A DNA stretch of 64,000 nucleotides from Schizochytrium sp. TIO01 (taxonomy: Eukaryota; Protista; Bigyra: Labyrinthulomycetes): contig SMSO01000032.1 of NCBI GenBank assembly GCA_004764695.1, positions 2,790,001 through 2,854,000 on the forward strand, given 5' to 3'. Under the pieces are notes generated by a model. It was not told the DNA's origin. It did no database searches and worked only from the letters and a program-made list of their open reading frames with translations. The first letter of the stretch is position 1. The number at the start of each line of letters is the position of its first letter. The translations under genes were made by a program, and so were the position numbers. This document shows, one piece after another, positions 1 through 64,000 of the stretch.

Positions 1-128
1 AAAAACTGAAAACGAAAAGGATCCGTGTTTTTGCATGTATGTATGTTGTATATCTATCTATCTCAAGATAAGAAGAGGAAGAATAAATAATAACTAAGAT
101 TAAAGTTTGGGATGAAATGCCAGGAAAT

Positions 129-161
<33 letters not shown>

Positions 162-199
162 CTCGTGTTTTTGTTGCTGTTGAGCTCTTTCTCTTCCTC

Positions 200-850
200 C
201 GTCTGCCCTGCTACTTCGAAGCCTTTCAAGGCTGACCGATGCTTTGGCGCAGAGAGGATATCGTCAGCGTTAGCACCCGCCTTGTGACCTGTTTCAAGGC
301 ACGCCTCGCATCACAGCCCCCCCCTTGTCTGCTTCAAGCCCTCTTTTATGCTTATTTCCTTTCGTTTTTCCAGTCTTTTTTTTTTTTTTTTTTTTAATCC
401 CTCCTCCCCCCCAAAAAATAAATAAAAAAATATATATAATAAAATAGAAACACTCAAATGATGATTGACTTTGTATCATTACTATGTGCAATAAATTCTT
501 GCGGCGCTGAATGATGGCGCTCCAAGAGGTCGAGGAGTACGCCTGCCTGGGTATTCACGATGCCTCGATGTGCAGATATCCACGGAGAGGTCTCCGCGTC
601 GTTTTAACGAACCGTGGGGCACCTATGCGTACGTGTGAAGGGTAGCTGGTGCTTGCTTTGCTTTGCTTTGCTTGGCTTAGCTTGGCTTGGCTTTGCTTTG
701 CTTTGCATTGCTTTGCTTTGCTTAGCTTAGCTCTGCTTTGTTGCTCTCTTGCCTTGTGAACGGTTAAAAAAACGGATCTCTGCGCAGTTTTGGTGCGAGA
801 GAACGGCTTAGAGAAGAGCGATGCCGAAAGGAAGGGAGGCATGGATGATG
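200..850 (+). pseudogene. Eroded protein kinase relic, subdomains VII-XI
   Basis: RLTD(gc)TTTGGC at 229-248 reads LTD-FG with a 2-nt insertion. The same frame gives QGTPRITAPP at 295-324 (GTPxYxAPE). After an AT-rich insert come EVEEYACLGI (VDxYSLGI) and VVLTNRGAPM, then DLCAVL...KSDAER near 775-830. Confidence 0.6.
651..752. repeat. Pentanucleotide microsatellite (CTTTG/CTTGG/CTTAG)n
   Basis: Tandem 5-mers read directly; the complementary unit (CCAAG)n occurs at 8105-8155. Confidence 0.9.
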
Positions 851-1329
851 AATGAATCAATGAATGAATGAATCAATCCATCAATTAATCGAAATGCATG
901 GGGAAGACGAGAGGACGAGTGGAATATCGGTGTGCCATGCTACGGTATGCTGGAATCTGGCGAGTCCTGTAGCTTTCTTTGCTTTGCGTGGCGCAGAAAT
1001 GAGGAATGTGTGTGTATGTGACTATGGCGGTGCGTATGAGAAATCATTGCGATTTATGAACGGACCGTTCGAAGGTTAACTTGCTTGCTTGCTTACTTGT
1101 AGTTGCTTTTGCTTGAGGTGACGAATCACACGCAAGTTCTGTGCGAAGCGGCTTATGTTGGGATCAAAAAACGGGCATTACTCATGTCACTCATGTCGCT
1201 CATGTCACTCATGTCACTCACATCAAATTGTGACACAACATAATGCAACGCGACGCAGTGAATGAATCCTGTGCAAAGGTCATCACTGGTTTCGCTCAGC
1301 TTTAGAAGACATGGTACCACTGCATTCAA

Positions 1330-2260
1330 TCACATCAAAGCAGCTCCGGATTACATCTCTGCTCAAGTTGGCGCCGATCTAGCTCGAGGTTTCACTTTAC
1401 GTCTCGTGCGGAATCGTTCGTGGTTGCCTCCACGATACTGCGTCAAGAGCAGCTCTGGGCAGGGCCTGGTTGCAAAGAAGACCTACACCAAAAAGCAGCA
1501 GCGGCAGCAGGCAATGACACGATTGCACTCATCAGTGTACCTGGTGCGTGGCTATTAATTAGGCCTGGAAACGACTCTGAAAGGCATTCGAAAGAACGTC
1601 TTTTGGGTCTTCTTCACTTCTTTCTGACCACGCCGTATTTTTGGTTTCCAAGTTTTTTGTAACGTTTAAAATTAGAGTCAAAGTTAGAGTTGAAATTTAT
1701 AAGATTCGCTAGGCACCTAAACACTATTTTAAAGTATTACCTCTTTTTTTTTTTTTTTTTTTTTTTTAATAAATAAAAATGAAGTTATTTTAATCAAAAT
1801 TAATTATTTAAAAAAAAATAGTCTCATGGGTAAATGATCGACTAAAAAATAAAACAGAATGAAATGCAGTTGTACCTGAGTAGCACTGTAGATTGTAAAA
1901 CGTTGAGGTGAAACACGTGCAGCGAGATCTCCATATCGTTAGCGAACGCGACACTTGCGACGAAAAAAGTTCAACAGACAAGTTTCAAGTTGCCGGTGCA
2001 CATGATGTCGGTGCAGGAGCTTGAATTGATCAAAGTGCGCGATGAGCATTTCTCACTTGTAAAGCTCTCAAGCAAGACAGCTAGCGAATAAAAGCGCAAC
2101 AGACAGGCCTCCCCAGAGATGGTTCGCTTTTTCGAAGTGGCCTTTTGTTATTTATCGCTATTCACCTCTCTGGGAACGAGAAAATCCCGTTGAAGTTCTG
2201 ACGGCGATGAGATGATGTTTGGTGATAACTAACACCCGCTCAATCGAAGACCTGCAAATT
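1330..2260 (+). pseudogene. Eroded protein kinase relic, subdomains I-IX
   Basis: In order: DLARGFTLRLV and SGQGLVAKKTY (I-II); QLYLSSTVDC (VIa); KHVQRDLH at 1911-1934 (HRDLK); HDVG at 2001-2012 in the same frame (DFG); ASPEMVR at 2107-2127 (APE); TSLG and EMMFGDN*HPL at about 2165-2243 (IX). Confidence 0.65.
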
Positions 2261-2292
2261 GACGCACGCAAGCTGTGTCGAAGAAGGTTAGC

Positions 2293-2450
2293 TTAGCTTT
2301 TACAAATGCCGGTGGTAAAGAGTTCAGGTGTGCTGGAGTCGAGAATGTCTGCCTCCCTGCCTATGCTTGCAAGCAGAGGACCTCCCTTGGTCCACATGTA
2401 TGTCATGAAACCCTTCCCGACATCGCTTGAGAGGAGAACCCCCAGCGTGC
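2293..2450 (-). pseudogene. Kinase N-lobe relic (I, III-IV)
   Basis: ORF 2293..2490 contains DVGKGFMTYMW (GxGxFxxV-like) and READILDSSTPELFTTGICK (RExxILxxLxHPxIVxxxGIC-like). Confidence 0.55.
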
Positions 2451-2824
2451 TGCCGGCACTCGGTGACCCCATAGGGGAGTGAGGTCGCACTCACTCACTC
2501 ACTCATTCACTCACTCACTCACTCACTCAATCGCTTTCTGCCTCCTTTTGGAATGATTGAAACGTATCCCTGCAGCGAACGTAAAGGGTGGAGCAATTTA
2601 AGGCAAAACTCGGAAAGTGGGGACAGCGCGGCGTACTTGTAAGTTTACTTCATACAAACAGACATAAATACGTGCACACCTATTTACATTCGTACATACA
2701 TACATAGGTACATAGATACATAGCCGTGCCGCTTTCATGGTACGAAGGGCGCGGACTCACTCGATTCTGAAATATACGCACGGATGCCTTCATGAATGCC
2801 GGGGTTTCCATTCTCCTCTGTCTA

Positions 2825-3133
2825 CTACAGGTATGCAGCTGGGTGGTAGGGTAGCTGCAGGAACCCAGGTGTTTTGAAGCATCCAGAGCAGTCGTGACAC
2901 CTGAATTGAAAGATGGAGAATCCTACCTTTACGAAAGGTAGAGGGAAACTCACACACTTCTGCGAGAGACAACTTATTGATTGACTTAATGGCTGCCGTA
3001 GAGTTAGTACTGAGCGAACAAACCTTAGAGGCACTATACCCCCTAGGCATAGACTTGGAGAATCATCTTTTGGTCTTTGGATGCGCGGCGGCTTGCTTCC
3101 AATGAACGAAAAGAAACGAATAGTCCACACCAT
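2825..3133 (-). pseudogene. Kinase relic (V-VIII)
   Basis: LCLGGIVPL (V), RQPLSQSISCLSQKCV (VIa), RCHDCSG (VII-like) and KTPGFLQLP (VIII), in order within one ORF. Confidence 0.45.
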
Positions 3134-3449
3134 TTACGGGCACTTCTAACGAGACGATGCTCCCTCAAAAGCGAGGAAGCTTTGCTACAGATTTGCTCAT
3201 TCCTGAGCGCAAAACATGTTGATTTCGAAGATTCGAGTCGTTAAACCCCGATCCATTCCCACCATCCTTAATTGTGTTCCTAAAAATGAAAGAGACAACC
3301 CTTAACGCAATTTCTCAGCCGCCAACACCACATAGACTTGCTCAAATCCTTCTATGCTAAAGAAACAGTATGCCCTAGTGTGTGGTCCTGATGTGAGAGA
3401 TAATGATGGTACCCCATGAGATCAATGACAAACTTCGGAACTGACATGA

Positions 3450-4640
3450 CCACAGACTGCTTATGATATTCCTATAGATTAGTACAATGCAGAGCTCGCC
3501 AGGAGTTGCAGAAGCCTCAGAATAGGATCTCTTGGAAATGGACAGTCACCCAGTCTGATTTGGTCGTAGTAGAAAGCCCATTAATTGTACAACTCCTTAG
3601 CTGGGCAGTGGGTAAAGCATCCTTGGGCCTCAAGCTTCGTCTAAACTCCAACGACGTTTATTTAACTTAGCAATGATATTGAATAGGGTTGCGAGAAAAC
3701 CTCTAAGATTAACAACTGGAGGTCTGAGCAATTTAAATGGCAATTAGCTTGTCCCCGGAATCCATGGACTGAGCCGAGTTCTCCCAAGTTGAAGAATGGG
3801 AAATGAGCTGTACGACAAAGATTGCAGGCTTCATAATCAAATCGCTCTCAAAAGCACGCTTCGTGATTTTGGCCAGGCAACAACGTCAACATTAAGAAGC
3901 AACATGCGACAGAGCTATGGCTAGACAAAGGTGGCTATAAGAATGTGTTTGATATCAGTCATGCAGCAGCTCTTTGGCAAAAGAGGAATGATATGTTGTA
4001 TTATGAATAAATAAATATGGCAAAGATTAAGTCAAGTTTCCTACTAGATCGTGTATCTATATTCTCTGACCCGGATTGGTGTCATATATTATATTTACTT
4101 GGGTCAGCTGATTTGTTGACTCATTACCAAATGAATGGCCGCAATTGAAAGCTACTGGCCTGGAACCCTAGTCCCAAATGATTGTAAGTAACTTTCATAG
4201 CTAGCACAAAACAGATACATCAAAGGAAGTGGGCATTAGTATGTTGAATATCTATCAGCGTGACACTGATAATTAATGTTTTATAGATGCTGAAGCATCC
4301 AAGGTGTTGTGTACCTACCGGCCTCGTTGCCAACTCAATATCTGACTACTTACTTCTTTTGTCTTTATAAAAGAAGTTGGGGAGATCTCGCCTGCGACGC
4401 AACAAGCTCTGAAACATATTCAGGTATAAGTACGTCTATTTGTGTCAATCTTATCTTGTATAGCTATGTAAAGATGCTCTCTGTGTTTCTTCGTATGTGC
4501 AATTGATGTTCAAGGGTACAAGGAATGGAAGCTAGCTAGCTATAGACCTCAGGATATACTTGGGGGACAAGAAAGATGGAAGTTTCCAAAGCCCACAGCA
4601 TATAGATGATCAATGTCCCCATCGGTACTGTGCAAAAAGG
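3450..4640 (-). pseudogene. Kinase relic (I-X)
   Basis: AVGFGNF near 4580-4600 (I); YIAIQDKID (II); SDLIMKPAIFVV and AQSMDSG at about 3750-3850 (VIb, VII); GFLAT...RWSLD (VIII-IX); YDQIRLGDCPFP at about 3530-3570 (X). Confidence 0.55.
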
Positions 4641-4779
4641 ACATGGGCTGCATGCGTCAAATATTAAAGACGAAAATTATTATTATGTTTCGTACGTTAA
4701 AGTATTTTTTAAAGGTTTGTGAAGTGCCATGCCTTCCCCCGCGGGGACGACGACGACGACGATGACGGTGCTGACAACG

Positions 4780-5290
4780 ATCGTACGATCAGTCAATTGC
4801 TGTTGTTCAAAATTTGTAGACTTTTGGCCATCTGTATATGATTTGCTCGTATAAAGATGCGAAATCATATACTAGATTCGGGGCCAAAAGATATCGAAGA
4901 CAGGTGCACATAGCGTGCTGCGAAGAATGGCCTCGCCCCTTCCACCATTGATTGCACAAATTCTGTAAATTTTCGACATTTTGTGCTTGGATGGAAATAT
5001 CAGGCGCGGTACGAGTGAGCGCGTGCTACAATTATGTAACTAGTGTTGTCGATACGAAGCATTCTGTTGTGTGATTTTGCTATACGGTGGAGATATGGTA
5101 AGAGAGGGGACAGAAAGTTCAAAAGAGAAGAGATAAGTTTTGCACGCGCGCATACATGTTTGTGAAGAAGAATGTCAAAAAGAGGTCCGATATACTGCAA
5201 CAATTCAGGTAAAAGGCTAGAAATTGCGCAAGTCTCATAGCAACGAACTGGAAGGTTTAAAGGGCAAACTATCCACGCCAGTTTCAACAC
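4780..5290 (-). pseudogene. Kinase relic (IV-IX)
   Basis: ORF 5000..5290 has ELLQYIGPLFDILL (V) and LLPYLHRIAKSHNRMLRIDN (YLH...HRDLKxxN). Downstream are RKFTEF (KLTDF), TLCAP/LRYLLAPN (VIII) and KSYTD (start of IX). Confidence 0.7.
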
Positions 5291-5474
5291 AATACCAAAA
5301 GCCTTGCTGCAAGGCTGGTGGTATTTTATTTAGTAAAATTGTGTAGAATGGCATAGAATTTTGACCTGCGAGAGCGACGACGAAATAGGAATGAAAGAAT
5401 GTGTGTGGAGATAACGTCGACGAGAAGCGCAGCTATTTTGCTTGCGAGGTTCAGGATTCGCTAGCGAGCTAGTT

Positions 5475-7013
5475 CTAGCGATGGATAATAATAATGGCAG
5501 CAAAGTTTACGAACAGCCCAATTTTGGCTAATGTCGTAAAGAATGCAACGAAATCATCATGGAAGACGTGCTCCAGCAAAAAACCAGAGAAGAGACCCAC
5601 GACGACCTGTGCAGCCGGCATGGCTGCGATGACCAACGAGATGGTCCATGCATTGTGCTTACCCTCGGCATCTTCATCTTCCTCACTAGAGGCCTCTGAA
5701 AGTGAGTCATCGGTCGGTGCGACGGAACTACCGAGATGTTTTTCTGACATGTTAGTACCGTAGGACAAACTTCTCTCCTCGCGCATTGTGTGCTCGCGGG
5801 CAAGGCGCGTGAGGTTGTGCACGATGAGGAACATGTTGTTTGTATGCACGGCATAGGAAAGTCCGGAAAGGGCAGCAACGAAAATGGTGCCAATGCCATT
5901 TCCAGAAAAGTCGAGAACAAGCAAGGAAAGCATGAGGCCAATCTCACCATAAAAATACATACTACGCGAACCGAAACGGCGGTTCAAGGAACGCAGGTGC
6001 ACAGAAACAGCAAAAGAGCATAATGCGCCGAGACCCAGGCCGATGAAGCTGACCCTCATGACACCAATCTCCGAGTCCTGCAAGAAGGCTGTCCAGTAGA
6101 AATCCTTGGCCATGGTAACGAGCCAGCCATAGAAGTGCACCGTGAGCAGCGTCGCTCGCCTCCATGGCAAGGACTTTTCGGTGACGCGTGGAGTCTTGAG
6201 TCCAAGGAGAGATTGTGCTGTCTCAAACTCACGCGTAGGGAGGCTCTCAAGGTCGTCCTCATCATCGCTATCGATTCCGTGGATGACGGGCTCCATGACG
6301 GCCTCATTCGGCTCCAGGAGCGGGTCGATCTCTGCGAGGTTGTCATCGGGATCTTCTGATGGCGACACCCACAATACAGTGGCGCTTGAGCAAATGAGCA
6401 CAATTGCGGCCAAAAGCACCAGGCCCACGAGGTGGTTTGCAGATGGTGATGTCTCTGGCACCTTGGAGAACCAGCGCACGTCTAGAAGGTAGCCTACGGG
6501 GAAGGCGCCAAGGCCCATGGCCATCAACCTGCCAATCATTTGGAATCTTGAAAATCTGGCGTTCAATTCATTACGCCTTTCAGGGTCGCGCAAGGTGAGA
6601 TCCTCAATCATAGCACGGGCTGGGATCAAAAGTGAGTCATGGCTGACATCACTAATGGCAAATCCTATCATTGCGACGATGGCAACGCTCATCTCCGTGG
6701 ACCCGAGGCGGTATGACAGCATAAGAAGCAGCAGGCCAAAGAGACCAGTGATGGTGAGGCCCAGCAGGAAAGGTTTGCGGCGGCCAAGAGCATCCGAGAG
6801 CCTTCCCACGCTAAGCTGGAGGCCCACGCCGACGATGGGGTTGATGAGGTAGGTGAAGCCTGTAAACCGAAGAGGCACATGCAGCCACAGTAAGTAAGGC
6901 ACAATAGTGGACTCCTGCACAGCCCAGGTGAACTCCACTGCCAGGCCAATAAGACCAGCGTAGCGAGCCACAGGGGACTCGCCCTCTACGCTCACAACGG
7001 AGGCCGCACCCAT
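5475..7013 (-). CDS. MFS sugar transporter, SLC45/plant SUT sucrose:H+ symporter-like
   Basis: 512-aa ORF with about 12 TM segments; N-terminal GLAVEFTWAVQ and VGRLSDALGRRKPF motifs, PARA motif, acidic central loop. Confidence 0.85.
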   Translation of the reverse strand: MGAASVVSVEGESPVARYAGLIGLAVEFTWAVQESTIVPYLLWLHVPLRFTGFTYLINPIVGVGLQLSVGRLSDALGRRKPFLLGLTITGLFGLLLLMLSYRLGSTEMSVAIVAMIGFAISDVSHDSLLIPARAMIEDLTLRDPERRNELNARFSRFQMIGRLMAMGLGAFPVGYLLDVRWFSKVPETSPSANHLVGLVLLAAIVLICSSATVLWVSPSEDPDDNLAEIDPLLEPNEAVMEPVIHGIDSDDEDDLESLPTREFETAQSLLGLKTPRVTEKSLPWRRATLLTVHFYGWLVTMAKDFYWTAFLQDSEIGVMRVSFIGLGLGALCSFAVSVHLRSLNRRFGSRSMYFYGEIGLMLSLLVLDFSGNGIGTIFVAALSGLSYAVHTNNMFLIVHNLTRLAREHTMREERSLSYGTNMSEKHLGSSVAPTDDSLSEASSEEDEDAEGKHNAWTISLVIAAMPAAQVVVGLFSGFLLEHVFHDDFVAFFTTLAKIGLFVNFAAIIIIHR

Positions 7014-7854
7014 CGTCCCAACGATACGAGCCGCCGTTGCGGTCTCCTCGCCAACGAAGATGAATGAACTGTGTATGGATCACCCAAACTACTCAATCAC
7101 CCAATCTATTCATTTCTTTTAATTTATTAAGAAACTAACTAACTAACTAACTAATCAACCAACTAACTAACAAACTTACCTGATCAAGCGACCTAATCAT
7201 TATTAATTAAAAATCGAAATAGATTAACAATATATGTTTTCTTATTTTATTTTATTCTAATTTTAAAATCAATCAACTCATAAATTACCCATATTCGACA
7301 CTTAGAAACCTACCTAAACAAACAAATTTCCAAAACCTCTCGACCCTCGCTATAGATTATCCTCTAGCACGACTCCTAGCATGATCAGATCTATCAGTAG
7401 GATCTGAAGATAAAGCGCCTCTAGCCGCGCATAGGCCACTCCTAAGCCCAGTCAATCAAAGAGACTTGAAAAAGCGTGCTTGAAGTTATAGGTATACATA
7501 CATACATACATACATACATACATACATACCTATGTATAGATACATAGATACCTACGCCCCCATACTTTTCATATTTAAATTAAAGTCAAATTAATATATC
7601 AAATTAATAATGAATAAAAACTTAGTTAGCTTCATTCAAAGTTTCCCGCTCGATCGATCAATCGATCGATACGTTTGACCCTTCGATAGATAGATAGATC
7701 GATCGATCGACCGATCGACCAATCGCCAGGAAGCCAGGCAGATGTCTGCAGAGGCCGCGGGAAGGACCGCCAGAGCCGAGGCGAAGAGCCCGGCAGGGCT
7801 TGCAGGGTACCTGCCAAGTTAGCTGGCGGCTGGCTTTGCTCGCTTTGCTGCTCT

Positions 7855-7898
7855 TCTTTCTTTCTTTCTTTCTTTCTTTCTCTTCTTTTCTGCAGTAT

Positions 7899-7957
<59 letters not shown>

Positions 7958-8222
7958 CTTCTTTTCTGCAGTATTCTTTCTTTCTTTCTTTCTCTCGATC
8001 TGGTCGCTTCTCCGCCCAATTGGAGCGCTCTGCTCGTGCACAGAAGATGCAGCGGCGGTCCCTGTCCCGTAAGCGCCGCAAAGAGCGCGAGAGCGCCTCT
8101 GAGAAGCCAAGCCAAGCCAAGCCAAGCCAAGCCAAGCCAAGCCAAGCCAAGCCAAGGCGAGGAGAAATGAAGAAGCAGACCGAGAAAGAGAGAAAGAATG
8201 GACGTAAGAAAGAAAGAAAGAC

Positions 8223-8268
<46 letters not shown>

Positions 8269-8290
8269 GAAAGAGAAAAGAAAGCAAAAG
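7855..8290. repeat. Compound microsatellite block: (TTTC)n ... (CCAAG)n ... (GAAA)n
   Basis: (TTTC)n at 7855-7992 with an internal duplicated CTCTTCTTTTCTGCAGTATT; (CCAAG)n at 8105-8155; (GAAA)n at 8205-8283. Confidence 0.9.
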
Positions 8291-8499
8291 GAATGAGGCG
8301 GTACACCGGGTCTGGTGCGCACGACCACCCCCGTGTCTCCTCCCTCTAATGCGGATGGATGACTTAAAGAATCTGATGATGAGGAGGAATGAAGAAGAAG
8401 AAGGAAGAGATAGATAGATAGGTAGATAGATAGATAGATGGCCGCTGCTAGAGGGGGGCTAGCGCAAACGGTAGGACCGCCAGTCCCGGCAGTTCGAGT

Positions 8500-9530
8500 G
8501 GAAAGCGATTGATTTTGATTGCCACGGAACTCGAGGGAATCAATGAATGGAATGCTGGCAAAGGAGATGCGCAGACTGCCGCGGAGAAAAGCGAAGGCGC
8601 TGCCAGGGACCGACCGCCAGCGAGATCTGCTGCGCGAAACGGCTAGGCAAAAGGAGGTGCAGGCGAGTCTGGAGTGGACGGACATCTATCTGGCCACCAA
8701 GATGCACACAAGTGGTGCGGAATGAACTAATTGCGAAACTAAGCATTGCATGAAAAGGCAGACGAAAACGGAGCGCCGTGAGCACGTGCACACGTGCCGA
8801 CAGCTGAGATTGTGAAGCAATAACAGCGTAGCTACGCAGCGATGGTGGAAATGGACGCCGTTCGCTTGGTTCCCGGGTTTGAGAAGGGCTGCTAAATTGA
8901 ATGGCGTGCTGGTGCATGCTCAGATTGGCGAAAATGCGACCTTACGCAAGATCGTGCGACGACAGTTGATCGAAAGATTTGCCCTCGGACCGCAATCGGT
9001 CTCTCCGAATGATCAACGACGAAGGGATTTGGGTGGAATTCGCAGCAGAAGAACATGAAAGACAAACGACGCGATGGTGGGTAATGAGACGCTGTGACAG
9101 CGTGGCCAATCTGTGAAGCGACGAATGAACGATGCAACGAATAAATGGGATCCTGCTCCCAGCGAAAATGCTACAAACGACTCAACGCACGAAGGTTTTA
9201 TGAAAGATGGGGTTCGAGCCCCATGCGCTCCCCAGCTCAAACACAAGCCTCCATGACCAAGAACGAGGTCGATTGCTGCACATAGGTAGGTACCAAGGTC
9301 TTTACTTATTCGCCACACGATCAGTCCTCGAGGTGAGGATCGCCAAACCCGAGCTAGAACTTAACTTCCTCGAGACAGACGCCGCTACCCGCTGGACGAA
9401 GCCCGCGCAGTCGAAGGCGTTCGCACGGTACTCCCAACGAATCCATGCAATATCCAGCCAGCCATCAGGGCTGACGACGCAAGGAGGAGACCATTCGAGA
9501 GCGGAAATGGGTTGTTCACGAGAGACAGTG
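8500..9530 (+). pseudogene. Kinase relic, CAMK/CDPK-like (III-XI)
   Basis: DLLRETARQK (III); DIYLATKMHTSGAE (IYLVxExxxGGE); RQL...EAITA*LRSDG (VIa); GVRAPCAP and KNEVDCCT*VG (VIII-IX); VRIAKPELELNF...W...SKAF (X); ADDARRRP (XI). Confidence 0.55.
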
Positions 9531-9600
9531 TATGGCAGTACCCGCATGAGAAAAGTCGCAGTTCTAAGACTAACAAATGCCACATACTTCGTAGTGTCTG

Positions 9601-9676
9601 TATATGTATGTATGTGTACATCTGTATGTATGTATGAATGTATGTATGTATGTATGTATGTATGTATGTATATATA
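9601..9676. repeat. (GTAT)n microsatellite
   Basis: Tandem tetramer read directly. Confidence 0.9.
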
Positions 9677-10605
9677 TAACTGGTTCTGGCGTGAAAGCCG
9701 AACGGCGAACCCTGTGCAGCGAAGCGAGCCCCGGCAGAAAGCGGGCGCAGGGAAAGCCGGAGCTCAGGCCCGCGAGGTGCTCCAAGCTTCGCACGGGAGG
9801 CCGCGAGAGGCCGCTTCGTGGCGCCAACTCAGGTACTGTACTCGCAGAGAGAGAGAGAGAGAGAGAGAGGGAGAAAGAGAGAATGGGTGGAATTCCAAGC
9901 TTTGATCAGACTTCCATTTCTTAACCTCTTTTCATCAATTTGATTCTTATTTATTTTTAATTAGAAAATCAAAAAATAATTAAAAAATTAAAAAATTAAA
10001 AAACTAAAAAACATTGTTCTTACTCTATCCTTACCTTGTTCTCTTCATTTACTTTTCATAGATCTTTCATTGTGTTCAATGATGCATAGGTATAATACGC
10101 AGGTAGCTAGCTAGTAGCTAGCTAGCCAGCCAGCTACTAGCATGATCAAGATATTCGTACTAGGCTTTTCGCCCTCCTGTGTTTTGTTAGCGCATGTTTT
10201 TAAAAAAGAAAAAAGAAAAGAAAGTGTGGCGTAAAAAGCGGACCCGGGGGTGGAGACGTGGTAGTTTCCAACACGCAAAACCCACAGTCCCTCCGGCTGA
10301 AGGCGAGAACGCGCCCTCATATCGCGCAGGGGATCGATGGCAGTTGTCCCCCAGCCATCACTCACCTGCTTCTAATCGATGTATGAGCTCGCTCGTTCTG
10401 CCGTCTGCCGATCTGTTCAAGCGGCGAAGGAAGAGCAGAAAAGAGCGCCAGCACTTGCTTGGCGGCGCCTTCGAAGCGCCGCTCCGCCGTGAGAGAAAAG
10501 CCTCGGGAGGAAGCGAGCTGCGTTAGCTCAGGAGCCAAGGAAGCCCAGGATTCCTCTTTCTGCAGCGTTGGAGCCGGAGGAGCGGAGTTTCCAGGCCAGC
10601 CAGCC

Positions 10606-10748
<143 letters not shown>

Positions 10749-11189
10749 GCTAAGCAGGGAGGGAAAGTGGCTGGTGCTCTGGGTTTGGGCACGAGGGAAG
10801 AAAGACCTTGCGTGACGGCCAGCTGCGGGTGGATAGCTGCGGGGAACTGCGGCGCTGAGGTATGGGCGGGGCCAGGAGTCATCGAGGTGCTGCGGGGGTA
10901 GCGGGAGGGGTTAGTCCGGCGAGGTGAGTGAAAGACACGGAGAGACTACGTCTATTAAATTCGGTTTTGCTTTTTAAAGTTGAGTTTTAAGCATGTTTTA
11001 TTTTAATAAATAAAAACAAATACTGACAATATGGAGCGTATGTATGTATGTATGTTTGTGTATGTGTTATGTATGTTCATGCAATATGTTCATGAAATGG
11101 TGGAGCCGCTGAGTTCTGGGATTGATTGGTCTGCCGCTCTCTAGGGTTCTTGCCTGGAAAGCTGAGTCAAGCTCTGCGAATTGATGGGC

Positions 11190-11670
11190 AATCAATCGCT
11201 CGCTCTCGACGGGGGCTCTCGTGATGTGGATTGGCTGCCACGCCTTGGAATGTGCGAAGTTTTGGCTATGATGCGTTGTGCATTATTATTTATTACGCGC
11301 CCCGGCAGAGGAGACATGCGCGTAACAGCGGTGGGACTGCACTGCTTCAGTTCGCATCGTTGACGAGCAAAGACGATTGCGACTGATTGTCTGTGAATGA
11401 ACAAATGGACAGCTACGTGCTTGGTCCACGAAAGGAATGGGATTCTGCTCATTAAAAAATTGACGAGGTTGGCCTTCACGCAGCATTTCTGTAGTGGATG
11501 CGGACCTTGGGTATGGCATAAACGAAGGACCCAAGCTGTGCAAGCTTGCAAGACGATTATACTCGCACCATAATAACATATGCACGGAGCTATCTGTGCA
11601 GGTATGCGGTGTCGGCGTCTCGAGTGAGCAGCAAAGGATTTCAAGAGATCAAGCTGTACTTCCAAAGGAG
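11190..11670 (-). pseudogene. Kinase relic, TKL-like (III-VII)
   Basis: 157-aa ORF: EVQLDLLKSFAAH (III-IV), CYYGAS, ANLVNFLMSRIPFLSWTKHV (GNLxxFL...LSW), FIHRQ (IHRD), IIAKTSH (AKIxD). Confidence 0.65.
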
Positions 11671-12324
11671 GCCTCGAAAGGTATCCCTTAAGTCCAGCTC
11701 AGCCCTAGATTCCCCTCACCAGCGAAACGCATCTGTATCAAAAGGGATCAACCTTACAGCGATACCAATGGAGGGACCACCTAAAAACGGAACAAAAAAA
11801 GGAACCACGAAAGACAGCAAAGGAGGATGGAGCAGTATCATTGACAGCAGTATCATTGACAAGTGCTAGAGCAGATACAAGTATTGAGAAGCTTCGTTCC
11901 AGCGGTCTATAGCCCTTACCTTATACGCCTGCACTATATTGACATGCAAGAATCTCTTCATAAAAACATCGATGTATACTGGGACAAGTGGTATGCCATG
12001 GATGTAATGATACAAAATCTAAATTCGGTATTGTCAAGGAGGCCATGTTGTACAAAACAAGTGACCCATGGTACTTGCAAGAACTCATCGCGCACATCCA
12101 GGCGGTTGGATCTGAATCGTCATGCTTAGTGACCTGCTCGAGCAAATCGAAAGGTATGAAGAGCGGTAGGCAGAGAGTCTCGATCCTGCTCACGACCTGA
12201 CATGGACCGAGAAAATTGCTAAAGAGCGCGACGAGGTCACAGGATATTGGCTCAGTAGCAATCAATGTCCAGCGTTGTTCAGAAAATTAGAATACCATCC
12301 ACTAAGACCTTATCACTGCGTTAT

Positions 12325-12720
12325 TCAAGTACCTACATACTGTAGAGGAGGTAAAGGATGAGTACACTGCGGTTTCAAGGCAGATAATGGTTGGATTACC
12401 TGTACCAAGAATGGAATCTGGGAAGCAGTGACCTTTTTCTTTATTATCAACGAGGCCAAAGACACGGCCCGTAATTTGCACCAACCAAAGCACACCTTGG
12501 TTGACCCAGAGAATTGTCCCAGCTCTCTTAATGAAGCCACTGAAGGCGCTATATATTTGCTAGGCACGCAGGACTCCACCCACCCATTAATCCGCGTTGA
12601 TCTGATATGTTTTAAATATAATATGTATGTTAATGTTACTTGGTTTTTACATTTTATCGAGCAATTGGGAGTAGAAGCTCGTCGTGGTTGTTCAAATAGT
12701 GCACCAGGCACTACATTCCC
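12325..12720 (-). pseudogene. Kinase relic (VIb-IX)
   Basis: RRASTPNCSI...QVTLTY (VIb-VII), CVPSKYIAPSV (VIII), VCFGW...VTASQIPF (IX). Confidence 0.55.
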
Positions 12721-12783
12721 CTATCCGTGGAAAGCTTGTGAGGACTGAAGCTTTCTGCCCCGAGTAGCTGCTTTTTTATTTGT

Positions 12784-14230
12784 CTAACTTTATTCGTAAA
12801 TAATTGAAAATTATCGTGAGTCCACCCACTCTTAAGCGAGACGCTCATGCGAGCAATCACCAAACGAATGTTACCAATTACGTAACCTTTTGTGTTATAG
12901 ATACGATCTACGGAGACATAGAACGGGTGCTTCGTTTGGAAAACGAGTGGAGGTTAGTGAAGTAGCATTTCCCACCTTAGTTCTCAAGCATCTCCAAGAT
13001 AAGAGCTGGTGTGATCTCGCAGTTTTCGTGAACTTCTCCTCTCCGATGAGAATTAGTAGTCCGTTGGCGATTGCGAATCTGGCACTTGCAAGAATATATA
13101 CAGTAGGTGTGAGTGAGAGACCTTCTTGTAAGACCCCCGTTTATCCCATGGATAATTTACGGGCTGAACAAAGAGCATCCGTAAGGTAAGCTTACGGTTC
13201 CAATTGAAGACGCCACCGATGTTCAGAACCTGATAGATTGCCACAACAAGCCCTACAGCACAGTAGCCCTTATCACGATTGAGTCGCTCCATGCTAGGGA
13301 TATATGGGCCATCTCTCGCTATCATCATGTTAAAACAACATCGGTAGTCTTGATTTTCAATGACTTTGGCCAGGTTGCTGAGAATGCAGTCTCGATTGGT
13401 CCTAGAGGCCTTGGTTGTTTTACCCAACCTAAAACTAGCCTCATCACTGCTGTAATTGCTTTCAGTTTCTTCTGTGGAAACAACAGAAGAAGAACAAGAA
13501 GAATCGCATGATAAGTTGTCACTAAGACGACTTCTCAGTTCAATGTACGCTGCGCCGTACAAGTGACAGTGGATTGCCTCCCCCTGCTTTGGCAGCAACG
13601 CATGCATTGCATTTCTTCTTGACACCAGTTTTGTGACTAATTAATTCTAAAATGATAGATATAAAGATGCTGCTGACGGGCAGTGCGCAGAAGATACGCG
13701 AATCAAGCCCCATCATTGCAAGCAATTGAATGCTGTTTGTGTTTCCACTTTTCAGGAGTCGCGTGAGGCAAGAGCTAATTGCAAAGACATCAAAGCCCTT
13801 AGAAAAGTTTCCATTACGTGACCCTTTGCGTAGTCTTGCTTTCAGCTCTGCACTGAAGACGAATGCTGAACGTGTTTTCTTGCGTTTTTAATACTTACAG
13901 TGGGTGCAAGTTGAACATTTTGTAAGAAATCCTGTACCTTAGTTCATTGCGTTTTTTACGGTACAGTGGATGATAAATGTTGCGGTACTTTCCCGTGCGT
14001 ACGATCTTGAAGATACGATCCTAGTCTTCTTTCTCAGGCACATATAGTTCTTCATGGGCAGTGGTTTTCATTTGTAGTATGACGCCAATGCAGAAATTAG
14101 TTTGGGGGGGCACGATTGGTAAGCGTTTAGTAGAGGAGGATGTGGAGTGCTTTGTTTGCACTGGCCTAATGGGTTTTCTACTACACCTCAAAGCAAACAA
14201 CTTTACAAACAATATTCGAACTTGATTTTG
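12784..14230 (-). pseudogene. Frameshifted virus/phage-type endonuclease-like gene with CxxC ribbons and two tandem Q-x-x-[RK]-C ... S-x-[DE]-R-x4-K-G-Y domains
   Basis: CxxC motifs KCSTC (~13910) and KCNAC (~13610). Domain 1: LAKVIENQDYRCC...PSMERLNRDKGY...VLN...W. Domain 2: CEITPALILEMLEN*GGKCYFTNL, a 1-nt frameshift, then FQTKHPFYVSVDRIYNTKGYVIGNIRLV...GWT. Stop at 12784-12786. The 5' limit is approximate. Confidence 0.7.
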
Positions 14231-14403
14231 AGTTTTGGTGCAGTGTTTTATTTTATTGTATTTTCAATCTAGAGCCAATGAGAGCCGCACTGCCCTAAAA
14301 GCAGAACCGTACAGGCCCCACAAAACCATGCCATACGCACACTTACTCTTAGAATTATGGTCAGTTAAGCGAGTTACTATCCTCTAAACGGTAGGCGCAT
14401 CGC

Positions 14404-14668
14404 CCCCATCTTCATCTTCATCTTCATCTTCATCTTCATCTTCATCTTCATCTTCATCTTCATCTTCATCTCCATCTCCATCTTCATCTTCGTCTTCATC
14501 TTAATTTTCATCTTCATCTTCATCTTCATCTTATCTTTATCTTCATCTTATTTTTATTCTTATCTTTATCCTTAACTTTATCCTTAACTTCGTTTATCCT
14601 TAACTTCGCATTCGCATTCGCATTCGCATTCGCATTCGCATTCGCATTCGCATTCGCATTCGCATTCG
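14404..14668. repeat. (CATCTT)n hexamer array grading into (TTCGCA)n
   Basis: Direct reading; degenerate in the middle. Confidence 0.9.
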
Positions 14669-14699
14669 CGCTTTCGTAATGGAAGCTTCTGTGTCATGA

Positions 14700-15520
14700 T
14701 GGAAAATCCTGTTTCTCTTTTTTTAGAACTTTTAGTCCGTCTTCAATTTGCTAGAGAAAGTTCTCTATCTCATCGAAGCGGCAGCCATTGCCGAAACGTA
14801 CGCACTCAACATCTGATTACTATGCTACTATTCATTCACGACCCATATAATACTCTGGACTGCATGTCTTTAAACTCAGTTTTGGTTCTGCGTGCAGAAG
14901 ATGTTTGCTTCTAGTGTCAACAAGTATATAAGCGGAGTTAAATGAGATCCTTTGCATTATAATACACGTTTTAGGTCAGTGGTTGGTTTTGGTCATGGCC
15001 TCCAGTCAAATGGTTGAATTTTCTCGCATGCAATTGCTTACATGAAAGACAATTTGGCCAGCTAAAGGGTAGGGAATTTCGGTTGCCCAAGTTTTAAGCT
15101 GGATGGAATTCAGGGAGAGCATGTATTGGTACAATGCATCATGTTATACCTGCCGCAAACGTAAACACGCTATGAAACGCAACACACCCTAGAATATCTC
15201 TGAATGGCGCATCCAACCAGTTTGATTCAATTTTTGTTGTTACAAAGCAAGCTCACTTTAATGCATCTCGAGAAATGATCTCTTATCACTAGGCTGCATC
15301 AACAAAGATAGGACCCATTCATTTGGAGAGCGAAGACATTGATCCCTCGATTGCCAACATGGTGAAGGTGGAACAAGAACCTCATGAGCAGGCTTGAAAT
15401 TTGCCAAAGGGGAGACTCACCGGCAGAGACAAAATTTGCAAGTAGGATCAAACGTGACACGCAATTGCAGAGCTTTAGACTGAAAGAAGATCTAGTGGTT
15501 TCGAGATCTACAGAACCATG
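14700..15520 (+). pseudogene. Kinase relic (III-XI), catalytic loop apparently deleted
   Basis: EAAAIAETYALNI*LL (III-IV), TLDCMSLNSV (V), AIAYMK...RVGNFGC (VIa, VII), IGTMHHVIP (VIII), ERRSSGFEI (XI). Confidence 0.5.
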
Positions 15521-15599
15521 AAAGGAAATAGAGCTTCCCCGTCCCTTACAAGCTTCGATTACCTTTTAGAATCCAATTATCCTATAACTAGCCTAGCAT

Positions 15600-15950
15600 A
15601 GCGAATTCTCACCGCACGTGATGAATGAATGTCACAATCCAAAGAGAGTTGGTAAGTTCCTGCAACAGGGCTCCGCCAATCTAAGAACCTTCGCTGTGTC
15701 TGAAAAGAAGGCCAGAGTTTCATCATAGGTACCTATGTACGAGTACCTACTAGCATTGTAATGCCAGGTACCAATCACTCACTCACTCCTATGATAGATA
15801 GGGCGATCTGCGCAACGCAAATCAGAAAGTGAAACCCTTAGTAAGAGGTGTAACCGTCGGCACGTAAGGCAATGCACGCACGCGACCAGAAAAGCGAGCA
15901 AAAGCACGGTCTATCGCTCGGGCCGACTTACCTTGCTTTGGCTTTTCTGC
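15600..15950 (-). pseudogene. Kinase N-lobe relic
   Basis: IDRAFARFSGRVRA (I-like), then FFSDTAKVLRL...RNLPTLFG (III-IV-like). Confidence 0.35.
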
Positions 15951-16249
15951 TGGTGCGTCGGAATCTGAAAATGGAGCTGGCGTGTCTGGAATCAGCGAAT
16001 CGAAGTCCAAATTGAGGCCATTCCAAGATACCATTTCTTATCTGGTAAACTATTCCATGCGAAATACAGAATCATACTACTTTAACTCTTATTTACCTAT
16101 AAATCTTCATAATTGGAGAAAAGAATTATATATATTTTTCAATAAAAATTAAATAAAATTATTACAACATAAAATTTCAACGTCTGAGGGACTGAATTGG
16201 AAATTCCACTAGAAGTAGTTACTGATCTGGTAGTATACCGGGTTTTTGC

Positions 16250-17080
16250 AGAGCAAGCTGGGCAGAGTAACAGAAAGATGTAACCCTCAAGCAGCTGTCG
16301 AGAAGCGGTTCTGGAGCGGGTGCGTCTTGAGCACGTCGTGCTGTAGGAGGCATTGGGTGCGATCATACTCGCAAAAATCCACAGCTGAAGCGACGATCCA
16401 CGCGTCACAGAGCAGGAATCATCATTGATGTTGCTGCTGCTGCTGCTGATTTTGACGTGCTAATTTTAGATTTTAAGGAAAAGGATAATATTGTTGTTAA
16501 TACTTTGAGATGAGCAGATTACTACGACCTACCAGAAGATTGTAATCGCGAACAGGTCCCTATAACTTTCGATCGAGGGTAGAACTCGCTCAGGAGTCAT
16601 CGGTTGGCACACGCAGAAGACCTCAATATGCCTTGGCCAGCCTGCCGGGAGCGTCTAAGCTGCAGCAAAAGACACAAGACCTCGGCCAGCAGCATGGGAA
16701 AAACTGGTTCTAAGTACTAGGCGCTACAGAGTTGAGTCTTTTCTTCTTATTATTTGTAATGTCAAACTTAATTTTGTTAATTAAAAAAAAATTAAAAATA
16801 TATATATATCATATAAAGTAATCTCTTTTCTGTTTTCAGACGATAACAGCGATGACGAATAACTGTGCAACATCATTCATTCCGGCATCTGAATCTAAGC
16901 GCTGATTCCACCAAAGGATGCTGTCACGGTGGATCTTGGCAAAGCTATGCCGCACTCAGGGAGCTGAGACTGACTGCTGCTCGAGATCGCCTGAACGAAG
17001 GAAACTCAAACGACGATTCCAACAACTCCTGTTATCTGATCATGGTGAAGTCCTATACGGCCTCATAACCTAAATGGTAG
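16250..17080 (+). pseudogene. Kinase relic, TKL-like (I-IX)
   Basis: EKRFWSGCV (I), VELAQESSV (V), MPWPACRERL (LxWxxRL), NIIHSGI* at 16869-16892 and VTVDLGKA at 16923-16946 in one frame (IIHRDIK, DFG), YTAS*PKW (end of IX). Confidence 0.6.
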
Positions 17081-17151
17081 CACTCGTAACTCTAAACCGC
17101 AGAAATGATGCTTGAAAATGAACCAAATAAGACTAAAGCAAAAAATCATAG

Positions 17152-20100
17152 TATCAAATCGAGGAGGACTTTTTTGAAGAGGTTTTGAAAAAGGAGTCGA
17201 AGGAGCTCGAGATCGCGGAGACCGCAAAGACTGGACGCCGTGCAGGACGGACGCGGCACCAAAGAGGTATCAGGCGTCGCTGGCAGGCTCTGCTTGACGG
17301 GCGGGGCGGGTCAAACGGTGCGATGATGCCCTCGGCGGGTGAGATCGGTGCAGATGGGAATGATGAGGATGGGCTGCTGGCGGTCTCGATCTTGGCGTCG
17401 CTGCTGCCGCCACCAAGCCAATTTGCGCTCATGCACGATGTTCCAGGCGCAGTGAGGTCTGTACTGGCTGCCCAAAGACAGGGACAAAGTGCTGGGCCCG
17501 GAGTCTCTACCGCTCCTTGTCGAAGGGTTCGCAGCGCTGAAGGAATTCCTACTTGATCTCAGCCCTGAAGATGTGGAGCGCCGCGAACACGAGAACCCGC
17601 TCGAGGCACTCGTACTGCTGTTGCAGGACATAGAGGTTCGCAGCGAGGTGCGGGATATTATATCTGTCGAAGAGCTCGTTGAGTTCCTTGGTCTCACTAC
17701 GCGCAGCGACTTGGTCCTTGAAAATCCTGGCGAAAAGGGCGAGGGCGGGAAAAAGGCCAAGTTAGCGCAATCTGCAATTCGAGACAAAGAAAAACGAAGG
17801 CGCACGTCAAACGCCACTGAAAGAGGGATCCCAGGGTTTTCAGAGAGCGCTGTTAACTTTGGCGTCGATGTACATTCGAAGAAAGGTGGAAATGGATCTG
17901 GTTCGCTGCGGCGACGATGACAATAACGATCGCAAAAAAGCAAACGCCATGGAGGACGACGAGGATGATTATGGTTATGACAATGAAGATGATGAAGACT
18001 ACAAAAAAGTAGAGAAAGATACTCCTCAGAAGCCTCGACGCGATAGTGTTAATGTAGAGAGGATTACTGGGACTGAGGAATCCCTGAATGGAAAAAAGAC
18101 ATCAGTTAGCCTAGGACAAGTCATGAGTCCAGGACCTAGATCCCCAGCAAAGCAGGAGGTAGAAACAATGTCGATGGGGGGAACACCAAAGCAACAAAGA
18201 CAGTCTCTAAGCTTCTTGGCATCGCCGCCTATGACACCAGGGTCAAGACACAGGCTGTCATTTGCGCCTGCAGAGGGAGACATCCAACCTATTTGGGTAG
18301 CAACACAGATCTTCAAAGCTATTCGATGCCTGCTCTCTACGAGGCCGTGTGCAGAACGAGATCTTGAGCTTGAAAGAATCATGAAGAGGTACATTCGGGC
18401 AATGCCCTTGCCAATGATTCGGGAGTTCACTATCGGACAGCTCGAGCAGTTCTGCAGAAATTTGTCATCCCTCGACAACCGCGCGGGACTCCGCCAGTGC
18501 GCAGCCCTCGTATTCATTAAAAGCCCTGTGCTGCAGCGACGACTTGACAGTGTTGATCTCATTCTTGACATGGATGTATCGCCCCAATGGCTTACTTCAT
18601 ATCGTATTCTGGACAGTTTGTTAGAGAAGACACCCGTTCATCCTGAACTTTGTCGCCGAGCTGAGCCCATTGTGAGGCATCTTGCTAAAGAAAATCTTAT
18701 ATCCGACTCAACACTGAAACTTATATGGAGTGTTAATTTGCATCTTCTTTGCGTGGCTGCGCAAGAAGTTCCTGACATGACAAAGCTCGATAACATTATC
18801 AAGATGGTTACTGATAACAGCTCACGAACTTTGGAGATTGTTAAGCTTGTCCGTACAATTGCAGTGCGAACAGATCTAAATCTCAGCCTTGCTGAATCAT
18901 GTATACTTCGTTTATGGGATCTCCGCGATGCAGAAGGCGTCGCCACGGCCCTTCTTTCAAGCATGCAGAACGAGGATGGTCTGCTTGATGTTGCTATCGA
19001 CCTTTGTATGAAAACGTTGGACCAAGACGCTTCCTTTTTTGCGCATCAAGTTCTGGACCTTCTTTGGCGTCATATTCCAGCCTTGGGCGACATACTTGAC
19101 TCTGACTGGGCACTTGAAGACCGCTGGTTTGATGCTGTCTCAGTTTGCCTCAATGCCCTGGATCAAATGAGTTCGGAACCTGAGCTACAGAATGCACTTG
19201 ATCTCGGTACCCAGCTCCTCCTTCATGAAAGCTCTACAGAGAACCCACAAGAAATTCAAGCTGCTCTCATGCTTCGTATTTGGGATGTCTTTATGCCGCA
19301 TCTTGGTGAAGATTCAAATGTTCGTGCTAGTGTTACAGAAACCTACTTCACATGGCTTTCCAACCTCTGTGAAACCAAAATTCTCTACCCAGAGGCCGCA
19401 CATGTGCTCTTTGTAGAACGCGCAATTCCATTTGTGCAAGCTGCACAGGATGAAATGGTTAAATTTGTCTTTGGTCCAGCTTGCTTCAGTTTTATCCGGA
19501 GCATTTTTGTTCTTGACAACCACGAACGCCTCGTGAATATGAAGGATAACAACACCTCTGCATCCGCTGCGCCGGGTATGAGCCTTACCTCTGCCGATTA
19601 TGACGGCTTAGAGGATCCCCTTGCATATGTTGTTCCGACTTGTGATCCTGGTGAGCTTGAGGGTGTTCACCTTTTATGGCAAATGGCAGTTCATACGTGG
19701 AGCGACCCTGTGGCAGAAAGTGCTGTCAGTGCTTTGCAGGCTCTTTACGATCCTTCCCTGGACCCAGAAAACAAGAATGCTCTTCGAGTCCGCCGTGACT
19801 ACGTTGCTAAATGCACCACTCTCCTCGAGAACCTTCCTGAGGACGCAACCGATGCAATGCAGCGCTGTCTTGGCTTTGTCGAAGCTCTTCTAAATGAAGC
19901 AGACCAGCATGGAACCCGAGGTTTTCGCTCTCATGGAGCCCGGCAGCGAGGTCAAATTCACAATCTTGTTCTCATCGCAGACCACGAAGGCGACTTCAAT
20001 GGATACAACATTATGGAAGAACCAGTCTACGAGGTTACTCTGTACAGTAATGCAACAGTGTGGGATATCCGCTGTGCTGTAGCTTCGCGTTTGCAAAATC

Positions 20101-23100
20101 CTATTCCAGCGGCCAAGATTGCGTTGACATGGCCTTCTGGCGGCGATGTGGTCCAGCTGGGACCTGAAGAAAACTCCACAACTCTTGCAGATCTTGGATT
20201 TCACAAAGCGGAGAACCTAAAGTTTCAATTCCAAGATGACGAAGCAATGCTGCAGCGCACGCCGCGAGTACGCTTGCTTGATGAAAATTCTAACGAGCTA
20301 ACACCGCTAGCACGAAGCGCTTTTGAGGGTATATTTGAAGATTGGGCAAGCGATCAGATTCGTAATTTGCTTAATTTGGAGGATTTTACGCAGCTTTTCA
20401 CCTTTTGCACAGGCGCAACAAATCACAATGCCATTGAAAGGAGGTGTGCTTCTGCAATGCGCGAGTATGCTTCGGTTTACCTTCCACTTGTGTCAGATGA
20501 AGATGAGTCACCAGCATCTCTTGCAGCAGCGAAAACTGCAAATGACATAAAGCAACTCGGAAGTCAATCCTCCATCTTAGAATCTCTACCTCCTGGTACT
20601 GTAGTGATGACTGGAACATCTGGTGAGGACGAGTTTTATGAGCCATTTTTGACAGTTGAAGACTTTCTACGTTTCTACAAGGACGCTTCACAGTCACGCC
20701 CCTTAAGTGTATGGAAAGATTTGCTTAAACTTGGATATGATACTAAATTGCAGCGGAGTGAAGCAGAACGACCAGGTGGCCGTCTCACTAGCGAATTTCG
20801 GCTGTCGTGGTTCGATCAAATGGATGAAGAAGATGATGATGATAACAGCGTAGCACCTGAATCCCGGCCAGAGGTGGGCTGGCGACCTATTCTTGCTCAC
20901 GAAGCACCCCTATACCGTGTTCTCTTTCGTATGCTCAAATGCCCAGCCAAAACTGTAAGTAGGACTGCGTGGTCTATTCTCCTCCGTCTACCTACATCGG
21001 ATTCAGTTTTGGCAGCTCTACAAAATATCGAGGCCGCAAAACTACCCTCATTCTTATCCATCAATGAAGCTGGTGTACGTTTTGTGCAGTATGCCCTGCA
21101 TGTAATAGTATCTTTTATGGAAGCTGATGAATCCCGCGAAATCATTGGCGCTGCGGGTGGAACACGAACTGGAAGGGGTAGTGTTGAGCAACATTTTGAG
21201 CGAGCTCGGCGCGCTTCTTTCGAGCCAAAACGCTCTGACCAACTTAACGACAACTCCAAAAACCAACCACTTGCATCGTCTTCGTCGCCTTCTGAGGCAC
21301 CCCCGTCGGGAGAGCAGTGGACCAATGTATTCTTGCAACACAGAGGTCTCATTTTTCTTCAAGACCTTGTACAGAATGCCCTCGAGCAAGTTGCCGCAGA
21401 AGGCGGTTCATCCCTTGATGCAACACCCATGGGCCAGGTCCTCGAGCTTTCGCTGAAGGCTATCAAACTCTCACTTATATGCACAAAATTTGGATCCGTA
21501 GCAGTCCTCTCGAGCATGGAATTTGGTGAGCAAATGGCACTTGTCGAGCGCTCACGTTGTGTAATCAATGCGATCCTTGGTGCACAAATCCAGTCCATGC
21601 TCTCAGCAGAATACGCTCTTTTCATCTGGGACTTTTATTTTTCTTGGCTCAGCAAGCAACCTTCTCATATTTCCAGCCCTCGCATTGCAGAAGCTCAATG
21701 CGTAGAGTTACAGGCTGCTCACAAGTGGAAGGACATCTCCTTGAACGAAGTCTCTTTCACGAGGCAAGTGTGGCATGGTGAGCTTGTGCAGTCCCTGCAC
21801 CGCATGGGCACAAGGTTCCCAGTTATGAGAGATAGGTATATTGAAATACTTTGCAGAATCCAAGTACAGGATGGATTACGTGGTTGGCTGCAAGAGCTAG
21901 CAGCGAAGCTCCTTACTATCAAGCCACCAAATAAGTACATGCCTAGCAGTAGTGAGTTTGATATGCGGTTTGTCAATAGTCTTGTGAAGAGTATTTGTGC
22001 AGGAATGCTCAATCTGTGTACACTTTTGGCAGAAATTGTTAGAGAGGACTACAAGTCCATCGACGCATTATCTCGCGCAGAGTTCACGGTTCAAGAGTTG
22101 GTGATTCAGCTCGCTCATCGACTCACGTCGGCAAAGGGGGGTGAACACCGTGGGCCGATTCTCGAATTACTTGCTGCGCTTAGTGAGTGCGATGAATCCG
22201 TTGCAAGCCTCGTTGGTGAAACGCTGCTCCTGCCCCTGCTGCGATCGAAGGATCCAACAATGACGAAAAAGACAAATCGTCGTCAATCACTCGAGCGTCG
22301 CAACTATAGGGTTGGTCTCGTGAATTTGCATAATACTTGCTATATGAACTGCTTTTTACAGCAGCTTGCACTGATGGCACCTGTTCGGGATCTTGTATTT
22401 GCAGCATCTGGAGACGCAGATGAGTCAACGTGGTTAGGCTCTCTTCAGCTTGTCTTGGCCTACTTGCTGAGATCTGAACGTAAAGCATTCTCCCCTGTTC
22501 AACTTGTGAACGCTTTAAATATCAATCCACGCGAGCAGCAGGATTGCGAGGAGTTCATGAACCGTCTTTTCGAGCTTTTGGAGGACGCGACGAACAATAC
22601 GGAACGTTGGGATAGCGCGTTCGGTGGGAAAATGCAAGTCAAACGGACGTGCCAAGCTTGTAAGTCAAACAACACTGTGGTCGAGTCTGTAGGCACTCAC
22701 ATTGCAGTTGACGTGGAGGGGAGCAACTCTGTAGGTGAGTCTATGACGCGTTCTGTTTTCTATGAAGAGACTCTCGAAGGGTTTCGGTGTGAGAATTGCG
22801 GAGAAGTTGGCCATGTTTCCCAGCAAAAGGCCTGGGACACGGTTCCGCAGACTCTTATTTTGCACCTCAAAAGATTTCGCTTTGATTTAGGACTGGGCGT
22901 GAAAGAAAAGCTGAACAATACTTTTTACTTCGATGAGGAGCTTTATGGCCGCGAACTTGTAGGAATTATCTGTCATCAAGGCGCTGCAGAAGGTGGTCAC
23001 TATTATTCTTATATTCGATCACGACCCGACGAAGAAGCTGATGCGGCCTGGTATGAATTGAATGATGTCAATGTGCGAACATTAGATGGTTTTCCTTCTG

Positions 23101-25079
23101 AAGCGTTTCAATCTGCATATATACTGTGCTACATGGATAAGTCTTATTTGACTGCTCCCCCGCCGATGATTCCTAGAGCTATTCAGTCAAAGATTGATCG
23201 TGATAACCTTTCGTTGGAAAGTAGCTGCACAGTAAAACACCCCCAGTTCTGGCAACTTTGTGATGTTGTCATGGATCAACTCTGGAAAATTTCATCCTCT
23301 ACTGTTTTGAATACATCTCCTGAGCCAGTAGAAGCGGGGTTTTCCACTTTGACAATATCCAGTCCTAGGATGCAAGAAATCCGTGCACCCTCGGAAAGCT
23401 TTGAGTCAGTGTCTGTTGCAAGTCGTTCTCCGGATCGGATCAAGGACTACTTTTCTGATCGTTCAAGCCCTCAATCAATCACAACTCCGGAGCAGAGGGC
23501 TCGGCGGAGGAGCAGCGCATCATCCGATAGCCCTCTTGTTCCCTCATGGTGGCCTCAGTCAGCTCGGGCCACGACATTGACACCAAAGCAACCGCATCGC
23601 AAGATCTTGCTGAGTTCGCCTGCATCCTCGGCCTCAGCATCGCCAGCTACACCTGAGAGGCGGACTCTTCCACTTGCTCGGAACTCAATGACAGAGACCC
23701 TCGCACTCTCACTTCTCCGAATGTTATCTATCGAGAGTATCTTTAAGGTTGACCGAAGCGTTATGGTGGACTTGCACGATGCAATCCTTGGTCTTTGTGC
23801 CAAGCGTCAAGACTTTATGGTGCAAGTTGCACAGACTCTCATGACACTCTGTGCGTCGTACCCTCTTGTTGCAATGTCTTTCTCCTTTACAGAGCGATTT
23901 TTGCAACAGGCATTTGACCATGATGTAGTTTATCTCGTTCATAGTATTCTCCTTCGATCTGAGAGCTTCCTAGAAGCTTTAGTAGCATCATATGAGAAAG
24001 GAGATATGGGTTCAAGAAAGAGCGTATGTAGATGTTTTATGCTCTTGATTCGGGCCACTGCCGTAGACGTTAGTGCTCCTATGTATTCATCTGCGTGCGA
24101 GGCGTTTGATTGGGTGCTTTCCAGCGATCCCGGGTTTGCTCGCGTTTTCTTACGCACATGCGAAGGTCTTGTTACAAGCGTAGAGGAGTTCGCTTGTCTT
24201 TCACGTGACTTCAGCTCGTTGTCTTCAACATGTGCAGATGTTACCACGGCTGCTCTTCTTGAAGGGTTAGATCGCGATGAAGACGATTTGATCAAAACTG
24301 CGTTACGTGTTAGCTTGGCTCTGAATGACCAGTATTGCAAGTCTCGAATGACAGCTTTACTTGCTGCACGGAACGCTCCGAACTGGAGTCAACATCTGCA
24401 GAAAATTCTAGCATTGCTAGAGTCTCAAGTTGGTCAGGATATGCGCTTGCACTGTTTGGGCAGTCCTGCGGGTCTCCTTTTCTGCTGTACGAACACTGGT
24501 CCAGAGATTATGAAAGTTCAGCTTTGGTTTCCACTGTCGTCATCACATCAAATATATCGCTTGGCGGATCCTGACACAGCTCTAGCAATCGAAATCCCAC
24601 CAAGTGAGACACGGCTTGTATATTATGCTGAACGCCTCCTTACCTCCTCGGCACCTATATCCGGAGAGGCTGTTTCTCCTAGTCGGTCTGGTTTAGTGCG
24701 ATGTGAATTCGAGTGGGACTCCCAACCTGTGCAAAGACCTGTTGCTCAACCTAAGCAGCTTCTACTGTCACAGCTACACCAAGCACGTAAAAGTGCTACA
24801 ACATCGCCCTCAGCGAGGGGATTTGACGACCAAGAGAATTGCTTGCGCGTCAATGTCGATGATGAAGATGAGGACGTCGACGATGGTCATTGCGTGAACA
24901 AGATGTCCCCAGGGCCATCATTTGATGATGACGCCCAATTAATTGCACAAATGCAGACATTAGCGTCCATGGGGTTTGGGGATCAGACAGCTGTCCGAGC
25001 TGCCCTCAAGGCCGCGCGAGGAAATGAGCAGGTTGCTATTGAATTTCTTCTTGCGTCTTCATCTCCGACGACATTTTAG
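17152..25079 (+). CDS. Large ubiquitin-specific protease (USP24/USP34-like) with C-terminal UBA domain
   Basis: 2406-aa ORF 17859..25079 with Cys box GLVNLHNTCYMNCFLQQL, QQDCEEF, CxxC pairs, His box HQGAAEGGHYYSYIR, WYELND and C-terminal LASMGFG...AIEFL UBA. Protein-like ORFs 17185.. and 17489.. extend it upstream in shifted frames, so the true start is uncertain. Confidence 0.9.
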
Positions 25080-25629
25080 TATTTCTTTTAATTTTGAGAT
25101 TACGTTAGTAAACAATAACTGGATTATTATGGGTCAAGCCTTCTTCAAATTCAATTCCCTTTCTTCCCTTTTTATTAGCCACCTCTGTCGCATAAATAAA
25201 TAAAAAAAGACACCAACAAAGGTAACTATGAGATTCTGGTGCAACCATGGCCTTTTTAAAAAGAATGTAGACCAGTTCTAATACCATTGAGCAGAACTGT
25301 GAAATTACTCGTTCTTCATGTGGATTGAGGCTTGTTATTAGTACCTGCTCAGCAAATACCGTCTGAAAACCCCTGTAGGAATACATATCATCTAGGACCT
25401 ACTTGTTTATTCTTCAATTTTGAAAGGTATGAAATGCACTTGGTATATTGTTTATTAGAATAAATCGCATCTTGATCTCTTTCTCATCCTTGTTACTATA
25501 TGGATAAAAAGAAAAAAAAGTATATTTTAGAAATTTGCAAATTGGAGCTTCCTTTATTTTCTTCGGGTCAATTTGCGAAGCAGAAATCAAAACATTGTAT
25601 TTCTGCGGCTCCACTATTCCCATAATTGT

Positions 25630-26237
25630 TCAAAGAAGAGTTTCAACAAATGCAAGTAACTCAATCTCAAAAATTAACTCGCTATCCGGTGGAATACTGT
25701 ATATCATGTGCGGAGGAAAACGTCCAATAGAAAAACATTGTCAGCATACTTTGAATGATCTGTAGACGCAGAGATCCCCAAAACTTACATTGGTGGGTAT
25801 CCAGTGATTCCATATGCTTTTTCACTTGGGATAGTGACCCTGGCAATTTGGCCCCTGCTCATTCTGGGAATCATTTCCTCCCAGCCCTGAATAACCTGCA
25901 TCTCGCCGAGCTTGAACTCGAATGGCCTTCCGCGCTGACGGCTCGAATCGAAAAGTTTGTTGTTTCTTGCCAAGAAACCCTCGTAGTGCACGCGAACAGT
26001 ACATCCCTTCGTTGGATAATGAGTACTATCGCCAGGCCTGATAGTTTCTATGGTGCAGTTTAACTCTTCACCATCACTCTCTTCCTCTCCGATGGAATGA
26101 GAAGGCTCCAGCTGTTTGCCCGAGACCTCTTGGTTCTTTTCTACCTCCTTGTTATTCGAGGGTCCTTCGGATGACCCTGCTTCTGCTGTTTTGCCTGCAG
26201 GGACTTCATCCACGCGAGCACCTCGCCTTGCGTTCAT
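25630..26237 (-). CDS. FKBP-type peptidyl-prolyl isomerase; two exons (26237-25789, 25696-25630)
   Basis: VRVHYEG...FDSSRQRGRPFEFKLG...VIQGWEE...AYG..GYPP. A GTAAG donor at 25788 and CAG acceptor at 25697 restore IIPPDSELIFEIELL and a TGA stop. Start codon uncertain. Confidence 0.9.
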
Positions 26238-26875
26238 GCTGCGAGCGTCGTACACCGAACCAACTAAGTTTCTGTCGTTCTGTTTATATTTCTTCTTTGT
26301 TTGCTAGAGAGTCTCGCAAATCCAAATGCCAAAAGCTTTGCTGCACAGACCTAGTAGTTTTTGTCAAGCTCGACGTTTTCACTTTTGGCACAGCAAATCT
26401 GGGCCTAGATGTTTACTTGTCAACGGCTATGGTCATAGATTTCCCTCCCTTTTAATCTTGTGTGTTTTTATTTTAAATTAAAAAATTTAATAGGCCTATA
26501 ATAAAATAAACAATCAAATGTTATTTTAAATGTTGGATGCAAAATAGTAAGTAAGCGGGGAAAGATAAGGTTGAGTACATTGATACCTTTGCAATGCTAA
26601 AGAGATAAGCTGAGCTAGCGCGAGAAAGTAAATTGTTTCGTTGTTATACGTATTAATTAGTTGTACGTTTGTGTATGGGTGGCGTGAGGCGAGTTTAATG
26701 TTTAATTGACTGTACAGTAAGCGCTTGTGTGAAGCGTGGCATAGGGCTCACCATCATGGCAACCTGAGAGCGAAGAGATTTTGAAGTCACATAATCAGCA
26801 TCGTCAGCAAATGCAGAAGGTGTGAATTCCCTAAACACACAGCCAGGCATAGCAAATGAACAATCAAAGGTTCAA

Positions 26876-27997
26876 TTAGGACTGGTAGTCCTCCAGGAGT
26901 GTTTTCGCGACGTCCGGAGCAAGCATGGATTTGGGTGCGATCTCCAGGCGGAGTGACATATCATAAACCGCCATAACTGCCTGCGGGTAAATAAGAAGAT
27001 CATTGTTCGCCAGCAATGTGATTGCATTACGCACTCTCGCCATGACTACACGGCTCGCAGCGTCCACAGTCGTCTGCGCATGTTTGCGTTTGTCCTCCTC
27101 CATGAGCTCAGTCATGCGTGACCTGTCCAACATAGCAGCCCTCTCTTTCTCCGCATCCTCTTTGTCAGCCTCATCGTCTGAATCTTTAGCGTCTGTAAGC
27201 CCCGCCTTCTCAGCAGCTCTGAGAGTGGCCTTTGAAGACGCCTTCGAAGATGCCTTGGCTGCAGCTGGGGTCGTGAGCCAGATCTTACCGTTGAGACCGA
27301 AAATAGCCTCAATACCGCATGGGAGCGTAACAAAGTGCTGGCTGAGTCGCTTCATGAGACTCGAGGGCACGGTCACGATTTGGCCATTCTGAAGCTTTCC
27401 GTAACGCATACTTCTAGTGTGGATGGACATTCCACCGTGTTGGTAAAACGAGGAGACCTCAGCGCTAACAAGATCGTTTTCCACAAAGAGTTGACGCATC
27501 TGAAGCTGATCCTCGAGTGTTCGGCGACGAAGCGCTCCACCAGGAAGGTTGATGGAGCCGAGTTGGAGCGTGGCGAGCTGTCTGGCACCGAGATCAACTT
27601 TCCACTGCTTGTTGCCAACCTCCACAATTCGACCCACAACTACGTCACCAACGTTGCCACTGTAGCGGCTGCGAGGAGCTTCGACGGAAATGAGACGGTT
27701 CACGCGAGACACCACACCAGCCACGGAGGCCACAAGACGAGCGGAGGCACGAGACCCGTCTTCATCTTGCTCAAGAACGGGGCCATCATCATCTTCATCA
27801 TCCCCATCATCATCGCCAAGAGCCTCTAGATAGGTACCATGGCCACGGAGGAAGCCGGAGCCACGAGTTATTTCCTCACCTGGAACAACAAGAAGACGAG
27901 AGTCTTCGAGAGCACCGCCGTCAAGGTTAAGGAGATCACCATCATCGCCGTCGTCATTCGAAACCGAGACCATGCCGCCGTGGATTGAGGCAGACAT
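26876..27997 (-). CDS. RRP4: Exosome complex component RRP4 (EXOSC2)
   Basis: VVPGEEI...FLRGHGTY, VASVAGVV..VNRLISV, RYSGNVGDVVVGRI, NLPGGALRRR, YGKLQNG, GLNGKIW. Likely start is MSASIHGG at 27997. Confidence 0.93.
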   Translation of the reverse strand: MSASIHGGMVSVSNDDGDDGDLLNLDGGALEDSRLLVVPGEEITRGSGFLRGHGTYLEALGDDDGDDEDDDGPVLEQDEDGSRASARLVASVAGVVSRVNRLISVEAPRSRYSGNVGDVVVGRIVEVGNKQWKVDLGARQLATLQLGSINLPGGALRRRTLEDQLQMRQLFVENDLVSAEVSSFYQHGGMSIHTRSMRYGKLQNGQIVTVPSSLMKRLSQHFVTLPCGIEAIFGLNGKIWLTTPAAAKASSKASSKATLRAAEKAGLTDAKDSDDEADKEDAEKERAAMLDRSRMTELMEEDKRKHAQTTVDAASRVVMARVRNAITLLANNDLLIYPQAVMAVYDMSLRLEIAPKSMLAPDVAKTLLEDYQS

Positions 27998-28512
27998 GGT
28001 TTCACGGGGAAATGAGATACCTAAATAGACACAACGATAGTGACAACGTCGCAGCCAGCAGAACTGGGAGAAGGGCGAAGGAATAGGCTCAAGGCGCGAC
28101 GCACCTGGAGCAGGATTGGCCGCCGTGCTCTGTGCGCCTGCCATAGATGAGGAAGTGGGCTAAGAAAGGAAATGGTCTATTGAAGAGATTTGGGGTTCTG
28201 CAAAACTATGAGTATTTATACGCTGTTTGTAATACTTTCTAGTTTTAGAATAGGCGTGCCGGTGGAATTTGGGCACAGGCCGAGAGGCTGAAGAAGGTCT
28301 CGCAAGGACTGGCTTAAAACGTAAAAAGTCCTTAGAACCTTGAATGAAGAAGAGCTTTGGATCTGCGTAGGCGATTTATTTTCCAGGAGGAAAGGAGGAA
28401 GCCAGGAAAGGAGAGTACATGGTTGGAGAAAGTGAGCTTGGAAAAAGAAGTTAGGATGAGATAAGAGCAAGGATATTATGAAAGAAAAAGGATATCCTAG
28501 GCAGCGGTAGTT

Positions 28513-28570
28513 AAACTTCGAAGTTTGTTTGGGAGAATCATCAACGTCGATGATGGAAAATCGACGTTGA
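28513..28570. promoter_or_regulatory. Palindromes in the divergent RRP4/glutaredoxin promoter
   Basis: AAACTTCGAAGTTT perfect palindrome at 28513-28526; TCAACGTCGAT-N8-ATCGACGTTGA at 28541-28570. Regulatory role is inferred. Confidence 0.35.
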
Positions 28571-28702
28571 GTCCGAAAGCAAACCTACAACTGAATTGAC
28601 ACCATCGACTTTCGAGACAGCGAGTGGAGAATAGCAAAAACCCTTGACAAGCTCGAGTCTACAAATTTTACGTTTACGAAGAAACTTTAACTACACGGCA
28701 AG

Positions 28703-28996
28703 ATGGCAACGGTTTACTGCAAGGACATGTGCAGGTACTGCGTCATGGCCAAGGACTTTCTTAAGGAGCACAACATCCCTTTCGAGGAGATCAAGCTCGA
28801 CATGGAGGCTGAGGGCTACGCGGAGCAGCGTGACAAGCTCATTGAGCGGAGCAACGGCCACAAAACCTTCCCTTGGGTCTTTGTCAAAGAGGAGTTTGTG
28901 GGTGGCTACACGGATCTCGTCCATGCGTACAACACCCAGACGCTCCACCAGATGCTCCAGAAGTCTGGCGTGACCATTGAGGAGCCTGACTTTTAA
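28703..28996 (+). CDS. Glutaredoxin (dithiol, CRYC)
   Basis: VYCKDMCRYCVMAK, TFPWVFV (cis-Pro motif), GGYTDL. Confidence 0.9.
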   Translation: MATVYCKDMCRYCVMAKDFLKEHNIPFEEIKLDMEAEGYAEQRDKLIERSNGHKTFPWVFVKEEFVGGYTDLVHAYNTQTLHQMLQKSGVTIEEPDF

Positions 28997-29683
28997 GCCA
29001 AGTTGAAGACAGGTTATACCAATCAATTACTCAATGGGTCACTGCTATTATGCTCGTTATCTTTTATAGGCTCACATCTGGCTGGCCTTCCATGTTTTGT
29101 TTACAACACTTTATGCTAATCACCACCGTCTAGTAGCCAGCTTCACGCGTTCAGATGCTTCAAGAATGCGTGAGAACCCTCATTGAAAGATGAAGGGTTT
29201 ATGCTCGTCCCTAACGCTTTATGCACCTCTATGTCTAGGGTTCTATGTAGTAGTTTAATCTCTCACATCATCACCATCATCATCATCAACAACAACAACA
29301 ACAACAACAACAACAAGCACACATAAACGAGATATCATTATTGCCTCCGCTCTGTCTGAACATGGCTTTTGATGATGAATCCTTTTCCATTACCCATTTC
29401 CAAACATACACTGATGTTTTTTTGCTCCTGGAAAGAACAATCAATCGAATATAAAAAACTAGGTCTTAGTTAAAAAAGTGAAGTTTTGCTTTGTTATAAT
29501 CTCTTTAGGCTAGATAAAGCCTGGTGACCAAGTTCTTGCTGAGAGACATGATCACACTGATACAGAAACAGTCATTCAAGGAAAATAAATCGAACAGGAC
29601 GAACCATTTGCCAGGTGTGAGTAAATAAATATAGGATTGGATGAACATTTATGGACGCACCCTTGGGCATCATAAGAGAGTTC

Positions 29684-30814
29684 TCAATTGCAAATATTCA
29701 GGAGGGTCTCTACACAAGCTTCCCGCTTCCAACGTTGTGCAAGCTCCAAGGCTGTATGACCCCCTTGTGATGACTTGCAGGATGTATCAGCACCCTTTCG
29801 CAATAACTCTTTGACGCACCCATCAAAGCCCTGGACGCAAGCATGCATGAGTGGCGTTGCGCCGTCCACATCTTGTAAGTTAATAAAGTCCTCAGCGCCG
29901 GATAAGCTTAGCAAGGTGGCCACTGTAGATGCATTGCCTTCACGACTCGCTACATGTAGAGGGTGACGCAGGTTATTGTCGAGGAGCTTGCTGGGCTCTG
30001 GAAGTCCTTCGATCTTAGCAAGCTCGCGCAGAAACTCATCCTGGGCATGTGCTGCAGCCTCGTGCCAGAGAGTTGTTCCCGAAGAATCGCGAGCGATCGT
30101 CGGATCGAGTGTAGCACCATGTTCCACGAGCACCTTGAGTACCTCAAGGAATCCCCCCATAGCTGCCGCATGCACTGGTCTCCTCTTGTTCCGATTCTCC
30201 AGATTGGGTTCTGCACCAACATTCAGTAGTTTTCGAACCAAGTCCACATTGCCATTACGTACTGCAAGGTAGAGTGGCGCACTGCCCTCGCGATTGCGCT
30301 CGTGCACGAGTTCTGCGTTGCGGTCAACCAAAATGCTAGCAGCCTCAAGATGACCCTTTTCGCAAGCATACATGAGTGGTGTCCAGTCGTTAAACTTTGT
30401 GGCATCCAATGGAGCTCCGGCATTTGCAAGGAGTAAAATTGTCACTGTATCGTTTGAGGCAGCTGCATCGTGCAAAGGTGTTTTGTGAAGTGAGTTGACA
30501 GGAGCTATATCGACTTTGCAATCTCGAACAAGCCAAGTGGCCACGTCTGATGCAGCTCCTTGAGCAGCTCGGTGCAAAAGCGTGCTTCCAGCTCCATCTT
30601 TCACAGTTCTAGCAAGCTCCAAGAGTGTCTGGTCACCAGCGTTGCTGTGGACAGTCCCAGTTGCTTGGCTGGAATCGGGAATGAGATCAGGGGAGTGACT
30701 CGATAGCGAAGCATGCTCAGCAGCAATTTTGGCAAGTTGCGCCTTTAGCTTAGTAAGATCGTTGCGCTCAGCTAGGGTGCATAGTAGTCGACGACGGCCC
30801 TTTGAGAGCTCCAT
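29684..30814 (-). CDS. Ankyrin-repeat protein
   Basis: About 9 repeats, including TLLHRAA, TPLHDAA, TPLMYAC..GH, APLYLAV..GN, HPLHVAS..GN and TPLMHAC. Confidence 0.92.
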   Translation of the reverse strand: MELSKGRRRLLCTLAERNDLTKLKAQLAKIAAEHASLSSHSPDLIPDSSQATGTVHSNAGDQTLLELARTVKDGAGSTLLHRAAQGAASDVATWLVRDCKVDIAPVNSLHKTPLHDAAASNDTVTILLLANAGAPLDATKFNDWTPLMYACEKGHLEAASILVDRNAELVHERNREGSAPLYLAVRNGNVDLVRKLLNVGAEPNLENRNKRRPVHAAAMGGFLEVLKVLVEHGATLDPTIARDSSGTTLWHEAAAHAQDEFLRELAKIEGLPEPSKLLDNNLRHPLHVASREGNASTVATLLSLSGAEDFINLQDVDGATPLMHACVQGFDGCVKELLRKGADTSCKSSQGGHTALELAQRWKREACVETLLNICN

Positions 30815-31333
30815 GGCCTATGCAGTTATTCTTTCTCAGATTCATGGTTTACTCGCGCGTTCATGGTCATTGAATCACTTAAATTTGCAGTATAGGTAGT
30901 ACTACTACCACCCTACTACTCCAGCTAAGGTGGAATTGTAAAAACATATTGAGTCTCATCAATTGTGGTAATTTAGCTACCATGCTTGAAAAAAGAAGAA
31001 ACCTAATTATCAAACAAAATGCAGAGACTCACGAACCATATGAAACCATTTTAGTTGCGTCACGTGCTGCAATGGTTGCGGTTAGAGAAGAAAAGTTTTT
31101 ATCATAAAAGTCTGAAGATTTTGGGGACCTTATTTTTTATCGCCATCAAAAAAGTTGGTTTCAAGTGACGATGAAGTAAGGAAGAGAGAGTTGTTGAAAA
31201 GGTACAAAAGCAAATAGTGGCTGTGAAAATAGGTTATAGGTCTAAAAGATTCAGAGTTTGCGTGGCAATATGAAAACGTATACGAAGAAAGTATCAGTGT
31301 TGGGGCTCAAGTTCTGAGACGGTTTAGGCTAAT

Positions 31334-33967
31334 TTAAAGTACAGTAAGCAATCCTTGGGAACCTGAATTGGCACTATCACATGAATCTCTAGAAGAAGAG
31401 GAAGAAAATGTAGATAAACGTGGATCCCTAGTATCCGCTGAAGACGTGTGCGATATAGGCAGTCGAGAATATGCGTTCGAACTCGTCAATGATGGAAAAT
31501 GCACATCGAGGAGTCTACGACGAGAACGTGGGCTATAAAATGCGTCGCTATTACCATCGGAATTATCATCACCAAACATTATGTCCATTTCAGTACGGGT
31601 ATCATCATTAAAGCTACAATGACTACCTTCCGAAGTAGGTATCAACATGCTTGTAGCATCAGCAGGGGCATATGCAAACCTTTTGTGCAGTTCACTATTG
31701 CGATGTTCTTTGAATGGAACAGAATCAGGCGTTCCGCAAAAGCAAAGTAAAATGAAAAGAGCCAAACCACACAGTGCAGTTGCAACACATGATACGATGG
31801 CGAATGTGTGTGCTGGGCCGAAACTCAAACACAACTGGTTATCTATGCACTCTGCATTGAGACCCTCCAGAAACGAATTCGAAGGGGGTGCAGCGCCTAG
31901 CACGGTTGACTGCTCAGTATTGACAATGGCAAGCTGCATAAGTCGAGTTTGAGTCAGAAACACCAAGGCAAGGGTTTTGAAGATTGCAGCAAGAACTACT
32001 ACAAACGAGGTCATCATCAGAGAGAGTCTTGTCTTACGAAAAACAGTGCACACAAGCATGATGCAACCTAAAAAACTCAGAAATGAACCGAATATCCAAA
32101 AGGCCTGAGAGAAAGCAAATTTGGGGTCGTGCTGATTCTTCATTTCAAGTTGGTCAGAGCATTCGTTCTTAAGATCATCGAGAGAGCGAATGTCTGACCC
32201 ATAATAAGCACTAGCGATGTCCATGGAGTTCTCCAACGATACGCAGGCGGTCTTATTAAAGTACTGGAGCTCCTCACAGGGTTCGATTATCCGCAACAAC
32301 AGGATATTTGCATCGCTTTCTCCGCTCATACTGACAAGGTAATGACGCAAAGTGCAACTACTACGCATGGAATTCATACAGAGCCTCTGTGATTCCAAAG
32401 GATTTGAGCCGCGCTGGCATGTAGAACCTGTGAAACCTACAAGATCGCGGATTTCATCGTAAGTGAACTTATGGCAAAGAGGAAAGGGGTCATCCAGAGA
32501 ATGTGGCCATTTCGACTCTGACAAGTTTCCAATAAAAGCGTCAATACACTCCTCAAATGATAGCGTCCCTTCGCAGTTTTCATGAAAGAGGAAACTCTCT
32601 ACAAAAGAAGCCTCTGACTGAAAGTATCGTTGCGCACCACACAATGAACCGATAAAAACACGATTGGCTATTAAAGCAATATCATCAGGAGAAACGTCAC
32701 ATTCAGCTGAATCGCACCTGGAATTTTCTAGGCTTTTATTAGCCTTTGCAGAGGAAAATTTCCAACGCTCAGGAGTCGTGCACCAAGAAGAAGGCTCACC
32801 ATTGAAGTTGGAGTCAAAGAGATGTACTACTTCATCAAGTTTTTCATCAATGAAATCAGATATTGGGTATGCATACCCCTTTTGAATTGAAAATAACACC
32901 GCTGCAAGAGGACACTTGTCACTGGCCTGTTTATGTGTTTGCAGAAGACTTGCGGATCGAAAGGCCAAACACAGGGGGTGATCGCGACTCGACGCATATA
33001 CAGTGTTTTGAAGAGGGGTAACCTTTGAAATTGTTGCAAGAGATAGCGCACTTACACACTCGATATACGAAGTGAGAAAGTTGTGGTCTGTAGTTTCCAT
33101 CGCTAAACGAAAGATTTCTTGGTCAGAAACGCTGGAAGTCACAGTAAATGTGAATTGGATTGCAATGTTGAAGTACAATTGCTTTGTGTAGTCCTGTATT
33201 TGCTTTATCGCAACTGAGCATGCAACTGGATCATAGTGTTGTTTGCATACGACACCTTCAGAAGCTAGTTTAGTGAGCTTGGCACTCCGCAATACCACGT
33301 ATGCAAGTTGACCACGAACATCTTCCTCTCCGATAGGAGGTGAGCCATCTATTATCGTGAGCAAACCTTTGAGCGTAACCCGTGAGATGTGCATGACGTA
33401 CATCCAAAGAATGCGAATCAAGTTTCCAGTGTAAATATCCTGCATGTTTTTGAGCAGCTGAGATTGATAGAGTTCATACTCCTTTTTAAGAAGATGTTCG
33501 AGTGAATCTACAGCTTGAGAGGGTCTAGGATCTCTTAGCATTGCGGATGCAATGTCATGTGTCCACAACACCTGACACCTTGATGGAGAAGCACTTGCAA
33601 TCTCTGCTGACCGTCCTAACAACGCCCCATTTGAGAGGTCCCATGCAGATTTTGAACCAAATGCCTCAGCGCTAGCTATCTTCATGGGCTGGAGATCATC
33701 AAAAACTGTCGGTAGTGCAACACGATCTGGTTCTAGTTCCGTGATATTAGAAGAATTTCCTTGTGGAATTTGAGTGTCAGACGCCAAACACGTTGAGGCG
33801 ATTTCCGTTGTAAACAGACCGACCATGACAAATGGCCTTGCCGCGTCTGGGCAGTGTGGAGATAGCGTGAGGTAAAACCAGGACCCAGCGACAGCGTCAT
33901 AGACGCCTAGAGCAAGCCCAAACCAAATTAAGAAGCCAAGCAGGGCACCTGGACAAACCTGTCTCAT
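31334..33967 (-). CDS. Four-TM membrane protein with very large Cys-rich first loop (claudin/PMP22-like topology), paralog A
   Basis: 877-aa ORF: N-terminal TM, GLF motif, ~600-aa Cys-rich loop, three C-terminal TMs, Ser-rich tail. Clear paralogy with 35777..38458. Confidence 0.8.
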   Translation of the reverse strand: MRQVCPGALLGFLIWFGLALGVYDAVAGSWFYLTLSPHCPDAARPFVMVGLFTTEIASTCLASDTQIPQGNSSNITELEPDRVALPTVFDDLQPMKIASAEAFGSKSAWDLSNGALLGRSAEIASASPSRCQVLWTHDIASAMLRDPRPSQAVDSLEHLLKKEYELYQSQLLKNMQDIYTGNLIRILWMYVMHISRVTLKGLLTIIDGSPPIGEEDVRGQLAYVVLRSAKLTKLASEGVVCKQHYDPVACSVAIKQIQDYTKQLYFNIAIQFTFTVTSSVSDQEIFRLAMETTDHNFLTSYIECVSALSLATISKVTPLQNTVYASSRDHPLCLAFRSASLLQTHKQASDKCPLAAVLFSIQKGYAYPISDFIDEKLDEVVHLFDSNFNGEPSSWCTTPERWKFSSAKANKSLENSRCDSAECDVSPDDIALIANRVFIGSLCGAQRYFQSEASFVESFLFHENCEGTLSFEECIDAFIGNLSESKWPHSLDDPFPLCHKFTYDEIRDLVGFTGSTCQRGSNPLESQRLCMNSMRSSCTLRHYLVSMSGESDANILLLRIIEPCEELQYFNKTACVSLENSMDIASAYYGSDIRSLDDLKNECSDQLEMKNQHDPKFAFSQAFWIFGSFLSFLGCIMLVCTVFRKTRLSLMMTSFVVVLAAIFKTLALVFLTQTRLMQLAIVNTEQSTVLGAAPPSNSFLEGLNAECIDNQLCLSFGPAHTFAIVSCVATALCGLALFILLCFCGTPDSVPFKEHRNSELHKRFAYAPADATSMLIPTSEGSHCSFNDDTRTEMDIMFGDDNSDGNSDAFYSPRSRRRLLDVHFPSLTSSNAYSRLPISHTSSADTRDPRLSTFSSSSSRDSCDSANSGSQGLLTVL

Positions 33968-34129
33968 CCCAAGCCAGGAGCTACACGCTCCGAGCGTGTA
34001 GCCCAGCGACCGCAGAAGTTGTGTTGTACCACTATAGCAAGTATATTAAAAATACAAAGCAACTTAGAGCACCTTATTGGCTCTGTTTTAAGCAGCAGTA
34101 GTATCACCTTTGTAAGACAGCGAGGTCAC

Positions 34130-35070
34130 TTATTCACAATCCGAGCAATCCCGATCTCTCCTTCCACCAAGTTTCGTCCAGGCAAGGCAACCCCGAAGAC
34201 CTGCTATCAGGCCTTGGCATCGCCGTGAGGTCAGCGACTGTGAATACGTTGCCGCTGATTCTGCTTTGCTCCAGTGTGAGTGAGTCAGAGCGAGTGTGAG
34301 TGGGTGAAGGAATTATATGATTAGTGAGCAAAGTGCAATTGTGAACAAAGAAAGGAGAAAAGAAGAGACAAAATAAATAAGTGGGCCTAGTAGCAGCTAA
34401 GCTGCTAGTGCTAAATCAAAAGTAAAATCTCAAGCTGGTTCGAAGCTAGTTGAGGGCTCTAAAGCTGTTGGGTATTTTATGCCATTGACACTGCACCAAG
34501 TAGCAAGTCTTGGGTGTTGCCAGACACTTGGTTATCTAATGCAAGCGTATCACATCAATATTATGTTGGACTAGGCCAGCAGAAGGACAACTTTTCTTGA
34601 GAAGTCCTGGCAAAACTCGAGTATGAGCTGATGATGTGGCTGGGAGCTGCTTCTTCGAGTACCTAGATGGCGAGCGAGTGCAATTTGGACGAATGCTGGT
34701 CTGCACATGTGTAGGAAATACCACGCACATGAAATGAGTGAAAATACTTCATGACGGCATGCACAACACGAAGCAGAGGATAACCCCGCACATACGCACT
34801 GGAGAGGGAATCGTAGACGTAGAAGACTTGAAAGTACAGGGACTGCTGTAATGAGGATGGATTTGTTAATGCGTTCCCTCCCTCTCCCAGAATTAATTAG
34901 ACAAATTATAGTATTGGCAGGTACACTTGAATTCCAGCTGGAGTGTTTTTTGGGGCATGGCGCAATCAGATTGGGCCAATCCGCCTTCAGGTAGAAACAC
35001 TTCAAAAGTGAAACGATCTCTGAAGTGAAAACCCGCAAGGCATGCAAAGTGGTGCCGCTAATCAAGCTAG
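34130..35070 (-). pseudogene. Kinase relic, TKL-like (III-XI)
   Basis: 164-aa ORF: FTSEIVSLLK...WPNLI (III-IV), ISCAWYFLHMCRPAFVQ (YLH..PxIVH), CQDFSRK (DFGxSR); downstream PDSRSSGLPCLDETWW (XI). Confidence 0.65.
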
Positions 35071-35776
35071 CTAGATCTTTCCTATCTAGGATAGGTCATC
35101 CTAATATCAGACGTTACTGTTCAATACTCTGAATCGAGCCCCACAATGTTCTGGCAGAACCACGAGAACAACTTTTCAACCACTGCCAGTATTTTAGGGC
35201 ACGATAATGGCAAAGGGTGATTCGTCTTTTGGCAATGTTGAATAGAAAAGTGTACTGTATGACAGACAGACATCATGACCTACCAAATTAAGCAACTCGA
35301 GGGAAGACACTTTTCTTCCTTCAGTGGTTAGGGTGCCTAGTAGAAAGGTACTGAAGCTTTCTTGCTCTGCCTAACTAGCGCCAGAAGCGAATTGTGTAAT
35401 GCATGATACTGTTTTAGATAGCATACAAAGAATCATGTGCGAGAAAGTCAAGTGGTAGATGCAATTTATTTTGAAGATCGAACGCAGATAGTGTGTTAAA
35501 TCTGCAGGTTGAAAATAATTGAGATGTTGCTAATCGAAGCAACTCTTCAAAACTTTGATAATATATCAATCAATATAAGCCATAATTTATTTTGGAGGTA
35601 AGAAGTTAATCATCAACTCATAGATAACGCCAATGCGGTATGAGAAACCTGAGGGGGGGGGGGGTGTAAATTCATGGACAAAATAAATGAAGGCAGAGCT
35701 GACCTTAGAGTACAATCTGCAAACAAAATCATGAGAAGAGTTTCATACAAGTAAATAAATGGACAAAGCGAGGAGT

Positions 35777-38458
35777 TCAAACAATTCCAAGCGTGTGGGT
35801 TGAGGGAATATGCGAACTCGCATTCGAGGTCGAAGAATCAGAAGTATTGTGTGTGCTGATTGCACGTAATGAAGTGGCATCCGTGCGTGTCAGTTCGCTC
35901 TCACGGACAGCAAGCTCCGCATTCGATGCTTGATTATGTGTCAATGCATGCCGAAATGAAGTTGTCGCCGCGTTGTTACCATCGCCAGAAGACGAGGTAC
36001 TCAACGAAGATTCAGAACGCTCTTCCTGAAGAGGCTGTTGTTCAACGCTTGCATTTAGGTGATCAGAAGCATAACTAAACTGGTAATACATAGAAGCTGC
36101 TTGGCGCTTCGCATGTTCATCAATGCGTCCCAGACTATTTTGTTTGGAGCAAATGAGGGCCAACAGAAGAAGGAAAAACCCCAAGCAAGTTCCAGCAATT
36201 GCACACCTGAGGATCACATGATCATAGCCTCGGTAAAAGCAAAGTTGGCCCTCCGTGCACCCATCATAATAGTCATACATCACTTCCAACGAAGTCGCGT
36301 TCTTTACAGAAGCTCGAGATTCTGCTAGGTTTTTGCGTTTGAGAATAGCTCGTTGCATATTGGACATATTAATGCAAACGAGGAGGCCAACATAGAAACC
36401 AAATGAGAAAAAGCCCAAGCACGGGGCAAGAATTAAAGAAACACATGATCCTCGAAGTAGCACGTCAAGAATAATCACACATGTAAGGAAGGATACAGAC
36501 AGCGCCAACGGTAGAAAAAAAATGCCCATATTGATGTAAGTGTCCACGGTAAAGTGAGTGCGCGAGTTGCTTCCACAGGTATTGACTAACGCATCTTCAT
36601 CAGAGAGAATCGAACCATAGAATGTCGAAGCAAGGTCAAGCGACTGGCGCAAGTCTAAGCAATCTGCTGTCGTGTAGATGTCTGAGTCTTTGCAAGGTGT
36701 CCAAAAGTATCTTTCGAGAACAGAAGCCGCAGAGGACTTGTCTCGTAAATCCAAATAATAGGTGAGTGTGCATTTGGACCAAAGGTCTTGAAGCCAGGTT
36801 CTTTCGGACCAGTAGGAGAGGTCACTAATTTTTTTGGTGGGGCTGTCTAGCGCTTCGGCAATGGAATTGGGCGCAGCATTTTTACAGAGAGAGAATGCAT
36901 TGTCAAAGTGCCCTGGCCAACTTGTGGTAGAACTTTTGTTGAAAAAACTTTTTCGGCAAGTCGTGAGAGTATCTGAGGAGGTACATTCTTCGCCCAGAAT
37001 AAACGAAGAACCTGCTTCGTGTGATGTAAGAAAAGAACGAGAACCGCACAAATGACTGTTGTAGGCATTTAGCATGTCGCTGACTGAAGAATTCGGTGCT
37101 GCAAGATTGCGACCTGTTTCCAAATACTCCGCTGAGACACTACTTTCTTCTGAGCAAGAAGGAGCGGTCTTGCCAAGGCTCACCACTTCACTTGACAAGG
37201 TTGAAAGCAGAGATGAAACTGTGGAACCCAGACTTGTGTTGTTTCGAATTGCAGTGTGTCCTACTAAAGATAAGATGCAGGCCCCACTGAGCTTGCTGCT
37301 AGAAGGACCAGTGACAAGCATATCGATCTTGTCAAAAGCGAGACACAACGGATGATCCTTTGAAGAGTTGTAAAACAATACGGCCAATGGTCCGGATGTA
37401 CTTCCATAGGAGGAAATGCTGTTAAGAGAGTTAGAGTATATTGCCATCGTGACAATGTCTTCGGATGAGGTTGAGATCTCTGCGGGTGCACTACTAGCTG
37501 TCGAATCAATGTCGAAGGCTGAACAAAGGGCAGATACAAAATTATCCAGGTATAGACCCTCAGCGAGTTCCTCGAGCTCTTCAAAGTGTTTCTCGCAATC
37601 GGAGTCGCCATCACAAACTTCTGACTCGCCGCTGTCTATCAATTGCACAGCCTTTGTAGCATAGTACGCTAGGTTGTACACAACATCATCATCATCATCG
37701 CCAGATGTCGCTGATACGCTGCTGGAGTCCGGTTGACTGCTACTGGAGAACTCATCAGCCCCCCCTCCACCAAGAATTCGGCCTGATTGGTGGCTGGTTG
37801 ATGAAGACGTCGACGTGGATGATGACTTGGAGGAGTCTGCCAGCATTGCTACGAGTGGGGTAACCGAGTTTGTCACAGTCTCTTGCATAACAAGAGTCCA
37901 AAGAAAGAGCATAGTGTGGTCATAAAACGCGTCTGTTTGTTCAATAAGAGATTCATAAGAGCTGGAAAGATTGGTATCCAAGAGTGAGTCAACAGAGTCA
38001 TAAGTTGACCACCAGGAATAAGAAAGGTCGCCATATTTCAAACCAAGTTCTTCCCCTTTTGCAGAAAGCCATGCATCCTCGCAAGCTTCTTGCGCCGTGC
38101 TATCGGTCGCCTTCCCTGCCATGCTTTTTAGCAAGATGAGGCTCAATGCATTAAAAGTTGCGTAATTCATAGTGCGAGGATCTGGCAAAAGCACAGTTGA
38201 GATGAGAGATCGCGAATAAGTCTCTGATAAGAAATCAAAGTTTGAAGTTCTTTCGTAGCCTTCGGGCATAGAGTTATTTAAGCATGTCGGGTCATATGTC
38301 GTACTGAAAAGTCCAATCTGTAGCAAGGGCGAATCATCTGTGCAGAGCGGCGGCAGTGTTACATAGCCATAGTTGCGTGTGGCAGTCTGTACAAGCCCAA
38401 GGACTAGGCCAAACCAAATAAAGAGGCCTAAAGCTCCACCAGCACAGGAGGGCTGCAT
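35777..38458 (-). CDS. Four-TM membrane protein with very large Cys-rich first loop, paralog B
   Basis: 893-aa ORF sharing IWFGL.LG, TL.P.C, SS.DHPLCLAF, LCG, WP...D..F.LC, CTL..YL and QLC with paralog A. Confidence 0.8.
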   Translation of the reverse strand: MQPSCAGGALGLFIWFGLVLGLVQTATRNYGYVTLPPLCTDDSPLLQIGLFSTTYDPTCLNNSMPEGYERTSNFDFLSETYSRSLISTVLLPDPRTMNYATFNALSLILLKSMAGKATDSTAQEACEDAWLSAKGEELGLKYGDLSYSWWSTYDSVDSLLDTNLSSSYESLIEQTDAFYDHTMLFLWTLVMQETVTNSVTPLVAMLADSSKSSSTSTSSSTSHQSGRILGGGGADEFSSSSQPDSSSVSATSGDDDDDVVYNLAYYATKAVQLIDSGESEVCDGDSDCEKHFEELEELAEGLYLDNFVSALCSAFDIDSTASSAPAEISTSSEDIVTMAIYSNSLNSISSYGSTSGPLAVLFYNSSKDHPLCLAFDKIDMLVTGPSSSKLSGACILSLVGHTAIRNNTSLGSTVSSLLSTLSSEVVSLGKTAPSCSEESSVSAEYLETGRNLAAPNSSVSDMLNAYNSHLCGSRSFLTSHEAGSSFILGEECTSSDTLTTCRKSFFNKSSTTSWPGHFDNAFSLCKNAAPNSIAEALDSPTKKISDLSYWSERTWLQDLWSKCTLTYYLDLRDKSSAASVLERYFWTPCKDSDIYTTADCLDLRQSLDLASTFYGSILSDEDALVNTCGSNSRTHFTVDTYINMGIFFLPLALSVSFLTCVIILDVLLRGSCVSLILAPCLGFFSFGFYVGLLVCINMSNMQRAILKRKNLAESRASVKNATSLEVMYDYYDGCTEGQLCFYRGYDHVILRCAIAGTCLGFFLLLLALICSKQNSLGRIDEHAKRQAASMYYQFSYASDHLNASVEQQPLQEERSESSLSTSSSGDGNNAATTSFRHALTHNQASNAELAVRESELTRTDATSLRAISTHNTSDSSTSNASSHIPSTHTLGIV

Positions 38459-38689
38459 AATCCCTACCAGGTGTCTGTAGAGCTAGAATTAGATTATGCA
38501 GAAAAGTAAACCTGTGCTGCCTTTGAAAATTTGCTCTGCCTAGAACGATTTGAAGCACTAATGATGTTGAGATACGATAAAATCAGGTGCGGCAATGTGC
38601 CGCCCAAATAAATGGGCCAACGATAAGCGCAGTCTCCTCGAACCTTGCAAAGCCTCACAGCTTATTCTGAGTATTCAGACTTTCTCCAA

Positions 38690-39400
38690 GCGCGAAGAAA
38701 AGTATGCAATAGGCTTTGGTTGTCCTCAGTCTTTGTTGCTGACCTCCACAATAATGGGAATATATATAAATTTGTATTTCCTAGCGCGGAAGATGCTTTC
38801 GTCCACTTTGATGAAGACAGATTTTTTCTAGACGCCCTGTACGCGAGACTACAAGCTCTCCAGAAGAAGCGTCGCCGAGGTCAACTCTCTCGTTGCACTG
38901 ATCGCCGCGGAGGATCGGTAGGGCCGCGGAGGTTGATTCAAGATGGGAATCAAGTTCCCCAGGGACGACCAAAAGACGAAAGACAGTCAAATTAAAGTTG
39001 GATCCGTGCAGAGGTCGATCGGAAACGTGGTAGCAGCAGCAGCGCCACCACCATGCCTCGGGTCCGCAGAATGGACGCTGCAAGAAGCTTTACACAGCTG
39101 AGACGATTTCTTCGAATAATTAGTGAACATAATGAATGATAAACTGCATAATCAATACCTAGATAGTAGTACATAGGTACCTCTTAGTAGGTAGTAGGAA
39201 TGAATGATGTTCTTTTACGTTATCAACAGAAAAAGCGAATATGAAGAACGAATGGGATTAAAAGAACGAATTGTGATAGTCATGGTTAATACAAGGTGGA
39301 TTGACCAGAGGTTTAGGGCCAAGGTGCTGAGATTTCTGACTTTTGGAGGGGGCTAATTCATCAGCGTGTATCCTGGGACTTTGAGAGTTTGACACAATTG
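38690..39400 (+). pseudogene. Kinase relic, TKL-like (I-VIII)
   Basis: YAIGFGCP (I), LARKML (II), MDAARSFTQLRRFLRII (VIa), IDQRFRAKV...TCTGACTTTTGG at 39300-39346 (AKVSDFG), PGTLR (VIII). Confidence 0.65.
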
Positions 39401-40319
39401 AGAACCACTGTCTCGGTTATGGAGGGTTTGCTGGAGATTGAGGTTTGCGAATAGAATCAATGAGGGCTCGTTTTCTGATGGAGACATGAAAGCATGAAGC
39501 CTAAGCTACGGCCTAACTAAAAATGCAATCGCTTGCTTGTCTTGGTCACTGTGCGAGGTGGCGTAGGTTTGTCGATTTATGAATGAAGGGGCGAAGATGG
39601 AATCAATTTGCTGTTCAAGTATGCGAACTTGTGGAGCCATGGACAATTTTTCTTTATAAAAGAAAAAAGAAAAATATGCAGAGCTGTTTGCCATATGGAT
39701 GTATGCTATGCAATATGAAGACGAGAGAATGTATTTGCACTATATTACTTTCGGCGTTATCTGGTTTGCTGGATTTGGTATGCTTTATTAGGCCCTGCAA
39801 TTACAGAACCATTTACGATAGGTACATGTGGTCCTATTTAAAACACGTACACACACCTAGTGAATCCATAGAAGATGTAGAAACCAAGATTCTTCGGCTG
39901 TCTTGTATATGCATTTTAATATTGATGTTTATTGATTGAATTCTTTTCGGACAACAGAGACTTTTAAAAAAAATCTTGGATAAGATTGAGTAACCCCAAA
40001 TGTTAAGAATCGCGTGTATTCAGATAAAATAAATAGAAGTTGGCTTTAGTCAACAAAGAGCTGAGGCATCGACAAACAAACCAAGTATGCTCAAAGAATC
40101 ATCCGAGATGGCTCATGGTTTCGTTGGCAATTAAGAAAGCTCCAGTACTAGCTCATACTTTCATTTTGCTTGCAAGCCACCGTATCGGGAGTTCGTCTGA
40201 TGGCTTATTACACCCACCGTAGTACTTGAGGCTCGTTGAGAGACCCTCGACTTTTGATGATGTCTTCACTTTCGCTATGGGAAGCTAATGTGTAATGTTG
40301 TACTACCTTGCTGCAAGTC

Positions 40320-40600
40320 TATGCGCTGCTTGACACAGGATTCAGGAAGTAGATGCTTCTGGAGCAGATGTCTGGGGTGGGGTGAGACGCAAAGTGCATA
40401 CAACAAAGATCTACATGATAGAATGAACCATTGAATTTAGGATGAAGACTATAAGGCTTCGCGTTGACGCAAAAGTTCAGCATAAGATATATGTATGCCA
40501 TGGGGTGACATGGATGATTTATTGTTGTAATGAAGTCTTTGCCATTGTAAAAACTATGCGCTTCCACTAGAATCTTGTCTAGAGAAACTACTTTCACTTT
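40320..40600 (-). pseudogene. Kinase relic (II-VIa)
   Basis: KVVSLDKILVEA, INHP, YIYLMLNFCVNA (YIYLVLEYCxNG), DICSRSIYFL. Confidence 0.55.
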
Positions 40601-40890
40601 CTAGTAAGTTTTCGGATTTCCTTTAGACAATGTCCTTTCAGAGGGTTGCAGTAGAGCCGACTTGTTCAAACGATTACAAGACGGGATGTCTTCGGGGCAC
40701 CCACTGTGCTCCCCATCAACAAAGTGCCAGACTTCGTGATTATAGGAATATTGCTGATCAAAACTTCCTTTATGGGCTGGGTGCGTTCATTTCAGTACTT
40801 AGTCCCTCCCGTCCAGCGAATTCTCATTCTCGTACATCTGGTGGCTGTATTATGCTCACACTTGTGTTGATGAAGTCAGAACTACGATAG
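40600..40890 (+). pseudogene. Kinase relic (VII-IX)
   Basis: KFSDF near 40606-40621, RGTHCAPH (GTxxxAPE), YRNIAD...YGLG (IX). Confidence 0.55.
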
Positions 40891-40999
40891 CTTTGGGAAT
40901 CATGAACTAAAACAACAAAAAACAGATAAAGCTGGCTAGGTAGATCTTTGTGGCAATCGATAGCTCTTGTCTTCCTTTTTTGCTCCACCTACGTACACT

Positions 41000-41240
41000 A
41001 TAGCTTGCGTGAAGTGTACGCCAGCACACTACTACTAGTACTGGATAGTAAGCTGCAAACTAAAAAACATGCGTGCGTGCATTGACCCGCCATGTTCACG
41101 AGTGAAACTAACGATCTGCGCTCCTTTCGAATAGTTATTATTTTATAACATGTAGCTGCAGCGGGCGTGACAGCGCGCAGCCGCAGCGACCTCTTGCACG
41201 CTGCTCCGAGCGCCGCTTCGGTCATCAACGCTTTCATTTA
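41000..41240 (-). pseudogene. Kinase relic (III-VIa)
   Basis: ALMTEAAL, KIIT...RSLVSL, SSVLAY. Confidence 0.35.
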
Positions 41241-41915
41241 TTACGGCACGCATCGTCACACAAGCAGGATGTCGCTTCTTCACTGTCCAAGATGGCGGCC
41301 CTCGCACAACACTTCCTGTTACCAGCCAGGTGCCGCGACGCTGATGACCTTTCGGAACCGAGGGCATCCATCTTGCCTCGTGCACGGTCTCTGAGCCAAC
41401 CTTCGACTGCCACAGCCCCAGGAGTCATATTGCAGAGCACGCCTGGGTGGGGCCTCAAAAGCAAGCTTGAAACTTGAAACTTGAATAGGTTCGCCATCGA
41501 CGAGCCTCGCTCTCGCAAACTTCGCGTTAAGCACTCGCAGACCGTTTCGATGCGTTCGTGAAACCTCGCCTTCACGTCCCATAGCTCACCAGAGTTCTAT
41601 TTATCTGTACGAGATCGGCCAAGCAGGCAATGGCCACTCCTCGCACGTACCTTCTCCTTCCACTCTTACATATTCCTTGGCTCTTCTTCCCTGTAATCCT
41701 CTCCGTCATCGCTGTCACCGCGGTCTGCCCGCCTATTTCGGCGCCCATTGCCTGCCGCCCAAGACAGCGACGGGAGAGAATGCCGGCAATCGCCGCAGCG
41801 TCATCTCCGTGGCTGCCCGCCTGCCATCAACGCATCGTTCAAGTTCTCGATGCCACGCATCCATCGACAAACAAATCTGCACTTCATGCGATCGTGCGCA
41901 GCCATCCGAATTGCA

Positions 41916-41946
<31 letters not shown>

Positions 41947-42284
41947 CTTCTTCTACCTTGGCAAAACAATCGCTTACAACTCCACATGCCGACTTCCTCC
42001 AGCTCCCTTCCAGCAGCTTCAAGCCACGAGCGCTCTGCTCTAAGGCACTCGTCACCAGCTCGAATGTCTGATCGCCATGAATCGAATCGAATCGACGTCG
42101 GCGTGGTTCTGTGCGGCTCCAAAGCTATTCATTCATCCCCAGAGCAGAGATTGTGCTCCGGTTTAAGTCCCTCCAACAGCGCAGAAGACGGTCGATCCTT
42201 ATCTACGACCGCTCAGCGGAGGTCTCTTTTCGAGCAGGAAATCGCAATCGTGAAGCAACAAACCAATCAATCAATCAATCAAAT

Positions 42285-42475
42285 AATCATATTCAATCAT
42301 ATTCAATCATGTTCAATCATATTCAATCATATTCAATCATGTTCAATCATATTCAATCATATTCAATCATGTTCAATCATATTCAATCATATTCAATCAT
42401 GTTCAATCATATTCAATCATGTTCAATCAACCATATTCAATCAATCAATCAATCATATTCAATCAATAAATCAAT
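42285..42475. repeat. 10-bp minisatellite (TTCAATCATA/G)n with 30-bp higher-order period
   Basis: Units alternate A,A,G at one position, giving NHIQSCSIIF-type periodicity; flanked by (CAAT)n. Confidence 0.9.
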
Positions 42476-42599
42476 AAATAACTAAATAAACGTGCAAGTG
42501 ATTTGGGGATGGATGGATGGATGGATGGATACAGACAGGGTACACACCTACCGTGTGAGTCACTCAAAACCCAGGTTCTGTGGGTGGACGATCGATCGA

Positions 42600-43870
42600 T
42601 GGATCATTCTCGAGATCATCTTGGACAAGAAAGCAAGCTTCCGCTGCGCGGAGCCGCTGCAGAACGCTCAGGCGGCGGCAAGCGACAGCTTGCGCGAACG
42701 AAGGCAGCGGGGCAGTTGCGCGGTCGCGAGCTGTACGGATACGGTCGGTCTTGGCTGGATCGATCGATCGATGGCTTTGGCCCATTTCTTCGACTGTTCA
42801 CGCGTGTTTTTCTGCAATCTATTATGCACGCACGTACTTACTTATTTCCCCTTTTGCTTTTTAAAGACAAGATCAAAGAATGATGTTATGAAAGAATGAA
42901 AGGAAAGAAAAAAGAAGATTAAAATCAAGATTAAAAAGAAGATAAAAAGAATACATGCACGAATGAAGGAAGGGATGAATGCAAAAAATTGAAATTGGAC
43001 AGACTAGCTTCGGACCGGCGAGCTATAACTACTGCCCCAAGCCAGCCAGCCAAGCACCTAGTCGTCCCACCCAGCTATCCGCCCAAACCAGCCCATAACA
43101 GCGTACGTGCAAAACCTCGCACCAAAAGCAGCCAAGCCAATAAACAATCAAAAACTCCTCCATAGCAAATCGCGAAAGCGAAGAAGAAACAAGAGTCAGC
43201 TCTAAACCACGTTTGCGAACCTTTACCCCCCACAGTCACCCCATTGCCTTCCCCGCAACCGCCGTCCCCATGGGCACCCGCTACCGTGTATCCGCAGATG
43301 CCACTTCAGTGACTACCGACTGTGGGGATAAGGGGCACCCGCTGCCGCGCGTGGCAGCCACCCGTTGCCAGCGGCTCCTTCTTCCTGAGCCGCTGCGAGA
43401 CGCCGCGTGGCACTCTTAGCTGGCTCGCTGGCCGCCAGGTAGAGCTGAAGAAATGGCTGCCCGAGACCCTTCGAGGAGCCTCGTTTGGCGCCAGAAGAAC
43501 CGCTTTTCTTGGGCTTTCGTGGTCGCTGTCGCGAGATCATGGGACCGATGGGTGAGTGAGTGAATGGATGAATTCATCGATCCTCCATCGATCGATTCTT
43601 CGCTGGGCTCGCTGAAAGAAAGGAAAGTAGTTGTGAAAAAAAAGAAAGAAAAGAAAAATAGACAAAAGTAGGTAAAATAGAAAGAAAGGCGGCGGCGGCA
43701 GTTCCCCGCAGCGGAGGCCCCGAAAGCCGAGAGGCGCCTCTGCGGGGCTGTGCCCTCCACACAGCCGGTAGCTTCAGAAGCTGGGAGGTAGAGGTGCGGG
43801 AACCCACACTGCCGGCGTGCATGGGAGGATGCACGCCGCCAGCACCGCCCGCCAGTACATAGGTAGTTGG
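42600..43870 (+). pseudogene. Kinase relic (I-XI)
   Basis: RGSCAVA (II-like), EL*LLPQ (III), VSADATSVTTDCG (VII-like), WLPETLRG at 43454 (VIII), SWAFVVAV.EIM (IX), CRRAWEDARRQHRP at ~43810-43850 (XI). Confidence 0.5.
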
Positions 43871-44399
43871 CCCCAAGCGAAAAGAAAGAAAGAAAGCACG
43901 CGACCAATCGATCGATCGATCTATCCGAGCAGGTAAACCGCCAGAGACACCCCAAGCAGCTCAGGCCCGGCTCCGCGAGGCCCTCACGAGCCCTCCCTCC
44001 TCTTCAGCCCCCCGTGCCTTCTTCAATCAGCGTCGAAGTCGAGCGGAGCGCCTCCAGGAGACAGCACACTTCGCGTTCGAATGGGGCAAAGGTAATGTGG
44101 GGATAAGCAGGGTCAAGAGTCGAGATTGTGCTGGGGATAGGACCGCATAGCGTAAACGGTAGGAGTGCGCGAGGTACTTTTGGTGCGAATTTTGGCGCTC
44201 CGAAGGCGTTTGTGACTTTTGTTTGTTTATTTTTGTTTGTTTATCTTTGTTTGTTTACTTTTGTTTGTTTTGAGCTTTGAAGAAAAGATGTAAATGAGAA
44301 AGAGCGCCGAAGTACGAATCATTCATTCATTCATTCATTCATTCAATCATTCGATCGTTCGTTCGATCGTTTGTAGACATCGTGAACAGTGCAAGAAAG

Positions 44400-45810
44400 A
44401 GCCTTTATAGGATGGGTTGGCAGATTGGTGGAGATGTCGGAAACGAAGAAGTCTTCGCCTGCGTTGCCGATCAGGTTTGGGCTCTACGAAGACGGAGGTT
44501 CCTGAGGTGCCGATTGGAGTGCGCGAAAGAGAGATATATAGAGAGAGAGGCTTTCATGAAGAGGCAAATGAGCAAATGACGAACTACAATGCGTGCACCA
44601 GCATGGATGAAAATGCCCTCGAGCTTCGTTGGGGAAAGAAGCGCCTTCCTGAGGATTATTTTCAAGAGCGCCTCGCGATTGAAAGGTTTTGGGCGGAGAA
44701 GAAGAAAAAGAAAGGCACTGATGTGATGATGAAAAGGGCGACCGCGAGAACCGGCGCGTCGTTGCCCTCTCTCCAGGTTTGTATGTGTGTGTGTGGGTGC
44801 CTGTGGAAACCAGTGATCAGATCACGTGACTCGAGCCTGTCCTGTCCTGGCCTTGGAAACGGGCCACAGGCCGCTCAGCATCCACCTCAACGATGCCCAG
44901 AGCAGTTCTGGGAGTTTGATCGATTGATTGATTCATTTATTGTTTCATTATTTCATTATTTCATTCATTCATTCATGCAATCAAGAAAAGAAAAAGAAAA
45001 AGAAAAAGAAAAAGAAAAAGGAAAAGGAGAAAGAGAGCGCTAGCTCTATTCTTTTCTTTCGGGCTCTTTGCTTTGCTCTCTCTCCTGAATCCTGAAAGCG
45101 AGCGTAGTCTCCTTTTTCGGTGCTTTTTGCCGTGACCGCTGGCTAGCCTGGTCCTAAGCGAGGGCGGTAGATAGGCGCTTTTGGTACCTGGTTCATCTGA
45201 TTTGAAGGTTCATTCCTTTTTCAGAGTTTCACAACAATTATTGCCGCCATGATGATAATATTGGTGTTTGTTTTAAAAAACTAAGCGCAAAATGTTTAAA
45301 AGTTGGTACCTACTACCAGGTATTAATAATAAGCATAACACCTGTTATTGTTTCTGTTTATTTCATCTTTTTTAAGTTAATTAAAGTTTTAAAAAAAAAA
45401 TAAAAAATAAAAAAAGGTGTCTGGGCTCAGGAAGAAAGGTCCTAGCGAGATTGGAGCCAAAACCCGAACCAGCTCGAGGCAGAGGAAGGCAACGACGCCA
45501 CGGCGACGCAGAAGAAGACGGATAGAATCTCTGCGGAGAGCGAGTGTTGTGACGCAGCTCGAAGGAAGTCGAGCAAACCCTAATCCTGATCGTCTCGTGA
45601 GCAGGTCTTGAGAGCGAGCGAGCGAGCGAGCGAGCTAAGCCTTAATACACCTCAGAGACAGACCCGGTCTGCACCGCTCAAGAACGCCGAGGCGAGGAAG
45701 ACAAGCAAGCATCCACTTGACAAAGTGGTACCACTCGATACCCGCGTGGCAAACCCAGAACTAGAATTGAACTTGAAGACCTTCGGGGTCGAGAACCTAG
45801 ACGCTGCGTA
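44400..45810 (+). pseudogene. Kinase relic (I-X)
   Basis: QIGGDVG..VF (I-like), KKRLPE, KPVIRSRD at ~44806-44830 (PVIHRD), EGSRANPNPDRL (VIII), TPQRQTRSA...E..TSKHPLD (IX), RVANPELELN (X). Confidence 0.55.
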
Positions 45811-45850
45811 AGGTTACGCAGAAGCCAAACGCGAAGGCAATTAATTCACA

Positions 45851-48800
45851 ATGAGGTCCGCAAGGAGGCGGAGTGTAGGGCTTGTACTAGCACTTTTGAT
45901 CGCTGCAGTATCTAGCTCGGGCACTCAAGCTAGCGTGGATGTAGCAAGCCTCGCTCTGCCCGGCTTCAGCATTCTGGAGAATGCACGGCGCGTGGTGGCT
46001 GAGGCTGTCAGGGAAGTCACAGGATATAACATAAATGCTACACAAGGAAACCTCACCGATGACCAAGCAAGACGTCTGAACGGCATGGGCTGCAGCATTT
46101 GCACCATGCCCACGACATCGCCGCCCACCCCGGAGCCAACCCCGAAGCCTACCGATGATCAGCCCTCGCCAACACCAGAGCCAACACCAAAACCAACCGA
46201 TGATCAGCCCTCACCGACACCGGAACCGACACCCAAACCAACTGATGACAACCCGTCACCAACACCGGAGCCAACCCCAAAGCCAACTGATGACAACCCG
46301 TCACCAACACCGGAGCCAACCCCAAAGCCAACTGATGACAACCCGTCACCAACACCAGAACCGACACCCAAACCTACAAACGATAACACTTCTCCAACTC
46401 CTGAGCCAACATCTAAGCCAACTAAAGCCGACTCTACGGCAGAGCCCACCCCCAAACCTACGAAGGAGCCTACCTCTGGGTCGAGCCCAACTCCAGAGCC
46501 CACGGCAGAAACCACGCCGCGGCCAACGAAGTCACCTACTTCGGGGTCTAGTCCAACTCCCCAACCCACGGCTGAGGATACGCCTAAACCTACAAAGAAA
46601 CCCACAACTCAACCAAGCCCTACACCGGCACCAACAGCCGAAACTACACCACGTCCAACAAAGAAACCTACGAACCAAGCGAGCCCAACTTCGGCGCCTA
46701 CTGCTGAGACTACACCTCGGCCCACGAAAAATCCTACAAACCAAGCGAGTCCCACTTCTGCACCTACTGCCGAGGCCACACCAAAGCCCACGAAAAAGCC
46801 CACAGACCAGCCCAGTCCTACTTCGGCACCAACTGCCGAGGCCACACCAAAGCCCACGAAAAAACCCACAGACCAGCCCAGTCCTACTTCGGCGCCAACT
46901 GCCGAGGCCACACCAAAGCCCACGAAAAATCCCACAAACCAACCTAAGCCCACTGCAGAGCCCACCGCCAAGCCCACCGCAGAGCCTACCAAACAGCCTA
47001 CCCGAAAGACTTCGACATCCAAACCAACCTCCAAGCCGACCCGAGAACCCACGCAGAACCCGACTTCTCAACCTACAGTTCGAGTGACTTCCGAAGAAAT
47101 CACACCAAGCCCTTCATCTGCCCCGAGCATGGCACCAACAGTGATGCCTACGCTTCTGCCAACAAGTGCTCCTACTAATTCCACCTGCAACAACTCTATT
47201 TGGGATGATGATGAGGGTGAATCTGATATAGATTGTGGTGGTGATCTTTGCCCAGCTCGGTGCAGGGTTGGAGGTGGCTGCTACGTCGCGAGCGACTGTG
47301 ACGGAAACCTCGTTTGTACATTCACCGGAACTGTGCTCCGTGGTTCTTGTGAAGAAGAACCGGAACCCATTCCAGTAATCATCAAGTACCCAACATGTAC
47401 ACCTGGTACCCGTTGCCTGCACAACAATGCGTCTGCCAGTGTAGACCCGTACGGAGTTTGCGTACTGACACAAGACAACTCCACTAATGACAAGGTTGGT
47501 CACTGTATTCCGACGTTAGATACTTTGCCGCCTCCCGTTGTTGTGACGGATGGGGAGTGTTTGTACCCTTGGCGTTGGATTATGGCTACAGTCGTCTTAG
47601 GGTTATCCTTGATCATCTCTGCTTGTGCCAAGGACCAAATGCTCTTTGTACAAGCTCTTGATCTCGGTCACATTATTGCAAGTGGTGCCTTTTTGGTACT
47701 CCCCTCTGCACCTGTGTGCTACCTTGCATTCGCGACGGAAATGCGATGGAGTACACTTGTTTTGTTGCCTATTCCGCACCAGCTCGAGCCTGATGAGAGC
47801 TTGATGAATATTGATTCAGATGATGATACAAATGGTCGGAGACTTATATCTTTCAGTACTAATTTGACATGGGAAGACGTTGGTCTCTCTCGCATGACTC
47901 AAGCTGTGGGCTTGGACCACAAGTACCTTCTTTGTGGATTTCTCATTCTCATGTTGGCTGTCATGCTTATCTATGCGGTGGTGCAGATCGCTATGTCTGG
48001 TATTAACAAGTGGTACTACTGTATTCGCGAGTCAGCTGTTCGCATTCCATACATGCTTTCATACCCCGTAATTGCCTTGTCAGCCTACACGCTCTATGTT
48101 GTCTTCATTGCCAAAGACGCCGACTCGGTGGCCCTTCAGGCCGGCCTTGCATTTTTGGCATTAGCTGTGATGATCATTAGCGTTGCATGGATTGCGATTT
48201 GCTTTCGATACACGTGGCCATCTGATCCTGCAAAGACATTTCGTTCTCTTCACGTTGACTGGAATATGCGTCACAGATTATTCTGGTGTGTGCGTGTCCT
48301 AAACAATGCTTTCCGCGGATTCTTCATTGGTTTAGTCACGCAGCCTGAACCTGTACAAGCTGGCCTTTTCTTTGGTGTCGGCGTTCTTTACTTCGTTGTG
48401 TTGGCATGGGTGAAACCGTACGAGTACCGGTCTACCAACTGGATTGCACTTGTAGCCGCATTCCTATATGTGATTAACACCACTATCCCAATCATCTTTG
48501 CTATGGACCCAGCACCATTCTCGACGAGCACATTGGAAGTACTCGGCGAGGTTCAGGTCTGGCTCAACGTGGGATCGCTCTTTTTCATGCTGGCTATTAT
48601 CATGAGCCAAGTCCTTGGCAAGCGGGCTGAAAAGCGTCGTGCGGCCAAAGATCAAATCGCAGAGGAAGGCAAAATCGAGGACTCTGAAGCCGAGCTTACT
48701 AAACACATGTTTGTCCTTGACGGCAGTGATGCAGTCTCGCAGGATAATGATTTGGAATCTGGTGGGGCTTTTGCAAAAGCAAGTTCTCGTGCGCTTGCTA

Positions 48801-49042
48801 CCCTTCAACGCCATCGCCATTCCTCAGCCACCATCGTGGCAGCAACGCCGCAGGATGATAGCACTCAGCTCAGTAAGGATGACTCTGCGACATCAACAAA
48901 TGCTGATTCAGACTCGGACTCTGTTTGCTCGTCTCCGCTTCAGCTTGAACATATTCATACGGAACCGGAAGGGTTTGGACCTTCGCATGGGTCCAACGCG
49001 TCTCCTCGTGATCCCAAATCTACGCGACTCACTGTGCTTTAA
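45851..49042 (+). CDS. Cell-surface protein: signal peptide, Pro/Thr mucin-like repeats, Cys-rich ESDIDCGG domain, TRP/Flc-like multi-TM domain; paralog A
   Basis: 1063-aa ORF. Hydrophobic signal; 45-bp and 66-bp tandem repeats at about 46120-47060; CNN...ESDIDCGG..C...C..G..C....DC; P..Y..FA...W and multiple TMs with a KPY motif. Confidence 0.85.
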   Translation: MRSARRRSVGLVLALLIAAVSSSGTQASVDVASLALPGFSILENARRVVAEAVREVTGYNINATQGNLTDDQARRLNGMGCSICTMPTTSPPTPEPTPKPTDDQPSPTPEPTPKPTDDQPSPTPEPTPKPTDDNPSPTPEPTPKPTDDNPSPTPEPTPKPTDDNPSPTPEPTPKPTNDNTSPTPEPTSKPTKADSTAEPTPKPTKEPTSGSSPTPEPTAETTPRPTKSPTSGSSPTPQPTAEDTPKPTKKPTTQPSPTPAPTAETTPRPTKKPTNQASPTSAPTAETTPRPTKNPTNQASPTSAPTAEATPKPTKKPTDQPSPTSAPTAEATPKPTKKPTDQPSPTSAPTAEATPKPTKNPTNQPKPTAEPTAKPTAEPTKQPTRKTSTSKPTSKPTREPTQNPTSQPTVRVTSEEITPSPSSAPSMAPTVMPTLLPTSAPTNSTCNNSIWDDDEGESDIDCGGDLCPARCRVGGGCYVASDCDGNLVCTFTGTVLRGSCEEEPEPIPVIIKYPTCTPGTRCLHNNASASVDPYGVCVLTQDNSTNDKVGHCIPTLDTLPPPVVVTDGECLYPWRWIMATVVLGLSLIISACAKDQMLFVQALDLGHIIASGAFLVLPSAPVCYLAFATEMRWSTLVLLPIPHQLEPDESLMNIDSDDDTNGRRLISFSTNLTWEDVGLSRMTQAVGLDHKYLLCGFLILMLAVMLIYAVVQIAMSGINKWYYCIRESAVRIPYMLSYPVIALSAYTLYVVFIAKDADSVALQAGLAFLALAVMIISVAWIAICFRYTWPSDPAKTFRSLHVDWNMRHRLFWCVRVLNNAFRGFFIGLVTQPEPVQAGLFFGVGVLYFVVLAWVKPYEYRSTNWIALVAAFLYVINTTIPIIFAMDPAPFSTSTLEVLGEVQVWLNVGSLFFMLAIIMSQVLGKRAEKRRAAKDQIAEEGKIEDSEAELTKHMFVLDGSDAVSQDNDLESGGAFAKASSRALATLQRHRHSSATIVAATPQDDSTQLSKDDSATSTNADSDSDSVCSSPLQLEHIHTEPEGFGPSHGSNASPRDPKSTRLTVL

Positions 49043-49749
49043 GTAAAATCAGGAGGGACACGGTTCTCTTCTGCTCTTTTGATTCGTCACATTTTTGTTT
49101 GACAAAACTAATTATCATTTTACAACTACGGAATATTCATCATCAACGACTTGGATGATGACGACCCGACGACACAATTGTGGGCACCGGAAAACTCAAC
49201 TGCTTCTAGCCCGTTGACAACACTAACTTGAGACTGAGTGATCAGATCTGGAAGCGCAGACGTGTTCTCGTGGATCGGTGACTGAAGCTTTGATTCAGGT
49301 GAGCAAAGAACAATACATTTCAAACACACTGACCGCTTCCTTTTACCACTGCCAAAAAAAAAACAAATAGCTGGAAACTACAAACTACTTAACCCCTGTA
49401 CTTTTGATGTATGATCAATCAATGAACTTACTTTACAACCATTTCCTTTTCTTTCTTGTTCGAATGCATTAACAGCTTGCAGAGCCCTCGCTGCAGCTGC
49501 ATCTCTCTATACATCGACAGCAACAAATATCAACTATTCTATTGCAATCTTAGTATGCGCTTGGCATGATGCTTTTGTTTTTCTAGGCTTTGATGCACTT
49601 GCTTTGAAGTTCCGTCATGCCATTATTAAAAAAGGAAGGGGGGACAACTAAGGGCAGTCCAGTCGGAAATGACCTTCGAAAATCCAGCCAGCCAGCCTTC
49701 TGCGAACCTTAAGGCGGACTGTTTTGGGCATTAGGTATTTATATATAGT

Positions 49750-50150
49750 GGTTGCTAAGACCGGAAGAAGTCACGTAACTCATCCAACCCTGCACAGCCT
49801 CTCACCTCGCTCCTTCCGCCCACTTCCCTTTGAGAGAATGTGATTGTAAGCGGATATTGCTGAGAAAGGGTTCTTCGAAAGGCCTGAAGTCGCCTGAATA
49901 ACTTGTGATGCGTGTTTAAAGAGAGTAAAGTCAGTATCATGAATAAACAATTACAATCGATAATTCAGAGGCACAGTAAAAACCAACGAAAGCATGCTCT
50001 TTAATACCTATTTACCTTGCGCACGCTAGTATAGTACTCTAACAAAATCGAGAAGCTTAAGTTCTGCATCTGTCGGCATGTTTCTATCCTATGAACTCCT
50101 ACAATATACATAGATGTATCTCCTGGTCCTAAAACTTGGGCAACAACTCA
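49750..50150 (-). pseudogene. Kinase relic (I-V)
   Basis: QVLGPGDTSMYIVGVHR at 50088-50138 (I), ILTLLSLNTHHKLFRRLQAF (III-IV), EVGGRSE (V). Confidence 0.5.
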
Positions 50151-50643
50151 AAGCCTTTTTTAACCCTTGACAATTCTTTCGAGATGTTGTTCACTTGAAG
50201 CATCTAGGGATTGCTTGATTCAAGCTGTATGTGAGATTTCGTAATTTAATTCGGAATAACCCGCTTTGTTACTTGATGTGCGTGAAGGGGCATTATGAAT
50301 TGTTTATCCGCCTGCTCGGGACACTGAATAACATTCTAAGGCTCTCATGATACAATACACAAGAAGCACTATAGTAGACCAGTTTGAAAAAATAATGATG
50401 TACTGCAAAGTACAATAAGTAAATTGAAAACTAAGTAGGAAACGGTATGTTTGTGTGGGGGGAATTGAGCGACTCACTGCATTTGGCATCTTAGGACTCA
50501 GGGGCATGCAATATAAGAGTTCAGTGCGTCTACCATGTTAACACCATTAGAACTCTACCTTCATCACGAGAACTGAGAGCCCTGCAAATGCATAATTTCA
50601 ATGCAGTCATAGGATTCTACGTGGAGAGGCGCTTCGCGGCGCC

Positions 50644-53145
50644 ATGACTAGCATGCAGCGCTTCGTTTGTGTTAGCTTGGTGGTTTTTGCCTGGGCAGCG
50701 CTCTTCAGCATGGCTCAGACTCCAGTAGTCCCTGAGACTCCAAATCCAACTTTTGCAATTTCGCCAACTCAAGAAATTGTGACATTGAAGCCAACAGTTG
50801 GCAAGACGCCAGCACCTTCAAAAGAAACCCCGTCTCCAACAAAAGAGACCTCATCTCCAACAAAGGAAACTCCGTCGCCAACAAAGGAGACTCCATCGCC
50901 AACAATTCCGACATCTAAGCCAACAACCCCTGCTCCTAGCAAGGTTGAGGTAAATCCAACAAAAAAACCTACGAAGAAACCAACTCCAGAACCCACAGCA
51001 ATCGTACTGGCCCCAAGTACCTCTCCAATAACAGTAGCGACTGAGAGTCCATCAATAAGCTTGACCATATCTTTGAGCCCTACAATCGAAGAAGGGCCCA
51101 CTACAGCACCTACTTTTCCAGCAAAAGTTACACTGGCACCCACGAGCTTTCCAACTAGCAATGTTCCGAGCGATGCACCAACGCCTCTTCAACAAACAGA
51201 TGATACAGAGATTGGTCGCAATTCGTCATCTACAGAAACCCCGTCCCTTCCGCCAGAGTGCGTTAACGGAGAACAAGATGAGACGATAGGAGAGACCGAC
51301 ATCGACTGTGGCGGAAATTACTGTTCTCAACGATGCAGCACCTTGGAGCATTGCCTTGTTGGGAACGACTGCGGCGCGGGCGATGTTTGTGGATTCCAGG
51401 TTGGTTTAATGCTGGGCACGTGTTATCCAGAGCCCGCAAACTTAACACTTCAACCTCCGTGTGTGATAGGGTCAAGCTGTCAGCATACCTTCGCAAATGA
51501 GTCACTGTCAGAGAGCATTTGCGTTCTTCACTCCAACAACAATGTGTCAGGGTTTTGTATCTCATTGCCCAAACTGGCAGCTGTTAGCACAAGCACAGAG
51601 GAAGAAAGCACTACACGTTGGAGCACAGAAGCAATCTTGGCAAATGCATTGCTTGGTTTGTGCCTTCTTGTAACATTACTTATGCAGGACAGTTTCCTAG
51701 TCCTGCAAATACTAGAAGTCGGCCAACACTGTTGTGTCGGAGCTCTACTATGGCTCCCAAGCGCATCTTCATCATATACTGCCTTTGCAAGCACTCTTGC
51801 ATGGATAATGTTTATGGGATTAGACCCTAGTCCTAGTAACTCATCTGAATCTAATAGCACCCGGCGACTTGCCGATGTGGGTACTGAAGATGCAAATGGA
51901 ATTTCTACATTTGCTGATCTCGTTGGACTCAACAAGAGCCTTTTGCTCCCTGGATGTCTAATAGTTATGTGTATATGTTGGGTGGCGTATACTCTTGTGC
52001 AACTTTTATATCATGGCTTAACATCTTTGCGTGAGGTTTCTCAAGAGGCAGTAGTAAGACTTCCATACATATTTTCATATCCACTCATAACCATGTCGGC
52101 ATACACTTTCTATTCGCTTCTAGTAGTAGGAGATGTTGACAGTCGAGGTATGCAGGCAGGTTTAACTACTCTCGCAGCAGTGATCGTTGGGCTGAGTCTT
52201 GCTTGGACCTACTTTTGTACCCAAAACACCCTACAGGACGAATGTGGAGATAGTTTTCGATCTCTGATTTCAGATTGGAAACATGATATGCGATTGTTCT
52301 GGTGTGTACGCATTGTTAACAATTTTAGTAAAGGAATGTTTCTTGGCCTTCTCACTCGGCCCACTCCTTTGCAAGCGGTTTTATTTGTTACCATCAGTCT
52401 CACGTATCTTTCTCTTCTCGTTATTCTCCGACCATATAAATACGGATCTACAAACAAAATTGCCATCTTAGGTGGTGCACTATGTGCTGCAAACACAATT
52501 CTTCTCGTTCTTTTTGCAATAAGTCCAATGCCGTTTAGCACCGCAATGATGGAAACGCTCGGTGTTGTTCAAATGTATTTAACAATTGCATCGTTTGCCC
52601 TAATGTTCATGGTTGTTCTCAGTCAGTATTATCTTCGCGTACACATGGACGAACGTGAGCCATCATCCTCAACGGTAGAGATTGATAATACCAAAAAAGT
52701 CGACGTTGAATCACCATCTGGATTTCCTATTGATTTAGGTCTTGATTTGGTGAAGCTCGAAGATCTGGAGGCGTCTGAAATGAGTCATGGTGGCTCTTTC
52801 TCCACACGACCTTCTCTGGCTGACATTCTTAGAATTGGACGACAGCAGAGTTTCTTGTCATCACCAACTTCTTCTTCTTCTGAGGAGTCCTTTGAAGATG
52901 GGTGCGAAACGGAGCAAAGCAGAGCACAAGTTAATTATTATCACGAAGACGGATTGGCTCTTGAAAGTTGCCAGTCATCATTTTCAAACTATGGAAGCGA
53001 GACTGATGTTGGTCAAGTAGAAGAAATCGAAAGTAGTTGTGGTAGTGCCACTGATGGGTTTCTAAACGATGGCTTACTGTTGGCCACTCCAGATAGCTCA
53101 TTCACAGGGAGTCGCAACGACTATAGTTCCGAGGAAGATGCGTAG
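50644..53145 (+). CDS. Cell-surface PT-repeat/ETDIDCGG/TRP-like multi-TM protein; paralog B
   Basis: 833-aa ORF with KETPSPT repeats and CVNG...ETDIDCGG. Shares VR.PY..SYP.I..SAYT.Y, FRSL..DW....RLFWCVR..NN and PY.Y.STN with paralog A. Confidence 0.85.
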   Translation: MTSMQRFVCVSLVVFAWAALFSMAQTPVVPETPNPTFAISPTQEIVTLKPTVGKTPAPSKETPSPTKETSSPTKETPSPTKETPSPTIPTSKPTTPAPSKVEVNPTKKPTKKPTPEPTAIVLAPSTSPITVATESPSISLTISLSPTIEEGPTTAPTFPAKVTLAPTSFPTSNVPSDAPTPLQQTDDTEIGRNSSSTETPSLPPECVNGEQDETIGETDIDCGGNYCSQRCSTLEHCLVGNDCGAGDVCGFQVGLMLGTCYPEPANLTLQPPCVIGSSCQHTFANESLSESICVLHSNNNVSGFCISLPKLAAVSTSTEEESTTRWSTEAILANALLGLCLLVTLLMQDSFLVLQILEVGQHCCVGALLWLPSASSSYTAFASTLAWIMFMGLDPSPSNSSESNSTRRLADVGTEDANGISTFADLVGLNKSLLLPGCLIVMCICWVAYTLVQLLYHGLTSLREVSQEAVVRLPYIFSYPLITMSAYTFYSLLVVGDVDSRGMQAGLTTLAAVIVGLSLAWTYFCTQNTLQDECGDSFRSLISDWKHDMRLFWCVRIVNNFSKGMFLGLLTRPTPLQAVLFVTISLTYLSLLVILRPYKYGSTNKIAILGGALCAANTILLVLFAISPMPFSTAMMETLGVVQMYLTIASFALMFMVVLSQYYLRVHMDEREPSSSTVEIDNTKKVDVESPSGFPIDLGLDLVKLEDLEASEMSHGGSFSTRPSLADILRIGRQQSFLSSPTSSSSEESFEDGCETEQSRAQVNYYHEDGLALESCQSSFSNYGSETDVGQVEEIESSCGSATDGFLNDGLLLATPDSSFTGSRNDYSSEEDA

Positions 53146-53259
53146 TTGCATCATGTAAGTCTATGAATTCATCCAAACAAGTTACCATGGCTGTTGTCTT
53201 CAGACATATCTCATGAACGAGAGTAAGTCACATTTCGTTTAAAATATTCCCGTCTTCTA

Positions 53260-53460
53260 TTGAGTGACTTTGGAATAGGAGTTTTTGCATTTTAATTCTT
53301 GAAAAGTAACATTATATATTATTTCTGTCTTCATATGACCAAAGTTTATGCAACCATTTGTCGAAGAAATCCTCTGAACTTTGGGTATTCGTAATTCTGA
53401 CGGATGGCAGGTTTGCGTTATGGCGTAGCTGAATTTAAGTTCTCCTTGTAAACTTTGCAT
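53260..53460 (-). pseudogene. Kinase relic (VIa-VII)
   Basis: YAITQTCH ... GCINFGHMK. Confidence 0.35.
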
Positions 53461-53700
53461 GGCGAGTTACACGCAAAGAATGTTAGCATCATACAGAATC
53501 TTACCACCTAGTTCAGGTTATACTTCAAATTGTATTTAATATTTCCATATTAAAAAATGAGTCGCCATGCCGCCGTATGCTAGTACTAGAAAGTGATAGT
53601 AAAATCAGAGTTTGCAAATACAGACAAACTGGAAATTCAATTGATTAAAACATCAGTTTTCAAAGAGCTTTAAACTTGTTTTGTTCACAGGGTGTTGGTT

Positions 53701-55200
53701 TTATTTAGGCATAATTTGCGGGCGCTGCATAATTGCGGCAGGGACTTGCATGAAACGTGCAGCCTCCGGATTGAATTCAGGGGTTTCAATGAACTGAAGA
53801 AATAGGGTTGAGATACGCTTGCGAAGTCCTTGCATAGCCTTCTCCTGACGACCGCGGTTTAGTAAATCGGCTTCACGATCAATGAGATCAATCAAGTCGT
53901 TTGTAAGATCACACGGAAACTCCTTAGCAGTCCATTTGACATGAAGGAGCACATCCAGTCGTTCATCGACTGCAAGCTTTGAAGAGCACAAGCCTTTGTA
54001 AAGATCAGCCAGTTCTTGAGCTCGTGTAGTAAACGGAGTATGAACGTGCATAACGTCACCATCAGACATTTGCCATTTCTTTGGCGTTGCCATCATCTCA
54101 AGAAGCTTGTTAATACGTTTCTCCTTGTTTTCATGATGTGCAGTAAGTTTGAGTCGATCAATAGTCTGCAGGAGTTTGGTTTCTTTACGAAGAAGTTCTT
54201 CAAGCTCAAGCTGCTTCTCTTCGGGAGTGAGATTTGTAGAGGACTTAATGCGAGCAGTTTCATGCTGGCGCCAATTATCGAGTTCGTTAAAAAGAATTTC
54301 AAAATCTGCAGCGGAGCGAGGGTTCATACGTCTTTGAACCTCACGTTCGTGTTGTTCCTTTTCCTCACGCTGTCTACGCTCCTGAAGCTTACGCTGCTCG
54401 AGACGTCTCTGCTCGATTTGGTGGCGTATGTCATGAGCTAAGCATCTTGCTACATACCCTCGCCAGAATCTTTGCAAGTTAATTGTTGCTTCCACCTTCA
54501 AGGCGTGCATTTGTTCAGAGTCAAAGTATTCTTCTCGTGGGCTTATGGTTTTGTCTTTGGTGTCATCCACAGCGAGGTCTGATCGCTTCATTTGAGTACC
54601 AGTCTCGCGGCGAGTTTGTGCAGAGCAAGTGATGACTTCAGCAGTCTGGGTCTCACGTGTGTATTTAACAGTGTTATTTGCAGCCTCTTGAGCTTCGAGA
54701 GCTTCCCGAAGTTTTTCTGATTCACGCTGGGTGTAAGCATGGTGATAGATAGCGCCAGTTTTTTTGTTTCGATACCCACCAAGGTAAGGTTTTGGGGTAT
54801 TACGATCCTCGCGAACAATGTGCACACTCACCGTCTTACTGGGGATATCTTCGTCATCGTAATGGATGACAACCTCGACACAGTCGGGCATTTTATAAGT
54901 ACTGGCCGCAGCAGCGATTTCCCGTTGAATGTAAACCTCAATTTCATGCTCCTTGCTAGGATTGAGGTGTCTAATGTCATGAGATTCCTCAAGATTTCCT
55001 CCTTTGAGACGAAGTGCCTGAACAGGAAGCTGGAGATCTTGTCCAAGGCGTTCCTTAATCTCAAGGACTGTTGCATCGTGCTCCACATCAAGGATATGTG
55101 GGAATCCTTCTGGTTGAATAACAAAGCGGAAAGTCACATTGATTGTGTCCTGCAACTTGGACTCGCCCATCTTGCTTTCCTGCTCTTTGCTCTCTGGCAT
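53701..55200 (-). CDS. IQUB: IQ and ubiquitin-like domain-containing flagellar protein (IQUB/FAP253)
   Basis: Ubiquitin-like N-terminus, KPYLGGYRNKKTGAIYHHA, IQ motif LQRFWRGYVAR, RRMNPRS..DF, ERLDVLLHVKWT, PEFNPEAA. Likely start is MPESKEQ at 55200. Confidence 0.92.
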   Translation of the reverse strand: MPESKEQESKMGESKLQDTINVTFRFVIQPEGFPHILDVEHDATVLEIKERLGQDLQLPVQALRLKGGNLEESHDIRHLNPSKEHEIEVYIQREIAAAASTYKMPDCVEVVIHYDDEDIPSKTVSVHIVREDRNTPKPYLGGYRNKKTGAIYHHAYTQRESEKLREALEAQEAANNTVKYTRETQTAEVITCSAQTRRETGTQMKRSDLAVDDTKDKTISPREEYFDSEQMHALKVEATINLQRFWRGYVARCLAHDIRHQIEQRRLEQRKLQERRQREEKEQHEREVQRRMNPRSAADFEILFNELDNWRQHETARIKSSTNLTPEEKQLELEELLRKETKLLQTIDRLKLTAHHENKEKRINKLLEMMATPKKWQMSDGDVMHVHTPFTTRAQELADLYKGLCSSKLAVDERLDVLLHVKWTAKEFPCDLTNDLIDLIDREADLLNRGRQEKAMQGLRKRISTLFLQFIETPEFNPEAARFMQVPAAIMQRPQIMPK

Positions 55201-56154
55201 GGTAGCAATTTGGAGAGATTTTCTTCCCCTACCCGAGCGCGGGAATTCTTTTTGACAGATCTTATGCTTGCCGCAACTGCGCCACGCGTCCAAGTCAACT
55301 TTAGTCTTTGATGTGCTCAACAGAATAGCTCTTTCATAAAATAAAGAAGATAAAGTGAAGAAGAGTAAGATCACTGCACTTAAGTTACGGCCTTTAACTT
55401 TTTCCTTTTCCAGCGATGCCACGCTCCACCTCCGTCTTTAGGTACTCCGCCAAGCCTGAAGCAAGTTCTGTTTTCCAATTTCTTGTGCTTTCTTGTCTAC
55501 CTTTTACCTTATCCTCCCTCTCTCATACCTACATGCGTGCAAGCATATATACACACAGGTACAGCTCTTCATTCATATTCATTTATTCGATCAATTATTT
55601 ATCTATTCATGCACATATACATACATACATTCATACCTAGTTCTCCAGAACCACAACCCGTCCTCCTCTCCGTATTTCCTCCACACACCTCCACTCCATA
55701 TATTCCTTCCCTTTTCTGCCAACGGACACTTAATGTCAAACACTCCCACCCCACTCCTGTTCATCATAGTCTTACTTTCCACGAGGGGGGTACTGTGCGT
55801 TCTAATGAGGGTAACATGGGGAACATAAAAGTGACCTAACGGGCCAGATAGGCCGGCGGCGGAAGCTTCGCTCGCGTTCGATGGGCTCCCAGCACGCAAG
55901 AAGAAAGACAGTTATACGATAGTAGGTTATATTTGAATTACAGTACGCTATAGTTTATTATCCATAGTATGTGGGTTATAGTGTATAGTGGGAGGATGTA
56001 TAGTCTATAGTAGGTCCGTCTTGTGTTGGAGTGAGCAGGAGGAAAGATCGATGAAGAGAAAGAAGCCTCGGTCAGAGATCAAATTCGCGCAGAGCTAAAT
56101 CTGTTGCTTGTACTGTGAAGCGAGCACACCGCCTGTCACGCTCAACTAGACACA

Positions 56155-57468
56155 ATGGTGGACCCTATGGACGTGGAGGGCCGCGGCGATGTCTCCGAGG
56201 AGGAGGCCCGCCTCCGCGCCGAGTTCGACGACCTCGTGGACATCCAGGACAGCCATCCGGACCAAGCCGTGGCCGGCTTTGAGGCCTTGGTGAACAGACG
56301 CGCGGCTGAACACGACGAACCCATGAGCAAGTATGAAGAGTGGTCTGTCATGCATCTTTGCTCTCTGTACGCAAAGCTCGGCCGTACTGATGCTCTTGTC
56401 AAGCTCCTCAAAGAGGTGCGTCCTCGTTTTGGCGCTCTGCCGAAGGCCAAGACCGCAAAGATTGTTCGTACAGTAATCGATGCTATGGCAAAGATCCCTG
56501 GAACGGAGGAGGCTCAAGTGAGTCTCTGTAACGAATACGTGGACTGGTGCATCCAGGAGCGCCGTGCCTTTCTGCGGCAGAGAATTCAGACTCGTCTTGC
56601 CAATTTGTACCTGAGCACTGGCAGGTTCCAGCAGGCACTGAAGCTCCTCGCTGAGCTGCAGCTTGAGGTCAAGAAGCTTGACGACAAGCAGCTTCTGGTG
56701 GAAATCTTTTTGATTGAGTCGCGTGTACACCATGCACTGTTGAACTTGCCGAGAGCCAAGTCTTCGCTGACAGCGGCGAGATCTGTGAGCAACTCGATTT
56801 ACGTTGGACCTACACTTCAGGGTGAAATTGACATGCAGGGAGGTATCCTAAATGCTGATGAAAAGGATTTCCGCACAGCATACTCGTACTTTTTTGAAGC
56901 ATTTGAGAGCTTTGCTAACTTGCAGGACTCCCGCGCAGAGATTTGCCTCAAGTACATGCTTCTCAGTAAGATTATGCACGGCCAGGGTGATGAGGTCCCG
57001 ACTTTATTGAACCAAAAGAAGACCATGCAATTCTTGACCGAGGAGATTGAAGCTATGCGCGCTATTGCAAAGGCATACAAGGCTCGCTCTCTTCATGAGT
57101 TTGACGCTGTTCTTAAGCAGTATTCCGATCAGATTGTTAATGATAAGCTTGTGCAGCGTCACCTCAAGGACTTGCAAGCCAACCTCTTGGAGCAGAACTT
57201 GGTACGCTTGATCGAGCCTTTCTCGCGCGTCGAAATTGCTCATGTGGCCAAGCTCATTGACCTTCCATTGCGTGATGTAGAAGCCAAGCTTTCCCAGATG
57301 ATTCTTGACAAGAAGTTCCGTGGTATCCTTGACCAGGGTACTGGCGAGCTCGTTGTATTTGAGGAGCCTATCTCCGATTCTACTTACGATGCTTCTCTCA
57401 ACGTCTTGCAAGATATGTCACACGTCACGGACGCGCTCTTCCGCCGTTCCGAGCAGTTGAACGCATGA
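56155..57468 (+). CDS. RPN6: 26S proteasome regulatory subunit RPN6 (PSMD11)
   Basis: KAKTAKIVR, RRAFLRQ, VKKLDDKQLLVE, DFRTAYSYFFEAFE, PCI domain LLEQNL.RLIEPFSRVEIAHVA...KLSQMILDKK. Confidence 0.96.
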   Translation: MVDPMDVEGRGDVSEEEARLRAEFDDLVDIQDSHPDQAVAGFEALVNRRAAEHDEPMSKYEEWSVMHLCSLYAKLGRTDALVKLLKEVRPRFGALPKAKTAKIVRTVIDAMAKIPGTEEAQVSLCNEYVDWCIQERRAFLRQRIQTRLANLYLSTGRFQQALKLLAELQLEVKKLDDKQLLVEIFLIESRVHHALLNLPRAKSSLTAARSVSNSIYVGPTLQGEIDMQGGILNADEKDFRTAYSYFFEAFESFANLQDSRAEICLKYMLLSKIMHGQGDEVPTLLNQKKTMQFLTEEIEAMRAIAKAYKARSLHEFDAVLKQYSDQIVNDKLVQRHLKDLQANLLEQNLVRLIEPFSRVEIAHVAKLIDLPLRDVEAKLSQMILDKKFRGILDQGTGELVVFEEPISDSTYDASLNVLQDMSHVTDALFRRSEQLNA

Positions 57469-58739
57469 TTGAACATCATCTTTAGTATACGCCGCCGACT
57501 TCTGCTACCTTCTCCTTTTCTATCATATCAGCTTGTCTTCAGATACATATCCTTTCTCCTTTAAAACAACCAAAATTTAACCAAAAATTTAACCAAATTT
57601 TGCATTGCACATATTTTGTTTGTTTGTTACATTTTTTTCTTTTCTTTTTTCTTCTTCTTCTGAAGGGTTTCCTACTAAATTGCCGCCTACTCATCAAGGT
57701 ATCTGAAAGACGCTTTTAAGTATTACTCCAACTTCGAAAGATGGAGAAAGTGTTGGTTGCAATAGGTTAAAGTGTAGTTTTGATTCAAAACCCAGATAAG
57801 GCAAGACCCATTGCGATAGTTGATAAGACCTATGATAATGTATGATGGGTTCTATTCATTTATGAAAAAGGGTACTCTATAAATTTATATGACATTCTTG
57901 AGGCTCCAATGGTCGCGCCGTCAAATGTCCTGGTATAAGTAGATCAAATTTAGCGCAGAAGTAGATCTTTTTATATAAAAATAAGAAAGACGACGCTGCT
58001 CGCTTGCCTCTAAAAAAGTCATGAGGTCTTTCAAGTTATCCGTACAATGTGAGGCACTTCAACATTCCTATTCGAGACATTCTGTATCTAGACCCCAGAA
58101 GTTTAAAATGTCTCAAGATAAATAATTTTGTAATGAAGACTGTGAAGGCTATGTTTTCTGGAATGCTATTTGGGTTAGTTGCAAACAACATTGAGCCCCT
58201 CAATCATCTATAAATCAACGGGAGGGGGAGGCGGAAGGCAGGAGGAAGGGCCCCAGGCATCAAATACGGGGGGGGGGGCTTTTCATTCGAGTTGAGCAAC
58301 GTATGAGTATGAACAACAGCGAGTTTGTTGATTGTCAATAATAAATGAACAGGGTTGCGAGTGACATTGTTCCTAAAAAGGGAGGTACGTTTTTAGAATA
58401 GATTTTAAACAAAAACAGAAAAGAAAAAAGAGAAGGATAAATTGGGGAAACCAAAATAGTTTTGCAACAATCTTTTATTCTAGTGCTATGAACTATGCAT
58501 CGAGCAATTGACAAGTGTCCCTACCTGTGAGCTTGTTGTCTTTTATGTTTAAAGTGTTCACTTTGTTTTACTTTGTTTATCTTCTCTTACTTCTTCTTCT
58601 TCTTACAGCAAGACGAGAAACCTTGTGGCTTCAACCCACTCTGTCTCTGTCGCGCTACCTGTATTGCTTTATCAGATATCATGTCACATTTCTGGATAGC
58701 ACGTAACCAATCCCCAGAAACTCACTGAGTGATTGTATT

Positions 58740-59480
58740 GGCTTGAGTTTCTACCAAGTCGATGAATTACCAGGAGTTTCTCTGGTTAGTGAGAGTGTTA
58801 GTAAAGAGGTATTTATCCTATCGCACCTTGCGTGTCATCCATACCCAAGTCTAAATATGGCGTCCTTCAACGTTCCGTTGACTACGGGCTTCGGCTGTTC
58901 ACTTCTCCAACAGCACATTCCTGGCTAGAGACCGATGACTTGATAATTTGAGGGGGCGTCCTTATTGGCCCCACTCTTCTCGCATGGATCGGCCATGCCT
59001 TGTCTATCACCACTGATTTGAAGGAGCACCCCCTCCCCTACAACTCACTTGGCACGAGCTGTCCCCATGCAGACAGACTCACTCTATCAGTGGCCAATAG
59101 TCCCACCCCTCTTCCCGCCCTCAACTAAGGAGGCCGCTTCGTAGGTTCCCGCTCGATCTTGCTTCCGTGGCGCATCCCAGGGGCTTTCTCGGTGCCACTC
59201 AAGAGCTCGCGAGACAGCCAGCCAGCCCGCCAGCCTGCTCGACCTTGGCGGAGAAGAGGTCCCGCGAACCGGAGTGACTCCTTTGGAATGAATGAATGCC
59301 ATGTCTGTCTCGACGGTAGTTTCCCCAATTGCACCGCGGTTATTCCAAATGTAATCTATCTCACATGTACGGCCAATTTGTACCAAGCGGTCAGCCATGA
59401 GATTAGATTAGACGCGCTTGCGAACAGAGTTCTTCGCGCTCGAGATCAATCACACGAGACCGACCGATGCACCCACCATC
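58740..59480 (+). pseudogene. Kinase relic (III-IX)
   Basis: KEVFILSHLACHPY (III-IV), EGASLL (V), SSRDSQP (HRDLKP), RSDSFGM (DFG), IPNVIYL (VIII-like), THHPL. Confidence 0.6.
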
Positions 59481-60420
59481 CCCTCCGTGTCGTCTTCCGC
59501 TCCACGGTCCACGGGGCGTCTCCATCGCCTGCTTCAGAGACGGCCGATTCCGTGCGTCTCTGTGCATCGCGACCTTGAAGAAGAAGTCTTTGGTCTGCTC
59601 ATTGCAACCGTCCATTCCTTGCGTCGCACAGGCGCTCGCTCTCCATGCCGGCCGGCCAGCCGTGGTGTCGTCGTCTGAGCTGGATGGGTTTGCGGGGCTC
59701 CGCGTTCTTCTCCAAGGCCGTTTCCATCGCTCAGCCAGCCCGAGTGAGTGTCCACGGCCGATGTTGATGGGTTCTGGGGTGGGTGGGTCTCAGGCCCTGC
59801 AAACGTTACGCGCCGTCGTTCGAACATCCATCCATCCATCCATCCATCCATCCCTATGGCGATGTCGGCCTCAGACATTCGTTTTGCTTCGGAAACGGTG
59901 CGACGTGGTCACTCGTGCGTACGCCACCGCCTCTGATGGTGGCCCTCGTAACCTCTCGAGCTAAGATGCTTGCTAGCCAGTGGCGCTAGCTGGCGTATTG
60001 GATGTACCTAGATTTTCTTTCAGAGCTCAAGCTCGAGTCCGTTGACCCGCCGACTCGGGCGTTTATCTCCTTCGACTCGGGCGTCGCGCCAAAGCTTGGC
60101 TTGCTTGCTTGCTTTCTGGCCGACGCGTCGGGTGGCGGCTGCAGCTTCGAGGCTGCGCACGGCCCGAATGGCTGGGCACGTTGAGGGCCTGGTCGCGGCC
60201 GTTTCAATCAATCACGGAGGAGGAGGAGGCAAAACATGGCATTGCGCCGCAGTGACGCGGCGGCGACTTCGTAACAGTAGCTTTCTTTGATCGTTTTGAC
60301 GCAAAGTTCGCACGCATCGTGGCTTTGTCGGTCCACGGGGACGTGTGCCCGCAAGATACGCCCGAGGTTCGAGTGCATCGCGCCGGCTCTGGGGCGTGCG
60401 AGCAGGCTGCGGTGGTCCAG
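59480..60420 (-). pseudogene. Near-complete kinase relic (I-XI)
   Basis: NLGRILRA (I), ELCVKTIK..E (II-III), EAVAYAR...HRFRSKTNV (VIa-b), FAGPET...TSAVDTHS (VIII-IX), HGERAP...W, EQTKDFF..AMHRDARNRPSLKQAM (XI). Confidence 0.65.
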
Positions 60421-61599
60421 GCGGGTCCCTGGGACTTCCGGGGTCCTCCGCGCGAGAGTTTCTGGGCTCGAGTCGTCGGTCCTTGCGAAGATACTTGCGC
60501 CAGAACTTCGATACAAATCCGAGCTTTGACATCGTCCCAGAGTTTAGTCACCGGCGACCCCGCCCTCAGCTGTCTCCAGAGACCTCGATCTGGGCGGCGG
60601 TCTATTAAACGGCCTATCTTCCCCCCTCACACGCCACTGGCTGCGCCTGCGTCCCACCGTGCGACCGGTCCTTTAACTTCAACTCCCATTCCCCCGTCGT
60701 CCTTGCCACGACTTTTAGTGGCGCGGATATTACCAGACACCACCCCGCCAAGGGCTGCTTGTGGGCGGCTGAGGCGAGGGCGGGTTGCGCGGGCCCAGAG
60801 GGGACCAAGGTCGCAAGTCCAGTGTGCCGATGTCCAGAGGGGGAAAAAAGAGGCGGCCGCTTTGAAATGAACGAAGACGTCGAAAGGGCATCATTGCATG
60901 GTTCTTTCTCATTCTTTCTTTCTTACTTTCTGTGTCTGTCTGCGCGTGCCAAACTGAGCGATTGCGGCGCTTAAGGGTTCGGTGTCTCCGGCCGAAGAGC
61001 ACTTCAATGATGCGGAGGCCGCTTTCTTCGCCGCGAGCTCCGTCCGAGAGAGCAGAGAGCACGAGTCGAAGCGGCAGTGGAAAGCGCGCTTTGCTTCATC
61101 TCCTGTGATTCTGTATGTATGTATTTATGTATGTATGTATGTTCCACTTATTGGTTTAAAAATCTTCACCTTCATTTCTTTGGAAGTTTGAAGGCGCAAA
61201 TTGTTCCCATCACCTGTCATAAAAACTTTCTTGTAAAGTTTTTACTTACTTCGGAAAGAAAAACAAACATCTCTTTACCAAGGGTGCATCTTCTTGTTAA
61301 GTTTTTTTATTATTTTTTAATTAATTAAATTAACAATACTGCATGTTGTTGAGCTGTAAAAGATATGTTAAAGTAAATTGAACGTAAATAAACAAAGACC
61401 ATTATCTTGTTAATAACTAAACGACTATAATAAGTTTAAAAGTTAAAAATTAAAATAAAATAAAAGGTATCATCCGTCTAACATTTCAATTTCATTTTAA
61501 CCAAAAAAGAAAGTAAGGGTGGACGTGTGGGTACGATTTCGATATTCTTCATTTGGCTTACTGCCCTGCAAAGCATGTAATCCTCAAGCTATGTAAGTT

Positions 61600-61750
61600 A
61601 TTTTCGATACTTCATAGTGGCAGCTGCGTATAAGTGAGTTGGACCGGGTAGTTCAAACTTATGGGTGCAGCAGGTTTTTTCATTTATCCAGTAGGCGCTA
61701 AAATCCTTCGCGCGAGAGAAGATTGTGCTATCATGTGTATTGCATTGCAT
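61600..61750 (-). pseudogene. Kinase relic (VII-VIII)
   Basis: RAKDFSA ... PGPTHLYAAA. Confidence 0.35.
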
Positions 61751-62429
61751 TGCATTGCATTGCATTTGGGAGGTGGAGGAGGCACAGACAGACAGACAGA
61801 CAGACCGACCGACAGACAGACAGACAGACTCTCTCTGACAGTGACGTCTCACTTCTGCGTCTCTTCATTCGTTGATTGGGCAATGCGACAGAGCACCTCA
61901 AAACCAACACTCACTTCTTTCTTCTTCAAGTTCTTTCTCTGCTTCTGCGGGCGAGTCGTTCGCGGACGATGCATCGATGGTTCTCTCCCCTTCTTTCTTC
62001 TTATCAACGAGGTCTCTTACATGTGTAATAAAAAGAAGGGGCTAAAGAGGATTTGTCGAGAAATGTTTGTAATAAGTTACTTCTCGAGGATTGATGGAGT
62101 GATGGATTGATCGATCGATCATTGCAATTCTTTCTGCTTCCGGCGAAGAGGCGACAGACTCACTTCACTTCGAAGACCTCGAAAGCATCTGCAAAGCAGC
62201 GCTTTCTGCTTTCCTCGAAGTCTACTTTCCAAACTGATATGAACGAGTGACCTGTACATCAGTAAAATGCTTGAATGAGTGAATGAGTGAATGAATGAAT
62301 GAGTGAATGAATGAATGAATGAATGAATCCATCGACCAAATCAACGAGTCAATGAACGCACGAACGAACGAACGAATGAATGAATGAATGGAGGAATGGA
62401 GGAATGAGTTAGTCTATCAAAGCCGCGTG

Positions 62430-63520
62430 CCGCAAGGTGCGTTTCAAGCAGGAAAGCGGCCCTTCGGACGCGTAGACAGCGGGCAGTCCGAGGTCGCACC
62501 GGCATTGGCAGGATACGAGGAGCCGCAGTCTGATGTAGGGTGAACAATAAATGAGTTAAGTCCGTGTGCAAATCCGGTGGCGTGGGTTTCTTTCATTTCT
62601 GTTTAAGTGTTTTTAAAGTGGATAAATAAAATACATGAAAATAGATTAAACTGATTTACACTGTAAAGTATTTCTTTTCTCTCTTATGAAACCAAAAAGG
62701 AAACTAAAACTAATGAACGATAAATAACTCGAAACAGCAAATTCAGCCCGTCCCATTCAATATTACTTGCATTCCGTTGTTGGGTACCGTGCAGCAAGTA
62801 ACCAATAAAGTAAACTATCCACGGTAAAAGCAAACTATACATTATTTATTCGCTCATTCATGCATTTAGTTTAGTTCACTTCTGAGGTCATGTGTTTGCT
62901 GGTTTGTACGGCAAACAGAGTCCTTGGTAGGCAGGGCTAGTGAGGTCCTAGGCAGCGAGACGTTCTTCGATCTATCTATCTATCTATCTATGCACATCTA
63001 AATGAACGTGCGTAAAGATAATAGATAGATAGATAGAAAGATATACATACTCAGGAACCTAATCTGTACCTGAATGAATGTAACCAACGTTGTGCGTCGT
63101 AGGTCGTGGTGATCGAATCATCGGAGCGAGCATTGCGTTGCGTTCGCGAGGGATTGAGTCAGGGTCGAAGCTTGAGCAAATCCACGCCGATTCTTGAGGG
63201 CTCAAGCCAAGATCTCCGCCAATCTAATCTCCACATCGACGACGAGTGCACACCCTATTCTCAATCAATCAATCAATCAATCAATAAGGAGTCTGCAAAT
63301 TGGCCTCGCATCTCATCTTCGTCTCATCCCATCTCATCTCATGACTTCCTTAGGCTCTCAGGTTCTGCGGCGAAGCTCTCTTTGATTGTTTGCTCGGCTC
63401 GTCTGCGTAAAAGGAAGAGGCAGCTCTTAGAGACCACGACGAGCAGCGAACGAACTCGCTGCGAGGTCATTGATTGACTCAACTAACTCGCAGGGCGGTG
63501 GCTCCCGTCAGCCTCAAGAA
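62430..63520 (+). pseudogene. Kinase relic, TKL-like (I-IX)
   Basis: GKRPFGRVDSG at 62451-62483 (GxGxFGxVYxG), VREGLS...PIL...DLRQSNLHIDD at 63211-63243 (DLKxSNILID), LSGSAAKLS (VIII), LAGRWLP (IX). Confidence 0.7.
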
Positions 63521-63605
63521 ACCGCCCGCGAGGATCGATGGGGGAGAGAGATCTTTTTTCCATGATTCGCTTCGCGTGGCGTCTTCAGCTCAGCTTCTTC
63601 CACGC

Positions 63606-63697
63606 TAAAGCTCAGGATCAAGCTCAGGATCGAGCTCGAGCTCAGGCTCAAGCTCGAGCCTGAAATCTTGAACTCGAACTTGAGCTTGAACTTGAAG
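63606..63697. repeat. Degenerate hexamer array (GCTCAG/GCTCGA/ACTTGA)n
   Basis: Direct reading. Confidence 0.75.
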
Positions 63698-64000
63698 ATC
63701 GCCTCTGCTTTTTATTGTGGCGCATTTCTTGGTGTGCATTTCCGCTTTGAAGGAGGGCTGATTACTTACTGCCTCTCTAGAGAGTTTTGATAAGTTATAA
63801 GTTTGTAGTCACTTTGATTTAATTAAAAAGAAGGAAAAAAGAGTGATAACAGGGGAAAATTTGTGAAACAGCTCGAATGCAAATTTAACAAGCAAACGAA
63901 GCATCGAAGAGACAGAAGGACAAAAGGGCACAAGGACAGCCGTGAACCACGGGTCGTCGTGTGATCGACGTCCGTGCTCAGAGCCATCAGCGGTTTTATT

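Follow-up and report, generated by a model that had tools for sequence, protein, structure and literature searches.

A broken gene for a predicted two-module PacI-type endonuclease in a Schizochytrium chromosome, likely derived from a mirusvirus-type virus of thraustochytrids

The window, that is, the whole 64,000-nt stretch of Schizochytrium sp. TIO01 DNA that was analysed, is eukaryotic nuclear DNA, poor in introns and rich in microsatellites and housekeeping genes; among its genes are those for an MFS transporter, a 2,400-aa ubiquitin protease, RRP4, RPN6 and IQUB. On its minus strand, positions 13968–12687 hold a pseudogene of a zinc-ribbon, tandem His-Me finger nuclease of PacI-like type. 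This relic is embedded in the host chromosome, with host genes on both sides and one contig spanning the 3.6-kb stretch in two of eight runs. The features of the region are as follows.

12687–13968, minus strand: pseudogene, zinc-ribbon and tandem PacI-like His-Me finger endonuclease (P0003 alignment, HMM, hhalign)
13900–13968, minus strand: zinc ribbon 1, C2-C2 type; its first pair lacks one Cys and it holds the stop at 13941 (translation, HMM, alignment)
13600–13690, minus strand: zinc ribbon 2; its first pair is scrambled by the compensated frameshifts 13682/13648, its CNAC is intact (alignment)
13400–13540, minus strand: in-frame low-complexity Ser/Glu-rich insertion of ~35–45 codons, absent from intact relatives (P0003 alignment)
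13160–13397, minus strand: His-Me finger module 1, E-R...G-Y (alignment, hhalign)
12760–13087, minus strand: His-Me finger module 2, with the stop at 12979–12977 and a −1 shift near 12951 (alignment, P0003 comparison)
13053–13640, minus strand: residual 195-codon ORF, which follows the ancestral frame only over its middle third (module 1)
13969–14230, minus strand: possibly the gene's 5′ part in decayed form, its alignments not exceeding shuffles; 14057–14100 matches another locus
13582–13856, no strand assigned: paralogous matches on other contigs (13688–13742 in six of eight runs; 13582–13686 and 13824–13856 in one of eight)
14407–14669, no strand assigned: hexamer microsatellites, upstream boundary of the region
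10606–11069, no strand assigned: tetramer microsatellites, downstream boundary of the decayed region

A frameshift-aware alignment of window positions 13917–12687 with P0003, an intact 437-aa protein from a 3.2-kb JGI metagenome contig, yielded 144 identities over 363 positions and a score of 540, compared with 34–40 for shuffled sequences (n=8). Along the minus strand the gene is interrupted by five frameshifts (near 13682, 13648, 13575, 13088 and 12951, the first two forming a compensated pair) and four stop codons (13941, 13890, 12979 and 12713), the TAA at 12979–12977 standing opposite a conserved Gln. A subfamily HMM matched the pseudogene with i-E values of 3e-40 and 3e-8, reaching 13968, and found nothing below 0.3 in the rest of the 64,000-nt window; hhalign assigned module 1 of the window a probability of 98.7. 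The GC content of the pseudogene is 43.5%, against 48–52% in two adjacent genes. P0002, a record in the protein collection, is a strain allele of the residual 195-codon ORF.

The preliminary description had placed the gene at 12784–14230, with two CxxC ribbons and two module copies on the minus strand and two lesions in the second copy. Ribbons and modules are visible in the six-frame translation, and both lesions, the TAA over the conserved Gln and the −1 shift at about 12951, are real; however, they belong to a longer series of five shifts and four stops, accompanied by an insertion. The gene continues past 12784 to ~12687, and significant homology ends at ~13968. Upstream of that point, at 13970–14230, eight of nine relatives scored below their own shuffle maxima, and the best one reached 40 where its shuffles reached 39; a V-P-x-x-E-x-stop near 14040–14020 resembles the N-terminal motif of the family by eye only.

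Alignment of 13 intact relatives gave the domain order ribbon 1, helices, ribbon 2, module 1 and module 2, ribbon 1 being missing from P0011 and P0004. Intact chains measure 365–490 aa, and each of their modules has a single core Cys. The window retains the ribbon pairs CSTC (13917–13906) and CNAC (13611–13600). Its module 1 reads Q-D-Y-R-C at 13352–13338 and S-M-E-R-L at 13295, then K-G-Y, N and W; the loop Asn is gone, while the helix Asn and the N-[VI]-G-G..N-W signature are retained. At the Asp position of this module 13 of 14 relatives have Glu, followed by an N-V-G-G..N-[WF] signature. Module 2, whose invariants in intact relatives are Q..RC, S-x-D-R, G-Y, N, R-x-N and W, reads L-E-N-stop-G-G-K-C and then, in the next frame, S-V-D-R-I-Y-N-T-K-G-Y-V-I-G-N-I-R-L-V. 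It keeps D (12908), R (12905), Y (12884) and the loop Asn (12872). Its helix Asn, invariant in all 13 aligned intact relatives, is replaced by Ser at 12845. The core-helix Asn is a metal ligand in PacI-like His-Me fingers, and judged from the alignment the Ser would be a pseudogene lesion, in an inactive relic whose ancestor belonged to the PacI-like group 20.

Assignment to the His-Me/HNH-like nucleases, proposed in the preliminary description, agrees with family, profile and fold comparisons. The C-terminal piece of the window alone matched phrog_3322 (endonuclease, E 9e-8) and phrog_3118 (HNH, E 5e-7), and all 13 intact relatives matched PHROG HNH/endonuclease VII families. One of these 13 reached a Pfam His-Me family (E 0.09), and neither the window pieces nor P0003 had a Pfam or NCBIfam match. 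Profile comparison with PacI itself was weak (whole-sequence E 0.25), aligning the N-terminal ribbon and residues 87–108, within which D92-R93, G99-Y100 and N104 of PacI line up with the profile. On this pattern, D-R...G-Y...N with Tyr in place of His, the modules of the window are predicted to be of PacI type. PacI and mostly giant-virus proteins constitute His-Me group 20, in which a loop Tyr replaces His (PMC5714182).

Structural comparison relied on AF2 models of intact relatives, the module 2 model being that of P0092 (pLDDT 92.5) and not of the window sequence. Among 48,161 entries in a VIA search, PacI ranked first for this module (Z 6.7, 103 residues aligned, rmsd 5.7); this Z is under 8, and an axonemal chain came level with it at Z 6.6. 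The next ranks were taken by Tcd1 domains and HNH nucleases. With the whole chain, PacI came fourth (Z 6.3), after Tcd1 C-terminal domains and the axonemal chain. Foldseek against the PDB returned nothing at E<=0.001 for either model, HNH domains and PacI occupying weak ranks. Against BFVD, the whole P0003 model had its best matches among giant-virus proteins (E down to 9e-14; 65 at E<=0.001), which are 11–20% identical to P0003. As a separate observation, the C-terminal domain of Tcd1, a fungal tRNA t6A dehydratase, and the axonemal chain 8j07_c2 scored Z 5.5–7.2 against the PacI-like module, and the models suggest that both could be degenerate His-Me folds.

Searched against 1.84 billion proteins, a profile built from three window pieces recovered 104 at E<=1e-3, most of them with two matched stretches; a regular-expression search found at least two module motifs in 79 of 103 relatives, P0002 excluded. 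The nearest intact relative is ~40–45% identical to the relic. Phylogenetic analysis used the two-module region of 38 rows, with two of 25 outgroup candidates dropped because they were without two motifs and the window read through its breaks with X. The relic joined P0003 (98/87) and then P0005, which is Hondaea fermentalgiana GBG29797 (98/91), and together with 14 intact proteins it formed a 15-row clade supported at 100/99. Sampled distant relatives fall outside this clade, in a tree from which the BFVD proteins themselves are absent.

Searches elsewhere returned little. Word-seeded protein searches with the window pieces found nothing, and five of six IMG/VR scans were empty; the sole IMG/VR match, L001, was rejected as a chance match inside a phage tail gene. 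A GTDB scan with a single pattern, a weak probe, gave no relative, and an Atlas search of module 1 reached a best score of 0.85, a lead only. Phage relatives comprise 46 records, and in the 15 rows listed their matches span no more than 25% of P0003, at ~30% identity; tblastn of a 79-aa window piece against phages gave no match. No intact nuclear orthologue surfaced in the protein searches. Four distant tandem-module relatives with long N-terminal leaders (P0028, P0045, P0126 and P0128) come from eukaryote transcriptome records and ENA contigs of up to 2 Mb, and are possibly domesticated copies.

Genomic contexts of relatives were viral in all three cases examined: AurliV-2, a mirusvirus-like contig of Hondaea and a metagenomic large-virus contig. 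These contexts cover two of the 14 intact clade proteins, P0092 and the Hondaea P0005, the nearest relative P0003 not being among them. A motif search of the supplements of PMC12606086 located the AurliV-2 member, ORF 430 of this endogenous mirusvirus of Aurantiochytrium limacinum, as an intact 365-aa protein with the signatures of the clade. It lies between the genes for thymidylate synthase and the large subunit of ribonucleotide reductase (RNR), 55 bp before the latter. Compared by eye and not placed in the tree, it is identical to the window at 30 of 51 positions of the module 2 core, the same count as P0003, and on that comparison it appears too divergent to be the direct donor. Its row in supplementary file 4 of PMC12606086 names GBG29797 as top hit and carries the remark 'similar to Aurli_10460 scaffold 19'. 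None of three clade-specific motifs occurs in the AurliV-1 table, and the four rows there with generic S-x-D-R words are other proteins.

Accessions GBG2978x–2981x, which surround GBG29797, occur 13 times in the AurliV-1 table and 12 times in that of AurliV-2, whereas GBG2977x and GBG2982x do not occur in either; for the eight of 16 places listed, kinase, helicase and hypothetical proteins are among the top hits. GBG29797 thus likely sits on a mirusvirus-like contig, with membership read from consecutive accessions, a placement consistent with bioRxiv 2023.06.15.545109. The preliminary description had named two outcomes that would count against it, best homologues among conserved single-copy eukaryotic genes and a lack of similarity to the nuclease fold. 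Neither was observed: GBG29797, the one close homologue with a eukaryote label, has neighbours that are top hits of mirusvirus genes. In the P0005 gene model the intact tandem nuclease is fused to an extracellular protein with an Apple domain and to a third region; gene prediction probably merged three viral genes here.

P0092 is encoded on two near-identical JGI contigs, L002 and L003, counted here as one context. They are gene-dense and intronless and encode Rad52, dCMP deaminase, the RNR large subunit and an 805-aa, N-terminal-only RNA polymerase large subunit. The nearest Atlas cluster to the L002 polymerase consists of 79% viruses, labelled mostly Nucleocytoviricota, and L002 was not assigned to mirusviruses specifically; a split polymerase has been reported in thraustochytrid mirusviruses and also in pithoviruses. 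In L002 the P0092 gene stands 1.7 kb upstream of that for the RNR large subunit, so that linkage to RNR is seen in two independent contexts (AurliV-2 and L002), both of those with visible neighbours. In both, the clade member is free-standing between other genes and not nested in an intron.

Twenty-four six-frame read-throughs of the relic's own flanks gave no Pfam match at E<=0.05 and no transposase, integrase, polymerase or capsid gene. The L002 and L003 proteins match the nuclease only, and no decayed RNR or other L002 gene was found in the window flanks. The relic is therefore, as far as detectable, a single-gene viral fossil, with no endogenous-virus segment and no viral neighbour found in its flanks. 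A search around the relic likewise found no terminal repeats or target-site duplication.

The stretch was found in 20 of 24 listed runs from 11 studies, and eight of the 24, chosen for holding it, were compared. The gene is covered in all eight with substitutions up to ~1%, and the 12979 stop and 12951 shift are unchanged among the differences listed. Twelve nucleotides at 13323 are missing from the window allele and carried by seven of the eight runs, the contigs of the eighth breaking there. X9 has an additional stop at 12802 and a 2-nt insertion at 12898, and X4 and X15 have indels at 13649 and 13829. Of 28 SNPs listed in assignable frames, ten are synonymous and 18 are not (expected synonymous share 0.29, p 0.53; 14095 left out for its paralogue pieces and 13998 for its uncertain frame). 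The SNPs show no sign of selection, and the drift looks neutral.

Since the relic carries some nine breaks, is present in all eight runs, varies neutrally and is only ~40–45% identical to its nearest intact relative, it is old and dead, was likely acquired before the sampled strains diverged, and gives no support to the more recent insertion proposed earlier. Neither empty sites, in the eight runs chosen for holding the stretch, nor ends, at the locus, were found. Further copies do exist: at least two and perhaps three other look-alike loci occur in the same genomes, because the matching pieces, seen only as short stretches at ~85–90% identity, sit on different contigs. Other contigs match 14057–14100 in eight of eight runs. 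In two paralogues the 30-letter loose ends, read by hand, give a weak indication of a stop and a 1-nt gap. Two runs are tentatively taken to be RNA, and in them the contig matching 14057–14100 is ~9x as deep as the locus, a difference that cannot rank expression.

We interpret the relic as a neutrally drifting, broken gene for a predicted two-module PacI-type endonuclease that likely came from a mirusvirus-type virus of thraustochytrids, a reading in which we have good confidence. The viral half of the earlier virus- or phage-type label stands, all three contexts being viral; a phage donor is disfavoured because phage matches cover at most 25% of an intact relative, so that the likely source is a mirusvirus-type virus of protists. 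Had the same pseudogene instead come from a nucleocytovirus of thraustochytrids (a skiavirus or member of the 'Ariadnavirales') or from another giant virus, the label of the L002 polymerase cluster would be accounted for, as would the best structural matches of the wider family, which are proteins of Imitervirales, pithovirus, medusavirus and clandestinovirus. A PACI/HNH endonuclease is moreover described as a core skiavirus gene (bioRxiv 2026.07.28.741200; also 2026.08.29.747986), and skiaviruses, mirusviruses and hosts are described as swapping genes (bioRxiv 2026.07.28.741200). Yet the two named clade members lie in AurliV-2 and in a Hondaea region whose neighbours match AurliV genes, and the giant-virus proteins in BFVD are just 11–20% identical to P0003, which makes this donor rather improbable.

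We consider it highly improbable that the host domesticated the gene long ago as a small nuclear family whose function was lost later, leaving the viral origin remote. The other loci at ~85–90% identity would fit, as would the nuclear gene model similar to ORF 430 in the supplement (PMC12606086) and the distant family members in eukaryote transcriptome records and long ENA contigs; against it, protein searches gave no intact nuclear orthologue, the Hondaea copy looks viral and, weakly, the loose ends of two paralogues seem broken as well. Hardly credible, finally, is the idea that an autonomous mobile element, either a polinton-like virus or a transposon, inserted here and left the relic as its cargo or remnant: several copies per genome exist and PacI-like HNH domains are known in Polinton polymerases, but the locus is without terminal repeats or a duplicated target, its flanks are without transposase, integrase or polymerase, and those relatives that were examined stand as separate genes within the gene arrays of large viruses.

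Under the preferred mirusvirus-type origin, the zinc ribbons and long helices of the ancestral enzyme would have bound DNA. Module 2 (D-R...G-Y...N...R-x-N) would have bound Mg and cut with Tyr instead of His, as in PacI; module 1, with Glu for Asp, would have cut the second strand or only bound, and the two modules fused in one chain would mimic the PacI dimer. For the role in the virus, we lean by analogy towards a free-standing homing endonuclease beside nucleotide-metabolism genes, while a nuclease degrading host DNA for nucleotides is a possible but less probable function. Linkage to RNR and thymidylate synthase recalls free-standing phage homing endonucleases but also fits a nucleotide-scavenging nuclease, a role on which a review speculates for viral PacI homologues (PMC5714182); the clade motifs are found in AurliV-2 and not in the AurliV-1 table. 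Viral DNA most plausibly entered the chromosome when it was captured in the repair of double-strand breaks, inside the nucleus in which these viruses persist, and the other loci could reflect later duplication or repeated capture. A bolder version, which we regard as unlikely, is that mirusviruses possess a clade of free-standing, single-chain homing endonucleases of tandem PacI-like type, associated with the RNR/thymidylate synthase cluster, which in the host nucleus also break host DNA, so that the three or four decayed copies would be scars of nuclease-driven capture from several extinct mirusviruses; if true, such scars would provide a datable record of, and a mechanism for, transfer from mirusviruses to hosts.

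The closest known counterpart is AurliV-2 ORF 430, which shares a zinc ribbon, module 1 (E-R), module 2 (D-R) and the clade signatures and probably comes from the same host genus; in contrast to the relic it is intact, appears to have one ribbon and not two, and lies in a viral genome beside RNR. Its source table (PMC12606086) gives it no functional annotation. PacI (PDB 3ldy, 3m7k; PMC5714182) shares the D-R...G-Y...N core and the N-terminal C2-C2 ribbon, but has one module in 142 aa, whereas chains of 365–490 aa in the relic's family have two, and the copy in the window no longer functions. The repeated ribbon and module is shared with the tandem 'HNH/PACI' endonucleases of giant viruses (Fadolivirus, Klosneuvirus, Pithovirus, Medusavirus and skiaviruses). 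PacI is a homodimer, and T4 mobE sits between nrdA and nrdB. As an HNH-superfamily gene adjoining RNR or thymidylate synthase genes, mobE (PMC2790892) resembles the clade in placement, although it belongs to another HNH subgroup and phage matches to the family cover one module only. HNH-superfamily nucleases also occur in mirusvirus genomes as 'shintron' endonucleases (PMC12768974), which nest in spliceosomal introns of capsid genes, whereas the relic's clade is free-standing in two contexts.

Mirusviruses, skiaviruses and their thraustochytrid hosts have already been reported to exchange genes (bioRxiv 2026.07.28.741200), and exchange between host and mirusvirus is itself known; new are the identification of the family as a tandem PacI-like one and the observation that it is linked to genes of nucleotide metabolism. 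In the literature searched we found no prior annotation of a mirusvirus PacI-type HNH family, which the skiavirus/Ariadnavirales supplements may already place, and no report linking a free-standing homing endonuclease to RNR in giant viruses; matches on endogenous mirusvirus pseudogenes in thraustochytrids concerned Acanthamoeba only. The relic adds a mirusvirus-type chromosomal fossil outside the known integrated virus, one whose donor was neither AurliV-1 nor AurliV-2; this fits thraustochytrids having been infected repeatedly over a long time. An unlabelled mirusvirus gene clade can now be annotated as PacI-like nucleases of tandem Tyr type, of which the virus of a culturable host carries one intact copy, and a single-chain, two-module rare cutter may have value as a tool.

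Several other features of the window deserve mention. Kinase-like motifs were seen by eye at 15400–15850 (minus strand) and about 3700–4000 (plus strand), and kinases are encoded by the AurliV genomes and by the mirusvirus-like Hondaea contig, so these fragments could also be viral relics; in the flanks, kinase relics were unconfirmed by Pfam or by L002/L003 protein matches. Positions 11070–12750 comprise ~1.7 kb of complex, ORF-poor DNA kept across strains with strain-specific indels, and are possibly another decayed gene. On the plus strand at 12170–12748, a nearly open 192-codon frame without a family match overlaps the 3′ end of the relic; a motif had suggested an ATP-grasp relic there, which family searches did not support. 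Two adjacent minus-strand ORFs of 877 and 893 aa (31334–33967 and 35777–38458) have no clear Pfam family, and two adjacent large plus-strand ORFs (45851–49042 and 50644–53145) have weak TRP-like membrane domains, in one case behind Pro/Thr repeats.
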